Assembly: GCA_001002285.1 (NCBI GenBank)
Contig: LCLX01000001.1
Location: 258,302-314,894 of the forward strand
DNA length: 56,593 bases
Direction: 5' to 3'
From: Microgenomates group bacterium GW2011_GWC1_46_15
Lineage (GTDB): Bacteria; Patescibacteriota; Microgenomatia; UBA1400; UBA12028
In this document: piece by piece, positions 1 to 56,593 of the stretch
How the letters are laid out: each line of letters starts with the position of its first letter
Numbering within the stretch: position 1 is the stretch's first letter
Translations under genes and position numbers: made by a program
The notes under the pieces: generated by a model
The model's input: only the letters and a program-made list of their open reading frames with translations
Told to the model about the DNA's origin: nothing
The model's database searches: none

Positions 1-1
1 T

Positions 2-1012
2 CAGTTTGACGGGGATGACAATGCCGCAGACCAGATTCTCAATCTTGGAAAGCTGTACAAAAAACAGGACATTCATGAAACGGTATACGAACGGTATTGG
101 CACGGGTATCTTGTGTTTCTCCGACCACTGTTGGCGATCACGTCATATGCGGGAGTGCGGATAGTGCTGACCGCGGTATTGTTTAGCATATTTGCGATAT
201 TCATGCATACATCCTGGAAACGGCTTGGTGTCCGAACAACATTTGGCTTACTCGTAGGCTTTATCGCGGTTGATTTCTTCTGGTTGGGTAAATCTCTGCA
301 ACTCTCAAATACATTTATCACTGGCATGCTTGGGTCGCTGTATCTTCTGCGTAAAAAAAATCTGTCTTTTTTGGAAGTCAGCACGGTGTTTTTTATTGTC
401 GGGGCGGTTACGCAGTATATTGACGTGTTGTCGGCGCCGCTTGTGAGTCTGGGTTTGTTGTTGGTTATAACAGCTGGTCTCTTGAAAAAAACAATTGATC
501 TCAAAAAAGTGGTATTTTTCTGTATCTTATGGTCGGTTGGATACCTGTCCTTATGGGGAGCCAAATGGATTCTTGCAGAACGCACCTATGTTCCCGGCGC
601 AATTACTGTTGGGTACAAAAAAGTGCAGGATCGGACCATGAACTCTGTTGACGCACAGTTCAGCAGGAAAAATGCGGTACTGCGGAACTTCTACCAATTA
701 CGAGGATATGACAAGCGGGACAAAATCGTTCTGCTTGTTCTCGGGATTTGCTATGCGATGTTTATGGTGCGGTATTTTTCGGTGAAATCGGCGAGTACAA
801 AAAAGGTAGTCATGTGGATCGCGGTTGCCACTATTCCCTACCTCTGGTACTTTATCGTGGCTGAGCACTCATACATCCATGTGCTATTCACGTATAGGAA
901 CCAGTTCGTCACCGTTTTTGCCCTGTTTTTGGTTTCTACAGAGTTTGTTGACTGGAAGCGGGTGAAGAGGGATATACTGAATATAAGAGAGATACATATG
1001 GGAAGGGGGTGA
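2..1012 (+). CDS. polytopic integral membrane protein (5' end lies outside the window)
   Basis: The frame of the 113..1012 ORF stays open back to nt 2 (QFDGDDNAADQILNLGKLYKKQDIHETVYERYWHGYLVFL...) with no in-frame ATG, so the gene starts upstream of the window. Several hydrophobic helices. TGA stop at 1010-1012. Confidence 0.6.
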   Translation, partial: QFDGDDNAADQILNLGKLYKKQDIHETVYERYWHGYLVFLRPLLAITSYAGVRIVLTAVLFSIFAIFMHTSWKRLGVRTTFGLLVGFIAVDFFWLGKSLQLSNTFITGMLGSLYLLRKKNLSFLEVSTVFFIVGAVTQYIDVLSAPLVSLGLLLVITAGLLKKTIDLKKVVFFCILWSVGYLSLWGAKWILAERTYVPGAITVGYKKVQDRTMNSVDAQFSRKNAVLRNFYQLRGYDKRDKIVLLVLGICYAMFMVRYFSVKSASTKKVVMWIAVATIPYLWYFIVAEHSYIHVLFTYRNQFVTVFALFLVSTEFVDWKRVKRDILNIREIHMGRG

Positions 1013-1017
1013 GTAGA

Positions 1018-1287
1018 ATGAAAACTGTCCATGAATCCCATGTTGCACTTTTCTTGGCAAGCGTTTTAGCTCTTTTCCACGGATTTTGGTCCCTGTTAGT
1101 CTTTTTAGGATTAGGAAAGCCGCTTCTCGACTGGATGTTCTGGATTCATTTCCTCGCGAACCCATTTAAAGTTCGGGCATTTGATATACAGACAGCCATC
1201 ATATTAATTGTGATGACGTTTGTTATCGGATACGCCGGAGGTTGGGTTGCAGGATGGGTTTGGAATAGAGTTGCAAAGAGAAAGTAA
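1018..1287 (+). CDS. small membrane protein, hypothetical
   Basis: ATG at 1018 is preceded by the SD-like GGGGGTGAG (1004-1012). The ORF track starts it at GTG 1009. Hydrophobic helices LFLASVLALFHGFWSLLVFLGLG and AIILIVMTFVIGYAGGWVAGWVW. Confidence 0.5.
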   Translation: MKTVHESHVALFLASVLALFHGFWSLLVFLGLGKPLLDWMFWIHFLANPFKVRAFDIQTAIILIVMTFVIGYAGGWVAGWVWNRVAKRK

Positions 1288-1365
1288 TAAAGAACGTTGA
1301 GTTTTTCGCACGCTTCTTTAGGGGGGTGTTTTTTTGTTTGCTTTATTTTTCAATATACACCAGGC

Positions 1366-1394
1366 TAGATTTTTACGCCATTCCGTGCTATACT
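1366..1394 (+). promoter_or_regulatory. candidate sigma70-type promoter for the helicase gene
   Basis: TAGATT (1366-1371), 17-nt spacer, TGcTATACT extended -10 (1386-1394). Lies about 70 nt upstream of ATG 1466, which has its own AAAGGAA SD. Confidence 0.4.
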
Positions 1395-1465
1395 ACACAC
1401 CTTCGGTTTGAAGTTCTCCTCAATGGTGAATAATGTGATTCTTTCCGCAGTAACACAAAGGAACT

Positions 1466-2671
1466 ATGTCTCAAGCGTACGGGAGTACCCGTTCATATGG
1501 CTCGTATGGCGCATCGCGTCAACGCAGACCATTCCAATTCCGCGCTCAATCACGTAGACAGATGGGTGCGTATATCGCCCCGTCTCGGTATGTTCAGGCA
1601 GCGCAAGCTCCAGAACAAGAAGTACCATATCAACCAACACATGCATTTATTGATTTTGGTTTTGATGGTCAGATTCTTGCGAACGTTCAGCGTCATGGAT
1701 ATACCACACCAACCCCGATTCAGGATCAGGCGATTCCTGCGTTGATGGAGGGGAAAGATGTGGTAGGGATTGCGCAAACAGGTACGGGGAAAACCGCTGC
1801 CTTTTTGCTCCCACTGCTCAATAAAGTACTCCTTGATTCCAATCAGGGTGTACTGATTTTGGCTCCAACCCGCGAGTTGGCACTCCAAATCACGGAAGAG
1901 TTCCATGCGTTTGCCGCGCGACTACCGGTGAGTTCGTGCTTGTGCATCGGGGGGATGAATATTGAACGGCAAATACTCCAGCTCCGTAACAACCCGCACT
2001 TTGTTATTGGAACTCCAGGACGCATTAAAGACCTGATTCAGCGCAACGTTTTTGATACTTCGATGTTTACCAATATTGTATTGGATGAAGTAGATCGCAT
2101 GTTAGATATTGGTTTTCGGCAAGACATTAGATTCTTGATTTCAAAGTTGCCACCAAAAAGACATGCGGCCTTCTTCAGTGCAACATTAAACGGTGAGGCT
2201 GATGCTATTGCACGTACATTTTTAACAGATCCTGTTATGATTCAAGTGCACAAAAAAGAAACACACCAGCATATTGAGCAGGACATTGTGAGGGTACAAC
2301 CGGGACAAAACAAGATTGATGTTCTACACCAGTTGTTACTCCGTGCAGAGTTTAGGAAAGTGATGGTGTTTGGCCGAACCAAACATGGCATTAATAAACT
2401 TGAAGAAATGCTCGCGTACCGCGGTGTCCGCGTTGCCTCGATTCATGGGAACAAAAACCAGAATGCGCGTCAGCGGTCTTTGGAAGCGTTTAAGTCTGGA
2501 CGCGTGCAAGCTCTACTCGCAACCGATATTGCCGCCCGTGGTATTGATGTTGAAGACGTCACGCACGTCATTAACTTTGATGAACCGCAGTCGTACGATG
2601 ATTATGTGCACCGTATTGGCCGTACAGGTCGGGCTGGCAAGATGGGGAAGGCGTTGACCTTTGTGTTATAA
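1466..2671 (+). CDS. DEAD-box ATP-dependent RNA helicase (motif II variant DEVD)
   Basis: Q motif GYTTPTPIQ, motif I AQTGTGKTAAF, Ia PTRELA, II DEVD, III SAT, VI HRIGRTGRAG. N-terminal R/S/Y-rich tail. Confidence 0.95.
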   Translation: MSQAYGSTRSYGSYGASRQRRPFQFRAQSRRQMGAYIAPSRYVQAAQAPEQEVPYQPTHAFIDFGFDGQILANVQRHGYTTPTPIQDQAIPALMEGKDVVGIAQTGTGKTAAFLLPLLNKVLLDSNQGVLILAPTRELALQITEEFHAFAARLPVSSCLCIGGMNIERQILQLRNNPHFVIGTPGRIKDLIQRNVFDTSMFTNIVLDEVDRMLDIGFRQDIRFLISKLPPKRHAAFFSATLNGEADAIARTFLTDPVMIQVHKKETHQHIEQDIVRVQPGQNKIDVLHQLLLRAEFRKVMVFGRTKHGINKLEEMLAYRGVRVASIHGNKNQNARQRSLEAFKSGRVQALLATDIAARGIDVEDVTHVINFDEPQSYDDYVHRIGRTGRAGKMGKALTFVL

Positions 2672-2704
2672 CATTTAGTGCACCCCGTCTATTTGAGGAA
2701 TTCT

Positions 2705-3844
2705 ATGAAACCAACACTTTTTAATGTATTGATCGTGTATTCGCAAGATCTCGCGGATAGCGCATCATCGAACTCCCCATCGGTTGTTGTGCCTTTTAAT
2801 TCTCGTTCAAAAAGTGAAGGATATAACGATGTATATGGCTATTTTATGAACGTATGCCGAAAGAATACCGTAAAAGTAGCGTTTACAACGTCCGCGGATA
2901 TTATTGGGGCAGGCTTGTGTAGAAGTTATTGGGTATATACAAAGAATGTTTGGATAAAAGTAAAAGAACATGGATACGCGGAGCTGATTTTTGACAAATT
3001 TTTGCCAACAACACACACGCTTATTCAAAAAAGAGACCTCCTTTTTTCTTCAGAAAGAGTGAAATCGTTTAGCAATCCATATATTCATACACTTTTCTTT
3101 GATAAACAAAAAACATATATGAAGTTAAAGAATTTCACCATTCCCACGGTGGCGGTTGCGGATCATACAATGAAGAGTGTTTCCGCCGCGTGTTCCTCTT
3201 TACGCACCCTCATGAAACTCCATCCGCATACACAAGATTTTTCAACTGACATTATTATGAAAGACAGGTTTGGAGCATGTGGAAATGATATTTATAAGTT
3301 TGAGAAAAATCAGGAAAACAAGATGCGCGCAGTTCTTCAAAAGAACACAAAAAAGTCGTTTATCATTCAGCCATTCACGCAGTTCGATAAAGGGTACCGC
3401 TATAACAATACGTTGGTATCCGCGGACATCCGACTCATTTATCTTAAGGGAAAGATTGTGCAGACCTATGTGAGAATGGCAAAGAAAGAAAGTTTTTTGT
3501 GCAATGAACACCAGGGAGGTTTGTTGAAATATATTACACAACGGGATGTTCCACGAAGTGTTATGGCTCAAGCAAAGAACATCATTAAGACATTGAACAG
3601 AAATAGTTCGCTATTTGCACTAGATTTTGTTATCAGCAATGACGGAAACCCGTATCTTATTGAAGGAAACGCGGAGCCAGGACTCGATTGGAATCCATTC
3701 ATTCAAAAAAATATTGATAAATCAAAAGAATTTATCAGGATTATTGTCCGCGAGTTGGCTCGGTTGGTGAATATTTCAAAAGCTCCAGTTCAAACGCAAA
3801 CGCGCACGTGGGTTTCTGAGTGGTACAATGGTTTAACGAGATAG
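2705..3844 (+). CDS. ATP-grasp domain protein (RimK/glutathione-synthetase-like fold), substrate unknown
   Basis: ATP-grasp C-terminal signature FALDFVISNDGNPYLIEGNAEPG, plus IIMKDRFGACGNDIYKF, FIIQPF and DIRLIYLKGKIV. ATG 2705 follows GAGGA (2694-2698). The ORF track starts at GTG 2678. Confidence 0.72.
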   Translation: MKPTLFNVLIVYSQDLADSASSNSPSVVVPFNSRSKSEGYNDVYGYFMNVCRKNTVKVAFTTSADIIGAGLCRSYWVYTKNVWIKVKEHGYAELIFDKFLPTTHTLIQKRDLLFSSERVKSFSNPYIHTLFFDKQKTYMKLKNFTIPTVAVADHTMKSVSAACSSLRTLMKLHPHTQDFSTDIIMKDRFGACGNDIYKFEKNQENKMRAVLQKNTKKSFIIQPFTQFDKGYRYNNTLVSADIRLIYLKGKIVQTYVRMAKKESFLCNEHQGGLLKYITQRDVPRSVMAQAKNIIKTLNRNSSLFALDFVISNDGNPYLIEGNAEPGLDWNPFIQKNIDKSKEFIRIIVRELARLVNISKAPVQTQTRTWVSEWYNGLTR

Positions 3845-3862
3845 TATCTGAAAGTTTTCTAT

Positions 3863-4207
3863 ATGTTACTCCTCATTTTATTTTTGATCGTTGGATCAAT
3901 GCTTGCGTATATATCAAAATATAATCTCATGCTGGTTTCGGTGAATTTGGGGCAGTATGTTTTTTCGAACATTCCGCTCTTTTATGTGATTACTGGTTCA
4001 GTGGTAACGGGGTTGGTTCTGTCTTATCTGATTTATTTTACCCATGACATTTCTACTTCTTGGATACTCCGTGGAAAAAAGAATGAACTCAAAAAAGGTA
4101 AAGACGAGGTACTTGAGTTGACCAAGCGCGTACACCAGCTAGAGTTAGAGAATGAAAAACTAAAACATAGCTCTCGTAACGAACCCGAAGATCTGAATGC
4201 ATTGTGA
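3863..4207 (+). CDS. LapA-domain (DUF1049)-like membrane protein with C-terminal coiled coil
   Basis: Two N-terminal TM helices followed by KKGKDEVLELTKRVHQLELENEKLK, an architecture typical of LapA_dom proteins. The stop overlaps the next gene start (GTGA). Confidence 0.55.
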   Translation: MLLLILFLIVGSMLAYISKYNLMLVSVNLGQYVFSNIPLFYVITGSVVTGLVLSYLIYFTHDISTSWILRGKKNELKKGKDEVLELTKRVHQLELENEKLKHSSRNEPEDLNAL

Positions 4208-4737
4208 AAACATTTATTGCAAAAATCTGGAAAGCGCTTCATCTCCCCAAAGGTTTACAACTTTTTCTGATGTGTTTTTTCCAAGATCAATTTCTTGTCG
4301 GCGTAACGGGAATTATTTTTAATGACAAGCACGAAATCCTTCTTTTTAAACATATCTATCGGCCGCACGCGTGGAGTTTGCCGGGCGGTTATTTAAAATC
4401 TGGCGAGCATCCGCGTGAAGCGCTTGAAAGGGAAATCAAGGAAGAATCAGGCTTTGTGGTCAGTATTGATGAGTCGCTGAAAACCCGTACCGACCGTGAT
4501 ATCGCGCGCCTAGACATGTGCTACATCGGCGTTCTTATTGGCGGTGAGTTCAAATCAACGCACGAAGTGTCCGAGTACGGCTTTTTTGCGCAGGATAAAC
4601 TTCCCCTTCTTAGAAAAAATCAGGTATTTCTCATTGATGAGGCGTTGAAACAACGAATTCCGTTTTACCGCGCACTTGGGGTGTTAGTATTGTCTGATCC
4701 GAGTTGTCCTGCGTCTTCTGCGGCTTTTCTCTCTTGA
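4204..4737 (+). CDS. NUDIX hydrolase
   Basis: Nudix box GGYLKSGEHPREALEREIKEESGF (GX5EX7REUXEEXGU). GTG start overlaps the upstream stop. Confidence 0.85.
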   Translation: MKTFIAKIWKALHLPKGLQLFLMCFFQDQFLVGVTGIIFNDKHEILLFKHIYRPHAWSLPGGYLKSGEHPREALEREIKEESGFVVSIDESLKTRTDRDIARLDMCYIGVLIGGEFKSTHEVSEYGFFAQDKLPLLRKNQVFLIDEALKQRIPFYRALGVLVLSDPSCPASSAAFLS

Positions 4738-4844
4738 TCTGTTTCAGGCTTCTTCTCGGGTTTTTTAGGTTCTAAAGCATCCGTTACCGCTTTTGCCGCC
4801 GCTTCTTTCTCAGCCGTTCTTGCTTCTTCTGGAGTTGGTGCCAT
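4665..4844 (-). CDS. 59-aa highly charged K/E/A/P-rich small protein, hypothetical (not in the ORF track, below its size cut-off)
   Basis: Hand translation: MAPTPEEARTAEKEAAAKAVTDALEPKKPEKKPETDQERKAAEDAGQLGSDNTNTPSAR, then TAA. Preceded by AAGGAGGAG (complement of 4846-4854). It lies 51 nt downstream of the stop of the 4896..5342 gene on the same strand. Overlaps the 3' tail of the NUDIX ORF. Confidence 0.35.
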   Translation of the reverse strand: MAPTPEEARTAEKEAAAKAVTDALEPKKPEKKPETDQERKAAEDAGQLGSDNTNTPSAR

Positions 4845-4895
4845 ACTCCTCCTTCATGTGGTTTTGTCTTATGCCATCACTACTATATGCTTTTT

Positions 4896-5342
4896 CTACT
4901 TCTTTGTTTTCGTTCTCTCACCCAACTCCATCATCGCGATGCCTTGAACGAGATCAAGCACTATGGCAAGCGCAGCAATCATGTACCAGGAGCTCACTCC
5001 CAGACCAAACTGGTATGAAAACCGGGTAATGACCGCAAGACCAAGGAAGTTAAGGATGAGATACTTAATCATCCATTCCATGGGAGTCAACATTCTTTTC
5101 TTCAACTTTTCAATTTCGTGGATAAATGGGATGGCGAGCGTATCAATAAGCGCAAGCGTTCCCATACTCAACACAATAGCCAACGCCAGGCTTATTGTGG
5201 CAGTTCCTAACACAACATACTGCGGAAAGAACATGTTGGCGGCGTACACAACCAACGCGTTTACGGCAAAAAGCGCGCCATATGTTATTACCAACATCAT
5301 TCCCGGATTTGCAAGGATGGGGCGGGTTTGTTTTTTGGGCAT
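4896..5342 (-). CDS. integral membrane protein, hypothetical
   Basis: 148 aa with about four hydrophobic helices. Strong SD GAAGGAGAA (complement of 5346-5354) 4 nt upstream of the ATG. Confidence 0.6.
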   Translation of the reverse strand: MPKKQTRPILANPGMMLVITYGALFAVNALVVYAANMFFPQYVVLGTATISLALAIVLSMGTLALIDTLAIPFIHEIEKLKKRMLTPMEWMIKYLILNFLGLAVITRFSYQFGLGVSSWYMIAALAIVLDLVQGIAMMELGERTKTKK

Positions 5343-5400
5343 AGTTCTCCTTCACAATGAATACTACATATAGTGTAGCAACAATACCCAAAAAGCACCA

Positions 5401-5430
5401 TTGACGAAGTTTCTCGAAAGCGGGTATGCT
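5401..5430 (+). promoter_or_regulatory. near-consensus promoter placed for a leaderless transcript
   Basis: TTGACG (5401-5406), 18-nt spacer, TATGCT (5425-5430), then exactly 6 nt to ATG 5437. No SD. Confidence 0.55.
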
Positions 5431-5436
5431 GTGTGC

Positions 5437-6339
5437 ATGACAATGATCCGCACGTTTTTTACCACGCTTGTTCGATCATCCACGTCTCCCCGTTACTATA
5501 CTGATGTTGTCCATGCGCCGTTTTCTTTTTCGCTGAAGTTCTTTATTGCGCTCGAAGCGCTTATCGCGTTTGTTCTTGCGTGTGTCGTAAGTATGTTCGC
5601 GTGGAAGTTCAACCTTAAACAAGTTGTCCAGAACGCTGGGACTGTATATCCCGCCGATCTTAAACTGGATGTGCGTGGCGGAAAATTAGCAATCAACAAA
5701 CCTCTGCCGTATACAGTGAGTGTGCCGGTGTCATGGGGAGAATCGGGAAAACAACCAATACCTTTTATTGTCTTTGAGTCGGATAAAAAAGTCCGTGGAA
5801 TCAATGATGTGACAGCGGAGCAAGCGCCGATCGTTATAACGGAAAGTATTGTTTACCTTAAAAAAGGAGAAGGCAGCGAAATCCGCGCGCTTCCATTTTC
5901 TTCATTTGAAGGATCGTTTTCGTTGACAAAAAAAGATATTGATGGAATGGTCAACCGAATGTTTATGCATCCGCTCTTCGCGTATAAGTTATACATCCCA
6001 CTTATCGGATCATTCGTGTTTGGCGCGGGATTTGTGTTCCTCACACTTTCGACAATGATAAAAATTCTTTTGTTCTCTTTGATTATATTTGTTATCGTAA
6101 AGATTTTTATGAAAAAGAACGCATTGAGTTATGCAAAAATATATCAGGTAAGTTTGCACGCGATGACCCCATTTTTGCTCATTTCAGTTCTTGAATTTTC
6201 AACAAAATCTCATATTCTTGTTGGACCGCTTGCTGTGGTTCTTCTTTTTGTTTGGGTGCTCTATATACTTTCATCAATCAAAGTACACGATCTGCCTATA
6301 AAGAAACTGGCGCGTGTACGAAAACCGCGGCGTAGATAG
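5437..6339 (+). CDS. DUF1189-like polytopic membrane protein
   Basis: The N-terminus IRTFFTTLVRSSTSPRYYTDV...FSLKFFIALEALIAFVL resembles the DUF1189 N-terminal pattern, with C-terminal TM helices. The start was chosen at ATG 5437 because of the promoter geometry. The ORF track begins at TTG 5401, which is the -35 element itself. Confidence 0.6.
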   Translation: MTMIRTFFTTLVRSSTSPRYYTDVVHAPFSFSLKFFIALEALIAFVLACVVSMFAWKFNLKQVVQNAGTVYPADLKLDVRGGKLAINKPLPYTVSVPVSWGESGKQPIPFIVFESDKKVRGINDVTAEQAPIVITESIVYLKKGEGSEIRALPFSSFEGSFSLTKKDIDGMVNRMFMHPLFAYKLYIPLIGSFVFGAGFVFLTLSTMIKILLFSLIIFVIVKIFMKKNALSYAKIYQVSLHAMTPFLLISVLEFSTKSHILVGPLAVVLLFVWVLYILSSIKVHDLPIKKLARVRKPRRR

Positions 6340-6347
6340 TTCTACTT

Positions 6348-7841
6348 ATGGCAGTACAACACAAACGCGTATCATTGCGGACAAAACTGTACAGTATTTT
6401 CGTTATTTCTTTATTTTTACTCACAATTTTTTTCCGCGCGTATCATTTTTCGCAGAACATTCAGTTTGATCAGGATTTTGGTCGTGATTCACTGTACGCG
6501 ATGCGAATGCTCAATGGTAAGTTGACGTTGCTTGGTCCGCAAGCAAGCGTGGGGGGATTTTATCTTGCGCCACTCTATTTTTATCTGGTTGCGGCGGTAT
6601 ACGGTCTTGTTGGATATATTCCCCAGACAATGTCGGTTGTGTTTATTAGTATGGGAATAGCGACAGTTTGGATTGGATTTCATCTACAGAAAACATATTT
6701 TTCGCGCACCGCAGCGCTCCTTTTTCTCATATTTGTGGTTACACATCAAACACTCGTTATCGCAAGCCGTTCCGCAACCAATCAGCCAATTATTCCGCTT
6801 GTTACAGTGGTGACAGTACTTGCATACATGGCGGCTTTACAGAAAAAAACGCTACGGTCATATCTCTATGTTGGATTGGCGTACGGTTTATACTTCCACG
6901 TTCACTTTAGCGGACTTCTTTTGTTTCCCGCGCTTTTACTTTTGACTTTTATCCAAAACAAAGGAACGGTTCGATACACCATACAAAAATTTATTGCAGT
7001 CGGTCTCGGTATTTTTATTATGCTGAGTCCACTCGTGTTTTTTGATCTTCGGCACAACCTTATTACAACAAAAGCATTTGTCACATATATCTCCGCGTCG
7101 GCGGAAGGAAAAGCGATTGCGACGAACTTACCGCACTGGAATACTGTGGAAAAAATTCAACACACACTCAAATTTTTCTCGCCAAATATGGTGTTGAGCC
7201 TCTTGATTATTGGTTTAGCGGGTGTGTGTGCGGTCAAAATGCGCGAGCGGCATATTGGAAGCATGCGGAGGTCATATCTCATGGCTTTAGGTGTGTTTTC
7301 TCTGAGTTCAATCGCATTTATTTTTGTGTATCGAGGATACTTGTTCGATTACTATGTACTTTCCCAGCTCACGGTATCGTTATTGTTTGTTTCCGCGTTG
7401 TTATCTTTATTGCGTCCACGTATGATCGCGTTTGGACTTGTAAGTATAACGGCGATTTTTTTCCTCCGCACATTGGACTATAGCCCAAAGTTTCGGACGA
7501 TTGCGAACCTGCGCCCCATCATGGATGTGATGGAAACAGATCTCAAAAAGTCTCCAAACAAACCGTTTGCTGTCTTTCAGGACAGCGTTGACGGACTTTC
7601 AAGTTTAGCGTATTCGTACCGCTTTTTGTTTGAACGCGACGGATTTCACCCAGTGAGTGAGTATTTTTATGAGCAAGCCACTGTATTGTATGTGGTGGCT
7701 GAGGGTGGTGAGATTAATCCGGCGTTACTTGGGAACTTTGAAGTGCGTATGTTTGGGCCTGGTTCATACGCGCTTTTGCAAAAAGTGCATACTGGCGAAC
7801 AAGATATATTTGTATACAGAGTAGAAAAGCACAAAGACTAA
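6348..7841 (+). CDS. GT-C fold membrane glycosyltransferase-like protein (GT39/ArnT-like)
   Basis: 497 aa with more than 10 TM helices. N-terminal FRAYHF...FDQDFGRDSLYA...GPQASVGGFYLAPLYFYL is typical of CPR family-39-type glycosyltransferases. Soluble C-terminal domain. Confidence 0.65.
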   Translation: MAVQHKRVSLRTKLYSIFVISLFLLTIFFRAYHFSQNIQFDQDFGRDSLYAMRMLNGKLTLLGPQASVGGFYLAPLYFYLVAAVYGLVGYIPQTMSVVFISMGIATVWIGFHLQKTYFSRTAALLFLIFVVTHQTLVIASRSATNQPIIPLVTVVTVLAYMAALQKKTLRSYLYVGLAYGLYFHVHFSGLLLFPALLLLTFIQNKGTVRYTIQKFIAVGLGIFIMLSPLVFFDLRHNLITTKAFVTYISASAEGKAIATNLPHWNTVEKIQHTLKFFSPNMVLSLLIIGLAGVCAVKMRERHIGSMRRSYLMALGVFSLSSIAFIFVYRGYLFDYYVLSQLTVSLLFVSALLSLLRPRMIAFGLVSITAIFFLRTLDYSPKFRTIANLRPIMDVMETDLKKSPNKPFAVFQDSVDGLSSLAYSYRFLFERDGFHPVSEYFYEQATVLYVVAEGGEINPALLGNFEVRMFGPGSYALLQKVHTGEQDIFVYRVEKHKD

Positions 7842-8548
7842 ACTTGTTGAAACTCGTGTTTTGCTTGAGAGCGGAACTGTTTTAGAATTTCGTCAAATTG
7901 TTGGCGCAATTGGATACTTTCAACGTGGAGTTGATCTCTGCGATGTGGACTTATGGGAACAGGATCGAAAAATGATCGCTGCCATGCCCCACTTTTCTCT
8001 CTCGCCCTCTTTTTATCTGCTTCGAGCAGATCTCGATTGGTTCTAATCATATGGGCGAGTCGGGATAGTGCAATAAGGTCGTTCCACATATTTGTCATAG
8101 CACCAACGGATACATATGCGGTTTCGGTCCTATACAAGAAGACCATTGCGGTTATATTTGAAAGAGAAAATGTGTGTGCTGCTGCAACGCTTGTAAGAAT
8201 GGTTTGAAGCTTAAACCGTTCAAGATGTTTATGATTTGGAGGTTTAAAATCCACAACGGTAAACCCTCCGATGACTACATCGGGGATGGCAGTAAGAAGG
8301 AGTCTATCACTGAGTGGTCTTGTTAATACTGTTCCTGGTTGCACGGATTGTTCTTCATGTAAGATTGCGGAAATTCCTTCTGACTCATACCCAGGAAAAG
8401 TTCCGTATGCCGTACGTAGTTTTGCAAGAAGAGCTTGATGTTTAAGAATTCCTTGGAGTGCTGCCTCTGAAGTGGAGTCAGGATGGTCGTTGTTTGTTGC
8501 AACTGCAATAACATCCGTAGCAGAGATTGTCTCAACGTTATTGTTCAT
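7838..8548 (-). CDS. hypothetical protein with a PD-(D/E)XK nuclease-like motif
   Basis: LLLTAIPDVVIGGFTVVDFKPPN fits the hhhD-N10-hhDxK core, with an upstream acidic GYESEG and a downstream LQTIL. C-terminal helical tail. 4-nt convergent overlap with the upstream gene. Confidence 0.55.
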   Translation of the reverse strand: MNNNVETISATDVIAVATNNDHPDSTSEAALQGILKHQALLAKLRTAYGTFPGYESEGISAILHEEQSVQPGTVLTRPLSDRLLLTAIPDVVIGGFTVVDFKPPNHKHLERFKLQTILTSVAAAHTFSLSNITAMVFLYRTETAYVSVGAMTNMWNDLIALSRLAHMIRTNRDLLEADKKRAREKSGAWQRSFFDPVPISPHRRDQLHVESIQLRQQFDEILKQFRSQAKHEFQQV

Positions 8549-8593
8549 ATCGTGCTAGGCGGGTATGTCTGTTGTAGCATACAATAGATAAAC

Positions 8594-8845
8594 ATGAAAT
8601 CGGCACAATCCATCGCGCAACCTACCCACCAGCCTTCTCAGCACAAACTTGAGGAACTCAAAGATAAACTCAACATCTATGAGGAAAAACTGGCATGGAA
8701 AATGAAGTTTTACCGTGGTGTTATCCACGAAAGCGCATCATCCGAGTTAAAACATGCTGAGGTTATGGTACTACGTGCGATGGTTGATGGGTTGAAACAA
8801 GAAGTTGCCGAGTTAGAACAAAAGATACATGATACAAACGCTTAA
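8594..8845 (+). CDS. small coiled-coil protein, hypothetical
   Basis: 83 aa with heptad-like KLEELKDKLNIYEEKL and LKQEVAELEQKI. TACAAT (8580-8585) lies 8 nt upstream of the ATG. Confidence 0.5.
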   Translation: MKSAQSIAQPTHQPSQHKLEELKDKLNIYEEKLAWKMKFYRGVIHESASSELKHAEVMVLRAMVDGLKQEVAELEQKIHDTNA

Positions 8846-8856
8846 AAGCAACGCAT

Positions 8857-8865
8857 TGGTATAAT
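8857..8865 (+). promoter_or_regulatory. extended -10 promoter placed for a leaderless transcript
   Basis: TGgTATAAT, then 6 nt (GCCGGT), then ATG 8872. No SD. Confidence 0.5.
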
Positions 8866-8871
8866 GCCGGT

Positions 8872-9600
8872 ATGAAATATCCACAATGGAAAGGACTTAC
8901 GCGGTGTTGTGTTTGTGGTGGAAAAAGATTTATCCAAAAGAACATTTTATGGAAAGAACTTATTCAGGATTGGGAGCTTTCTGACGACGAAGTCATTGCG
9001 ATGAATCAGCAGCAGGGATATACGTGTACAACGTGCAGATCAAATCTCCGGAGCATAAACTTGGCGGCCGCACTCATGCATGAAGGAGGAGTTTCATGGG
9101 CGCAGCTTAAGCATGAAACATTCGATCATTTTTGCCGGTTTTCATCTTTTGCACAAACAACGTCACTTTTGGAAATCAACTCCGTGTACACACTTACATC
9201 AAGACTCAAACATTGTATACACCATACGCTTGCCTCGTATCCGAAATATGATATGCAGCATTTATTACTCCCGTCCCATACATATGATATCGTTGTGCAC
9301 GCCGATACTCTAGAACACCTTCCAAAAAAAGAAAAAGGATTGAAAGAATGCTATCGGGTGTTAAAAAAAGGCGGGGCGTTACTCTGTACAATCCCCATTG
9401 TTCTCACAAAGTTAACGCGCTCACGTATTGGAATGAAGCCGAGCTATCATGGAAAATCGTTTATCCGGAAGCATGATTATCTTGTGTATACAGAGTTTGG
9501 CGCCGATTTTTGGACATACTTTTTGGATGCGGGGTTTTCACGTATAGAGCTTTTTACGATAAGCGGACCAAACTCTCTTGTTATCATTGCAAGAAAATAG
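8872..9600 (+). CDS. Zn-ribbon plus class I SAM-methyltransferase-like protein (Methyltransf_11 type)
   Basis: CCVCGG...CTTCRS four-Cys ribbon. DIVVHADTLEHLPKKEKGLKECYRVLKKGGALLCTIP matches the post-II/III region of small-molecule methyltransferases. Motif I reads LLEINSVYT, so the usual GxGxG glycines are absent. Confidence 0.7.
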   Translation: MKYPQWKGLTRCCVCGGKRFIQKNILWKELIQDWELSDDEVIAMNQQQGYTCTTCRSNLRSINLAAALMHEGGVSWAQLKHETFDHFCRFSSFAQTTSLLEINSVYTLTSRLKHCIHHTLASYPKYDMQHLLLPSHTYDIVVHADTLEHLPKKEKGLKECYRVLKKGGALLCTIPIVLTKLTRSRIGMKPSYHGKSFIRKHDYLVYTEFGADFWTYFLDAGFSRIELFTISGPNSLVIIARK

Positions 9601-9620
9601 TGTGCCTATTCAAATCACTG

Positions 9621-9626
9621 TACAAT
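9621..9626 (+). promoter_or_regulatory. -10 hexamer placed for a leaderless transcript
   Basis: TACAAT, then 6 nt (GAGCAT), then ATG 9633. No SD. Confidence 0.4.
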
Positions 9627-9632
9627 GAGCAT

Positions 9633-10445
9633 ATGCAGACTATTGTTTTGGGACACGATGAGCCCATATTTTGTGAACAGGAATGCCAGGACAGTGTCCG
9701 GCAGAAAAATGGCAATACTCTGCCCACGTTCACGTTATTTTCTTTGGATGACGTTTCTTTAGTACGCCATATTGAAGGATGTGTTGATCGTACGCACGCG
9801 AAACGTATAACAGTTGTCGCGAGGGCACACTCGTATACACCATTGTTTGCTGATATGACAAAACTGACGAACCAAAAACGGTTTGGTGTTACGTTTCTTG
9901 TGGTGGAAGAGCATCCGCGCGAGTCTTTTACGGTTCTTCCGCACGTTCTCGCGCTCATGGATGTGTTTGTTACACTACCGTGTTCTCTCCAGGAACTTTC
10001 TCAAACGCTGCGCGAGCTCCGCGACACAACGCAGCACCTCGCGTGTTTTATCCATGATGGCATTCCACAAACGACTGACCGCATTCCACACGTTCCGTTT
10101 GGTTCAATTCCCACGGTTCACGCGGGCGGGTCGTGTGCAGTGTTTGCGACGGGGTTTGATATTGTCCGCGCAGAAGACATGGTGTCATCGCTTGAAAAAA
10201 ACGATACTCTCACCACACTGTTATATGTTCCAACGCTCAATCCGTTTGATCGTAACGCTGTGATTTCTGCGGCAAAAGAATGTGGCGCGTGTGTGGTGAT
10301 TGAACAAGAACACTGTGTTGGCGGTTTAGCTCAGCAGATTGGTGAAACGCTCTCGCGGTACGCGCCCGTGCCTATGGAAGTGTCACGGAACATGACTGCG
10401 CTTCCGCAAACAATCAAAAAAGTGTTACAGCGCAAGCGGAAATAG
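9633..10445 (+). CDS. transketolase C-terminal-subunit-like protein, apparently degenerate
   Basis: LLYVPTLNPFDRNAVISAAKECGACVVIEQEHCVGGLAQQIGETL matches the Transketolase_C pattern (TLkPlD...vvtvEEh..GGlg). The N-terminal pyrimidine-binding region is poorly conserved. Start set at ATG 9633 (the previous gene ends at 9600); the ORF track starts at 9510. Confidence 0.6.
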   Translation: MQTIVLGHDEPIFCEQECQDSVRQKNGNTLPTFTLFSLDDVSLVRHIEGCVDRTHAKRITVVARAHSYTPLFADMTKLTNQKRFGVTFLVVEEHPRESFTVLPHVLALMDVFVTLPCSLQELSQTLRELRDTTQHLACFIHDGIPQTTDRIPHVPFGSIPTVHAGGSCAVFATGFDIVRAEDMVSSLEKNDTLTTLLYVPTLNPFDRNAVISAAKECGACVVIEQEHCVGGLAQQIGETLSRYAPVPMEVSRNMTALPQTIKKVLQRKRK

Positions 10446-11249
10446 GAAGAGAAGCAGTATGGCGAGCGCAATACGGTAGATGACAAATGGTGTGAATCCA
10501 TACTTTTTTAACAGAGGAAGCGTGGCGGAAATAGTAAAAAATGCAGTGATAAATGCGGCAATAAACCCAACCGCCGTCTGCATCAGCAGCGCCGTGGTGA
10601 GTCCCGCAGGCTCTTTGATTAATTTCAAACTTTCAAACACGGCGGCGGCGCCCATCGCGGGAATTCCTAAAATAAATGCCGTTTCAACCGCGTCATCAAA
10701 TGAAAGTTTCCGTGTGAGCGCACCAACAATCGTGATACCGGATCGCGACACACCGGGAATAACCGAGATTGCTTGAAAGATACCGACGACAATGTAGTCC
10801 CAGAACTTTAATGTGGATTTTTTTACACCATGAACAAGCGTGTGATGGAGTTTTTTTTCTGCCCACACTAATATAAACGCAATAAGAAATGTTGTAAGTG
10901 CAACAACGTGCACGCTCGCCTGCAGCTTCTCGATTGTGCTGTGGAATAACGCACCAATAATAAGAACGGGAATGGTTCCGGCCACAAACAACATCCATGT
11001 CTTTTTTTGCGATGTGGAAACTGGCGATACAAATGACTGTAAAATCTGTACAATCCGCTTCCAAAAAAACACAACAACAGCCAAGATTGCGCCCAACTGG
11101 ATCACCACATTAAAAAATAGCGATGGCTCTGTAATACCCAACAGTTTCTCGGCAATAATGAGATGGCCGGTACTGGAAACAGGAAAAAACTCGGTAACAC
11201 CTTCAATCACACCAAGCAAAAGAGAGTTCCAGAACTGCCAAATATCCAT
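10425..11249 (-). CDS. uppP: undecaprenyl-diphosphate phosphatase
   Basis: BacA/UppP signature EGVTEFFPVSSTGHL and second motif PGVSRSGITI. 274 aa, polytopic. Confidence 0.95.
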   Translation of the reverse strand: MDIWQFWNSLLLGVIEGVTEFFPVSSTGHLIIAEKLLGITEPSLFFNVVIQLGAILAVVVFFWKRIVQILQSFVSPVSTSQKKTWMLFVAGTIPVLIIGALFHSTIEKLQASVHVVALTTFLIAFILVWAEKKLHHTLVHGVKKSTLKFWDYIVVGIFQAISVIPGVSRSGITIVGALTRKLSFDDAVETAFILGIPAMGAAAVFESLKLIKEPAGLTTALLMQTAVGFIAAFITAFFTISATLPLLKKYGFTPFVIYRIALAILLLFLFPLAL

Positions 11250-11266
11250 ATCTTTAGCCTACGGGG

Positions 11267-12547
11267 TTAGAGCACGAATAACAAGATGGTTGCAGTGGAC
11301 ATGACTACGAATGTAATACCGCCCAGCACATTCGATACCAACGAATTCGCATGCTTTCCCATCACTTTTTTGTTGTTCGCAATGTGCATGATAACGAAAA
11401 TAAGCGGAGGAGAAATGACGCCATACATCACTGCGGTGTACACGAGCGCCTTGATCACGTCTACATGAAACGCGTTCATTAAAACACCAAGAAATGTAGA
11501 CACAATCATCACGATGTAAAACTTTGCCGCTTTATGAAACGGTTTATTCAGCCCCGTATCCCACCCAAACGCTTCGGAAAGGACGTACGATGAAGAACCT
11601 GCGAGCACGGGAATGGCAATCAAACCCGTACCAACGATGCCGAGCATGAACAATACATACGCAAAATCACCGGCGATTGGGCGCAGTGCCTCAGCGGCCT
11701 CTTGTGCCGTGGTGATGTTCGTGATGCCGTGCGAAAACAATGTGACTGCGGTGGTGAGAATGATAAACCACATCGTGATGTTTGAAAAAATCATGCCAAT
11801 CGTTACGTCGCCGCGCATGCGTAATAACTCGTGTTTGGTTACAATCCACCGTTCAAGTATTTTTTTCATCTTGTCTTTTTTATCTTCCACTTCGATGGAA
11901 GCCTGCCAAAAGAATAAATACGGCGAGATCGTTGTTCCCAATAGCGCAACAAGAAGCATGGCGCGGTCTTTTGTCCACACAATCGTTGGAATTGCGGTGT
12001 GTTTGAAAGCGGCGAGCCAATCAATGTGCAGACTAAACGGAACAAGAAAGTACAGCAAAAGAACGAGTGTCATCCACTTCATGTACTGTGCAAACTTGTG
12101 ATATGGAAGAAAAATAATCACGAGAATCATGAACGCCGCATACCCGAGTGCAAGCGTCCACTGCGGAATGGGGAAAACAAGATGCGTTGCGGCGGCCATG
12201 CCAGCAATGTCTACACCAATATTAATCGTGTTCGCGGTTACAACAAGCGCCGCGAGAGAAAAAAGAAGAAATGGTGGATAGTGTTTTTTCAGAACACCGG
12301 TTAATCCTTTTCCTGTTACAAGCCCGATGCGTGCGCACATCTCTTGAACTGCAATCATGAGCGGTGTTGCAAACCATGCCGTCCATAAAAACAGTGTGCC
12401 CGTTGCTGCTCCTGCCTGCGAAAATGTTGTAATGCCGGAGGGATCATCGTCTGCGGCGCCGGTAACGATGCCGGGACCAAGTGCAGAAAGCCACGCACGC
12501 AATTTTTGGCTGAGTTTCTTCACAAGTGATTTGTGGAATGATGCCAT
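11267..12547 (-). CDS. Nramp-family divalent metal cation transporter
   Basis: GPGIVTGAADDDPSGITTFSQAGAATG N-terminal Nramp motif. About 11 TM helices, 426 aa. Confidence 0.88.
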   Translation of the reverse strand: MASFHKSLVKKLSQKLRAWLSALGPGIVTGAADDDPSGITTFSQAGAATGTLFLWTAWFATPLMIAVQEMCARIGLVTGKGLTGVLKKHYPPFLLFSLAALVVTANTINIGVDIAGMAAATHLVFPIPQWTLALGYAAFMILVIIFLPYHKFAQYMKWMTLVLLLYFLVPFSLHIDWLAAFKHTAIPTIVWTKDRAMLLVALLGTTISPYLFFWQASIEVEDKKDKMKKILERWIVTKHELLRMRGDVTIGMIFSNITMWFIILTTAVTLFSHGITNITTAQEAAEALRPIAGDFAYVLFMLGIVGTGLIAIPVLAGSSSYVLSEAFGWDTGLNKPFHKAAKFYIVMIVSTFLGVLMNAFHVDVIKALVYTAVMYGVISPPLIFVIMHIANNKKVMGKHANSLVSNVLGGITFVVMSTATILLFVL

Positions 12548-12567
12548 TGTCTACTATCATAGAGAGT

Positions 12568-13239
12568 ATGAACTCTGATGTGCAATATGTGTACCGCACG
12601 CATCCCCGCGCCCGTTCCGTAAGCATTAGTATCCGCGATGGTGCGGTGGTTATAACCTCGCCGCGATTTGTCCCCCGCATGTTTGTGCAGGCGTTTGTAA
12701 AACGGTCGGAGGCGTGGATTTCCCAGCATTTGGAAAAAGCGCGCGGTGCATTTGAAAAAAAACAGAGTATGCGAAAAAAAAATACAGTGCTATTTTTGGG
12801 AAACGAGTATCAAGTTACTGTTGATGAAACACGTCCCCGTGGTATTACGGTGGAAGAAACAACGCTGTATGTGCACCCCGTAAATCGCACAGAAACATCG
12901 GTACAACGTGCTATTGAACGGTGGTACAGCGCACAGGCAGAATCGCTGATTACACGATTAGCGCACGAGTTGGCAAAGCGCATGGATGTGTCATTTGAAA
13001 ACATCCGTTTCCGAACGCAAAAAACACGGTGGGGTAGTTGTTCAATACGCGGAACGTTGTCGTTTAACCGCAAGTTGATTGGTGCGCCACGTGAGGTGAT
13101 TGAGTACGTGATTATTCACGAGCTGACGCACATTACGCACATGAATCACGGAAAAACGTTTTGGGAAAGAGTTGCGATGTTTGATCCGCTCCACAAGACA
13201 CACAAAAAATGGTTGAGAACGCACGGAGTACTTTTGTAA
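12568..13239 (+). CDS. YgjP-like (DUF45/M48-family) zinc metallohydrolase
   Basis: RWGSCS...IEYVIIHELTHITHMNHGKTFW (HExxH plus downstream H). Start set at ATG 12568; the ORF-track start 12526 would overlap the divergent Nramp gene. Confidence 0.85.
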   Translation: MNSDVQYVYRTHPRARSVSISIRDGAVVITSPRFVPRMFVQAFVKRSEAWISQHLEKARGAFEKKQSMRKKNTVLFLGNEYQVTVDETRPRGITVEETTLYVHPVNRTETSVQRAIERWYSAQAESLITRLAHELAKRMDVSFENIRFRTQKTRWGSCSIRGTLSFNRKLIGAPREVIEYVIIHELTHITHMNHGKTFWERVAMFDPLHKTHKKWLRTHGVLL

Positions 13240-13275
13240 AATCTCAGAGAGTCCTCTGAAAGGGGACTTTTGTAG
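13231..13275 (+). repeat. copy A of a conserved ~40-nt post-stop imperfect hairpin motif
   Basis: CTTTTGTAAAATCTCAGAGAGTCCTCTGAAAGGGGACTTTTGTAG aligns by eye with 51485-51535. AGTCC/GGACT stem. ACTTTTGTA occurs at both ends. Confidence 0.35.
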
Positions 13276-13281
13276 TGCGGT

Positions 13282-13953
13282 ATGATGGATATATTGAAAA
13301 TTATGGCAAAAATCTTGGAGTGGTATCGTTCGATGATGATGCAAGTTCAAAAATGGACTGCCCCGAAGCGTATGCAGATCATTCATGCTTTTGTGGTGGC
13401 GGAGGTTCTGTTTTCTTTAACGACTGTGGTATTGGTTCTGTTTGTGCCAACCAATATCCGCTTATTTGTGTTGTTATTCGCAGTTGGCAAAAAACTTGGT
13501 GTGTTGTCTGCGGGCATGCTGTGTCTCACACTCGTGCCAGGAATCATCCGGCGGTTTGGGATTCTCCCGGAACTGCGAGTCTTCCTGATGATGTTCCGTA
13601 GGCATTTTGGCATTCTCACGTATCTTTTCGCGGTAGCACACTCTCTATTAACATATTGGCTGCCGGCGCTCCGGTTTGGGTTTACACCGATTTTAACGTT
13701 TCAACTGCTTGGCATGATCGCGCTTGGATTTGGTACACCGCTATTTATTACGTCCAATGATTTTTCTGTCCGCGTTCTGCAAAAGTGGTGGGATCATGTA
13801 CACTCGCTTGTCTACCTCATGTTGTTTTTCGCTGCACTCCACACACTGTTTACCTCGCCAACAACGGGAATCCTCCTCATGGCAGTCGTTGTCCTTGAGG
13901 TGATCTCATACCTTGTACAATACAGCCATGGTCATACTGTTCCACGGGGATAA
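13282..13953 (+). CDS. ferric-reductase-like transmembrane domain protein (MsrQ/YedZ-like)
   Basis: FRRHFGILTYLFAVAHSLL and QKWWDHVHSLVYLMLFFAALH resemble the paired heme-ligand His helices of the Ferric_reduct domain. Six TM helices. Confidence 0.6.
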   Translation: MMDILKIMAKILEWYRSMMMQVQKWTAPKRMQIIHAFVVAEVLFSLTTVVLVLFVPTNIRLFVLLFAVGKKLGVLSAGMLCLTLVPGIIRRFGILPELRVFLMMFRRHFGILTYLFAVAHSLLTYWLPALRFGFTPILTFQLLGMIALGFGTPLFITSNDFSVRVLQKWWDHVHSLVYLMLFFAALHTLFTSPTTGILLMAVVVLEVISYLVQYSHGHTVPRG

Positions 13954-14611
13954 CACCACGCAGTCGCGGCAGGCATTTGTTTCCGCATTGGGCGAAGCTC
14001 AGCGCAAAGGCGAAGTTCTGCGGCTTGAAGCAAAAGCACTCAGTTTGCGAATATTAGAAGAAGCGTTGGGAACGCAGGCGCTTTTTTTTGGAAATAAAAC
14101 GGTTATCATTGAAGAGCTGTTCAGCCTGCCCAAAAGCAAAGCGAAAGACGAGTATATCAAGCAGATCGCGCAAGCCACCCATGTTGATATTTTGTTGTGG
14201 GAGTCAAAACAGCTTTCCCCTGCCCAGCTCAAAAATTTTGTGCAGGCAAAGGTACTTGGATTTAAGTTGAATCCGGTCGTGTTCGCGTGGCTTGATAGCT
14301 TGTTTCCCGGAAATCTTGCATATGCGGTCAAACTTTTGCAGGCTGCAGTGGAACGGGAGAGCGCTGAGATGTGTTTTGCCATGCTTGCCCGCCAAATCAG
14401 ATTATTGCTGTCCGTGAAAGACGGTGTCATTCCCAAACTTGCACCGTTTTCCGTTGCCAAACTGCAAAAACAAGCCCGCGTGTTTACACTGGAGCAGTTG
14501 CTTCGCGCGCATACCGCACTTGTAGATATTGACCGCCAGCAAAAAACATCAGCAACCCATCTTTCGCTTCACGCTCAGCTGGATCTTCTTATGGCAGAAC
14601 TTTTGGGGTAG
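13928..14611 (+). CDS. holA: DNA polymerase III delta subunit (short form)
   Basis: MVILFHGDN...ALFFGNKTVIIEE...DILLWESKQL...LARQIRLLLSVK...LVDIDRQQK follows the HolA pattern. Start at ATG 13928 overlaps the upstream gene by 26 nt. Confidence 0.6.
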   Translation: MVILFHGDNTTQSRQAFVSALGEAQRKGEVLRLEAKALSLRILEEALGTQALFFGNKTVIIEELFSLPKSKAKDEYIKQIAQATHVDILLWESKQLSPAQLKNFVQAKVLGFKLNPVVFAWLDSLFPGNLAYAVKLLQAAVERESAEMCFAMLARQIRLLLSVKDGVIPKLAPFSVAKLQKQARVFTLEQLLRAHTALVDIDRQQKTSATHLSLHAQLDLLMAELLG

Positions 14612-15166
14612 TTTTCGGCAATGCTCATTAAGTAGCCCTTTGATTTGTTCTTTTGAAAGCACCGCAATCACGCTATTGTTTCCAGCCTCAATGGTTGGCG
14701 GACCGAATCCGAGTTTTTCATATGTGCGGATTGAAGGAATATTGTTCTTCTTGGTTTTGAGCCAAATGGCGCGGAGCGGATGATAGGTAAAGTATGCGCG
14801 AAAGCAGGCTAGGATAAACTCTACCGCCAACCCTTTCCCACGGGCTTCAGCATACAAGCGGACGGCACACGTGAGCATGGGTTCGCGCGATGCGGGATGT
14901 TTTACTAATGCAGTTGGCGGGGCGGACTCCCCGATCCAAAAGATTCCCATCAGGCGGTTTTCTTTTTCAAGGAGCGCGTATATCGTTCTTCCTTTTTTCT
15001 TCCACACTGCGAATGACGAAAAACTGTGGAATCGGGTCGCGTCCTCCGTGTACGCCCGGACAGCATCGTCTCTTTCGGTGTACGCGATAAGCTGCTTGAT
15101 GAGCGCGGGGGTGACGTGTGATGATATAGTGTAGGAATGAAGGCGGATCGAAGCGGGCTTTTGCAT
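14549..15166 (-). CDS. GNAT-family N-acetyltransferase
   Basis: MGIFWIGE...VRLYAEARGKGLAVEFILACFRAYF...IWLKTKKNNIPSIRTYEKLGF carries the acetyl-CoA motif A (R/Q-x-x-G-x-G/A). Start set at ATG 15166; the longer ORF-track N-terminus looks non-coding. Confidence 0.75.
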   Translation of the reverse strand: MQKPASIRLHSYTISSHVTPALIKQLIAYTERDDAVRAYTEDATRFHSFSSFAVWKKKGRTIYALLEKENRLMGIFWIGESAPPTALVKHPASREPMLTCAVRLYAEARGKGLAVEFILACFRAYFTYHPLRAIWLKTKKNNIPSIRTYEKLGFGPPTIEAGNNSVIAVLSKEQIKGLLNEHCRKLPQKFCHKKIQLSVKRKMGC

Positions 15167-15172
15167 AGGCCC

Positions 15173-15178
15173 ATGATA
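15173..15178 (-). promoter_or_regulatory. -10 hexamer placed for a leaderless transcript (minus strand)
   Basis: The complement reads TATCAT, then 6 nt (GGGCCT), then ATG at 15166. No SD. Confidence 0.4.
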
Positions 15179-15244
15179 CCGCAAAAAAGGCACACGTAGG
15201 CGGACGTTCCCGCCTTGACGGAAAAGGCTGACCAGAGGTACAAT

Positions 15245-17329
15245 ATGGATGATATGAGACACGAACAACTTGGAACACGTCGTCCCACCACAAAAGAAAC
15301 AATGCTGGGACGCCGCATTAAAGCGATTCGAGAAATGGTCGAAATCCCTTTTGAAAAAGGAGTGGAACTTCGAGATCTTGAAGGAAAACTTGCGTGGTAT
15401 CAAACGCAACAAGATGCTCTTCATTTTTTTCAGCAAACACAGCGTAATCTAAATCGATTTCTTGCGACTCCGCGGCATACATTTGAACGTGCAAAACGAG
15501 GAATCGTGAAGCGTGTGACTCGAGCATTTACCCAGTACCAACGAACACATGCGGTCGTAGAGGAGCGTCGTGCGGAAGATGCTGCTAATCAGCAGGAAGA
15601 GCGTCGTGCGGCAGAGGAAACACGCATGGAAGCTCTTCTCCAAGAGTACCTCGGGTTGGATACAATGTATCGGAACGACCAGGATCTCACCATGGAAGAA
15701 GGAGCACGGTACAGTGATTTGATTGCGTACTTGAGTGTGAAGGAGACCCAAGCGCAGATTGTACAAACATACAATGAACTTTCCCGCGAATTTGCCGATG
15801 TGGCAACATCACTGGAAAGAAAAGCGAGACTTGCAACAGTTCTCGCTGTTTTTGTCGTTTTTCTCTTGGGAGCGTGTTCTGGACCAGGGTCTGTAACTCC
15901 TCCCCCCACACAAGAAGCTACAACAACGCAGGTTCAGCCTTCCGCCGAGAATCTTGATCCTACGGCGAGACAGGAGAATTCCACGCAAGTACCGGAAATC
16001 ACGCCACAGGTGGAACAAAACACGGCATCACTCCCATATACTCCAGAAGATGTATTTGCGCATCCTGAAGCGTATACTCCGGCAATCCGTATTGACGAAG
16101 CAACGCTCGTCGAAATTGCGGCGATTCCCCCCGACCAGCAACCAGACAATGCACTGATTGAGCAGTATGGATTATTGCCTGCAGGCGCACAGTTTTTCTT
16201 AGATCAGATTGCACGATTCCGCTACCTCGCCGGTGTCGCGCAAACCCAGGAAAAAGATGCGGAAGGCAATCCAAATCCAAAACCCGCAGTAACAATAAAA
16301 GATGTGTTCCTCGCCTGGAATGGCCAAGCTGGTGAAGCCAGCCGGGATGATCTCCTTGGCTTTACCGATGATGGTAAACTTGTGATCCTCACCACAACAG
16401 GACTCGTAAATGGTGCGCAGGAAACATACATGTCCGGCTCCGCATTTAACTATTGGCAGGTAAAGGGGCAAGAGTTTAATCAATACGATTGGGCATATGT
16501 TCCCATTGATGTCCCAACAGGTGATGGTGAAGTGACAGTGTATTGGAATGCGAATGGAACAGGGTATATTGTAAATACTGATCCGCAAAGTGGAAGTGTG
16601 CATGAGGTGCTTGACGTGAAAAATTCGGCAGACTTACTTTGGGTAGGAAAGCCGGAGTCTCCTCAAGATTTGAGCACACGCATTGCGATTGAAGCAAATT
16701 TTGATCCCGCCTACGGTACGTTTACACTAGGAACAGACGATCGTTATCCTGGCCAACAAGTGATGTTTCGCGATGGCAATTTGGTAGCGGTAAAAACAGA
16801 TTCAGGGTGGGAGAAAGTATACATTGGACCGTATGCGGATATTGGTGAGGGTTCTTCTTATAGGTGGGCGCGAGGTGCCGATTACCCGCATTTCTTCCCG
16901 GGTTTTTCGATCTATGCCGCAAATATTTCTCCTGTAACATTGGTAGATGTTGAAAATACGCCTGATCGATATGGTCTAAAAGTGCTTGTGTTTGGGTTTA
17001 CTGTGAACGGGAGAAACTTCTTATGGAGAGTTTCTTATAATCCGTGCAACCAAGGAAAAACAATTAGCTTCCACTCCGAAAGTTCCCCGTGGGTTATCGG
17101 AAAGGACTACCATGTCGGCCCGACAGTTATTTATGAGATTGCTGACCGTTCCAAGGTGGAAGAAGAATTTTCGGTTGATGGTCTAGGTTGTAGCCAGTTC
17201 AAGGAGATTGAGACGGCTACCGTAGAAGAAGTAAAAACATTTTTTAAAGGTCAAGATATTCAATCTGAAGGTCAACTAAGAAACTTTGGCAACGGTGTAA
17301 TTCTTACTATTGTTTTCGCACCTAACTAA
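15245..17329 (+). CDS. large single-pass membrane protein: cytoplasmic coiled-coil head, P/T/Q linker, ~450-aa ectodomain ending in a two-Cys domain
   Basis: ATG 15245 sits after AGAGGT; the ORF track starts at TTG 15215. TM helix LATVLAVFVVFLLGACSG has a lipobox-like LLGAC but lies about 190 aa from the N-terminus. No enzymatic motifs recognised. Confidence 0.7.
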   Translation: MDDMRHEQLGTRRPTTKETMLGRRIKAIREMVEIPFEKGVELRDLEGKLAWYQTQQDALHFFQQTQRNLNRFLATPRHTFERAKRGIVKRVTRAFTQYQRTHAVVEERRAEDAANQQEERRAAEETRMEALLQEYLGLDTMYRNDQDLTMEEGARYSDLIAYLSVKETQAQIVQTYNELSREFADVATSLERKARLATVLAVFVVFLLGACSGPGSVTPPPTQEATTTQVQPSAENLDPTARQENSTQVPEITPQVEQNTASLPYTPEDVFAHPEAYTPAIRIDEATLVEIAAIPPDQQPDNALIEQYGLLPAGAQFFLDQIARFRYLAGVAQTQEKDAEGNPNPKPAVTIKDVFLAWNGQAGEASRDDLLGFTDDGKLVILTTTGLVNGAQETYMSGSAFNYWQVKGQEFNQYDWAYVPIDVPTGDGEVTVYWNANGTGYIVNTDPQSGSVHEVLDVKNSADLLWVGKPESPQDLSTRIAIEANFDPAYGTFTLGTDDRYPGQQVMFRDGNLVAVKTDSGWEKVYIGPYADIGEGSSYRWARGADYPHFFPGFSIYAANISPVTLVDVENTPDRYGLKVLVFGFTVNGRNFLWRVSYNPCNQGKTISFHSESSPWVIGKDYHVGPTVIYEIADRSKVEEEFSVDGLGCSQFKEIETATVEEVKTFFKGQDIQSEGQLRNFGNGVILTIVFAPN

Positions 17330-17412
17330 TTTCCTCCATATTATGCTCCATAAAAACATTGATTTTGCTCCGAAAAGATGATTCACTTGGTCTACTGCGG
17401 AGTAAGTCATTA

Positions 17413-18066
17413 ATGAAAAAAATAATTATGTCTTCAGCGATAATAATAGCCGTTTTAGTTGCGATGATTATTTGGCAAACCGGTATTCCTGTTTTCTTGG
17501 TCTGGAAAAATTTGGAAATATTCAAAGTTTCAGATCGCTATAAAGCATTAATTAATAGACCGTCTTTAAGATTTGCCAGTAGAGAAGTGGTTGTCGATGT
17601 GGACGGAATAAAACTTTACAATAAAACTCTAATAGAAACAGTTTTATTATTTTCACGACCTCATAAATTTTTAAGTTCTGGAACTTCTTTAGATTTATTA
17701 TTTGGATTTGAGGCAAAAGATCATGCTGGGAAAATTCAGAAGTATGCATTTTGGGTTTCCCATTCGAGGTGTACAAACATAAACAGCATTGCCCTTTACC
17801 CCCGATTACCAAATAAGATTAAATCTTTAAATCTATATAACCTCGGTCTTGTAATGAATAGTTTTTCTTCAGATCTTTCAAAATTAAATTTTCTCCCCAA
17901 GGAAGGTACTTCTTGCAATCTTTACAAACAATTGCAACCAGTTATTTTAGAAGAAATTGAAAATTATTTTCAAGGAAAGGACGAGTCCAAAAAACTGAAG
18001 ATTATCGATTTGCGTAATAAGATACTAGTAGAAACTATGTATGAAGGCGGTGATCTCCAAAGATGA
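17413..18066 (+). CDS. membrane-anchored protein paralogous to the C-terminal domain of the preceding gene
   Basis: MKKIIMSSAIIIAVLVAMIIW anchor. LDLLFGFEA...FWVSHSRC...GTSCNLYKQL...LEEIENYFQGKD aligns with LKVLVFGFTV...LWRVSYNPC...GLGCSQFKEI...VEEVKTFFKGQD of 15245..17329. Very AT-rich DNA. Confidence 0.6.
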   Translation: MKKIIMSSAIIIAVLVAMIIWQTGIPVFLVWKNLEIFKVSDRYKALINRPSLRFASREVVVDVDGIKLYNKTLIETVLLFSRPHKFLSSGTSLDLLFGFEAKDHAGKIQKYAFWVSHSRCTNINSIALYPRLPNKIKSLNLYNLGLVMNSFSSDLSKLNFLPKEGTSCNLYKQLQPVILEEIENYFQGKDESKKLKIIDLRNKILVETMYEGGDLQR

Positions 18067-19904
18067 GATTAATAAAAATTTTCTACTTAATTATATTCAT
18101 CCTGTTGCTATATTTGTTTTCTTATAAAAAAGAAGTATTCGCTGGTTGGTCGTGTGCCAGTTCCGTACGTATCGATTATTTCTACTGTGATGGATCAAAA
18201 GACATTACGGGGGCCTGTTATCCTCCAACGTATCTATGGGAATCAGTGTTTGGATGTGACACTTCCGATCCAAGTTGTCCAACAATACTAGATATATGCA
18301 GTTCTAATGATTCTTGCTCCGGAAGTAGTTGTACGACCTGTTCAGAGTCTCCTTCCAATTGTTGGGTACAAACCTGTGACCCTGTCTGCAACTCTCCCCT
18401 CTGTGGCCAACCCGATGGATGTGGCAGCTCGTGTTCCAACGCCTCTGCCGGAACTGGCTGGACAGATACCGGTAATCGTACCTGTGGTGGAGGATGTGGC
18501 AATCAGAGCTGCTCAAAGGAACAGATAGACACATGTGGCAACTATCAATGGGTTGCCGACGGTTCAACATGCAACGAATGTTTGAATATAGGTGCATGGG
18601 GAGCGTGTTCCTCGGCTACGTTCCAACGCACCCGCACATGTTCGGACTCCTGTGGAGGATGTGGTGGGGTGAGTCAGGCAGAGAACTGTCTTGGCACTAT
18701 CTCCGGCACGTACTTTGACGCGACGGACTTCACGTGTCCGCAAATGGCCCTTGCCCCCAAGGTAAGCGGTGGCACTACGCAAATGGACTCCACACTCTAC
18801 GCTCCGCCTATCACGTATACGGCAACCACGAACTCGAATGGCGTGTACACGCAGTCGGTTCGCAGTCCAGAAACATATGCGCTTTCCGAAACCGTCCCCG
18901 CAGGAACAGGCTTTCTTGCGATACCTCGCTACATCTGTACCAGCAACATCGTGAGCTTTACCGGCCAGGGAGAAGCGGCTACTCGTGACTATGGATGGTG
19001 GAAGTCGGTGCCTGCCTGGTTCCAACTCATGGGCGGGAATATGGGCGCAGAAGCGAGTAGTGGGGTCGCCATCCAAACATACGTCCCGTCTTCCTGTGTC
19101 GGCTCCCCCTGTGCCCCCCGTGCCATCTTGGCCAAAGATACGGCGGGTACGACCGGTTCCTCAGGATGGGTGGCGGTTGGCCCCAGTGCCTCCATTGTAA
19201 CCACGACCGGCGCTTCCACGCTTGCCAATCTTAATGAAGAAGGCACGAACGTGTACGCGCAGTCTGCCCGTGCCGCCCGGCGTGAAAACTACGGGGAGTT
19301 CTACCGCCGCTTCTCGTTGGGCTTCGATCCAAGCACGCTCTCCAACACCCCGCTGGGCGGGGTTGGCGGTATCACGTTGGGCAACCTCGCTAAACCCGAT
19401 CCCATCGGCAGTCCGCCCGCCCGTGGGGCCTACTACGCCCCCGGCGACACCACGATTGCCAGTGCCTGGAGTGTGGCAAGCACCGAGAAGATCGTCATCT
19501 TTGTCAACGGCAACCTCACCATTGCGGCTCCCATCACCGTGGCCCAAGGTGGCTTTCTCGCGTTTATCACCACCAGCAACATCACGATTGACTCCAGTGT
19601 TGGTACCAGCGATACCACCTCGACCACTCCCCAGGTGGAAGGCGTATACATTGCCAATGGGACGTTCACGGTGGCAAGCAAGGGCGTCAAACAGGGAGAT
19701 CTCAAGTTTGTGGGGGCTGGCACGTTTGTGGGCTGGACCGGCGTGTCCTTGAACCGTGACTTCCGGTTGGGTGATGACACCACCGAAGGACTCAAAAACT
19801 TTGATGAGCCGGGCGAACTCTTTCTCGCCCGCCCCGACTTTGTTGTGAACCTGCCACGGAAGATGGCCCGCCCAGTCATCGACTGGCAGGAAGTGGCGCC
19901 GTAG
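18063..19904 (+). CDS. secreted cysteine-rich protein with Cna-B-like segment and long G/T/S/A-rich C-terminal region (putative adhesin)
   Basis: Signal peptide MRLIKIFYLIIFILLLYLFSYKKEVFA. I count 26 Cys in about 190 aa. ISGTYFDA...TATTNSNGVYTQSVRSPETYAL resembles SdrD-B/Cna-B repeats. ATGA overlap with the upstream gene. GC-rich DNA that generates many spurious overlapping ORFs. Confidence 0.75.
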   Translation: MRLIKIFYLIIFILLLYLFSYKKEVFAGWSCASSVRIDYFYCDGSKDITGACYPPTYLWESVFGCDTSDPSCPTILDICSSNDSCSGSSCTTCSESPSNCWVQTCDPVCNSPLCGQPDGCGSSCSNASAGTGWTDTGNRTCGGGCGNQSCSKEQIDTCGNYQWVADGSTCNECLNIGAWGACSSATFQRTRTCSDSCGGCGGVSQAENCLGTISGTYFDATDFTCPQMALAPKVSGGTTQMDSTLYAPPITYTATTNSNGVYTQSVRSPETYALSETVPAGTGFLAIPRYICTSNIVSFTGQGEAATRDYGWWKSVPAWFQLMGGNMGAEASSGVAIQTYVPSSCVGSPCAPRAILAKDTAGTTGSSGWVAVGPSASIVTTTGASTLANLNEEGTNVYAQSARAARRENYGEFYRRFSLGFDPSTLSNTPLGGVGGITLGNLAKPDPIGSPPARGAYYAPGDTTIASAWSVASTEKIVIFVNGNLTIAAPITVAQGGFLAFITTSNITIDSSVGTSDTTSTTPQVEGVYIANGTFTVASKGVKQGDLKFVGAGTFVGWTGVSLNRDFRLGDDTTEGLKNFDEPGELFLARPDFVVNLPRKMARPVIDWQEVAP

Positions 19905-20096
19905 CGTTTCTCAAGCATACGAGCTTTTCTGTATATATCAACGTATTTTTCTTCTTTACAACACCACCGCACTTTGCTTAAATGAGGCTCTCTCCGTTTG
20001 CCGCACGTTTGCGATTTTCCGCAGGCCAAGCGCCCACTTCAGCAAACACATTTCTTATTCATCACTATTGCCCACCAATGGGCGAAAGGAGTGTGT

Positions 20097-20675
20097 ATGC
20101 ACCAACAAAGTACTATCCCATCCTCTCAAGGATTTACAGAAAAACAATTGGAACAACTGGAACATTTTTATAACAAAGCATTCGACGCGAAATTTCCGGC
20201 GGCTTTCGAAAAAGCGTTTACACCTGCCTTTGATAAAGCATTTACCCCCGCCTTCGACAAAGCCACCCACACGCCCGAGTTTGGAAAACGAATATATACC
20301 ATCGTGAGCGACGCTATTGTTGACGCAATGGATTCAGTATATTTGCCGGGAATTCAACGGATGATCAACGAATCATCTGAAAAAATCTGTGCACGGATAC
20401 ACACCATGGATGAAAGAATGGGCATATTGGTAAGACGTATCGAAGGAGTTGAGCACATTATGGACAATCATGAAAAAAGACTTGAAGGCGTAGAGCGTAC
20501 GCTTAAAAGTGTTGATGATAGATTAGACTACTTAACCGTTCGTGTGAATGAAATCCAAGAAGTTCTTCCTAAAAAGGAAAAATTTGCATGGAAAATCCCG
20601 TCAGCATTTCAGGTAGCCGAGCGTCGATGGGGATACAACACTTCTCTGGATGAAGAAAAGAAGGAAATGAAATGA
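20097..20675 (+). CDS. coiled-coil protein, paralogue of 30460..30870
   Basis: ATG 20097 lies 5 nt after AAAGGAG. N-terminal TEKQLEQL...NKAF, AFTPAFDK repeats, TPEF motif, then coiled coil (VEHIMDNHEKRLEGVERTLKSVDDRLDYL). Confidence 0.6.
   Translation: MHQQSTIPSSQGFTEKQLEQLEHFYNKAFDAKFPAAFEKAFTPAFDKAFTPAFDKATHTPEFGKRIYTIVSDAIVDAMDSVYLPGIQRMINESSEKICARIHTMDERMGILVRRIEGVEHIMDNHEKRLEGVERTLKSVDDRLDYLTVRVNEIQEVLPKKEKFAWKIPSAFQVAERRWGYNTSLDEEKKEMK
20214..20261 (+). repeat. in-frame 24-nt tandem duplication (AFTPAFDK x2)
   Basis: gcgtttacacctgcctttgataaa / gcatttacccccgccttcgacaaa. Confidence 0.6.
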
Positions 20676-20721
20676 TTTGTGTTTCAGTAAAGAAAAGATT
20701 ATACCTAAGGAGGTAAAATGT

Positions 20722-21561
20722 ATGGAAGAAACAATGAAACTCGCAATTTTCCAAGGCAAGGGAATCCGGAAAACACTGCACAATAATGAGTGGTGGTTTT
20801 CGGTGGTGGATGTTATTGAGGCTTTGACGGATAGCAGTAAGCCAAGAGTGTATTGGAATGCAATGAAAACTAGAGTTAAAGCGAGTGATGGAATTGAGTT
20901 GTCTACAATTTGTAGACAACTAAAATTATCAGCATCAGATGGAAAGCTATATGAAACCGACTGTGCAAACACCGAAAGTGTTTTTCGTATTATTCAATCC
21001 ATCCCCTCCCCCAAAGCAGAACCGTTTAAACGCTGGTTGGCAAAGGTGGGCTATGAACGCGTACAGGAAATTGAAGATCCGGAACTTGCTACCAAGCGAA
21101 CCCGCGCACTGTATAAAGCAAAAGGATACACCGATGACTGGATAGAAAAACGGATACGCGGGATTGCCATCCGCGGAGAGCTTACGGAAGAATGGAAGAA
21201 AAGAAACGTGGGAGCGGAAAAAGAGTATGCCATTCTCACCTCAGAAATCTCGAAAGCAACATTTGGCATGACACCAAGCCAGTATAAAAAGTTTAAAGGA
21301 CTACGCAGGGAAAACCTACGTGACCATATGGATGATTTAGAGCTGATTTTCTCTATGTTGGGAGAAGCATCAACTACAGCAATTGCAAAAGGTAAAGATG
21401 CTCAAGGATTTGAGCAAAATCAGACTGCGGCACACCAAGGAGGATCAATTGCTGGTCATGCAAGAAAAGAACTTGAGGTAAAAAGTGGGAAAAAAGTATC
21501 AACGAAAAAAAACTATCTTTTTACACCGCAAAGCCAACAAAAAAAACTAGCAGGAAAATGA
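20722..21561 (+). CDS. Bro-N domain protein (phage antirepressor/DinD-like family)
   Basis: IRKTLHNNEWWFSVVDVIEALTDS...PRVYW...IQSIPSPKAEPFKRWLAKVGYERVQEIEDPE is the Bro-N pattern. AAGGAGGT lies 8 nt upstream of ATG 20722. Confidence 0.8.
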   Translation: MEETMKLAIFQGKGIRKTLHNNEWWFSVVDVIEALTDSSKPRVYWNAMKTRVKASDGIELSTICRQLKLSASDGKLYETDCANTESVFRIIQSIPSPKAEPFKRWLAKVGYERVQEIEDPELATKRTRALYKAKGYTDDWIEKRIRGIAIRGELTEEWKKRNVGAEKEYAILTSEISKATFGMTPSQYKKFKGLRRENLRDHMDDLELIFSMLGEASTTAIAKGKDAQGFEQNQTAAHQGGSIAGHARKELEVKSGKKVSTKKNYLFTPQSQQKKLAGK

Positions 21562-21583
21562 TGCCAAAACTATCTATTTTTGC

Positions 21584-21612
21584 TTGATTTTACCCCCTCC
21601 TCGATGTAGCAT
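21584..21612 (+). promoter_or_regulatory. candidate promoter of the sugar-phosphate/glycolysis block
   Basis: TTGATT (21584-21589), 17-nt spacer, TAGCAT (21607-21612). About 50-nt leader to the SD-led ATG 21671. Confidence 0.4.
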
Positions 21613-21670
21613 GGAGTCCTGCTTCACTTATGCGTATTTCTTCCACATATACGCAATACAAAGGAGGGAT

Positions 21671-23026
21671 ATGACCGTTCATCCTGGTATTTTTAAGTCG
21701 TATGATATCCGCGGCGTATATGGCAAAGAAATTTTTGATGAAACAGGCGCTGCAGTTGGCAAGGCGTTTGCAAAAGTACTCCAACCAATGACCGTTGTTG
21801 TGGGACGGGATGCGCGCGTGTCCAGCCCCGCTTTACACGATGCCCTCATCCAAGGCCTCACGTCAGTCGGGGTGAACATTGTTGATGTTGGCATGGTGTC
21901 AACCGATATGTATTATTTTGCCTGCGCGATAAAAAAACTCCCCGGTATTATGATCACGGCGAGCCATAGTCCCAAGGAATACAATGGATTCAAAATGGTT
22001 CGCCAAATTCCATACCTCCTTTCCGGCGACGAAGGTATTGGCGATATTAAAAAAGTGATTGAGAGTGATGCCTCCCCCCCCACTGCAAAAACTCCAGGGA
22101 AAGTGGAAACATGGCAAGTGATGCCCGAGTTTATCCAAAAAATGCTTTCACTTGTTGACACCGCAAAACTCAAACCAATGAAAATTCTCTGCGACACCGC
22201 AAACGGCATGGTGGGACCAACACTTACAGAGCTACTCAAACATATCCCGCAAATACAAATGATCCCTATGTACTTTGAGCCAGACGGCACATTCCCCAAT
22301 CACGCCGGCGATCCGTTGATGGCAGAGAATAGGAAAGAACTGCAGGAGCGCGTGCCAAAAGAACATGCCGATCTTGGGTTTGCGTTTGACCCGGATGGCG
22401 ATCGGTTTTTCTGTATTGATAAAACCGGCCGGTTTGTTTCTAGTGATTTTTTGACGGCACTGCTCGCACAATACTTCCTTAAAAAGCACGCAGGATCTGC
22501 AATTATTTATGATATCCGCGCCTCACACGCTGTTCCTGACCTCATTAAAAAAGCGGGTGGCAAGCCGCTTTACGAACGTGTTGGCCATGCATACATTAAA
22601 AAACGCATGAAAGATGAGAATGCAGTATTTGGCGGTGAAGTAACCGGACATTACTATTTTACCGATTTTTTCTACTGTGACTCCGGCATCGCTCCAATGC
22701 TTTTTCTGATGGACTTGCTTTCGGGTTCTACCCAAACACTCGACCAAATGCTTGACGAGCTGGAAAAAACATACTTTATTTCCGGTGAGATAAATACAAA
22801 AGGTGTTGATGCAAAAGCCGTGTTCGAACGGATAGAGAAAACATATGCACCACAGGCAAAAAAAATTATTCGGATTGATGGCATCACGATGGAAATGGAC
22901 GATTGGCACTTTAACGTGCGCGCGTCAAACACGGAACCTTTGGTGCGATTAAATCTTGAAGCAACTTCTGCAAAGCTGATGGAAAACAAACGCGACGAAG
23001 TACTTGCGGTTATTCGGCAAAAATAG
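21671..23026 (+). CDS. phosphomannomutase/phosphoglucomutase
   Basis: Active-site loop ITASHSPKEYNGFK, Mg site GFAFDPDGDR, GEVTGHYYF sugar-binding loop. AAGGAGGG SD before ATG 21671. Confidence 0.93.
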   Translation: MTVHPGIFKSYDIRGVYGKEIFDETGAAVGKAFAKVLQPMTVVVGRDARVSSPALHDALIQGLTSVGVNIVDVGMVSTDMYYFACAIKKLPGIMITASHSPKEYNGFKMVRQIPYLLSGDEGIGDIKKVIESDASPPTAKTPGKVETWQVMPEFIQKMLSLVDTAKLKPMKILCDTANGMVGPTLTELLKHIPQIQMIPMYFEPDGTFPNHAGDPLMAENRKELQERVPKEHADLGFAFDPDGDRFFCIDKTGRFVSSDFLTALLAQYFLKKHAGSAIIYDIRASHAVPDLIKKAGGKPLYERVGHAYIKKRMKDENAVFGGEVTGHYYFTDFFYCDSGIAPMLFLMDLLSGSTQTLDQMLDELEKTYFISGEINTKGVDAKAVFERIEKTYAPQAKKIIRIDGITMEMDDWHFNVRASNTEPLVRLNLEATSAKLMENKRDEVLAVIRQK

Positions 23027-23041
23027 AAAGGAAAGCATAGT

Positions 23042-24124
23042 ATGGCAAAACAATCAATCTTGGACTCCCGTGATGAAATAAAGAAACTTGATATGAGTAA
23101 CGTACTTGGTTCTGTTGAAAAACTTCCTGATCAAATTGAAGATGCGTGGGGCGCAACAAAACAGATTCAAGTTCCCCCCTCATACAAAGAAGTGAAGCAG
23201 ATTGTTGTAAGTGGCATGGGTGGTTCAGCACTTGGTGCCAAAGTGATTAAAACGCTGTACAAATCGTCATTAAAAGTTCCTTTTGAAGTTGTCAATCATT
23301 ATGAACTTCCCACATATGTAGGGAGCGATACACTCGTCGTGTTGTCCAGTTATTCCGGAACAACGGAAGAAACATTGGCCTCTGCGGAAGACGCAAAAAA
23401 GCGTGGCGCAAAGTTGGCGGTGATTTGTGCAGGAGGAAAACTTGCGGAGTTTGCGAAAAAAGAGGAATGTCCCGCATACATTATTGATCCAAAATATAAT
23501 CCGTCGAATCAACCAAGAATGGCAATCGGATACTCCGTATTTGGCCAGCTTGGTTTGTTTCACGCGATGGGGTTGATTGAATTGGGCGACGATGATGTGG
23601 CAAAAGTAGTTGCCTTGCTTCGCACAAATGCAAAAAACTTGGTGCCGGAATCGGTTGACCACAACACCGCGAAGTTTTTGGCGTATGCCGCAGTAGATAA
23701 AATGCTTGTACTCATTTCCGCGGAACATTTGGAAGGGGCAGCGCACGCGTTTAACAATCAGCTCAATGAAAACGCGAAAAACTTAACCGCGGAAGCGCTT
23801 ATCCCAGAACTCAACCATCACTACTTGGAAAGCCTTTCTTCTCCAATACACATGAAAGACGGTGTGTTGTTTTTCTTCATTGATTCAGGTTTGTATCACC
23901 CCCGGGTGCAAGCACGGTTCCCGATCACGCTTGATGTTGTAGAGAAAAACGGGTTTCATGGAGAAATGATCCGCGCGGTGGCAAAAACAAAACTCGAGCA
24001 AGTATGGGAGATCATTCAGCTCGGCGCATACACCAATTTTTACTTGGCTATGCTAAATGGTATTAATCCCGCTCCAATTCCATGGGTTGATTATTTTAAA
24101 GAGCAGTTAGCCAAGGTAAAGTAA
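23042..24124 (+). CDS. bifunctional phosphoglucose/phosphomannose isomerase (SIS domain)
   Basis: VVSGMGGSALGAKV and VVLSSYSGTTEETL SIS motifs. C-terminal PELNHHYLES region typical of PGI/PMI. Confidence 0.82.
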   Translation: MAKQSILDSRDEIKKLDMSNVLGSVEKLPDQIEDAWGATKQIQVPPSYKEVKQIVVSGMGGSALGAKVIKTLYKSSLKVPFEVVNHYELPTYVGSDTLVVLSSYSGTTEETLASAEDAKKRGAKLAVICAGGKLAEFAKKEECPAYIIDPKYNPSNQPRMAIGYSVFGQLGLFHAMGLIELGDDDVAKVVALLRTNAKNLVPESVDHNTAKFLAYAAVDKMLVLISAEHLEGAAHAFNNQLNENAKNLTAEALIPELNHHYLESLSSPIHMKDGVLFFFIDSGLYHPRVQARFPITLDVVEKNGFHGEMIRAVAKTKLEQVWEIIQLGAYTNFYLAMLNGINPAPIPWVDYFKEQLAKVK

Positions 24125-24147
24125 TATTTGCATACCGCGCGAGACAT

Positions 24148-24894
24148 ATGAAATACAAAGCACTTTTGCTTGATCTTGACGGGACAACCGTTCCCATGGG
24201 GTTTGGTCAACACACGCCAACAAAAGCGGTAAAAAATGCGATTATTGGTCTCCGTGGCAAAGTCCACGTATGTATTGCGACGGGGCGCGCGATGGATGGC
24301 ACACTTCCCGTTCTTCAATCGTTAGGTATTTCTGATCCGTGTATTTTGTGTGGCGGGGCTGTGATCTACAATCCAGCACAAGCTAAAACGATTGAAAAAT
24401 TTACGATCCCGGATAAACATCTCGAAAAGATTTTCAGTATTCTTGGGAAAAAATTGAACAAGGCATATGTCCAAACGCAGGAACAGGAAGTCCGGTATGA
24501 TTCAACGCACCAGTATCACGATGTTACAAATATTTTTATCCAGGATATGTTTGAAAAGATTCAACACACCTACCTCACACCGCTGCGGAAAATCCGCGGC
24601 CTTTCACTTCAGGTGATGACAAAAACATTCAACGGGAATCCTGTTCTACAAATCTCCCATCATTCCGCGACAAAACAGCAGGCAATCAATCACCTCATCA
24701 CTTGGCTAAAAGTAAAGCCTGATCAAATTGTCGCGGTTGGCGACGGTGAAAACGACCTTCCAATGATTATTGCCGCTGGTATGGGTGTTGCGATGGGAAA
24801 TGCTGCCGATGGTCTCAAGTCCGTTGCCGACTACATTGCTCCTTCGGTTGATGAGGATGGCGTCGCGCACGTCATTGAAAAGTTTTTCTCTTGA
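24148..24894 (+). CDS. Cof-type HAD-IIB phosphatase
   Basis: LLLDLDGTTV (motif I) and AVGDGENDLPMIIAAGMGVAMGNA (motif IV). Confidence 0.9.
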   Translation: MKYKALLLDLDGTTVPMGFGQHTPTKAVKNAIIGLRGKVHVCIATGRAMDGTLPVLQSLGISDPCILCGGAVIYNPAQAKTIEKFTIPDKHLEKIFSILGKKLNKAYVQTQEQEVRYDSTHQYHDVTNIFIQDMFEKIQHTYLTPLRKIRGLSLQVMTKTFNGNPVLQISHHSATKQQAINHLITWLKVKPDQIVAVGDGENDLPMIIAAGMGVAMGNAADGLKSVADYIAPSVDEDGVAHVIEKFFS

Positions 24895-24909
24895 AGATAT
24901 GATGGGTGT

Positions 24910-27234
24910 ATGCCCAAAACTGCCCCTTTTGTCGTATGGTTTAAGGATGTTGATAAAGATTCCGGAAGTCTTGTTGGAGGGAAAGGTGCAAACCTCGGCG
25001 AGATGGTGTCCGCAAAGTTCCCCGTTCCCGATGGATTTATCGTAACTTCCCCCGCGTACTTTGCCATGCTCGATCATAATAAACTGCGGGACAGGATCCG
25101 TGCGTACTTAAAAGGGGTTGATGTATCCGACCCCGTCGCGTTAAACTCTGCGTCAAAAAACATTAAAAAGCTGATTAGCCGCGCGGAAGTTCCGGATGAT
25201 ATGGCCCGCCAAATTATTGCGGCGTACCAAAAACTTGGAGAAGGAGCGCCGGTTGCTGTGCGGTCCAGTGCCACTGCTGAAGATTTACCTGGAGCTTCGT
25301 TTGCCGGCCAGCAGGCAACATTTTTGAACATTGCGGGCGATGCGAATGTCGTGAACGCGGTCCGTGATGCCTGGGCATCGTTGTTTGAAGCGCGTGCCAT
25401 TTTCTACCGCGTACAAAAAGGATTTGACCACTTCAAGATTGGACTGGCAGTTCCTGTTCAGCGCATGGTGCAGTCAGAAGTCAGTGGTGTGATGTTCTCG
25501 ATTAACCCCGTGAACAATGACAAGCGTATTATCGTGATTGAGGCGGTGTGGGGACTTGGCGAAAACATTGTGCAGGGGTCAGTGACGCCAGATCACTACG
25601 AAGTGGACAAGCAAACATGGAAAATCGTGCATAAAGAGACGGTCCCGCAACTCATCGAGATGGTGCGCAAAGAAGGTGGGACAAAAAACTATCCCATGCC
25701 AAAATCCCGCCAGAACAAAATCAAGGTAAACGATGCGCAGATTCTTGAGTTGGCACACCTTTCTCAACGGCTTCAACAGCACTACTTTTTCCCGCAGGAT
25801 AGCGAGTGGGCGCTGGAGAACGGCAAACTGTACCTCGTACAAACGCGCCCAATCACCACGATTGAAACAGTTGATAAAAACCGTGCTGATTCCGGCGGTG
25901 CGGACAAAGAAATCAAATCTGCAACCGCTTCAATGAAAGTGCTAACGAAAGGCGATCCCGCTTCTCCCGGTCTTGTGTCCGGTATTGTTCGGCACATTTT
26001 ATCGCCAAAAGAAATCCACAAACTCAAAACTGGCGAAGTGATGGTGACGAGCATGACAACGCCGGACTTTGTTCCTGCTATGAAAAAAGCAGCAGCGCTC
26101 GTGACAGACAAAGGTGGGCAGACCTCGCACGCCGCAATTGTTTCACGCGAACTTGGGCTTGCGTGTGTTGTTGGAACAGGAAATGCAACAAAAGTATTAA
26201 AAGAAGGAAAACTTGTTACGGTGAACGGGAAAACCGGTGAAGTGTTTGAGGGTGGACTGTCCGCGCGTGTACTCAACAGCATTGATCTTGCGAAAAAAGC
26301 TGGATCTGCTCAGCAAAATCCACATGCACAGCAAAAAACCGCGACAAAAGTATACGTGAATCTTGCTGAGCCGGAACTTGCGCAAGATTTGTCACGGCGG
26401 AATGTTGATGGCATTGGTTTGCTCCGTGCGGAGTTCATGATCGCGCAAATTGGTGTGCATCCAAAAAAATTAATTCACGATAAACATGCGGAAGTATTTG
26501 TGCACAAACTTGCGGAAGGAATGGCAAAGTTTTGCGAAGCGTTCAATCCCCGGCCGGTGGTGTATCGCGCCACAGACTTTAAAACAAACGAGTACCGCAA
26601 CTTGGTTGGCGGTAAGGACTATGAACCGCAGGAAGAAAATCCAATGCTCGGATACCGCGGCGCTTTCCGGTATATCAGCGATGAAGCGGTGTTCAAGTTG
26701 GAGCTGGAAGCGATCAAAAAAGTCCGCGAAAAAATGGGACTCAAAAATCTTTGGCTTATGATTCCATTTGTGCGGACGGTTAAGGAAATGGAACAAGTCA
26801 AAACAATGGTCAACGCGCACGGGTTGTACCGTGGCGCTTCATTTAAACTCTGGATGATGGTCGAAATTCCCAGCAACGTTGTCCTCCTTGATGATTTCAT
26901 TAAGGTTGGAATAGATGGTATTTCTATTGGAACGAATGATCTCACCATGCTCATGCTCGGCACCGACCGCGATAACGAGCACGTTGCGAGTGTGTATGAC
27001 GAACGTAACCCCGCCGTGCTATGGGCGCTTGAAAAAGTTTGTACAACCGCGCGGAAACACGGCATCACCGCTTCTGTGTGCGGCCAGGCTCCATCAAAGT
27101 ATCCCGATATTACTGAAAAATTAGTTGAGTGGGGCGCGACATCGGTGTCAGTGTCGCCGGATATGATCGACCGCACGCGCGAAGTCATTTACCAGGTTGA
27201 AAAAAAGATTGTTTCAAAAAAACACGATAAATAG
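24910..27234 (+). CDS. ppsA: phosphoenolpyruvate synthase (pyruvate, water dikinase)
   Basis: GGKGANLGEM nucleotide-binding N-domain, phospho-His swivel TDKGGQTSHAAIVSRELGLACVVG, and PEP-utilising barrel GIGLLRAEFM / ISIGTNDLTM. Confidence 0.95.
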   Translation: MPKTAPFVVWFKDVDKDSGSLVGGKGANLGEMVSAKFPVPDGFIVTSPAYFAMLDHNKLRDRIRAYLKGVDVSDPVALNSASKNIKKLISRAEVPDDMARQIIAAYQKLGEGAPVAVRSSATAEDLPGASFAGQQATFLNIAGDANVVNAVRDAWASLFEARAIFYRVQKGFDHFKIGLAVPVQRMVQSEVSGVMFSINPVNNDKRIIVIEAVWGLGENIVQGSVTPDHYEVDKQTWKIVHKETVPQLIEMVRKEGGTKNYPMPKSRQNKIKVNDAQILELAHLSQRLQQHYFFPQDSEWALENGKLYLVQTRPITTIETVDKNRADSGGADKEIKSATASMKVLTKGDPASPGLVSGIVRHILSPKEIHKLKTGEVMVTSMTTPDFVPAMKKAAALVTDKGGQTSHAAIVSRELGLACVVGTGNATKVLKEGKLVTVNGKTGEVFEGGLSARVLNSIDLAKKAGSAQQNPHAQQKTATKVYVNLAEPELAQDLSRRNVDGIGLLRAEFMIAQIGVHPKKLIHDKHAEVFVHKLAEGMAKFCEAFNPRPVVYRATDFKTNEYRNLVGGKDYEPQEENPMLGYRGAFRYISDEAVFKLELEAIKKVREKMGLKNLWLMIPFVRTVKEMEQVKTMVNAHGLYRGASFKLWMMVEIPSNVVLLDDFIKVGIDGISIGTNDLTMLMLGTDRDNEHVASVYDERNPAVLWALEKVCTTARKHGITASVCGQAPSKYPDITEKLVEWGATSVSVSPDMIDRTREVIYQVEKKIVSKKHDK

Positions 27235-27270
27235 GGCAAAATAGCGCAAAGAGGACGATGCAATAATACT

Positions 27271-28590
27271 ATGGCAAGTATTCAAACCATAAAAGCACGA
27301 GAGATTCTCGATTCTCGCGGGTATCCCACTATCGAAACGATGATTACGCTGGACAATGGAATTGTCGTGAGCGCTGCCGTGCCGTCGGGAACTTCAACCG
27401 GCAAACATGAGGCGGTGGAACTCCGTGACAACGATCAGTCGCGGTACTATGGTCGGGGTGTTTTAAAGGCTGTGAAGAACGTGAACGAAATCATTGCGCC
27501 GGTGGTAATTGGACAAGATCCAACAAAACAAACCACCATTGATCAAATTTTGGTGAACTTGGATGGAACACCAAATAAAAGCAAACTTGGAGCAAACGCA
27601 ATCTTATCGGTTTCGCAAGCCGTCGCAAAAGCAGGCGCGGCGACGGTGGAACTTCCGCTCTATGAATACTTCAAACAAAAATATCAGATTGTGCAGAACT
27701 ACCACATCCCAACACCAATTTTTAACTTAATTAACGGCGGGGCGCACGGCGCGGGCAATCTTGATTTTCAAGAGTTCCAGATTATTCCCGCGAGTAATAA
27801 GCCGTTTTATAAAGCGCTGCAAATTGGGAGTGAGATTTTTATGAAACTTGAAGAAGTGCTCATTGCTAAAGGTGCGGTTCACTCAACCGGCATTGAAGGT
27901 GGATTTGCGCCCAATCTGTATACCAACACTGACGCGTTTCAACTCTTTTTTGAGACGATTACGCGCACACCGTATGTCGTCGCGCAGGACGTGTTTCTCG
28001 GGCTTGATGCGGCGGCGAATTATTTTTTCCATGGGGGAAAGTATAAAATCCGTGACCGGAACGATGCGTTTTCAACAAAAGAAATGATTCAGTTTTACAA
28101 AGAAGTGTCGCAGCAGTACCACGTGTTTTCGCTTGAGGATGGATTGGCGGAGGACGATTGGGACGGATGGAAAGCGATGACAACTGAGTTGGGTGGAACG
28201 GTGATGATGATCGGTGACGATCTTCTCACAACGAGTAAAGAACGGGTTCTGCGCGCAATTCAGGAAAAGTCGTGTAACGCGGTGCTCGTAAAGCCAAACC
28301 AGATTGGTACGGTAAGTGAAACCGTTGAAGTGGTAAAAATCGCAAAAGATGCGGGATGGCAGATTGTGTTTTCACATCGTTCCGGTGAAACCACCGATGA
28401 TTTTATCGCCGATATGGCAGTGGGACTTGGTGCGGACTACGCGAAATTTGGCGCGCCCGACCGCGGTGAGCGCGTTGTGAAGTACAACAGATTGCTGCAA
28501 ATTGAGTCGGAGATTGCTCCTGTACCTGCGTCCCCCGCGGTTTCTCCAACTCCATCGGGAATGCCATCAACTTTTGCGCCCCGTACCTAG
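27271..28590 (+). CDS. eno: enolase (with ~25-aa Pro-rich C-terminal tail)
   Basis: ILDSRGYPTIE and SHRSGETTDDFIADMAVG. The tail is APVPASPAVSPTPSGMPSTFAPRT. Confidence 0.97.
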   Translation: MASIQTIKAREILDSRGYPTIETMITLDNGIVVSAAVPSGTSTGKHEAVELRDNDQSRYYGRGVLKAVKNVNEIIAPVVIGQDPTKQTTIDQILVNLDGTPNKSKLGANAILSVSQAVAKAGAATVELPLYEYFKQKYQIVQNYHIPTPIFNLINGGAHGAGNLDFQEFQIIPASNKPFYKALQIGSEIFMKLEEVLIAKGAVHSTGIEGGFAPNLYTNTDAFQLFFETITRTPYVVAQDVFLGLDAAANYFFHGGKYKIRDRNDAFSTKEMIQFYKEVSQQYHVFSLEDGLAEDDWDGWKAMTTELGGTVMMIGDDLLTTSKERVLRAIQEKSCNAVLVKPNQIGTVSETVEVVKIAKDAGWQIVFSHRSGETTDDFIADMAVGLGADYAKFGAPDRGERVVKYNRLLQIESEIAPVPASPAVSPTPSGMPSTFAPRT

Positions 28591-28625
28591 ACTTTTCTCC
28601 TGAATTTCACTACACTGAATGCGCA

Positions 28626-30341
28626 ATGAATCAAGATATTTCTCAGCAGAATAGTGCTCAGCCAACTGTTTCTGTTGCCGCCATTCCTCCCGCTATTTCC
28701 AACGTCGTTTCTGCAGCTGTTCCCAAACCCGTTGTTCTTCTTATTCTCGACGGTTGGGGTATTGGCCCCGATAATCCCGGCAACGCCATTCTGCGTGCAA
28801 ACACCCCCAACATGAAGTCGTATTGGGAAAACTATCCCCATGCCCAGCTCGAAGCATCCGGCGCTGCGGTTGGACTGCCAAAAGGTGAGGATGGAAACAC
28901 GGAAACGGGCCATTTGAATATTGGGGCTGGGCGCATTGTCTATCAGGACCTTCCGCGTATTAATATGTCGGTTGGCGATGGTTCGTTTTCCCAAAATGCC
29001 GCGTTTATCCAAGCATTTGATCACGTTAAAAAAAATAACAGCGCACTGCATCTGATGGGACTTGTTGGTTCGGGAGGTGTACACAGCACGCTTTCACATT
29101 TGTATGCGTTGCTCGCGGCGGCAAAACAACACGGTATTACAGACCGCATTTTTATCCATGCGTTCACTGATGGCCGTGATTCCCCACCAATGTCTGGAAC
29201 CGATTACATCCGCCAGCTTCTTGATCACATCAAAACGTTGGGGGTGGGAAAACTGGCGACCGTGATAGGACGATATTTTGCGATGGACCGTGACCACAGA
29301 TGGGAAAGGACCGAAGTTGCATATAACGCGTTAGTCACTGGTGCAACCACATGCACACAGAACATTGAAGAAGAGATGAAAAAATCATATGCGGCAGGGA
29401 AAACCGATGAGTTCATCGAGCCGATTAGTATATGCGATGAGAATGGGAAACCGTATACCGTACAAGACAATGACGCGGTGATTTTCTTTAACTACCGCAT
29501 TGACCGCCCCCGGCAACTTACGAAAGCGTTTGTCTTGCCGGATTTTGAACGCGGTACAGGGCGTGAAGGATTTGACCCATACTCGGTAAAGTACACGAAG
29601 TCGCACCTTCAACAAGCAAGTGAAACAAAACCGTTTACCCGGAAAAAAGTTTTACACAATCTTTTGTTCATCACAATGACAGAGTATGAGCGTGGACTTC
29701 CAACGCTTGTTGCGTTTGCACCAGAGTACGTTGCGAATCCACTCGGAAAAGTTCTTTCAGAACACAATATACATCAACTTCGTATGGCTGAAACCGAAAA
29801 AGAGCGGTTTGTGACGTATTACTTTAATGGCCAGCGGGAAGACGCATTTACCGGCGAAGAGCATTTGATTGTTCCATCGCAAAAAGTGGCGACGTACGAT
29901 CTCATGCCGGAAATGAGCGCGAACGAAATTACGCGCGTCCTCCTTGAAAAAATTTCTTCAGGATCGTGTGATGTGATGATCGTAAACTATGCGAATGCAG
30001 ATATGGTTGCACACACTGGAAATCTGCAGGCAACAGTAAAGGCATGCGAAGTTACTGATGCATGTGTCGGCCAGATTGTGTCCGCAGTTACTCAGGCTGG
30101 CGGTATTGTATTGATTACCGGTGACCATGGCAACGCTGAAGAGTTAATCAATAATGAAACCGGCGAAGTTGATACAGAACACAGCATTTACCCCGTTCCT
30201 CTTCTGGTGATAGGAAAGCAGTTTGAGCACGCAGAAAAAAAGGAGCTTGGAAAGGGTATTCTTGCCGATATTGCTCCAACACTGCTTCATTTACTTCATA
30301 TTCCTCAACCACCAGAGATGACCGGCCGCGCGCTTATCTAA
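28626..30341 (+). CDS. gpmI: 2,3-bisphosphoglycerate-independent phosphoglycerate mutase (with ~35-aa N-terminal extension)
   Basis: LLILDGWGIG, FTDGRDSPP and ITGDHGNAEE. Confidence 0.95.
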   Translation: MNQDISQQNSAQPTVSVAAIPPAISNVVSAAVPKPVVLLILDGWGIGPDNPGNAILRANTPNMKSYWENYPHAQLEASGAAVGLPKGEDGNTETGHLNIGAGRIVYQDLPRINMSVGDGSFSQNAAFIQAFDHVKKNNSALHLMGLVGSGGVHSTLSHLYALLAAAKQHGITDRIFIHAFTDGRDSPPMSGTDYIRQLLDHIKTLGVGKLATVIGRYFAMDRDHRWERTEVAYNALVTGATTCTQNIEEEMKKSYAAGKTDEFIEPISICDENGKPYTVQDNDAVIFFNYRIDRPRQLTKAFVLPDFERGTGREGFDPYSVKYTKSHLQQASETKPFTRKKVLHNLLFITMTEYERGLPTLVAFAPEYVANPLGKVLSEHNIHQLRMAETEKERFVTYYFNGQREDAFTGEEHLIVPSQKVATYDLMPEMSANEITRVLLEKISSGSCDVMIVNYANADMVAHTGNLQATVKACEVTDACVGQIVSAVTQAGGIVLITGDHGNAEELINNETGEVDTEHSIYPVPLLVIGKQFEHAEKKELGKGILADIAPTLLHLLHIPQPPEMTGRALI

Positions 30342-30439
30342 ATTAAAGTACGTGACACGTTGACCACTTTCATTTTCGTAAGGTGATTGTTCGATTTCAC
30401 CGATATACTGATATATATTGCCTCTTGAGAGTGGAGTCT

Positions 30440-30448
30440 TGCTACAAT
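30440..30448 (+). promoter_or_regulatory. extended -10 promoter of the heptad-repeat gene
   Basis: TGcTACAAT lies 11 nt upstream of ATG 30460, implying a leader of only a few nt and no SD. Confidence 0.4.
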
Positions 30449-30459
30449 ATAGTTTAGGC

Positions 30460-30870
30460 ATGACGGAGAAAGAAGTGAAGCAAATCACCGATGCAATGAC
30501 CAAGGTCTTTTTCAAATGGCTGGAAAGTCCGGAGTTTGATGCAAAAGTAGAGAAAATTATACACAGGGTTCTTGGCGAGTATACGTCTGAGGTTGTGGAG
30601 AGTTCGTACACAATCCTCTACGAGAAGATTGATGAGCTAGAAGTAAGTGTAAGAAAAGATATTGCTGATTTAAAACAGGACGTTGCAGTTCTTAAACAAG
30701 ACGTACATGTTCTAAAACAAGACGTTGCCGCGCTCAAACAGGATATGGGTATTCTTAAGCAAAAAGTTACACATCTTGAGCAAGACATTGCAATCCTCAA
30801 GGAAGACGTTGCCGACCTCAAGCAGGATATGCGTCTTGTAAAACGTGCGCTTAGTTCGCAAACTTCCTAA
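30460..30870 (+). CDS. coiled-coil protein built from nine perfect heptads, paralogue of 20097..20675
   Basis: MTEKEVKQI...KVFFKWLESPEFDAKVEKII, then DIADLKQ DVAVLKQ DVHVLKQ DVAALKQ DMGILKQ KVTHLEQ DIAILKE DVADLKQ DMRLVKR. The ORF track starts at TTG 30418. Confidence 0.6.
   Translation: MTEKEVKQITDAMTKVFFKWLESPEFDAKVEKIIHRVLGEYTSEVVESSYTILYEKIDELEVSVRKDIADLKQDVAVLKQDVHVLKQDVAALKQDMGILKQKVTHLEQDIAILKEDVADLKQDMRLVKRALSSQTS
30658..30846 (+). repeat. 9 x 21-nt in-frame tandem repeat (heptad D-[VIM]-x-x-L-K-Q)
   Basis: Read directly: gatattgctgatttaaaacag / gacgttgcagttcttaaacaa / gacgtacatgttctaaaacaa / and so on. Confidence 0.9.
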
Positions 30871-31471
30871 TCAATCCAACCACTCTTCCTTGCACCCGCA
30901 CGTTTGTCGCAAAAATCGGCTGCATGGTGGAGTTTGCCGGCTCAAGCCGTACCCGCGTGGCTTCCCTAAAGAAACGTTTGAGTGTTGCGAACCCATTGTC
31001 GAGCAGAGCGACAACAATCTCACCATTTGTCGCATCCTGGCGCTCTTCAATGACTACATAGTCACCGTCAAGAATACCGTCCTCAATCATGGAGTCACCT
31101 GTCACCTTTAATACGTATGACCGCGAACTGTTCGAAACAAGATCCGGTGGAACTTTAAACACCGCGTTGGGATCGGTATACGGCTGAATGGGCCTGCCCG
31201 CGGCAATAAAGCCGAGGAGTGGAATATCTACACTATCTACTGTACGCAAAAAGGTGCGGTCCAAAAGTTCCAGTCCGCGTACCGCCCCCTCATACTTTCT
31301 CAAGATTTTCTTGCGGATGAGCGCTTGGAGGTGTTCATGAATTGTCGCGAGCGAGGACACACCAATCGCGGTGGCAATTTCCTGCAACGTTGGAGAGTAC
31401 CCGTTGCGTTGGATGTACTGCGCGATAAAATCAACAATCTGGCGCTGACGCTTGTATAATGTAACAGCCAT
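30851..31471 (-). CDS. lexA: LexA repressor
   Basis: wHTH (SPTLQEIATAIGVSS), Ala-Gly cleavage site FIAAGRP, catalytic VTGDSMIEDGI and TLKRF. AAAGGAG SD. Confidence 0.93.
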   Translation of the reverse strand: MAVTLYKRQRQIVDFIAQYIQRNGYSPTLQEIATAIGVSSLATIHEHLQALIRKKILRKYEGAVRGLELLDRTFLRTVDSVDIPLLGFIAAGRPIQPYTDPNAVFKVPPDLVSNSSRSYVLKVTGDSMIEDGILDGDYVVIEERQDATNGEIVVALLDNGFATLKRFFREATRVRLEPANSTMQPIFATNVRVQGRVVGLIRKFAN

Positions 31472-31503
31472 GTGGGCTCCTTTCCCTGGTTTGTTTGTGT
31501 TCT

Positions 31504-31526
31504 GTTCGCCCGAATAGACATCGAAC
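31504..31526. promoter_or_regulatory. candidate LexA operator (inverted repeat overlapping the lexA -10)
   Basis: GTTCG-N13-CGAAC. The right arm overlaps TATAGT (complement of 31525-31530) of the putative lexA promoter. A related TAGAYAT(T)CGWA string occurs at 31573-31585 and 34456-34470. Confidence 0.3.
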
Positions 31527-31610
31527 TATATCCACAATAACCGAAGGGAGAACGAAGAGTCAACTAGAACTTAATAGATCGAAAGAGATCAAGTAAAATA
31601 AAGAAAAAAT

Positions 31611-33698
31611 ATGCAGTTTCATCTTAAATCTCCATTCCAGCCGGCCGGCGACCAGCCGCAGGCGATTGATCAGCTTGTTGCTGGCATTCAATCACAGCAG
31701 AAAAAACAAGTTTTACTTGGCGTTACTGGTTCAGGAAAAACGTTTACGGTGTCCAACGTCATCCAAAAGATCCAAAAGCCAACCTTGATTATTTCGCACA
31801 ACAAAACACTCGCAGCTCAGCTCTACCAAGAGTTCCGCGATTTTTTTCCGGATAACGCAGTCAGCTACTTTGTGTCGTACTACGACTACTATCAGCCCGA
31901 AGCGTATATCCCAACGACCGATACGTACATCGAAAAAGAAACACAGATTAATGATGATATCGAAAAACTGCGGTTGGCGGCAACGACCAACCTTCTCACC
32001 CGTCCCGACGTCATCGTTGTTGCGTCGGTTTCATGTATTTATAACCTTGGTTCTCCGGTAGAGTACGCGGCGAACCAACTGGAACTCATGACTGGTGAAG
32101 TTATTCCCCGCGACACAATCTTTTTGCAGTTAGCGAACTTGCAGTACCAACGTGTTGACACCGACCTCCGGCGTGCAAGTTTTCGCGTGCGCGGTGAACG
32201 TATTCACATTTGGCCGGCGTACCAAGACACCGCGTTTGCCATATCGTTGTTTGGCAACACAATCGAAAATATTCAGGAGATTGATCCAACAAGCGGTGAG
32301 CAAATCAATGAAGAACCGCTTAAATTAATCGTGATTCATCCCGCAAAACACTACATCGCGAGCGAAGAGTCGCGAGTAGGTGCATTTGAGCAGATTCGTG
32401 CGGACTTACAAAGCCAGCTTACAAAACTCCGCAGTGAAGGAAAAGTGTTGGAAGCGTACCGGTTGGAACAACGCGTAAACTACGATCTCGATATGATTCA
32501 GGAGATTGGGTTTGTTGGTGGAATTGAAAACTACTCGCGGTACTTTGACGGAAGAAAACCCGGCGATCCGCCGTATACATTGATCGATCACTTTCGCGAA
32601 AATGCCAAACGATTTGGTGATGGCTCATTTTTGACCGTGATTGATGAGTCGCACATTACGGTTCCGCAGGTCCGTGGTATGTATAACGGCGACCAATCAC
32701 GCAAAAAAACGCTTGTGGACTATGGTTTTAGGTTGCCGTCTGCGCTGGACAACCGCCCGCTCCGGTTTGAGGAGTTCATGCGGAATGTGGATGACATGCT
32801 TTTTGTTTCCGCGACACCAAACGAGTGGGAGGTGAGTGTTTCCGACCACCACGTTGTTGAACAACTCATCCGTCCCACCGGCCTTCTTGATCCCGAAATT
32901 GAGATCCGCAAAAGCGATGGGCAGATTGAAAATCTTGTTCTTGAAATTCTAAAAAGAAAAAAGCGCGGCGAACGCGTATTAGTAACAACGTTGACTAAAC
33001 GCATGGCCGAAGCATTGACAGAGTATTTGAATGACCCGAAAAAAGTAAAAGACCGCATTGGCGCGTTTCCATTCGAAATGCCAAAAGTGCAGTATCTCCA
33101 CTCCGATATAGAAACGCTGGAACGGTCTGATATTCTTGATGATCTGCGCCGCGGTGTGTTTGATGTTGTGATCGGGATTAACTTGTTGCGTGAGGGGCTC
33201 GATCTGCCCGAAGTATCGTTGGTTGCGATTTTGGATGCAGATAAAGAAGGGTTTTTGCGGTCAACAACGTCACTGATTCAAACGATGGGCCGTGCCGCTC
33301 GGCATCAAAACGGGCGGGTCATTATGTACGCCAATACGATAACAAAATCAATGAAAAGTGCGATTGATGAAGTAAACCGCCGCCGCGAAGTTCAGATACG
33401 ATACAACGAAAAACACCACGTTACGCCAATGTCTATCCAAAAACCGGTGCGTGACCAAATGATCGCGCGGGTGAAGGATGAGGGTGCGACATATACTGCG
33501 ATCCATCGGCATATTATGGTTAAGCTTTCCCCCAAAAAGAGCGTTGTTCTACAGGATATCCATCCCGAGGCGCTTACCCCGGAAGAAAAGCGCGCACATA
33601 TTCGGGCGCTCACACGAACGATGAACGCTGCGGCAAAAGTAATGAACTTTGAGCTAGCCGCTGAGGTGCGGGACACAATTAAAAAAATACAGAGTTAG
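31611..33698 (+). CDS. uvrB: excinuclease ABC subunit B
   Basis: GVTGSGKTFT, YYDYYQPEAY beta-hairpin region, helicase motifs, and C-terminal UVR domain FELAAEVRDTIKKI. Confidence 0.97.
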   Translation: MQFHLKSPFQPAGDQPQAIDQLVAGIQSQQKKQVLLGVTGSGKTFTVSNVIQKIQKPTLIISHNKTLAAQLYQEFRDFFPDNAVSYFVSYYDYYQPEAYIPTTDTYIEKETQINDDIEKLRLAATTNLLTRPDVIVVASVSCIYNLGSPVEYAANQLELMTGEVIPRDTIFLQLANLQYQRVDTDLRRASFRVRGERIHIWPAYQDTAFAISLFGNTIENIQEIDPTSGEQINEEPLKLIVIHPAKHYIASEESRVGAFEQIRADLQSQLTKLRSEGKVLEAYRLEQRVNYDLDMIQEIGFVGGIENYSRYFDGRKPGDPPYTLIDHFRENAKRFGDGSFLTVIDESHITVPQVRGMYNGDQSRKKTLVDYGFRLPSALDNRPLRFEEFMRNVDDMLFVSATPNEWEVSVSDHHVVEQLIRPTGLLDPEIEIRKSDGQIENLVLEILKRKKRGERVLVTTLTKRMAEALTEYLNDPKKVKDRIGAFPFEMPKVQYLHSDIETLERSDILDDLRRGVFDVVIGINLLREGLDLPEVSLVAILDADKEGFLRSTTSLIQTMGRAARHQNGRVIMYANTITKSMKSAIDEVNRRREVQIRYNEKHHVTPMSIQKPVRDQMIARVKDEGATYTAIHRHIMVKLSPKKSVVLQDIHPEALTPEEKRAHIRALTRTMNAAAKVMNFELAAEVRDTIKKIQS

Positions 33699-33767
33699 AA
33701 CGTATTGTGCCATCACGAATATTCCTGTACGATGAACAAGTTTTCTTTTTAAAAAGGAGAAAAAATA

Positions 33768-34442
33768 ATGCCGCACTTTGACTTAGTTGAACTCATCAAA
33801 ACGTTAGGCTACCTCGGAATGTTCACGATCGTGTTTGCGGAGTCGGGATTGTTTTTTGGGTTTTTCCTGCCCGGCGATAGTTTGCTTTTCACCGCAGGCT
33901 TCCTTGCTTCGCAGGGCTTTTTGAACATTTGGGTCCTCGTTCCCATTCTTGTCATTGGCGCAATTCTTGGTGATAGTACGGGATACTGGATGGGCCGAAA
34001 GTTCGGTAACTGGCTGATGAAACAGAAAGACTCGTTCTTTTTCCAAAAACATCATTTATTGCGGGCGCAGAAATTCTATGAAAAACACGGTGGGAAAACG
34101 CTCATTTTGGCTCGGTTCATGCCGGCAGTCCGCACATTTGCCCCCATCGTTGCTGGTATGGCAAACATGCACTACAACACGTTTCTTTCATTTAACGTGA
34201 TCGGTGGATTTGGATGGGCGATGGGCATGACCTTACTAGGGTACTTCTTGGGAAGTGCTATTCCAGATGTTGATAAGTATCTCTTACCAATTGTCGGGGC
34301 GATTGTTGTGATTTCGGTTGTTCCCGCTCTGCTTCACATGCGTGCAGATAAATCCGCAGAAGAAGTAAAAAAGAAAAAAAGTACAGGATTTTCATTGTGG
34401 TTCCGCATCAAGATCGCGCTATCCCGTCTTGTCGGAAAATAA
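33768..34442 (+). CDS. DedA-family membrane protein
   Basis: ESGLFFGFFLPGDSLLFTAGFLA and ILARFMPAVRTFAPIVAG. AAAGGAGAA SD. Confidence 0.9.
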   Translation: MPHFDLVELIKTLGYLGMFTIVFAESGLFFGFFLPGDSLLFTAGFLASQGFLNIWVLVPILVIGAILGDSTGYWMGRKFGNWLMKQKDSFFFQKHHLLRAQKFYEKHGGKTLILARFMPAVRTFAPIVAGMANMHYNTFLSFNVIGGFGWAMGMTLLGYFLGSAIPDVDKYLLPIVGAIVVISVVPALLHMRADKSAEEVKKKKSTGFSLWFRIKIALSRLVGK

Positions 34443-34449
34443 CTTTCCG

Positions 34450-34458
34450 TGATACACT
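34450..34458 (+). promoter_or_regulatory. extended -10 promoter upstream of uvrA
   Basis: TGaTACACT. Immediately overlapped by ACTAGACATTCGTAC (34456-34470). Confidence 0.35.
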
Positions 34459-34514
34459 AGACATTCGTACTTCTTATGGGTACACCTTTTAGTACACATC
34501 TATAGGAATTTGTC

Positions 34515-37433
34515 ATGGAAACGCAGTACATTAAGATCCGCGGCGCGCGTCAGCACAATCTCAAGAATGTTTCGCTTGATATACCAAAAAATAAGCTTGT
34601 CGTGCTCACGGGCATGTCAGGGAGCGGAAAAAGTTCACTCGCGTTTGACACATTGTATGCAGAGGGACAACGGCGGTATGTAGAGAGTCTTTCTTCGTAT
34701 GCCCGCCAGTTTCTTGGTGTTATGACAAAGCCGGATGTGGACTCAATTGAAGGATTGTCGCCGGCGATTTCGATTGACCAAAAAACAACGTCGCACAATC
34801 CCCGCTCAACCGTGGGAACAATCACTGAAATTTATGACTATCTGCGATTATTATTCGCGCGCGTTGGCCATCCGCATTGTCCTGTGTGTGGAAGTGAAAT
34901 TTCGCAGCAAAGCATTGATCAAATTGTAGAACATATTCTCAATCTCATCCGTGAGGATGTAAAAAAGAAACACGCGTCCAGATTTATGGTGCTTGCTCCA
35001 GTTGTGCGGGATAAAAAAGGCGAGTTCCAGGCACTTTTTCAAAACCTCAAAAAGCAGGGATTTCAGCGCGTGCGTGTAGACGGCACAATCTACGATATGA
35101 ATGACGACTTTGTTTTGTTGAAAAATAATAAACATACCATTTCCGCGGTACTTGAACGATTTGTGCTCACAAAAGAAATTTTGAATGATTCTGCGTTATT
35201 CAAACAAGACCGTTCGCGCATTACACAGGTTGTTGAGCAGGCGCTCCGTGTTTCTGACGGTTTAGTCATAGTGACGTTTATTGATGACAAAGGACTGAGT
35301 TTTCCGGAAAAGCCACAGGATATGCGCGACGTTGTGTTTTCAGAAAAATTTATGTGTCCAAAAGACGGAACGAGTATGCCGGAGATCGAACCGCGTATTT
35401 TTTCATTCAATACACCGCATGGAGCATGTGAAACGTGCCACGGTCTTGGAACATTGTTAAAAATTGATGCTGAAAAAATCATTGCGCCTTCATTGTCGCT
35501 GAGTGAGGGGGCGATTATTCCGTTTTCGCGGATGTACGAACATGAAACGTGGTTTGGCCGGCTGGTTCACACGGTGATGGAAAGCTATGGAAGTAATGAA
35601 AAAACACCGTTCCAAGACTTGCCGGAAGAAGTTCAGCATGTGTTATTGAACGGCGATACGAAAACGTACACCGTGCATGGTGAAAACCGCATGGGGAGAA
35701 GTACAACGATTCAGGAACAGTTTATTGGATTTATCCGCGAGTTGGAACGCCGGTACACGGAGACAGAGTCCGAGTTCATCCGCCAGGAAATCGAGCGGTA
35801 CATGCGCAAAGAAGTATGCCCTTCTTGCCAGGGGAAACGGTTAAAAAAGGAAAGTTTGAGTGTCACGGTTGGCAGTTTGAACATCGCTGAAGCAACGGAT
35901 CTCCCCATCACTTCCGCGGAAACATGGGTTTCCTCTTTGGCGAAAGAAACGCTTACGGTGAAAGAAAACACCATCGCGGCACCCATTCTCAAAGAAATCA
36001 TTTCGCGCTTAGCGTTTTTGAATGCGGTTGGGTTGAACTACTTAACCCTTTCCCGAGAAGCCTCAACATTGGCCGGCGGCGAAGCTCAGCGCATCCGTCT
36101 TGCCTCGCAGATTGGAACGGGATTAAGCGGTGTGTTGTATGTATTGGACGAACCAACAATTGGTTTACATCAGCGGGATAATGCACGATTGATTGCCACG
36201 CTTAAAACTTTGCGCGACCTTGGAAACTCGATCGTTGTTGTTGAACACGACCGCGATACCATGTTGGAGTCTGATTATATTGTTGATTTTGGTCCGCGCG
36301 CGGGTAAACACGGCGGTGAAATTATCGCGGAAGGAACGCCAAAAGAAATCAAAGCGAATAAAAAATCATTAACAGCAAAGTACTTGAATGGTACAAAACG
36401 CGTTGAGTTACATAGAGCAAACAAACGGCAAGACGTACACACCAATCTTGAAATCCGTGGTGCGGCGGAGCATAACTTAAAAGCACTTGACGTTGATATT
36501 CCACTTGGCAAGTTCGTATGTATCTCCGGTGTTTCGGGGTCTGGAAAATCAACACTTCTATATGATATTTTGTATACCAACCTCGCGAAAGCACTCGGGA
36601 AAGTTGTGGAAGATAAGCCGGGGAAAATCAACTCGATGATGGTTCCGGACATGCTGAGGCGCGTGAGCTTGATTGACCAAAGCCCGATTGGCCGTACGCC
36701 ACGGTCTAACCCCGCAACGTACACCAAAATTTTTGATCTCATCCGCAATTTGTTTTCGCAAACGCAGGACGCGCGCGTAAAAGGGTACACCGCGGGCCGG
36801 TTTAGTTTTAACGTCAAAGGAGGACGGTGTGAGGCGTGCCAAGGCGAAGGTCAAATTAAAATAGAAATGCAGTTTTTGGCCGATATGTACGTGATGTGCG
36901 ATGTATGCCATGGTACCCGGTACAACTCAGAAACACTACAGGTGCGGTATAAGGACAAAACGATTGCCGAAGTTCTCGCGATGACTGTTGATGAAGCGAT
37001 CGAGTTCTTTACGTCAGTAAAAACAATTCAAGCAAAACTGCGCACTCTACAGGACGTTGGTTTAGGGTATATTCAACTTGGCCAGCCTGCTCCAACACTG
37101 TCTGGTGGTGAAGCCCAGCGCGTGAAGTTGGCAAAAGAGCTATCAATCCGCTCCACAGAACACACACTGTATTTGTTAGACGAGCCGACAACGGGCCTGC
37201 ATTTTGAAGATATTCAAAAACTGCTTGAAGTACTGGATCGGCTTGTTGAGTCAAACAACACGGTATTAGTCATTGAGCACACGATGGATGTCATTCGCAA
37301 CGCCGACTGGATTATTGACTTGGGGCCGGAAGGTGGAGATGGCGGCGGCGAGATTGTGTGTGTTGGCACTCCACATGATATTGTTGAGAGTCCAAACTCG
37401 ATAACGGGAAGATTTTTAAAGGAAGAACTCTAA
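34515..37433 (+). CDS. uvrA: excinuclease ABC subunit A
   Basis: Two ABC modules (GMSGSGKSSLAFDT / LSGGEAQRIRLA and GVSGSGKSTL / LSGGEAQRVKLA) and Zn modules (CPVCG, CPSCQGKR, CEACQGEG...CDVCHGTRY). Confidence 0.97.
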   Translation: METQYIKIRGARQHNLKNVSLDIPKNKLVVLTGMSGSGKSSLAFDTLYAEGQRRYVESLSSYARQFLGVMTKPDVDSIEGLSPAISIDQKTTSHNPRSTVGTITEIYDYLRLLFARVGHPHCPVCGSEISQQSIDQIVEHILNLIREDVKKKHASRFMVLAPVVRDKKGEFQALFQNLKKQGFQRVRVDGTIYDMNDDFVLLKNNKHTISAVLERFVLTKEILNDSALFKQDRSRITQVVEQALRVSDGLVIVTFIDDKGLSFPEKPQDMRDVVFSEKFMCPKDGTSMPEIEPRIFSFNTPHGACETCHGLGTLLKIDAEKIIAPSLSLSEGAIIPFSRMYEHETWFGRLVHTVMESYGSNEKTPFQDLPEEVQHVLLNGDTKTYTVHGENRMGRSTTIQEQFIGFIRELERRYTETESEFIRQEIERYMRKEVCPSCQGKRLKKESLSVTVGSLNIAEATDLPITSAETWVSSLAKETLTVKENTIAAPILKEIISRLAFLNAVGLNYLTLSREASTLAGGEAQRIRLASQIGTGLSGVLYVLDEPTIGLHQRDNARLIATLKTLRDLGNSIVVVEHDRDTMLESDYIVDFGPRAGKHGGEIIAEGTPKEIKANKKSLTAKYLNGTKRVELHRANKRQDVHTNLEIRGAAEHNLKALDVDIPLGKFVCISGVSGSGKSTLLYDILYTNLAKALGKVVEDKPGKINSMMVPDMLRRVSLIDQSPIGRTPRSNPATYTKIFDLIRNLFSQTQDARVKGYTAGRFSFNVKGGRCEACQGEGQIKIEMQFLADMYVMCDVCHGTRYNSETLQVRYKDKTIAEVLAMTVDEAIEFFTSVKTIQAKLRTLQDVGLGYIQLGQPAPTLSGGEAQRVKLAKELSIRSTEHTLYLLDEPTTGLHFEDIQKLLEVLDRLVESNNTVLVIEHTMDVIRNADWIIDLGPEGGDGGGEIVCVGTPHDIVESPNSITGRFLKEEL

Positions 37434-37435
37434 CT

Positions 37436-39250
37436 ATGCGCACGTGGATTTTCACAATAGTACTTTTCCTCTTTTCACTGTTTTTTTCTGTCCCGCGCAT
37501 ATTTGCAGTTTCCGAGTTTACGACAACACTTCGTGCGCAGTACACCGTGGATGCGCGTGGAAATACGCATGTAAAACAAGAAATCCGCATCGTGAATAAT
37601 ATTTCAACAATTTATGTAACACAGTACTCGTTTGATGTTGGCTCAACAACGCTTCAAAATGTCCGCGTTATTGGAAAAGACGGTGCCGCACTTCCTACTT
37701 CCGTAACAACGACCGGTGGAAACACGCACATTGCGTTACATTTTCCGGATAAAGTTGTTGGAAAAGATAAAGAACGCATCTTTATTATTGAGTACGACCA
37801 CCCCGACATCGCGGTTGTTGCGGGAAATGTGCTTGAAGTTGATATTCCATCACTTGTTAAACCAGACCAGTTCCAAACATACTCCGCGGTGTTACAAGTT
37901 CCCGCGAGTTTTGGTGATCCTGTCCGTGTGGAACCATCAACATATATTCCAAAACACACCGATCAAACATACGAAATGACGTTTAATCAGGCATACAAAG
38001 GTGTTCATGTATTATTTGGCACAAAGCAGATATACCGATTCCAGCTCCGGTACCATGTGTCTAATCCGTCAATTTCTCCCGGTGTTTCGCAGGTCGCTTT
38101 GCCGCCCGATACGAACTATCAAAAAATTCAGTACACCGCAATTCAACCAAAACCCGACAGTATCGAAAAAGATAAGGATGGCAACTGGATCGCAACGTTC
38201 ACTGTTGGCGGGCAGAAAGAGATGGATATTACCGCGGAAGGATACGCGACCGTTTTTCTCGAACCCACGACACAGGTGCCAAGCGGCCGGCCGGATAAGG
38301 CATATACACAGCCGCAAAAATATTGGGAAACACAAGATCCCGAGATCCAGAAACTTGCCAAGCAGTTAAAAACACCGCAGGCAATCTATAACTATGTTGC
38401 AAAAACGCTTTCGTATAGCTATGAACGGCTCAATCAACAAACACAAAGCCGCTTTGGCGCTGTTGAAGCACTTAAACGACCAACCGAAGCGCTTTGCCAG
38501 GAGTTCACCGACACATTTATCGCGTTGGCCCGCGCGGCAGGCATTCCTGCCCGGGAACTCAACGGTTTTGCGTACACCGCGAATCCTCGGCTCCGCCCGC
38601 TTAGCCTTGTCGCTGACGTGCTTCACGCGTGGCCCGAGTACTACGATGCCGAAAAACAACAGTGGATTCAGGTTGATCCAACATGGGGAAACACAACCGG
38701 CGGAGTAAACTTCTTCACACTCCTTGATCTGAACCACATCGTGTTCGCCATCCATGGTGTATTAAGCGAAAAACCGTATCCGGCTGGTATGTATAAAATT
38801 GCGGGGAAGGAAGAAAAAGACGTACTGGTTCAAGTTGACCGCGGTGTTCCGCAAGACGATATCCACGTTTCACTCGAAACAGATGTGCGCCTGCCTTCCG
38901 AGTTCGGGGTATTCAGCCAGACCGACCTCCTCGTACGCAACCTTACTGGATCAGCGTGGTACGATATCCCCGTAGATATCGCGGTGAGTCAAGGACTTTC
39001 ACTTGAGAAGGGGACGCAGAAATCAATTCCCATTTTACTGCCATATCAAGTTGAAAAAGCGCGGATTATCATAGGTCCAAGCTTAGTATTTACGCAGAAT
39101 ACGGGAAAAGTTGAAGCCTCGGTTGGCGACACAACAACATCATATGAAACAACAGTCGGACGAAATCTCCTCCCGCTTGCGCTGGGTATTGGCGCTGTCA
39201 TCCTTGCCGGAGCAGCCGGGGGTGTACTGGTTCTCAAACGCCGCCGGTAA
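37436..39250 (+). CDS. transglutaminase-like cysteine protease-fold envelope protein (N-terminal signal/anchor, C-terminal TM)
   Basis: Core CQEFTDTFIALARAAGIPARELNGFAY...HAWPEYYD...WIQVDPTW (Cys-His-Asp). Start is 2 nt after the uvrA stop. C-terminal LLPLALGIGAVILAGAAGGVLVLKRRR. Confidence 0.85.
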   Translation: MRTWIFTIVLFLFSLFFSVPRIFAVSEFTTTLRAQYTVDARGNTHVKQEIRIVNNISTIYVTQYSFDVGSTTLQNVRVIGKDGAALPTSVTTTGGNTHIALHFPDKVVGKDKERIFIIEYDHPDIAVVAGNVLEVDIPSLVKPDQFQTYSAVLQVPASFGDPVRVEPSTYIPKHTDQTYEMTFNQAYKGVHVLFGTKQIYRFQLRYHVSNPSISPGVSQVALPPDTNYQKIQYTAIQPKPDSIEKDKDGNWIATFTVGGQKEMDITAEGYATVFLEPTTQVPSGRPDKAYTQPQKYWETQDPEIQKLAKQLKTPQAIYNYVAKTLSYSYERLNQQTQSRFGAVEALKRPTEALCQEFTDTFIALARAAGIPARELNGFAYTANPRLRPLSLVADVLHAWPEYYDAEKQQWIQVDPTWGNTTGGVNFFTLLDLNHIVFAIHGVLSEKPYPAGMYKIAGKEEKDVLVQVDRGVPQDDIHVSLETDVRLPSEFGVFSQTDLLVRNLTGSAWYDIPVDIAVSQGLSLEKGTQKSIPILLPYQVEKARIIIGPSLVFTQNTGKVEASVGDTTTSYETTVGRNLLPLALGIGAVILAGAAGGVLVLKRRR

Positions 39251-40463
39251 AGTTGTGTATGTGGGAAAGGCAAAAAATCTCAAGAAAAGAGTGTCGAGCT
39301 ACGCAAGACCGCAAGTGGCGGGGAAAACAAAACTTTTAGTTGAAGAAGCGGTTACACTTAAACATTCTATTCTCCATTCCGAGTTAGAGGCGTTGCTTGT
39401 TGAAGCAGAACTTGTCCGGTCATATCAGCCTACATACAATATCTTACTCAAAGATGACAAGACTCCGCTCTATATTGTAATCACAAAAGAAACATTCCCG
39501 CGTGTTTTAACCGCGCGGAAAAAATCACTCCTCTATACTCAGCAAAAAGGAACGATCTTCGGCCCGTTTCCTTCCGCATATAAAGTACGGCAAGTGCTTC
39601 ACATCGCGCGCAGAATTTTTCCGTGGTGCAACGAAAGGATAAAAACTGGAAAACCATGTTTTTACTTTCATCTCGGATTGTGTTCTGGCGCGTGCGCGGG
39701 AAAAATAAAAACAGAAGAGTATCAGCAGACGATCGTCCATCTCAAAGAATTTTTACGCGGAAAAACATCGAAGCTACTTTCATCAATGAAAGTGGAGTTA
39801 AAACGTGCTTCGGCGGCGCAGGATTTTGAAAAAGCGGCGCTATACCGTGACCAAATGCGTATGATTGAAGAAGTCACAAAAAATCCGCATATCCTAGGTC
39901 CCAACCTTGACCTTCCCCAACTTTCATCTCTCGAAAGCGAGAATATGCTTGCAGAACTTCGCCGCGTTCTTTCGCAGTACATTTCGTTGCCCAAAACGTA
40001 CGTGCTGGAGCGCATTGAGGGGTATGACATTAGTAATACGCAGGGTTTGCGGCCGGTTGCTTCAATGGTTGTGTTCACGCATGGCCGTGCAGATACACAA
40101 GAGTATAAGAGTTTTAACATCCGTCTTGGAGAAACGCCCAATGACTACGGGATGCTAAAAGAAGCGCTCACACGGAGGCAGCTCCATCCCGAGTGGGGTA
40201 TGCCAAATGTGGTATTAATAGACGGCGGTAAAGGTCAGCTGCGCGCGGCGCTTTCTGTGTGGAAGTGGCAGACACCCGTTGTATCGCTTGCGAAAGATCC
40301 CGACCAGTTACTCATCTATAACCAAGAAACAAGACTATATACTGAGCATCCACTTCGTGAACGCGATCCTGCGTCAATTCTGCTTCAGCGCGTCCGCGAT
40401 GAAGCCCACCGTTTTGCCAAGTCACGCCATACAAGAAGAAGAACAAAGAGCGTGTTAGAATAA
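39144..40463 (+). CDS. uvrC: excinuclease ABC subunit C, short form lacking the C-terminal (HhH)2 domain
   Basis: GIY-YIG (LPEQPGVYWFSNAAGKVVYVGKAKNLKKRVSSY), UVR domain (AAQDFEKAALYRDQMRMIEE), and EndoV-like domain ending in RVRDEAHRFAKSRH. The start is uncertain (TTG 39111, ATG 39144 or TTG 39177). All options overlap the upstream gene. Confidence 0.88.
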   Translation: MKQQSDEISSRLRWVLALSSLPEQPGVYWFSNAAGKVVYVGKAKNLKKRVSSYARPQVAGKTKLLVEEAVTLKHSILHSELEALLVEAELVRSYQPTYNILLKDDKTPLYIVITKETFPRVLTARKKSLLYTQQKGTIFGPFPSAYKVRQVLHIARRIFPWCNERIKTGKPCFYFHLGLCSGACAGKIKTEEYQQTIVHLKEFLRGKTSKLLSSMKVELKRASAAQDFEKAALYRDQMRMIEEVTKNPHILGPNLDLPQLSSLESENMLAELRRVLSQYISLPKTYVLERIEGYDISNTQGLRPVASMVVFTHGRADTQEYKSFNIRLGETPNDYGMLKEALTRRQLHPEWGMPNVVLIDGGKGQLRAALSVWKWQTPVVSLAKDPDQLLIYNQETRLYTEHPLRERDPASILLQRVRDEAHRFAKSRHTRRRTKSVLE

Positions 40464-40467
40464 AAAT

Positions 40468-40866
40468 ATGCGCGGTTTATTAAAAAGAATTGTTTTTACA
40501 ACGCTTTCACTCTACGTTGCCACAGTAGTGTTCAACCAAGTGCATTTTGCGAATCCAACAGCGCTCATTACAATGGGTATTGTTTTGACTTTGCTCAACA
40601 TTTTTATCCGCCCATTTCTTTCTATTATTTTGCTTCCGATCAACCTTATTACATTTGGATTATTCTCGTGGATGCTCAATATGATTGTGTTGTACTTGGC
40701 AACACTTCTTACGCCGGGATTTTCGATTGGCGCAATCGCGATTCCAAGTGTTACGATCGGCATTTTTGTGTTTCCTGCATATCACCTCACCGTGTTTTGG
40801 TCGTTCTTTCTTGTTTCATTTCTTATTTCGCTTGGAAACAGCCTCTTCGCTTGGATATTTACGTAA
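40468..40866 (+). CDS. phage-holin-family-4 (DUF360)-like membrane protein
   Basis: GIVLTLLNIFIRPFLSIILLPINLITFGLFSWMLNMIVLYL matches the DUF360 pattern. Confidence 0.7.
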   Translation: MRGLLKRIVFTTLSLYVATVVFNQVHFANPTALITMGIVLTLLNIFIRPFLSIILLPINLITFGLFSWMLNMIVLYLATLLTPGFSIGAIAIPSVTIGIFVFPAYHLTVFWSFFLVSFLISLGNSLFAWIFT

Positions 40867-40889
40867 AATACAGTAGAATACATGCCTGT

Positions 40890-41111
40890 ATGAAAACAGT
40901 TCTTCTCGTGGCGCAAATCATCCTTTCCGTTCTTTTGATTGGATCAATTCTTCTTCAGGCGCAAGGTTCCGGATTAGGAGCCAGCTGGGGTGGCGGAGGG
41001 GAAAGTTATCACACGAAACGTGGTATTGAGCGTGTTTTGTTTGGATTCACGATTATCGGCATCATTCTTTTCGTGATTCTTGGGATACTGAATCTTGCGA
41101 TTGGATCGTAA
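40890..41111 (+). CDS. secG: preprotein translocase subunit SecG
   Basis: 73 aa: MKTVLLVAQIILSVLLIGSILLQAQGSGLGASWGGGG... plus a second TM helix. This is the in-frame internal start of the 40668..41111 ORF. Confidence 0.85.
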   Translation: MKTVLLVAQIILSVLLIGSILLQAQGSGLGASWGGGGESYHTKRGIERVLFGFTIIGIILFVILGILNLAIGS

Positions 41112-42496
41112 TGACATTTTTCAGAAAAACATATTGGTATGCTTCGGCGTTTTTTAAAAAACGGTGGAAACTTGTCCTCGGGGTTGTTTTTGTGAGTATT
41201 GTACTTTTTCCAACAGTATTGGGTGGATTGATAACGTTTCTACGCCTCAAAAAAACAACATTCATCGGGAGAATTGGGAGTGTTTCGCTTGCCACACTTC
41301 CCCGTGATATTCAGGAAAAAATGAGTGATGGACTCACGCGTGTTGATGAACGTGGCGTTGTTCTTCCCGCGCTTGCAGAACGATGGAGTGTTGAAGATGG
41401 CGGAAAAACATACCGGTTCATTCTCAAACAACGTGTGAGTTGGCAAGATGGCAAAGAAGTGAAGGTTGAAGATATTAAATACAACTTTTCTGACGCACAA
41501 ATTATTCCAACACAAAATGAAGTAATTTTTAAGTTGAAAGACGCGTTTGTTCCATTTCCTGCTGTTGTATCTCAACCGGTATTCCGGCAGAACAAGTCGC
41601 GCGTGATCGGAACTGGAGAGTTCCGTATGGTGAAGATAAAAAAAGAAGGAGCGAATATAAGTGAAGTTCAGCTGGAATCATCGCGCGAAAAACTTGTATA
41701 CAGATTTTATCCTACCGAAAGTAGCGCGATCACGGCATTCAAAACGGGTGCGGTGGATGTGTTGGAAGACATGACGGGAACGGGAGGTCTTGCTCAATGG
41801 AAAACGGTCAAAACGAGTCCAGTGATACGGAAAGACCGGTATCTCGCGGTATTCTTCAACATGGATAATCCGTTGTTCGAAAAAAATGTACGGCAGGCGC
41901 TCAACTATGCGCTTCCCAAGAGGGGTGGTGAAGAACGTGCGACGAGCCCTATTCATCCAGGGTCTTGGGCATTCAATAAGACGGTAAAAACATACGATGA
42001 AGACAATGGACGCGCGGTAGAGTTGTTGTTAAAAAGTGTCCCGCAGTCACCAATAAACATTGAACTGACTACTACTGTAAACTTTCAAGACGAAGCTGAA
42101 GAAATTAAACGCGAATGGGAAGCAGTGGGAAATGATGCCGCAAACGCGTGTAAACGAAGTAAAGAATTATCAAAAAAAGTTGAGTGTAACAACTTTGCGC
42201 TCACAATTTCGTTGCGAGTAACGAACTTTCCAGACTTAAGTAACTTTCAAGCCATGGTGATCGCACAACAGATTCCAAAAGACCCCGATCAATACTTCTT
42301 GTGGCACTCAACGCAAAGCACCAACTTTATGCACTACAAAAGCCCGCGTATTGATAAACTTTTAGAAGACGGAAGAAAAGAACAGGATAAAGATCAGCGC
42401 ACGGCGATCTATCAGGATTTTCAACAGTTTTTGGTTGAGGACTCACCAGCGATTTTCTTAACCCACCCAACAGAGTTTACGATTGAGCGGAAGTAG
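41111..42496 (+). CDS. family-5 (peptide/nickel type) ABC substrate-binding protein, membrane-anchored, orphan
   Basis: PALAERWSVEDGGKTYRFILKQRVSWQDGKEVKVEDIKYNF is the SBP_bac_5 signature region. N-terminal TM anchor. No permease or ATPase genes nearby. Confidence 0.85.
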   Translation: MTFFRKTYWYASAFFKKRWKLVLGVVFVSIVLFPTVLGGLITFLRLKKTTFIGRIGSVSLATLPRDIQEKMSDGLTRVDERGVVLPALAERWSVEDGGKTYRFILKQRVSWQDGKEVKVEDIKYNFSDAQIIPTQNEVIFKLKDAFVPFPAVVSQPVFRQNKSRVIGTGEFRMVKIKKEGANISEVQLESSREKLVYRFYPTESSAITAFKTGAVDVLEDMTGTGGLAQWKTVKTSPVIRKDRYLAVFFNMDNPLFEKNVRQALNYALPKRGGEERATSPIHPGSWAFNKTVKTYDEDNGRAVELLLKSVPQSPINIELTTTVNFQDEAEEIKREWEAVGNDAANACKRSKELSKKVECNNFALTISLRVTNFPDLSNFQAMVIAQQIPKDPDQYFLWHSTQSTNFMHYKSPRIDKLLEDGRKEQDKDQRTAIYQDFQQFLVEDSPAIFLTHPTEFTIERK

Positions 42497-43630
42497 CTAT
42501 TTCTTAAGAATATTTGTCGCAATCGATCGCGTCCAGCCTTCTTGCGTCTTTTTTCTTTCCAACGCAACACGGACGAGTTCATCAATTAACTTTGAATACG
42601 GCATACCGCTTGCCTGCCAAAGATAAAAACTCATTGAACCCGGAATTGTATTGATTTCGTTGATCCAAAACTCCTCGGTTGTTGGGTTGGCAAAGAAGTC
42701 TATGCGTACGACACCAGAACAATCGCAGTATGTAAACGCGGTTTTCGCGGCCTCCTGAACTTTTGCAGAGAGTGTTGGGGACACGGGCGCGGGGATGCGG
42801 CGGTCTAAGCTTGCCATCCCGCTTTTCTTTCCTCCTCCGCGCTGATACTTGTCCGCGTAACTCAAAATCTCATCGTGCTTCACAGGCTGTTCAAGTACAG
42901 AGGCTTTGAGATCTTGAAAACCGAGCACAGAAACATTCAACTCAATGCAGTCAGGCGCTTCTTCTTCAACAACAACGCGGCGGTCAAAGTGGAGCGCAAC
43001 CTCAATGGCATACAGGAGTGATTTTTGATCGGTCGCTTTCGTAATTCCCACGCTTGAGCCAAGGTTCGCGGGCTTTACATAGAGCGGGTAGGAATGGCTG
43101 AGGAGTTTTTTCAGCACATCCTGTTTATGCTCTTTCCAGTCTTTTGCGGTAAACCACTCATACGGCAGAATGGGAAGCCGCGCCGATGCCAACACTTGTT
43201 TTGTAATGATTTTATCCATACACACTGCCGAACCAAGCACGCCTGGGCCTTGATACGGAATGTTGGCAAGTTCTAATAACCCTTGAACAGTTCCATCTTC
43301 ACCCAGCGTTCCGTGACAACAAATAATCGCGGCATCAAGGGATCCTAATGATTGTTGTGCCTCACTGGAGGAGCGTGCGAGAAGTTTGATATCTGGCGAT
43401 GCTAGCAGAGGATACGCTTCGTTTTTTTGAACAAGGTCAAGATTGCGGTAGGTCTCAATGAACTCAAGTTTTGGCCCTGTCAGCCACCGGCCGTTTTTAT
43501 CAATATATACAGGAACAACGTCATACTTTGTACGGTCAACATTTTTCATCAACTGGACGGCGGTAATAACACTTACCTCGTGCTCGACTGAGCGTGAACC
43601 AAAAATAACACCCAACCGCAATTTTTTCAT
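42497..43630 (-). CDS. ddl: D-alanine--D-alanine ligase
   Basis: HGTLGEDGTVQGLLELANIPYQGPGVLGSAVCMDK and the C-terminal EINTIPG. GAAGGAGG SD. Confidence 0.95.
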   Translation of the reverse strand: MKKLRLGVIFGSRSVEHEVSVITAVQLMKNVDRTKYDVVPVYIDKNGRWLTGPKLEFIETYRNLDLVQKNEAYPLLASPDIKLLARSSSEAQQSLGSLDAAIICCHGTLGEDGTVQGLLELANIPYQGPGVLGSAVCMDKIITKQVLASARLPILPYEWFTAKDWKEHKQDVLKKLLSHSYPLYVKPANLGSSVGITKATDQKSLLYAIEVALHFDRRVVVEEEAPDCIELNVSVLGFQDLKASVLEQPVKHDEILSYADKYQRGGGKKSGMASLDRRIPAPVSPTLSAKVQEAAKTAFTYCDCSGVVRIDFFANPTTEEFWINEINTIPGSMSFYLWQASGMPYSKLIDELVRVALERKKTQEGWTRSIATNILKK

Positions 43631-43674
43631 GCCGCCTCCTTCATTATGTAACCGTTTTCTATTATACCAATCTG

Positions 43675-44994
43675 CTACTGGTAAATCTCTGGCGTTCCAC
43701 CCTCGAACAGCAACACAGTATCTGCCTTGAAAAAGGTGGAGAGTACGCGGACCGCATCGTTTTCATTCTTTGCTGTAAAGAAAGACCGCTTGGGAAACTT
43801 CTTTTTCTCCAATCCTTTTTGAATTGCAGAAAGATTCGATGCTCCGGTCACACAAATAATGGTTGCAACCTCCGCAAGCTGTCCCCCCAACATTTCGTTG
43901 TACATTGCTTGTTTCTCTCCCATTTCGACAAACCCCGGGGTTACTACAATCTTTATTTTTCCTGGAATTTCTTTAAGCACAGCAAATGATTCTTTCACAG
44001 AGTCGGGATATGAGTTATATCCGTTATCTAAAATAAGCATACCGCTCTCGGTTGAAATCGGCTGAAGCCTGTGTAATACGGGTTGAAGCGAAGCAAATGT
44101 GTTGATGATGTCCCACGGCTGAAGACCAAGTTTTTCCGCGATCCAAAAGCTTGGGAGGATGTTCACAATGTTATGTTTGCCGAACAGTGGAACAAAAATA
44201 TCGTAGTTTGCATTGTTGACTGCGAGCGTGCACGATGTTCCGCTTCGCGTAACGCGGACATGTGAAATATCAAACGCGGAGTTCGGAAAAAATCCATAAA
44301 ATGAAACGCGTGGTGTTTTGAGTTTTTCTGGAATGATTGTGATGTTTTGATCGTGGCTTAACACGGGAATAGGAAGAGTTGTAATGAGTTCTGTTTCTGC
44401 TTCTACTACGTTTTCAAACGAACCAAACCGTTCCAAATGTTCTGCGCCGATGGGTGTTAAAATCCCATAATTTGGATGGACAAACCGCACTAGTTGTGCA
44501 ACATCACCTTTTTGGTACGCGCCAAGTTCAACAATAAAAATGCGGTGAGTATTTTTCAGATTTTTTAAAATGGTGAGCGCGATCCCTAAAGACGTATTGA
44601 CGCTGTCGGGTGTTGCAAGAACAGAAAGATATGGAGAAAGTGTTTGTGCGAGCAGATGTTTTGTAGACGTTTTTGCATAACTTCCAGCGATGGCGATGAT
44701 AACTAAGCCGCGGTGTTGAAACGCTTGGAGTTTAAGTTGCGCGAGCACCGAAATGATTCCCCGGATTATTGTTTCGGGAATGAGAACGAGTGTGAGGGCG
44801 ATGCGGAGTGTTGTTTGTGGGGCAAGGAAAACAGAAAGCGGTGCGGAGAGCAGAAACATGAGCCAGTACTTTGCTGTTTTTTTCCTTGGTTGAACTTCAG
44901 CGTGGTCACCCGTATGTTTTTTGCACCACGCCCAATACCTTTTCCAGTCGTACTCTGCCTGCTGAAGGATGGCAAGGTGTGTGTGAAGCGTCAT
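43675..44994 (-). CDS. murF: Mur ligase family protein, MurF-like, with non-canonical hydrophobic N-terminal region
   Basis: P-loop region IAIAGSYAKTSTKHLL (Ala where Mur ligases normally have the GK Gly), central and C-terminal Mur ligase domains (NILPSFWIAEKLG, VTPGFVEMGE). ATG 44994 forms an ATGA overlap with the upstream hydrolase stop; the ORF track uses TTG 45006. Confidence 0.78.
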   Translation of the reverse strand: MTLHTHLAILQQAEYDWKRYWAWCKKHTGDHAEVQPRKKTAKYWLMFLLSAPLSVFLAPQTTLRIALTLVLIPETIIRGIISVLAQLKLQAFQHRGLVIIAIAGSYAKTSTKHLLAQTLSPYLSVLATPDSVNTSLGIALTILKNLKNTHRIFIVELGAYQKGDVAQLVRFVHPNYGILTPIGAEHLERFGSFENVVEAETELITTLPIPVLSHDQNITIIPEKLKTPRVSFYGFFPNSAFDISHVRVTRSGTSCTLAVNNANYDIFVPLFGKHNIVNILPSFWIAEKLGLQPWDIINTFASLQPVLHRLQPISTESGMLILDNGYNSYPDSVKESFAVLKEIPGKIKIVVTPGFVEMGEKQAMYNEMLGGQLAEVATIICVTGASNLSAIQKGLEKKKFPKRSFFTAKNENDAVRVLSTFFKADTVLLFEGGTPEIYQ

Positions 44995-45761
44995 ATCTTC
45001 ATCCAAGATTGTACATACTCAAGAACTGCTTCTGTTTGTTCAATATGCGGGAAATGACCAGCCTGTTTCACGATAAGGAGCGTGCTTTTTGGAATGGTTT
45101 TGTGAAATACTTCCGCGTGCGCGACTTGCGCGGACGTATCGTGGTCACCCCATATAATGAGCGTGGGAATCGTAATGTTTTTCAACTCAGTGGTAATATC
45201 TTCCGGCAGAACTTTGCGGAGTGTTTTTTGCTGAAACGGAGTTGCGTATGCGTAATCTGTTTCGCCAATCACTTTTTCATAAAACTTTCTTACGAATGCG
45301 TGAGGCAGTACCTTTTTTACTACACCGGGAACCGCTTTTGTGATGCCCGATAGGACAACATTTTTCTTTGTCATGGCGTTTGGAATTCCGCTTGGTCCAA
45401 TCAGAATAAGCCGTTTTGGTTTTTGATCCTTCGTATGGGGCGATACGCAAAACACTGCGCCGATTTTCCCACCAAATGAATGGCCGATTAGTGTGTAGGT
45501 CTTATTTTTTGTGAACTCAGAAAGAAATCCAGAAAGCCAGTGCGCGTAGTCCTGCGTTGTCCATCCTTCACTCTGTGGTTCATCACTTTTTCCAAACCCT
45601 GGCAAGTCGGGGATTAACAACGCGTGGTGTTTTGAGAGCTCTGGAATGAGAGGACTCCAGGCTTCCCACCTATTTGCCCAGCCGTGAAGCAAGACCAATA
45701 ACGGTCCTTTGCCGATGAGCTGATAGTACGTGCGAACCCCGTCTGAGATTTGATACGGCAT
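44991..45761 (-). CDS. alpha/beta-fold hydrolase
   Basis: HG motif LVLLHGW, nucleophile elbow LIGHSFGG, and C-terminal AGHFPHIEQ. Confidence 0.85.
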   Translation of the reverse strand: MPYQISDGVRTYYQLIGKGPLLVLLHGWANRWEAWSPLIPELSKHHALLIPDLPGFGKSDEPQSEGWTTQDYAHWLSGFLSEFTKNKTYTLIGHSFGGKIGAVFCVSPHTKDQKPKRLILIGPSGIPNAMTKKNVVLSGITKAVPGVVKKVLPHAFVRKFYEKVIGETDYAYATPFQQKTLRKVLPEDITTELKNITIPTLIIWGDHDTSAQVAHAEVFHKTIPKSTLLIVKQAGHFPHIEQTEAVLEYVQSWMKI

Positions 45762-45779
45762 ATGCGCCTAGTACTCTGT

Positions 45780-45788
45780 ATTATACCA
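45780..45788 (-). promoter_or_regulatory. extended -10 promoter (minus strand) of the hydrolase-murF-ddl unit
   Basis: The complement reads TGgTATAAT, 18 nt upstream of ATG 45761. Confidence 0.45.
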
Positions 45789-45858
45789 GGGAAAACAGGA
45801 AAAATGATGAGGAAAACGCATCTTGCGCAGATGGTCATTTTGGCTTATGGTACAGTGT

Positions 45859-46473
45859 ATGAAAAGGTTGATTCTTTTTGGCATTTCAATGATTGCGTTA
45901 AGTGGTTGTTCTCTGGTAAAACAAAAGACACCAACTGCTACGCCGACGCCAAGTACGGTACAGGCAGTTCAACCAACGCCGGTTCCAACTCCGGAAGCCT
46001 CGACTATTCCAGATACAAACATAGCAACACAAGGAGGAACTGTGGAAAAAACAATACCAAAGCAGGCAACGATTAAAACATCGAAAGGCGAGATTGTTGT
46101 TGAGTTGTACCCAACAGATGCGCCAAACACGGTGCAGAATTTTTTAGCAAAGACAAAAAGCGGCTACTACACCAATCTCACGTTCCACCGTGTGGAAAGC
46201 TGGGTAATCCAAGGCGGCGATCCGGTTGGAAATGGAACCGGCGGTGGCAAGATGCCAACCGAACTAAGTGCTCGCAAGTTTGAAATCGGAAGCTTGGGTG
46301 TCGCGCGTGGAGGAGATATTAACGTAAGCAACGATAGCCAGTTCTTCATCTGTACGGATGATTGTAGTTGGCTCACCGGCCAATACACCAACTTTGGCAA
46401 GGTGACCAAAGGTATGGATGTGGCAAAGAAAATGGCGGTTGGAGACAAAATTCTCGGCATTACGGCAAAATAA
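45859..46473 (+). CDS. cyclophilin-type peptidyl-prolyl cis-trans isomerase, lipoprotein
   Basis: Lipobox MIALSGC. FHRVESWVIQGGDPVGNGTGG cyclophilin core. Confidence 0.9.
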   Translation: MKRLILFGISMIALSGCSLVKQKTPTATPTPSTVQAVQPTPVPTPEASTIPDTNIATQGGTVEKTIPKQATIKTSKGEIVVELYPTDAPNTVQNFLAKTKSGYYTNLTFHRVESWVIQGGDPVGNGTGGGKMPTELSARKFEIGSLGVARGGDINVSNDSQFFICTDDCSWLTGQYTNFGKVTKGMDVAKKMAVGDKILGITAK

Positions 46474-46481
46474 CTTTTCCT

Positions 46482-46490
46482 TGGTATCAT
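46482..46490 (+). promoter_or_regulatory. extended -10 promoter placed for a leaderless transcript
   Basis: TGgTATCAT, then 6 nt (GGAATC), then ATG 46497. No SD. Confidence 0.5.
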
Positions 46491-46496
46491 GGAATC

Positions 46497-48095
46497 ATGA
46501 GATTGTGGAAGATTTCTTCTTTTGTTGCGTTTATCGCATATGCAGGAGTTTCGATCGTCTTTCTTTTTCCTATACTTCGCCATCCTTTTTCTACTCTTTT
46601 TGATCCATATGATGGTTTGTTTATTACTTGGACGATGGACTGGGTTATCCGCGCGTTCACCACGGTGCCAACGCTCCTTTTTCATGCGCCAATTTTTTCC
46701 CCGTACCGCTACGCATTAACTTTTTCAGACCCTATGTTTACCGGAGCGCTTCTCGCATTGCCGTTTGTCCTTTTGACACACCAACCAATAATCGCGAGCA
46801 CAATCAATCTTTTTCTTGCCACGATGTTTACGGCGTGGTTTAGTTTTCTCTTTTTGAACATACATCTCGGTGACGCGAAAGCGGCTTTTTTAGGCGGACT
46901 TTACGCAGGGTTTTCTGTGACACATCTTCACTATCTTGGCCACCTTCACACGTATATGGTGCAGTTTATTCCACTCGGCATGTACGCGTGGATGAGATTT
47001 GCGCGGGAAGAAAAACTCCGGTGGCTCATTCTTTTAGCGGTATGTTTTTTTGCGCAGGTGATAAATAGTCCTTTCACGGGATATGTTTTTATCGGTGTAT
47101 TGAGCATATTTCTGTTTGAAAAAAAATCACGCAGTATGATGAAAAAATACTGGAAAAAAATTGGTGTAATAGCATTTGTCACACTGGGAATCACGGCTCT
47201 TATCTATCTTCCGTATATATACTCTGCGAAACTGTATAACTCCTACCGCACGATCCGTGATGCGGCGCATTTTTCACTCTCTATAGATGAACTGTTTGAT
47301 AAACAAAGAATATCGATGCTCGCAGTTGTTATTTTTTTGTGGTCAGCACACATTTTTATTGGCAAAAAAAGGTGGAAAGACTCTTTTTTATGTGGCACTA
47401 TTATCGTTGCGTGTGCTGGAATGGTTTTAGCGCTTGGTCCCGCGCTCAAATTTCAAACAAAAACGGTAAAAATTCCTTTTCCCATCTCTTTTCCTATTCC
47501 GCTTCCATACGCGGTACTGTATGAGATTGCTCCTGGGTTCCGTGCGTTCCGCACGCCCTCGCGTTGGCTTGTTCTCACGCATTTTTCTTTGGCAATACTG
47601 TTGGCGTACATGACGCACGGTATGTCACGGCGAAGGTGGATTATGCTTGCCGTTGTTCTCTCTGCAACATTTTATCTAGAGTCTCAACAGCTGCGCCATA
47701 CCGGTCGATTTTCACCAACTCCGCCGCCCGTGTACACTTGGCTCCAGCAGATGCGCTATACCTCGGTTGCCCACGTTCCAACCTATCTCTATACCATGGG
47801 GAGTTTTGGACAGAAAGAGGTCGAGCGCATGGTGTACAGCCTTGATGGTGTGCCGGGATACGCACTGTACAATGGTTATAGTGGATTTGCCCCGAGGGAA
47901 AGGGTTGATATGTATGGGAAAATTTTTACAGAATTTCCATCGGAAGAAACAATACGGGAACTACAGCGTTCTGGGGTTCAGGCAGTTGTCCTTCATCTTG
48001 ATGAAATGAAACCGGACGCGGTTGACCGGGCGGAAAAACTGACACTACCGGTTGTATATCGGGATGCCATAACAAAAGTGCTGGAGATTCAATGA
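46497..48095 (+). CDS. large polytopic membrane protein, GT-C-like (putative envelope glycosyltransferase)
   Basis: 532 aa with about 12 TM helices and a soluble C-terminal domain. N-terminal LFDPYDGLFITWTMDW loop. Start set from promoter geometry; the ORF track runs back to 46368 inside the PPIase gene. Confidence 0.62.
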   Translation: MRLWKISSFVAFIAYAGVSIVFLFPILRHPFSTLFDPYDGLFITWTMDWVIRAFTTVPTLLFHAPIFSPYRYALTFSDPMFTGALLALPFVLLTHQPIIASTINLFLATMFTAWFSFLFLNIHLGDAKAAFLGGLYAGFSVTHLHYLGHLHTYMVQFIPLGMYAWMRFAREEKLRWLILLAVCFFAQVINSPFTGYVFIGVLSIFLFEKKSRSMMKKYWKKIGVIAFVTLGITALIYLPYIYSAKLYNSYRTIRDAAHFSLSIDELFDKQRISMLAVVIFLWSAHIFIGKKRWKDSFLCGTIIVACAGMVLALGPALKFQTKTVKIPFPISFPIPLPYAVLYEIAPGFRAFRTPSRWLVLTHFSLAILLAYMTHGMSRRRWIMLAVVLSATFYLESQQLRHTGRFSPTPPPVYTWLQQMRYTSVAHVPTYLYTMGSFGQKEVERMVYSLDGVPGYALYNGYSGFAPRERVDMYGKIFTEFPSEETIRELQRSGVQAVVLHLDEMKPDAVDRAEKLTLPVVYRDAITKVLEIQ

Positions 48096-49873
48096 AAAAA
48101 ATCATTCCCATACTGCTTGCCATCGCAGTGCTTTATGTTGCATTGGTGGGAGTTCTTGTAAGCACACTTGTTTTCCAACTCCGCGCCGCATACATACACG
48201 TTCGCGCGCATCGTTTTGTCGAAGGTGCAAACATAGCTCCGCGTATCACAAACACATTTGGATTTTTTGATACTGCGACACTTCACATTGTTCATAACGA
48301 AGTGGTGTTAGCAAAACAAGTGATGCAAACAATTCAACACGACCTCATTTGCGCTGATGATGGGATGAACTACTTCCGCTCTGCGACAACTCAATCTATA
48401 GATTCTGCCAAAACATTTTCTCCGGACATGTGGGAAAACATGCGCGCGTGCGTTCGGGAAAGCAAGCAAACACTGCAAGACGTTCAGAAGCACCGCACGG
48501 TTTTTGGTCTCCTTCCAAAGAATATCAAAGACGCGATGATGAAGTTTCAAACTTCTTCAGCAGACATCGATAAAGCGCTTACCCTATTTCCAGAGTTAAT
48601 GAAAAAGCCACACTCTCAATATCTCGTTCTTCTACAAAACAACATGGAGTTACGTCCAACGGGCGGTTTTTTGGGTTCGTTTGCGGTGATGAATCTTGAG
48701 TATGGAAACATAAAAAACATTGAAGTTCAGGATATTTATGTGCCCGATGGTCAACTCAAAGGCTATGTTCCTCCTCCGGCGCCGGTTGCAAAATATCTTT
48801 TCCAAACGGGTGGATGGCATCTGCGGGATGCGAACTGGGATCCTGATTTTCCAACTGCCGCTCAAACTTTGCAGTGGTTTTTCAATAAAGGAGGATATGC
48901 GCAAAATGATGGGATCATCGCGACAAACTTTTCGTTGTTTCAGCAGATTTTGGACGTAATGGGTCCCATATATCTGCCCGATTATGGACAAACCGTTTCC
49001 GCGGAAAATATTTATGGATTCACGCAGGTGCAAACAGAAAAATCATTTTTCCCAGGATCTATCCAAAAACAATCCATTTTGGGAAACGTGGCACGGGCAG
49101 TATTGCGCGATCTCCCCCAGCTTTCTCCAGAAAAACAACTCCGCATATTTGAGATTGTTCTTCAAAGTCTGAACTCAAAAGATATGATGATTTGGGTGAA
49201 GGATAGTGAGAAGCAAAGTCAGATTAAAGAAGTTGGATGGGATGGTGGTGTTCGCGAATTGAAATGTTCTTTAAAGAACTGTATTGTGGATAATCTTTTT
49301 GTTGTTGAAGCAAACGTTGGGATTAATAAGACAAACTGCTGTGTTGACCGGCTGGCATCGTATGACGTATGGATTGCAGAAGATGGATCAGTTACCACAA
49401 CGCTAGAACTTGCATACGATAATCATAATCCGGGAGAAGTTCTTCCTCCGCGGACGTATGGAGGTGGATACAGCGTATACCTTCGTATGTTAAAAAATAC
49501 TCCATTTACACTTACCTCTATTGAGCGTGACAGAGTATTGATCTCGCAATCAGATATTACACGCACACCGCGGTCATCATCCACGCTTCAAGAATATGGG
49601 TTTCAAACATTGATTAATGGTGGAGAGAAAGGTGTCGTTTTAGCGCGTTTTGAGTCTCCGCAACGCGTTGATCTCACTAAAACGGTGGTGTATGCTCTGC
49701 TCATTCAGCGTCAGCCTGGGCTTCTCACAAACGAGTATATAGTCCGATTTCACTACCCGCCAAGTGTTACGGTCTCTTTGCAAGATGAACATGAAGAAAA
49801 AAGTGGTGTTGTCGAAGTGAAAAAAATAATAAAGGAAAACACGCAGATTCAAGTAGTTATTCATCCACAATAA
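48092..49873 (+). CDS. DUF4012 domain protein
   Basis: LVLLQNNMELRPTGGFLGSFAVMNLEYGNIKNIEVQDIY is the DUF4012 signature. N-terminal TM. ATGA overlap with the upstream gene. Confidence 0.8.
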   Translation: MKKIIPILLAIAVLYVALVGVLVSTLVFQLRAAYIHVRAHRFVEGANIAPRITNTFGFFDTATLHIVHNEVVLAKQVMQTIQHDLICADDGMNYFRSATTQSIDSAKTFSPDMWENMRACVRESKQTLQDVQKHRTVFGLLPKNIKDAMMKFQTSSADIDKALTLFPELMKKPHSQYLVLLQNNMELRPTGGFLGSFAVMNLEYGNIKNIEVQDIYVPDGQLKGYVPPPAPVAKYLFQTGGWHLRDANWDPDFPTAAQTLQWFFNKGGYAQNDGIIATNFSLFQQILDVMGPIYLPDYGQTVSAENIYGFTQVQTEKSFFPGSIQKQSILGNVARAVLRDLPQLSPEKQLRIFEIVLQSLNSKDMMIWVKDSEKQSQIKEVGWDGGVRELKCSLKNCIVDNLFVVEANVGINKTNCCVDRLASYDVWIAEDGSVTTTLELAYDNHNPGEVLPPRTYGGGYSVYLRMLKNTPFTLTSIERDRVLISQSDITRTPRSSSTLQEYGFQTLINGGEKGVVLARFESPQRVDLTKTVVYALLIQRQPGLLTNEYIVRFHYPPSVTVSLQDEHEEKSGVVEVKKIIKENTQIQVVIHPQ

Positions 49874-49895
49874 CAATAAAAATGTTATAGAAGCG

Positions 49896-49924
49896 TTGCG
49901 GTACGAATAATTGTGCGCTATGCT
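49896..49924 (+). promoter_or_regulatory. promoter placed for a leaderless transcript
   Basis: TTGCGG (49896-49901), 17-nt spacer, TATGCT (49919-49924), then 6 nt to ATG 49931. Confidence 0.5.
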
Positions 49925-49930
49925 CAAGAT

Positions 49931-50353
49931 ATGAGTTTCGTTCGTATGTTCGCAACCGCGTGTGTGACGATATTGTTAGTTGGCGGAACTGCGTATGCGT
50001 GGCAGAATAAAACGACACTCCTTTCTCGGTTTGGGAAAAAACCACCGCAAAACACACAGCAAAACGCTGATTCTGGAAAAGACCAGAAATTGGCGTTGGA
50101 CACACAGCAGATTGGTGAGGTCCTTGGCGAGACACAAAAAAATATTGTTGATACGGTGCAAACCATTCAATCAACCGTTGGAGACACTGTTTCCCAAATC
50201 GTTACCTCCGTGACCACACAGGATCAGAAAATTGAGATTGATAAAGCCGTTCAGCAAGTTCAGCAACAAGCCGCGAACATTCCGCAGGAAATTTTTGAAA
50301 AAGCGCGGTATGAGTACTGCAAACAAGTCGTTTCGGACTACGAGAAGCGCTAA
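49931..50353 (+). CDS. membrane-anchored Q-rich protein, hypothetical
   Basis: MSFVRMFATACVTILLVGGTAYA anchor/signal, followed by a Q/T/V-rich helical region. Confidence 0.55.
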   Translation: MSFVRMFATACVTILLVGGTAYAWQNKTTLLSRFGKKPPQNTQQNADSGKDQKLALDTQQIGEVLGETQKNIVDTVQTIQSTVGDTVSQIVTSVTTQDQKIEIDKAVQQVQQQAANIPQEIFEKARYEYCKQVVSDYEKR

Positions 50354-50374
50354 ACCAGAAGCCGAAAAAGGCTT

Positions 50375-50380
50375 TATAAT
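50375..50380 (+). promoter_or_regulatory. -10 hexamer placed for a leaderless prfB transcript
   Basis: TATAAT, then 6 nt (ATCACC), then ATG 50387. No SD. Preceded by the small hairpin AAGCC-GAAAAA-GGCTT (50359-50374). Confidence 0.5.
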
Positions 50381-50386
50381 ATCACC

Positions 50387-51484
50387 ATGAGTTTTGATCA
50401 GCATCTTCTCCAGAGTATTGAGGAGCTTCGTGCCCGTGAGGCCGCGATTATGAAAAAAAGCGGTCGTGCGGATAAAGAGGCTCGGCTTGCCATGCTCGAA
50501 GCAAAAACTTCAGATGCTCATTTTTGGGATACCGCGGAAGAAGCAAAACAAACGTTGCAGGAAGTTGCGCAGATTCGGGATAAGCTTGCGTCGTTGGATG
50601 AACTAGCAAAAAAAGGAAAAGACGTTAGCGCGTACATTGATCTCAATGCCGAGTCCACAGACGACTCGCTTGTTGCCGATGTAGAGCACTCGCTTCAGCA
50701 GTACCGTTCCGCGCTCGATCAACTCGAATTGTTGTTTTATTTTTCTGGGAAGTACGATCGGTTTCCCGCCGTATTCTCAATTCATTCAGGCCAGGGTGGA
50801 ACTGAAGCGATGGATTGGGCGAGCATGCTTCAGCGCATGTACACCCGCTACTTTGAACGCCGGGGATGGAAGTATCAGCTTGTTGACGAGTCGCGCGGTG
50901 AAGAAGCGGGGATTAAATCGTGCACATTTTTGGTATATGGCAAGTTTGCGTACGGATATATTAAAGGTGAGGCGGGAACGCATCGGTTGGTGCGGTTAAG
51001 TCCGTTCAACGCGGACAGCCTTCGTCAAACGTCATTTGCGGGTGTCGAAGTGTTACCGTTGGTGGAAGAAAACGACAAAGAAGTTGAGATTAATCCCGAT
51101 GATTTGGAGTGGCAGTTCAGCCGGGCGGGCGGGCACGGCGGACAGAACGTAAATAAAGTGAATACGGCGGTGTTGTTGAAACACAAGCCAACCGGGATAA
51201 CGGTAGAGGTACGGCAGGAACGGTATCAGGAGCAGAACAGAAAAATCGCGCTCACGTTGTTGAAATCACGTTTGGCGGAAATCGAAGAGCAAAAGTACCG
51301 TGAAGAAATGGCGCGGGTCAAAGGTGTCCATAAATTAGCCGGGTGGGGCAATCAAATCAGAAACTATGTACTGCATCCGTATCATTTAGTCAAAGACGTG
51401 CGCACGCAGATTGAAACATCGGATACGGTGGGAGTGCTTGACGGCAATCTTGATCTTTTTATTTCCGCGGAAATTAAACAGTAG
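50387..51484 (+). CDS. prfB: peptide chain release factor 2, encoded in a single uninterrupted frame
   Basis: SPF tripeptide (RLSPFNA) and GGQ ([11 protein letters not shown]). No in-frame UGA or +1 frameshift site near codon 25. Confidence 0.95.
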
Positions 51485-51535
51485 CTTTTTGTAAATCTAA
51501 GAGAATCCCCGAAGCGGACTCTTCCCTTTGCAAAA
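51485..51535 (+). repeat. copy B of the conserved post-stop hairpin motif
   Basis: CTTTTTGTAAATCTAAGAGAATCCCCGAAGCGGACTCTTCCCTTTGCAAAA aligns by eye with 13231-13275. Confidence 0.35.
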
Positions 51536-51583
51536 CAGTTGATGGTATAGTAGTGGCAGATACATAATTATAGAGGGAGGAGC

Positions 51584-52186
51584 ATGAACGACAGCACAAT
51601 GCAAAAAGTGAAGTTTACTGATGTTGAGCAGGTTCAGCCCCCCGTAAATGAAACAGTAGTACCAGTTTCTGGAGGAGGACGCGCAATGATACAATCATCG
51701 CCTATTGCCCGCATATTTTTACCGGTAGCGATTTTCGCTGTTCTCGCGGGAGTGGGGACGGGATACCTTCTTTCAACAAAACTTTCGTTTCCAACAAAAC
51801 AATCCGCGACACAGGGTGGTAAAACAACCACTCCAGTAGCACAGAGTATAAAAGTGGGAGACACGTTTGGAAGTAAAGACGACTCAACGTTCAAAGACTC
51901 GGCAGAAGGAGTCCTTCTTGTGGGTGGAGTAAACGGTGAAGGATCGTATCACGTTGTGCGCGAGGGCGGAGAAAGCCAGAATGTGTACTTGACGTCATCT
52001 GTTGTTGATCTTGGTCTTTTTGTAAACCACAAAGTGACAGTGCGCGGCGAAACATTTAAGGCGCAAAAAGCAGGATGGCTTATGGACGTTGGACAAGTAA
52101 AAATATTAGAGTTAAACGCGCAGCTTCCCGCTTGGGCGCAAAAAGCGCTGGAGAAGCAAGAAAAAAGTGCTGGCGGCAGTCAATAA
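51584..52186 (+). CDS. membrane-anchored hypothetical protein
   Basis: SD GAGGGAGGAG before ATG 51584. An alternative in-frame ATG at 51686 also has GGAGGAGGA at optimal spacing and would start right at the TM helix (IARIFLPVAIFAVLAGVG). Confidence 0.6.
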   Translation: MNDSTMQKVKFTDVEQVQPPVNETVVPVSGGGRAMIQSSPIARIFLPVAIFAVLAGVGTGYLLSTKLSFPTKQSATQGGKTTTPVAQSIKVGDTFGSKDDSTFKDSAEGVLLVGGVNGEGSYHVVREGGESQNVYLTSSVVDLGLFVNHKVTVRGETFKAQKAGWLMDVGQVKILELNAQLPAWAQKALEKQEKSAGGSQ

Positions 52187-52226
52187 ACCACGGTAGCCTG
52201 CGCCTGTTTAATGGGAATCTGCCATC

Positions 52227-52913
52227 ATGATACAGTTCGTCAATGTGACAAAGTCTTTTCCAACGGGGAATGTTGCCCTCGACGACGTGTCGTTCGATGT
52301 TGAACCCGGAGAGTTTGTGTTTATTGTTGGCGAGTCGGGAGCGGGTAAAACAACGCTCATGAGGCTACTCACAAAAGATATGGATCCGAGTCAGGGAGAA
52401 GTCTTCGTTGAGGGAAAAAATCTTTCAAAACTCAAACACCGTGATGTTCCTCAGTTGCGCAGAAATGTCGCGGTAGTGTTTCAGGATTACAAGTTATTGC
52501 CGGAAAAAACGGTGGCAGAAAATATTGCGTTGGCACTCGACATTATTGGAAAAGGAGAAAAAGAAATCGTTTCACGTATTGATGATTTGCTCAAACTTGT
52601 TGGTCTGGAAGATAAAAAACTCTTTTTCCCTCGCCAACTTTCTGGGGGCGAGGCGCAAAAGGTGAGTATCGCGCGCGCGCTGGCAATCGGTCCCAAAGTG
52701 TTGTTTGCCGATGAGCCAACCGGCAATCTCGATCACGAATCCGGTATGATGATCGCGAAGCTTCTTGAAAAAATTCACGAGTTAGGAACGACTATTTTGA
52801 TGGCAACGCACAATCTCGATATTGTCAAAGCGTTAAAAAAGCGCGAAATTCATCTGCATAAGGGTAAACTGATAAAAGATACAAAGAAAAAGAAAGTGGA
52901 GAAACATGAGTAA
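52227..52913 (+). CDS. ftsE: cell-division ABC ATPase FtsE
   Basis: Walker [10 protein letters not shown], signature [15 protein letters not shown], Walker [13 protein letters not shown]. Confidence 0.93.
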
Positions 52914-53778
52914 GGCGCTCGTTACTGCATGGAAAAACATCCGGAGAACGCCGTATCAAGCAATCGGTGTGCTGCTTGTGCTGTTTAACACCTTTTTCTT
53001 GGGGTATGTGTACTCGATTGTGTTTTTTGGTTCTGCGCATCTTTTGCAATATGTGGAAACCCGCCCGCAAGTGATCGCGTTTTTCAAGCAGACCGCGACT
53101 GATGAGCAAATTACCCAGGTACAAAGCGAAATGATCGCGAAGCAATATGTGCAGACGGCAAAAATTACCACGAAAGATCAGGCGCTGGCCGCGTACAAGG
53201 AAAATAATAAAAAAGATCCATTGCTCTCTGAGCTGGTGACGGCTGATGTATTTCCCGCAAGCCTTGAAGTGAGTGGAAAAGAAGCGTCTTCACTCAACCA
53301 AATTCAACAAGATCTCTCCCAACATAAAGACAGTATTGATGACATTGTGTTTCAAAAAGACGTGGTGGACACGCTCGTGCGGTGGACAGCAACGATCAGG
53401 ATTGTAGGTGCGGGCATGATTAGTGTATTGCTTTTTACTTCTTTGCTCGTTGTTGCCACGATTATCAGCATGAAAGTAACAATGAAGCGGCAGGAGGTAT
53501 CGATTCTCCGGTTGCTTGGAGCAACCTCCGGGTACATTAATCTGCCGTTTCTTCTTGAAGGTGCGCTCTACGGCGTCGTAAGTTCCGTTGCCGCTTGGAT
53601 CATTGTGTTTGTTGCGATGCTGTACGCAACGCCGTGGCTCGTTGGATTCCTCGGAGACATTCCACTTCTTCCCGCTTCGCCAATCTTTTTTGTCGTTCAA
53701 CTTACTTCAGGCACACTCCTGAGCGTGCTTCTTGGCATGTTCGCGAGCTGGCTCGCCGTACGCCGCGTCATACAGTAA
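52906..53778 (+). CDS. ftsX: cell-division permease-like protein FtsX
   Basis: 8-nt overlap with ftsE. One TM helix, an extracellular domain, then three C-terminal TM helices (FtsX topology). ILRLLGAT motif. Confidence 0.88.
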   Translation: MSKALVTAWKNIRRTPYQAIGVLLVLFNTFFLGYVYSIVFFGSAHLLQYVETRPQVIAFFKQTATDEQITQVQSEMIAKQYVQTAKITTKDQALAAYKENNKKDPLLSELVTADVFPASLEVSGKEASSLNQIQQDLSQHKDSIDDIVFQKDVVDTLVRWTATIRIVGAGMISVLLFTSLLVVATIISMKVTMKRQEVSILRLLGATSGYINLPFLLEGALYGVVSSVAAWIIVFVAMLYATPWLVGFLGDIPLLPASPIFFVVQLTSGTLLSVLLGMFASWLAVRRVIQ

Positions 53779-53783
53779 ACTAG

Positions 53784-55049
53784 ATGAGTATGAGATTTAC
53801 GCATTTCACACGTGTTTTTGTGGGCGCCGTAATTTGTTTTGTGGTTTTCTTGTTCGCAGTTACCAGAACATCGGCCATTTTGGAAAATTGTGCGACAATT
53901 GAAGCTTGCAAACAACAGGCCGCTGAGGCCAGTCAAAAAATCGCGGAATCTCAGGGAGTTCAGAAGACACTTTCCGCGACGATTACCTATCTTAACAACC
54001 GTATAAGACTTACCGAAATTGAGATGAGGAGAACACAGCTTGAGATTGATGCGCTTGAAGCTCAGATTGCTGATCTCAACACCCGGATTGACGGTTTAGA
54101 GCTTTCGCTTCAGCGCCTTACCGAAATTCTCCTTGAGCGTGTCCAACAAAACTACAAATTACAAACGCAGGACCCATTTCTTTTGTTGTTAACGTCAAAC
54201 GGTATCAGCGATTTTCTGCATAAGTACCGGTATATCCAGCTTAGTCAAACATATACTCAACGTGTCATGAAAGATGCCGAGTCACAAAAAGTTGCGTACG
54301 GAGAAGAAAAATTAGTGAAGGAGAAAAAACAAAAAGAAGTTGAGGCACTGAGGAAAAAACTTGAGTCTCAACGCGTAACACTCCGCGACCAGCAGAATCA
54401 AAAGACCGCATTGTTGACTGCAACAAAAAACGACGAGAAAAAATATCAAGATTTGCTCGCACGAGCCAAGGCACAGATTGTGGCGTTTAGCCGTTTTGTA
54501 AGTAGCCAGGGTGGCGCGTCGCTTCTCAATAATCAGCCAGGGCCTGATGGGTGGGGATATTATTACAACCAACGAGATGAGAGGTGGGGGAATATCCTTA
54601 TTAACGGACAAACTGATTGTGAGGACGAAAAAGGGAATACAATTCCCTGCACGATGGCAAGATTCGGTTGTCTCGTGTCTTCTATGGCAATGATCGCAAC
54701 GCACTATGGAAAGTCTCTCAATCCTGGACAAATTGCTGAATCATATAGTCCTTTTGACCCCAATACGGCATTTATGATTCGTGACAGGTCGTGGACTGTA
54801 AACGGTGTCACAATGACGCGCACAAGAATTGGAAACTCAAGTTCAGCTATTGATAGTGAACTGAATGCAGGGCGCCCAGTTGTTGTTGGATTGTACTACG
54901 ATCTAGGGCACTTCATCGTGATTAAAGGAAAGGATAGTAATGGATACATTATGAATGATCCATTTATGCCCGGTGGGAAAGACAAAAAATTCACGGATAC
55001 ATACTCACTTTCAGACATTAGAGCGGTTGATAGTGTCCGCGTACAATAA
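53784..55049 (+). CDS. secreted coiled-coil protein with C-terminal peptidase_C39-like (papain-fold) domain; putative FtsEX-controlled peptidoglycan hydrolase
   Basis: Signal/anchor, about 230 aa of coiled coil (EnvC/PcsB-like), then YYNQRDERWG...FGCLVSSMAMIATHYG...GRPVVVGLYYDLGHFIVIKG...IMNDPF (Cys, His, Asn/Asp). Confidence 0.75.
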   Translation: MSMRFTHFTRVFVGAVICFVVFLFAVTRTSAILENCATIEACKQQAAEASQKIAESQGVQKTLSATITYLNNRIRLTEIEMRRTQLEIDALEAQIADLNTRIDGLELSLQRLTEILLERVQQNYKLQTQDPFLLLLTSNGISDFLHKYRYIQLSQTYTQRVMKDAESQKVAYGEEKLVKEKKQKEVEALRKKLESQRVTLRDQQNQKTALLTATKNDEKKYQDLLARAKAQIVAFSRFVSSQGGASLLNNQPGPDGWGYYYNQRDERWGNILINGQTDCEDEKGNTIPCTMARFGCLVSSMAMIATHYGKSLNPGQIAESYSPFDPNTAFMIRDRSWTVNGVTMTRTRIGNSSSAIDSELNAGRPVVVGLYYDLGHFIVIKGKDSNGYIMNDPFMPGGKDKKFTDTYSLSDIRAVDSVRVQ

Positions 55050-55092
55050 CTTTTGTTCGCTGTTTGTTCGATTGGGCGTGTAGTGTGGAAAC

Positions 55093-56262
55093 ATGCGGAC
55101 ATTATTTTTCTTTGCATTGTTTTTCCTTTTCTCTCACATTACATATGCCATTGATGTTGAAGTCTCGGAATTTTTTCCAAATCCGGTTGGCGATGATGTT
55201 GGAAAAGAATGGATTGAACTGCACAATGTTTCAACGCGCGATCTTCAGTTAGACGAGTGGAGTATCGCGGATACGTACGGCACACCACATACATTCGCAT
55301 TACATGGATTGTCGATTTCTGCCGGCGAGTATCTTGTGTTGCCGCAAACACAAACAAGCATAACGTTAAATAACGATGCCGACCAAATCAAGCTAACGGA
55401 TTCTACGGGACAAACTTTTTTGTCAGGAAAAAGCGGTGCGGTGCATGAAGGCATGTCATTTGCAAATGTTTCAGGGGTATGGAAAGAATCATTGCCAAGT
55501 CCGGGTGATGCAAACGAGGTATCTCCTGGTCCAACACCGAGTCCAACGCCATTTCCCTCGCCCTCCCCTTCGCCAAGCGACGAAACAACACAGCCCCTCA
55601 TATATCTTGATCTTTCCGAGTTTTCCGCGTGTAGCGCGGGTGAGGAATGGGTGGAAATCTTTAATCCAAATGATCAAGTGGTTGATCTTTCAAAATGGAG
55701 TATCGGAGATAGTTCGGGGCACGCCGAGTTACTATCGGGATCGATAGACGCGCACGCGTATCTTGTAAAATCATGGTCCCAACCGTTTCTCAACAATGCG
55801 GGAGATAGTGTACGCCTGTTGTATCAAAATGAAGCGATGGACTCATTTACCTACACGCAGTGCACCTCAGGAAAAACATGGGTAAAAAAAGGTGACGGAG
55901 GGTGGGCTCAAACATCGCAAAACACAAAAGGGGTACAAAATAGTGATAGTGCCACCGGTGTGGTACTATCGGCAACGTCATCGGCGTTATCTTCAACGCA
56001 AGCAGCGCAGAAACTTCCACTCACATATGTCCAACCTTTTTCTCAAAAAACCCTTTCGACTCAGCAATACATTTATGCACCCCGCTTATCAAACAACGAA
56101 GAAGTTGTTTTCATAGACAAAGAAAAACCTCGGGAATACTATTCGCGTAACACGCGTACTCCAGTATCATTTCTTTTGTCAACACTCCTCTATTTTTTTG
56201 GCGGAGGCTATTTTGTTGCCGCCGCAGTCATAAAATCTGCATGGTACAATGCTCGAGCATGA
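55093..56262 (+). CDS. tandem lamin-tail-domain (LTD) protein with C-terminal TM anchor
   Basis: Two LTD signatures, SEFFPNPVGDDVGKEWIELHN...LDEWSIAD and SEFSACSAGEEWVEIFNP...LSKWSIGD, separated by PGPTPSPTPFPSPSPSPS. Confidence 0.8.
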   Translation: MRTLFFFALFFLFSHITYAIDVEVSEFFPNPVGDDVGKEWIELHNVSTRDLQLDEWSIADTYGTPHTFALHGLSISAGEYLVLPQTQTSITLNNDADQIKLTDSTGQTFLSGKSGAVHEGMSFANVSGVWKESLPSPGDANEVSPGPTPSPTPFPSPSPSPSDETTQPLIYLDLSEFSACSAGEEWVEIFNPNDQVVDLSKWSIGDSSGHAELLSGSIDAHAYLVKSWSQPFLNNAGDSVRLLYQNEAMDSFTYTQCTSGKTWVKKGDGGWAQTSQNTKGVQNSDSATGVVLSATSSALSSTQAAQKLPLTYVQPFSQKTLSTQQYIYAPRLSNNEEVVFIDKEKPREYYSRNTRTPVSFLLSTLLYFFGGGYFVAAAVIKSAWYNARA

Positions 56263-56593
56263 AAAAATTCTTTTATTTTGACCTTCCCGTCCTCTTGTGG
56301 ATGACATTCATTTTCATTCTCTCTTCCCAACCGCACCTTCCAAGTCCGCAAAACGTTTGGGTGGACTTTATTTTCAAAAAAGGTGCGCATATTTTTGTCT
56401 ATGCTGTACTCTATACACTGAGCTATCGGGCAAACGCCGCACATAGAAAGAAAAAAGGATGGATATTACCGCTTCTTTTTACTTTAGCGTACGCGGCAAG
56501 CGATGAGTTTCATCAATCATTTGTTCCCGGTCGCACTCCGATGATCCGCGACATTGGATTTGATGCGATTGGAGCAGGTATTGCAGTGTATCT
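56259..56593 (+). CDS. VanZ-family membrane protein (3' end lies outside the window)
   Basis: Hand translation MKKFFYFDLPVLLWMTFIFILSSQP...KKGAHIFVYAVL...ASDEFHQSFVPGRTPMIRDIGFDAIGAG, open to the window end. ATGA overlap with the upstream stop. Not in the ORF track because it has no stop. Confidence 0.75.
   Translation, partial: MKKFFYFDLPVLLWMTFIFILSSQPHLPSPQNVWVDFIFKKGAHIFVYAVLYTLSYRANAAHRKKKGWILPLLFTLAYAASDEFHQSFVPGRTPMIRDIGFDAIGAGIAVY

What the first reader, a model, noticed from the sequence alone, without database searches (positions are those of the whole stretch)
15245..19904. Compositionally mosaic three-gene surface-protein cassette (candidate host-attachment locus)
Three consecutive same-strand genes encode only envelope-exposed proteins, and I recognise no enzymatic motif in any of them. 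Gene 1 (15245..17329) has a ~190-aa cytoplasmic coiled-coil head, one TM helix ending in a lipobox-like LLGAC, a P/T/Q-rich linker and a ~450-aa ectodomain. Gene 2 (17413..18066) is a TM-anchored protein of 217 aa. Gene 3 (18063..19904) has a signal peptide, 26 Cys in about 190 aa, a Cna-B-like stretch and a long G/T/S/A-rich C-terminal region. Base composition jumps abruptly. My hand counts of single 60-nt lines give 15/60 and 14/60 G+C at 17401 and 17641, and 35/60 and 42/60 at 18841 and 19381. Housekeeping lines at 24181 and 40501 give 31/60 and 27/60. The low-to-high GC switch falls inside gene 3, between its AT-rich signal peptide (18063 to about 18150) and its GC-rich mature part. Genes 2 and 3 overlap by ATGA. 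The cassette lies between housekeeping genes (holA/GNAT and the sugar-phosphate block) and is followed by a coiled-coil gene and a Bro-N phage-type gene. This looks like a horizontally assembled or recombining adhesin locus. In an episymbiotic small-genome bacterium that would be the prime candidate for host-cell attachment.
Basis: partly seen in the sequence, partly recalled or inferred. Interest (0 to 1): 0.7.

Follow-up and report, generated by a model that had tools for sequence, protein, structure and literature searches.

The report
Conserved CPR surface-protein operon, pilus-linked
Three neighbouring genes of an ultrasmall (CPR/Pacebacteria-type) bacterium encode envelope proteins that form an uncharacterised operon; many relatives keep the same layout, often inside their type IV pilus gene clusters, which makes it a good candidate for cell-to-cell attachment.

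Summary
There are three same-strand ORFs (15245-17329, 17413-18066, 18063-19904) with an ATGA overlap, TM and signal segments, and 26 Cys in about 180 aa. The composition mosaic is real. After correcting for amino-acid content, gene 2 has a GC3 z of -5.7 and the gene-3 C-terminal part +8.7.

The cassette was not assembled horizontally. The layout [large head+TM/lipobox protein][~200-aa TM protein][gene-3 family] recurs in 30 of 48 relatives. In at least 10 loci it is operonic with a prepilin gene next to PilD, PilC and the pilus ATPase.

Gene 3 belongs to a family of about 3,600 clusters. The family shares a CnaB-like sandwich and a new C-terminal beta-rich module with no solved-structure relative. 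Its variable N-terminal parts carry TSP1, discoidin, Big_2 and fn3 domains.

Against the one sister genome, the centre of the locus is non-homologous (gene-1 C-terminus, gene 2, gene-3 N-terminus). Gene 2's position there is occupied by a domain fused to gene 3.

The GC-rich half is a C3-only bias. Both genomes have kept it through heavy synonymous turnover, so it is not a transfer relic. Its cause is unexplained.

Best reading: a pilus-associated adhesin complex. No enzymatic or toxin domain was found.

The parts
15245..17329 (+). Gene 1 (694 aa; alternative starts 15215 and 15254). A large membrane protein made of a head, a TM with lipobox-like Cys, a linker and an ectodomain.
   Evidence: ORF. 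The only homologue is the sister orthologue, 60% identical over aa 7-471. No Pfam, NCBIfam, PHROG, PADLOC or PDB match. Partners in the same position in other CPR loci share the architecture.
15245..15829 (+). Gene 1 N-terminal head (aa 1-195). Charged, inferred to be helical and cytoplasmic.
   Evidence: 63-83% identical to the sister. dN/dS about 0.25, so it is coding and constrained. Coiled-coil character not tested.
15830..15886 (+). Gene 1 TM helix (aa 196-214) ending in the lipobox-like FLLGAC, with Cys211.
   Evidence: Hydropathy scan. Cys211 is invariant against the sister. At least 8-11 positional partners have a TM ending in [AS/G]C followed by a P/T-rich linker.
15887..16657 (+). 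Gene 1 P/T/Q-rich linker and the conserved part of the ectodomain (aa 215-471).
   Evidence: Identity to the sister falls gradually from 70% to 30%. pS is 0.73 for aa 216-330.
16658..17326 (+). Gene 1 variable C-terminal region (aa 472-694). Its last ~115 aa (16982-17317) are paralogous to the gene-2 ectodomain.
   Evidence: No similarity to the sister C-terminus. Local alignment to gene 2 gives z 11, 0 of 1000 shuffles reach the score, and both Cys align.
17413..18066 (+). Gene 2 (217 aa). N-terminal TM anchor (aa 4-22) and a ~195-aa ectodomain. An ORFan.
   Evidence: ORF. Only self-hits among 5.8 billion proteins. GC3 0.267, z -5.7. In other loci the same position holds small TM proteins that abut the family gene with gaps of -10 to +9 nt.
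18063..19904 (+). Gene 3 (613 aa). A secreted multidomain protein belonging to a large family defined by its C-terminal module.
   Evidence: 15 homologues. A profile search finds 3,569 representatives. 71 loci in reference genomes, mostly Patescibacteria plus some Chloroflexota.
18063..18143 (+). Gene 3 signal-peptide-like segment (aa 1-27), ending ...KKEVFA|GWSC.
   Evidence: Hydropathy. The [VA]-[YF]-A junction before the first Cys is conserved in both short and long family forms. Cleavage is inferred, not tested.
18144..18689 (+). Gene 3 Cys-rich region (aa 28-209, 26 Cys).
   Evidence: Cys positions. Not modelled by AF2, pLDDT below 50. No TSP_1 hit in the window protein, although relatives have genuine TSP_1 repeats here. 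Only 33-53% identical to the sister from aa 92.
18690..19052 (+). Gene 3 CnaB/transthyretin-like beta-sandwich (aa 210-330).
   Evidence: AF2 pLDDT 65-83. Foldseek against PDB: Lig v 1 at 6e-4, TIE, SpaA, CnaB2 and SdrD.
19053..19901 (+). Gene 3 family-defining C-terminal module (aa 331-613), a beta-rich and possibly beta-solenoid core that ends in WQEVAP.
   Evidence: Conserved in all family members and always at the C-terminus. AF2 core pLDDT above 90, pTM 0.73. No PDB relative by sequence or by fold. Sub-threshold DUF7305 hit at 22.8 bits against a cut-off of 27. C3 is 0.47 against 0.22 expected.
16141..18680 (+). Segment with no DNA-level match to the syntenic sister genome: the hypervariable core of the locus.
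   Evidence: blastn of the window against L001. Flanks are 86-90% identical; the gene-3 3' part is 78.6% identical. L083 and L084 are the same allele as the sister.

Best explanation
The three genes are one copy of a conserved, uncharacterised operon of CPR/Patescibacteria that builds a cell-surface binding complex functionally tied to type IV pili.

Gene 3 would be exported by a Sec-type signal peptide. It would consist of a disulfide-rich variable N-terminal part, a CnaB-like stalk domain and a conserved C-terminal module. I infer that the module is the docking element, holding the protein on the pilus (minor-pilin tip or priming complex) or on its membrane partners. I infer that the variable N-terminal modules do the binding.

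Gene 1 (head, TM with lipobox-like Cys, P/T linker, ectodomain) and gene 2 (bitopic, ~200 aa) would be its membrane-anchored partners.

In this lineage the parts inferred to face outward or contact each other have been exchanged for unrelated sequence relative to the sister species. These are the gene-1 C-terminus, gene 2 and the gene-3 N-terminus. That pattern is expected of a surface locus under diversifying selection, whether from host specificity or phage pressure.

Shown here: gene order, topology signals, folds, family size, domain repertoire, pilus-locus linkage in relatives, the variable core and the composition anomaly.

Inferred: secretion and cleavage, docking through the C-module, pilus association in this genome, and adhesion to a host cell.
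For: 1. Conserved layout. Of 48 loci with enough upstream flank, 16 have [large][small TM][family] and 14 have [large][family]. Gaps to the family gene are -10 to +9 nt. Examples: L027 694/225/923 aa, L031 631/218/613 aa, against the window's 694/217/613 aa.

2. Pilus linkage. In Pacebacteria-type loci the operon continues into a second C-module paralogue and a prepilin gene. It converges on minor pilins, PilD (Peptidase_A24), the major pilin, PilC (T2SSF) and a T2SSE ATPase. There are 62 prepilin-motif ORFs downstream against 4 upstream of the family gene. L011 also shows PilM and N_methyl neighbours.

3. Adhesin-type content. The CnaB-like fold, and TSP_1, F5/8 type C (discoidin), Big_2 and fn3 domains in family members. 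No enzyme domain was found.

4. The conserved C-module is always C-terminal, behind variable N-terminal parts. It is under strong purifying selection, dN/dS 0.08.

5. Partner architecture. Heads of 90-270 aa followed by a TM ending in Cys and a P/T-rich linker recur in the positional partners.

6. Variable core against the sister, with graded divergence and raised pS (0.73) next to it.

7. Precedent. In Saccharibacteria, large pilus-locus proteins without PilD signals are proposed tip adhesins, and PilX2 is needed for efficient host binding (PMC11623550).
Against: - The window has no prepilin motif or pilus machinery anywhere in its 56.6 kb. The sister also has none next to the cassette. The pilus link rests on more distant relatives, 24-44% identical in the C-module.
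- Genes 1 and 2 have no detectable sequence homology to the positional partners. Their equivalence is architectural only.
- Only about a quarter of loci show nearby pilin genes.
- The C-module has no structural relative, so no docking mechanism can be read from it.
- No expression or localisation data were available.
- Signal peptide and TM calls come from a hydropathy heuristic, not a trained predictor.
Confidence: 0.5

Rival explanations
1. A surface complex anchored to the envelope and independent of pili. The conserved C-module would be a cell-wall, S-layer or membrane-partner anchoring domain, analogous in role to SLH, CWB or T9SS-CTD modules. It would hold a variable binding protein on the cell body. 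Proximity to pilus genes would reflect co-regulation of surface structures only.
For: The module is always at the extreme C-terminus and has a conserved terminal motif. Genes 1 and 2 are constant neighbours, while pilin genes are nearby in only about 26% of loci. The window and its sister lack adjacent pilins. Chloroflexota members show no pilin neighbours.
Against: Where pilins are present, the arrangement is fixed and same-strand: [family][paralogue][prepilin]. The downstream/upstream asymmetry is strong, 62 against 4. There is no similarity to any known wall-binding module.
Confidence: 0.25
2. One reading: a horizontally acquired or assembled mosaic island. Gene 2 and the 5' end of gene 3 would come from an AT-rich donor, and the 3' part of gene 3 from a GC-rich donor.
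For: The composition is strongly atypical: GC3 z -5.7 and +8.7, tetranucleotide r 0.07. Gene 2 is an ORFan. The variable core is unrelated to the sister. Partner genes are AT-shifted relative to their genomes in other mid-GC CPR genomes. This is compatible with alleles drawn from a mostly AT-rich CPR gene pool. Candidate mobile or defence genes lie downstream: Bro-N, which matches PDC-S13.
Against: The operon architecture is ancient and widespread, and it sits at the same position in the sister. The GC-rich part is orthologous in both genomes, with pS 0.60 similar to housekeeping genes, yet both keep C3 at 0.47-0.48. The excess is C3 only, with G3 unchanged. A weaker C3 excess occurs across the family. 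No donor above 44% identity was found. There are no tRNA genes or viral relatives. For the AT-rich core alone, allele replacement by recombination remains likely and is part of the best explanation.
Confidence: 0.12
3. A polymorphic toxin and immunity pair. Gene 1 would carry a variable C-terminal toxin domain delivered on contact, and gene 2 would be the cognate immunity protein.
For: Gene 1 has a conserved N-terminal two-thirds and a variable C-terminal ~220 aa, followed by a small, variable, low-GC ORFan. This is the usual layout of CT/immunity modules (established knowledge of Cdi, Rhs and LXG systems).
Against: No toxin, trafficking or immunity domain was found in Pfam, NCBIfam or PADLOC. 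Gene 2's ectodomain is a paralogue of the gene-1 C-terminal domain, which toxin-immunity pairs are not. Gene 2's position is fused to the gene-3 homologue in the sister and in many relatives. Divergence is graded rather than starting at a sharp motif. Gene 2-like proteins are all N-terminally anchored with external domains.
Confidence: 0.04
4. Phage-derived receptor-binding or tail-fibre-like genes, left by the neighbouring phage-type genes.
For: A Bro-N/phrog_15286 gene and a coiled-coil gene with weak XhlA-like hits lie immediately downstream.
Against: No PHROG hit for genes 1-3. No C-module relative in 2.9 million viral contigs. No useful BFVD fold match. The family sits in chromosomal pilus loci.
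Confidence: 0.02

Closest known systems
PilY1 / PilC, the non-pilin tip-associated adhesins of type IVa pili
   Same: A large secreted non-pilin protein with an ordinary (not prepilin) N-terminal signal. A conserved C-terminal domain sits behind a variable N-terminal binding part. The gene lies inside a pilin operon, as seen here in at least 10 relatives.
   Different: The C-terminal domain is not the PilY1 beta-propeller. There is no PF05567 hit, and the model is a small beta-rich, solenoid-like core with no PDB match. The N-terminal part is Cys-rich with a CnaB-like domain. It is accompanied by two membrane partners. The window copy is not next to pilin genes.
Saccharibacteria (TM7x) PilX1 / PilX2
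   Same: CPR proteins encoded in pilus loci that lack PilD signal peptides and carry large accessory binding domains. PilX2 is required for efficient host binding (PMC11623550).
   Different: They are described as having a pilin-like N-terminal helix plus jelly-roll or beta-propeller domains. No homology to gene 3 was shown here. The Saccharimonadales members of the gene-3 family (L075, L077, L079) had no pilin neighbours within the flanks.
CnaB-domain surface proteins of Gram-positive bacteria: sortase pilins such as SpaA and BcpA, MSCRAMM B-repeats such as SdrD, and TIE
   Same: The beta-sandwich of aa 210-330 matches them at fold level. The overall logic is an extracellular stalk plus a binding module.
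   Different: There is no LPXTG motif and no C-terminal TM or charged tail; the protein ends in WQEVAP. Isopeptide residues were not examined. Sequence identity is 12-18%.
Pfam DUF7305 (PF23981)
   Same: The core of the C-module (aa 454-551) aligns to profile positions 48-142. Several relatives give similar hits.
   Different: All scores are below the gathering cut-off (20-24 bits against 27). The Pfam family itself has no known function, and no paper mentions it.
Polymorphic toxin / immunity cassettes (CdiA-CT/CdiI, Rhs, LXG)
   Same: A conserved N-terminus, a variable C-terminus, and a variable low-GC small ORF.
   Different: No toxin or trafficking domains. The 'immunity' position is a paralogue of the 'toxin' domain, and it is fused to gene 3 in relatives.

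Membership tests
PilY1/PilC tip adhesins | C-terminal PilY1/Neisseria_PilC beta-propeller domain (PF05567) | tested here: not met
   No Pfam hit at E<=0.1. The AF2 C-module is not a propeller, and Foldseek against PDB finds no PilY1.
PilY1/PilC tip adhesins | Encoded within a minor-pilin operon | tested here: inconclusive
   Met in at least 10 related loci. Not met in the window or the sister.
PilY1/PilC tip adhesins | Located at the pilus tip, or required for pilus priming or adhesion | not testable with these tools
   Needs genetics or imaging.
Type IV pilins / pseudopilins | Class III signal (G|F/Y-T/S-L-x-E) with N-terminal methylation motif and hydrophobic helix | tested here: not met
   No motif in genes 1-3 or anywhere in the window. 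No N_methyl Pfam hit.
Sortase-anchored CnaB adhesins / pilins (MSCRAMM type) | C-terminal LPXTG-type sorting signal followed by a TM segment and charged tail | tested here: not met
   Gene 3 ends ...RPVIDWQEVAP with no TM after aa 27. The family consensus has the same ending.
Sortase-anchored CnaB adhesins / pilins (MSCRAMM type) | CnaB-type beta-sandwich domain | tested here: met
   Foldseek E 6e-4 to 1e-2, with TM-score normalised to the target of 0.57-0.62 for single-domain targets. Fold level only; no Pfam Cna_B hit.
Sortase-anchored CnaB adhesins / pilins (MSCRAMM type) | Intramolecular isopeptide bond triad | not tested
   Residue geometry in the model was not inspected.
Pfam DUF7305 | Score at or above the gathering threshold (27 bits) | tested here: not met
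   22.8 bits, E 9.4e-5. Relatives score 20-24 bits. P0002 carries a precomputed PF23981 hit, marked faint.
Thrombospondin type 1 repeat proteins (PF00090) | TSP_1 profile match in the Cys-rich region | tested here: not met
   Not found in window gene 3 at E<=0.1. Met in relatives P0013, P0036 and P0045.
Bacterial lipoproteins (gene 1) | Lipobox [LVI][ASTVI][GAS]C at the end of a hydrophobic segment | tested here: met
   ...FLLGAC, Cys211. The Cys is conserved in the sister and in at least 8 positional partners. That L-G-A-C fits the lipobox rests on my knowledge of the consensus.
Bacterial lipoproteins (gene 1) | Signal peptide at the N-terminus (lipobox within about the first 40 residues) | tested here: not met
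   The lipobox-like Cys follows a 195-aa head that is conserved and under purifying selection. The relative L010_504 does have it at the N-terminus.
Polymorphic toxin systems | Recognisable toxin C-terminal domain and N-terminal trafficking domain | tested here: not met
   No hits in Pfam, NCBIfam, PADLOC or PDB.
Polymorphic toxin systems | Variable C-terminus followed by a small variable immunity gene unrelated to the toxin | tested here: not met
   The layout is present, but gene 2 is paralogous to the gene-1 C-terminal domain.
Horizontally acquired genomic island | Atypical composition | tested here: met
Horizontally acquired genomic island | Absent from, or differently placed in, close relatives; flanked by tRNA, repeats or mobility genes | tested here: not met
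   Same position in the sister. No tRNA in the window. Only a Bro-N gene lies downstream.

The most novel reading that the evidence does not exclude
The C-module family is the CPR-wide functional counterpart of PilY1: a non-pilin protein that rides on or primes type IV pili. Its swappable N-terminal modules, together with the fast-evolving partners (gene-1 and gene-2 types), would set which host cell an episymbiont can grasp. Allele replacement at this locus, as seen between the window and its sister, would then be a host-range switch. The maintained C3-rich coding of the module would point to an additional, so far unknown, constraint at the nucleotide level.
Probability: 0.25. Interest if true: 0.8.

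Novelty: new variant of a known kind. Interest (0 to 1): 0.6.

Why it matters
How ultrasmall CPR/Patescibacteria recognise and hold on to host cells is largely unknown outside a few cultivated Saccharibacteria. This locus points to a very large unannotated protein family, about 3,600 clusters at 50% identity, with a structurally novel conserved module. It also points to a recurrent three-gene operon that in many lineages is wired into type IV pilus loci. That gives concrete candidates for the adhesin and specificity layer of CPR pili. It also gives a natural contrast, two species with swapped cores, that could be used to study host specificity. The family-specific C3 codon signature is a separate unexplained observation.

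Tried and rejected
- Family libraries: Pfam, NCBIfam, PHROGs and PADLOC gave nothing above threshold for genes 1-3.
- PDB by sequence: nothing for gene 1, gene 2, gene 3 or the C-module profile.
- Whole-chain Foldseek against viral structures: nothing meaningful.
- C-module Foldseek against PDB: only insignificant beta-solenoid hits, best E 0.23. ComZ at E 5.6 is not evidence.
- Homology of genes 1 and 2 to their positional partners: phmmer and clustering failed. An HMM of the long-form N-domain recognises the sister (3e-35) but not gene 2. I therefore claim positional and architectural equivalence only.
- Gene-1 C-terminus / gene-2 paralogy as a general rule: it holds only in the window and in L039/L048.
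- Expression-linked codon bias as the cause of the C3 excess: rejected, because adjacent major pilin genes lack it.
- Strain-level variation: the six near-identical contigs show none in the cassette.
- More alleles of this exact locus: two metagenome scans returned only the sister allele.
- Viral contigs: no C-module.
- Literature: no paper on DUF7305, TSP1 in CPR, or this family.
- Promoter and terminator scans: at chance level, so not used.
- One large alignment call failed and one Pfam call exceeded the size limit. Both were repeated in smaller form.

Full report
**1. The observation**

The three ORFs exist as described: 15245-17329, 17413-18066 and 18063-19904, all on the + strand. Genes 2 and 3 overlap by ATGA.

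A hydropathy scan gives one TM segment in gene 1 at aa 196-214, ending FLLGAC. It gives an N-terminal TM in gene 2 (aa 4-22) and an N-terminal hydrophobic segment in gene 3 ending VFA|G. Gene 3 has 26 Cys between aa 31 and 209. It is 42.5% Gly+Ala+Ser+Thr over aa 207-613, against 26.6% in background genes.

The only GC outliers in the 56.6 kb (|z|>2.8) are at 17.1-17.9 kb (low) and 18.5-19.4 kb (high).

I computed the expectation from each segment's amino-acid sequence and the synonymous codon usage of 35 other window genes. Gene 2 has GC3 0.267 against 0.449 expected (z -5.7). Gene 3 aa 331-613 has 0.714 against 0.465 expected (z +8.7). The background genes span -4.7 to +2.9. All 14 least typical tetranucleotide windows lie in 15.4-19.2 kb, and the gene-3 body correlates at r about 0.07 against a mean of 0.78.

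One correction is needed. The raw-GC jump just after the signal peptide comes from amino-acid content: GC2 is 0.60-0.75 from codon 31. The synonymous-site switch lies near codons 90-180.

**2. What the proteins are**

Genes 1 and 2 have no family, defence, phage or PDB match. Gene 1 has a single homologue, the orthologue in a syntenic sister genome labelled Candidatus Pacebacteria. Gene 2 has none among 5.8 billion proteins.

Gene 3 has relatives. A profile of them finds 3,569 representatives at 50% clustering, 1,216 of them at E<=1e-30. The conserved part is always at the C-terminal end of proteins 300-1,600 aa long.

The AF2 model leaves the Cys-rich region unmodelled. It is confident for aa 210-330 and 455-600.

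The C-terminal module was modelled alone (pTM 0.73, core pLDDT above 90). It has no significant solved relative by fold (best E 0.23) or by profile. Its only family signal is a sub-threshold DUF7305 hit.

Family members carry TSP_1 repeats, F5/8 type C (discoidin) domains, Big_2 and fn3, and no enzyme domain.

**3. The cassette is a conserved operon, not a chance assembly**

A scan of one genome per species returned 71 loci. Most are Patescibacteria (Pace-, Gottesman-, Woese-, Shapiro- and Woykebacteria, WWE3, Saccharimonadales), and some are Chloroflexota.

Among 48 loci with enough upstream sequence, 16 have [large protein][150-270-aa N-terminally anchored protein][family gene] and 14 have [large protein][family gene]. 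The small gene abuts or overlaps the family gene, with gaps of -10 to +9 nt.

The large partners have no Pfam domains and no detectable similarity to gene 1. Many nevertheless share its odd build: an N-terminal head of 90-270 aa, then a TM helix ending in a lipobox-like Cys, then a P/T/Q/S-rich linker.

Many family members are 'long forms'. These start with a TM anchor and a ~200-250-aa N-domain that ends in ...PQ[AV]YA just before the first Cys. Short forms such as gene 3 start with a signal peptide ending in the same [VA]-[YF]-A motif. The sister's gene-3 orthologue is such a long form, 813 aa. The window's gene 2 plus gene 3 therefore correspond to one fused gene in the sister and in many relatives.

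**4. Link to type IV pili**

In Pacebacteria-type and other loci the operon reads [gene-1-like][gene-2-like][family][second C-module paralogue of ~440 aa][prepilin ~186 aa]. It converges on minor pilins, prepilin peptidase, the major pilin, PilC and a T2SSE ATPase. L011 shows the same association, with PilM and N_methyl genes.

Across all loci there are 62 prepilin-motif ORFs downstream of the family gene and 4 upstream. Ten of 58 loci have a same-strand prepilin within 2.5 kb of the stop codon. Twelve of the 75 loci with an HMM-detected C-module ORF have two or three tandem C-module paralogues.

The window has no prepilin motif or pilus gene. For this copy the link is therefore by homology and conserved context only.

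There is published precedent. In Saccharibacteria, large pilus-locus proteins without PilD signals are proposed tip adhesins, and PilX2 is needed for efficient host binding (PMC11623550).

**5. Comparison with the sister genome**

The flanks are 86-90% identical at DNA level. Window 16141-18680 has no DNA match. The gene-3 3' part is 78.6% identical.

Protein identity in gene 1 falls gradually from about 80% to 50% to 30%, and reaches noise by aa 471. In gene 3 it rises from noise to 33-53% (aa 92-200) and to 66-100% from aa 210.

The gene-1 C-termini are unrelated. Gene 2 is unrelated to the sister's N-domain, which belongs to the canonical long-form N-domain family. Instead, gene 2's ectodomain is a paralogue of the last ~115 aa of gene 1 (z 11, 0 of 1000 shuffles, both Cys aligned).

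So the core of the locus has been replaced by different modules. The gene-1 head (dN/dS 0.25) and the gene-3 C-part (0.08) are under constraint. pS is raised next to the core: 0.73, against 0.40-0.60 elsewhere. That is compatible with old allele classes or with import from a divergent relative.

Only these two alleles could be found. Near-identical strains show no variation in the cassette.

**6. The composition mosaic**

The GC-rich half is a C3-only effect. C3 is 0.47 against 0.22 expected (z +10.4). G3 is 0.24 against 0.24 expected. A3 is 0.09 against 0.25 expected. The sister has the same values.

The two genomes differ at 60% of synonymous sites in this segment, as in housekeeping genes. 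The bias is therefore maintained. It is not a relic of a recent transfer.

A weaker C3 excess, corrected for amino-acid content, is seen in the C-module of 73% of 52 genomes (p 1e-4). It is absent from the adjacent major pilin genes, so it is not generic high-expression codon bias. I have no tested explanation for it (notebook).

The AT-rich half is also partly a family trait. Partner genes are AT-shifted at third positions relative to their genomes (large partner -0.063, p 0.007; small partner -0.047, p 0.05). The shift is strongest in mid-GC genomes such as L072. This fits fast-evolving or frequently exchanged alleles in a mostly AT-rich gene pool, but that is inference.

**7. Verdict**

The finding is real and more interesting than ordinary. 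Its headline reading needs changing. This is not a horizontally assembled cassette. It is one copy of an old, widespread, unannotated CPR operon with a hypervariable core, tied to type IV pilus loci in many relatives.

The most likely function is a pilus-associated (or, less likely, envelope-anchored) binding complex. It is not a member of PilY1/PilC, of the sortase-anchored adhesins, or of polymorphic toxins; defining features of each were tested and not met. Host attachment remains a reasoned inference.

Noticed in passing
window 20677-21561 (public gene call 20722-21561): The Bro-N protein downstream of the cassette is a full-length match to the PADLOC candidate defence family PDC-S13 (E 8.7e-121) and to phrog_15286 (E 8.7e-94). 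It is conserved at the same place in the sister.
   Followed up: partly
window 20097-20675, repeat at 20203-20263: The coiled-coil gene contains a 24-nt tandem repeat encoding AFEKAFTPAFDK-type units. The window has 2.5 copies. The sister protein has more units (226 aa against 192 aa). Contig L004 has a scaffold gap exactly there.
   Followed up: partly
window 19905-19946, against L001 9924-12239: The sister genome has an extra ~2.3 kb of low-GC sequence between gene 3 and the coiled-coil gene, on the minus strand: a DHH/DHHA2 gene, a 135-aa ORF and a NUDIX gene. This is a second indel at the same locus.
   Followed up: no
window 12600-12672: In the otherwise identical strain contig L004, all 10 differences over 12.2 kb cluster in 73 nt near the start of the YgjP-like gene. 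This looks like a small recombination or conversion patch.
   Followed up: no
window 15830-15886, and partners in L025, L027, L028, L031, L032, L035, L037, L042, L043 and L072: A lipobox-like Cys at the end of a TM helix, placed 90-270 residues from the N-terminus behind a conserved head. This is far from where lipoprotein signal peptides normally sit. Whether Lgt and LspA process such internal signals is unknown. In L010 the Lgt and LspA genes lie just downstream of the cassette.
   Followed up: partly
L021, L025, L028, L029, L031, L033, L035, L054, L061, L063, L064, L071: Two or three C-module paralogues in tandem. In the Pacebacteria loci the second is a short form made of a signal peptide, a CnaB-like domain and the C-module, with a different C-terminal ending (...HFYLREIQP).
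   Followed up: partly
proteins P0039 and P0045 (relatives): A discoidin / F5/8 type C domain is inserted inside the C-module, between the GNIT strand region and the EGVY strand region. This shows that the module tolerates a large loop insertion at that point.
   Followed up: no
L014-L016 (Aggregatilineales, Chloroflexota): At least three family copies lie on one 3.7-Mb contig of a non-CPR bacterium. Chloroflexota members are among the closest to the window's C-module (40-44% identity). Shared ancestry against transfer was not resolved.
   Followed up: no
window 1-56593: No tRNA gene and no Rfam family at gathering threshold in the whole 56.6-kb window.
   Followed up: yes
window 18218-20029, minus strand and other frames: Several long ORFs (94-198 aa) overlap gene 3 on the opposite strand or in other frames. 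They are most simply by-products of the stop-poor C-rich sequence. No evidence that they are genes was sought.
   Followed up: no
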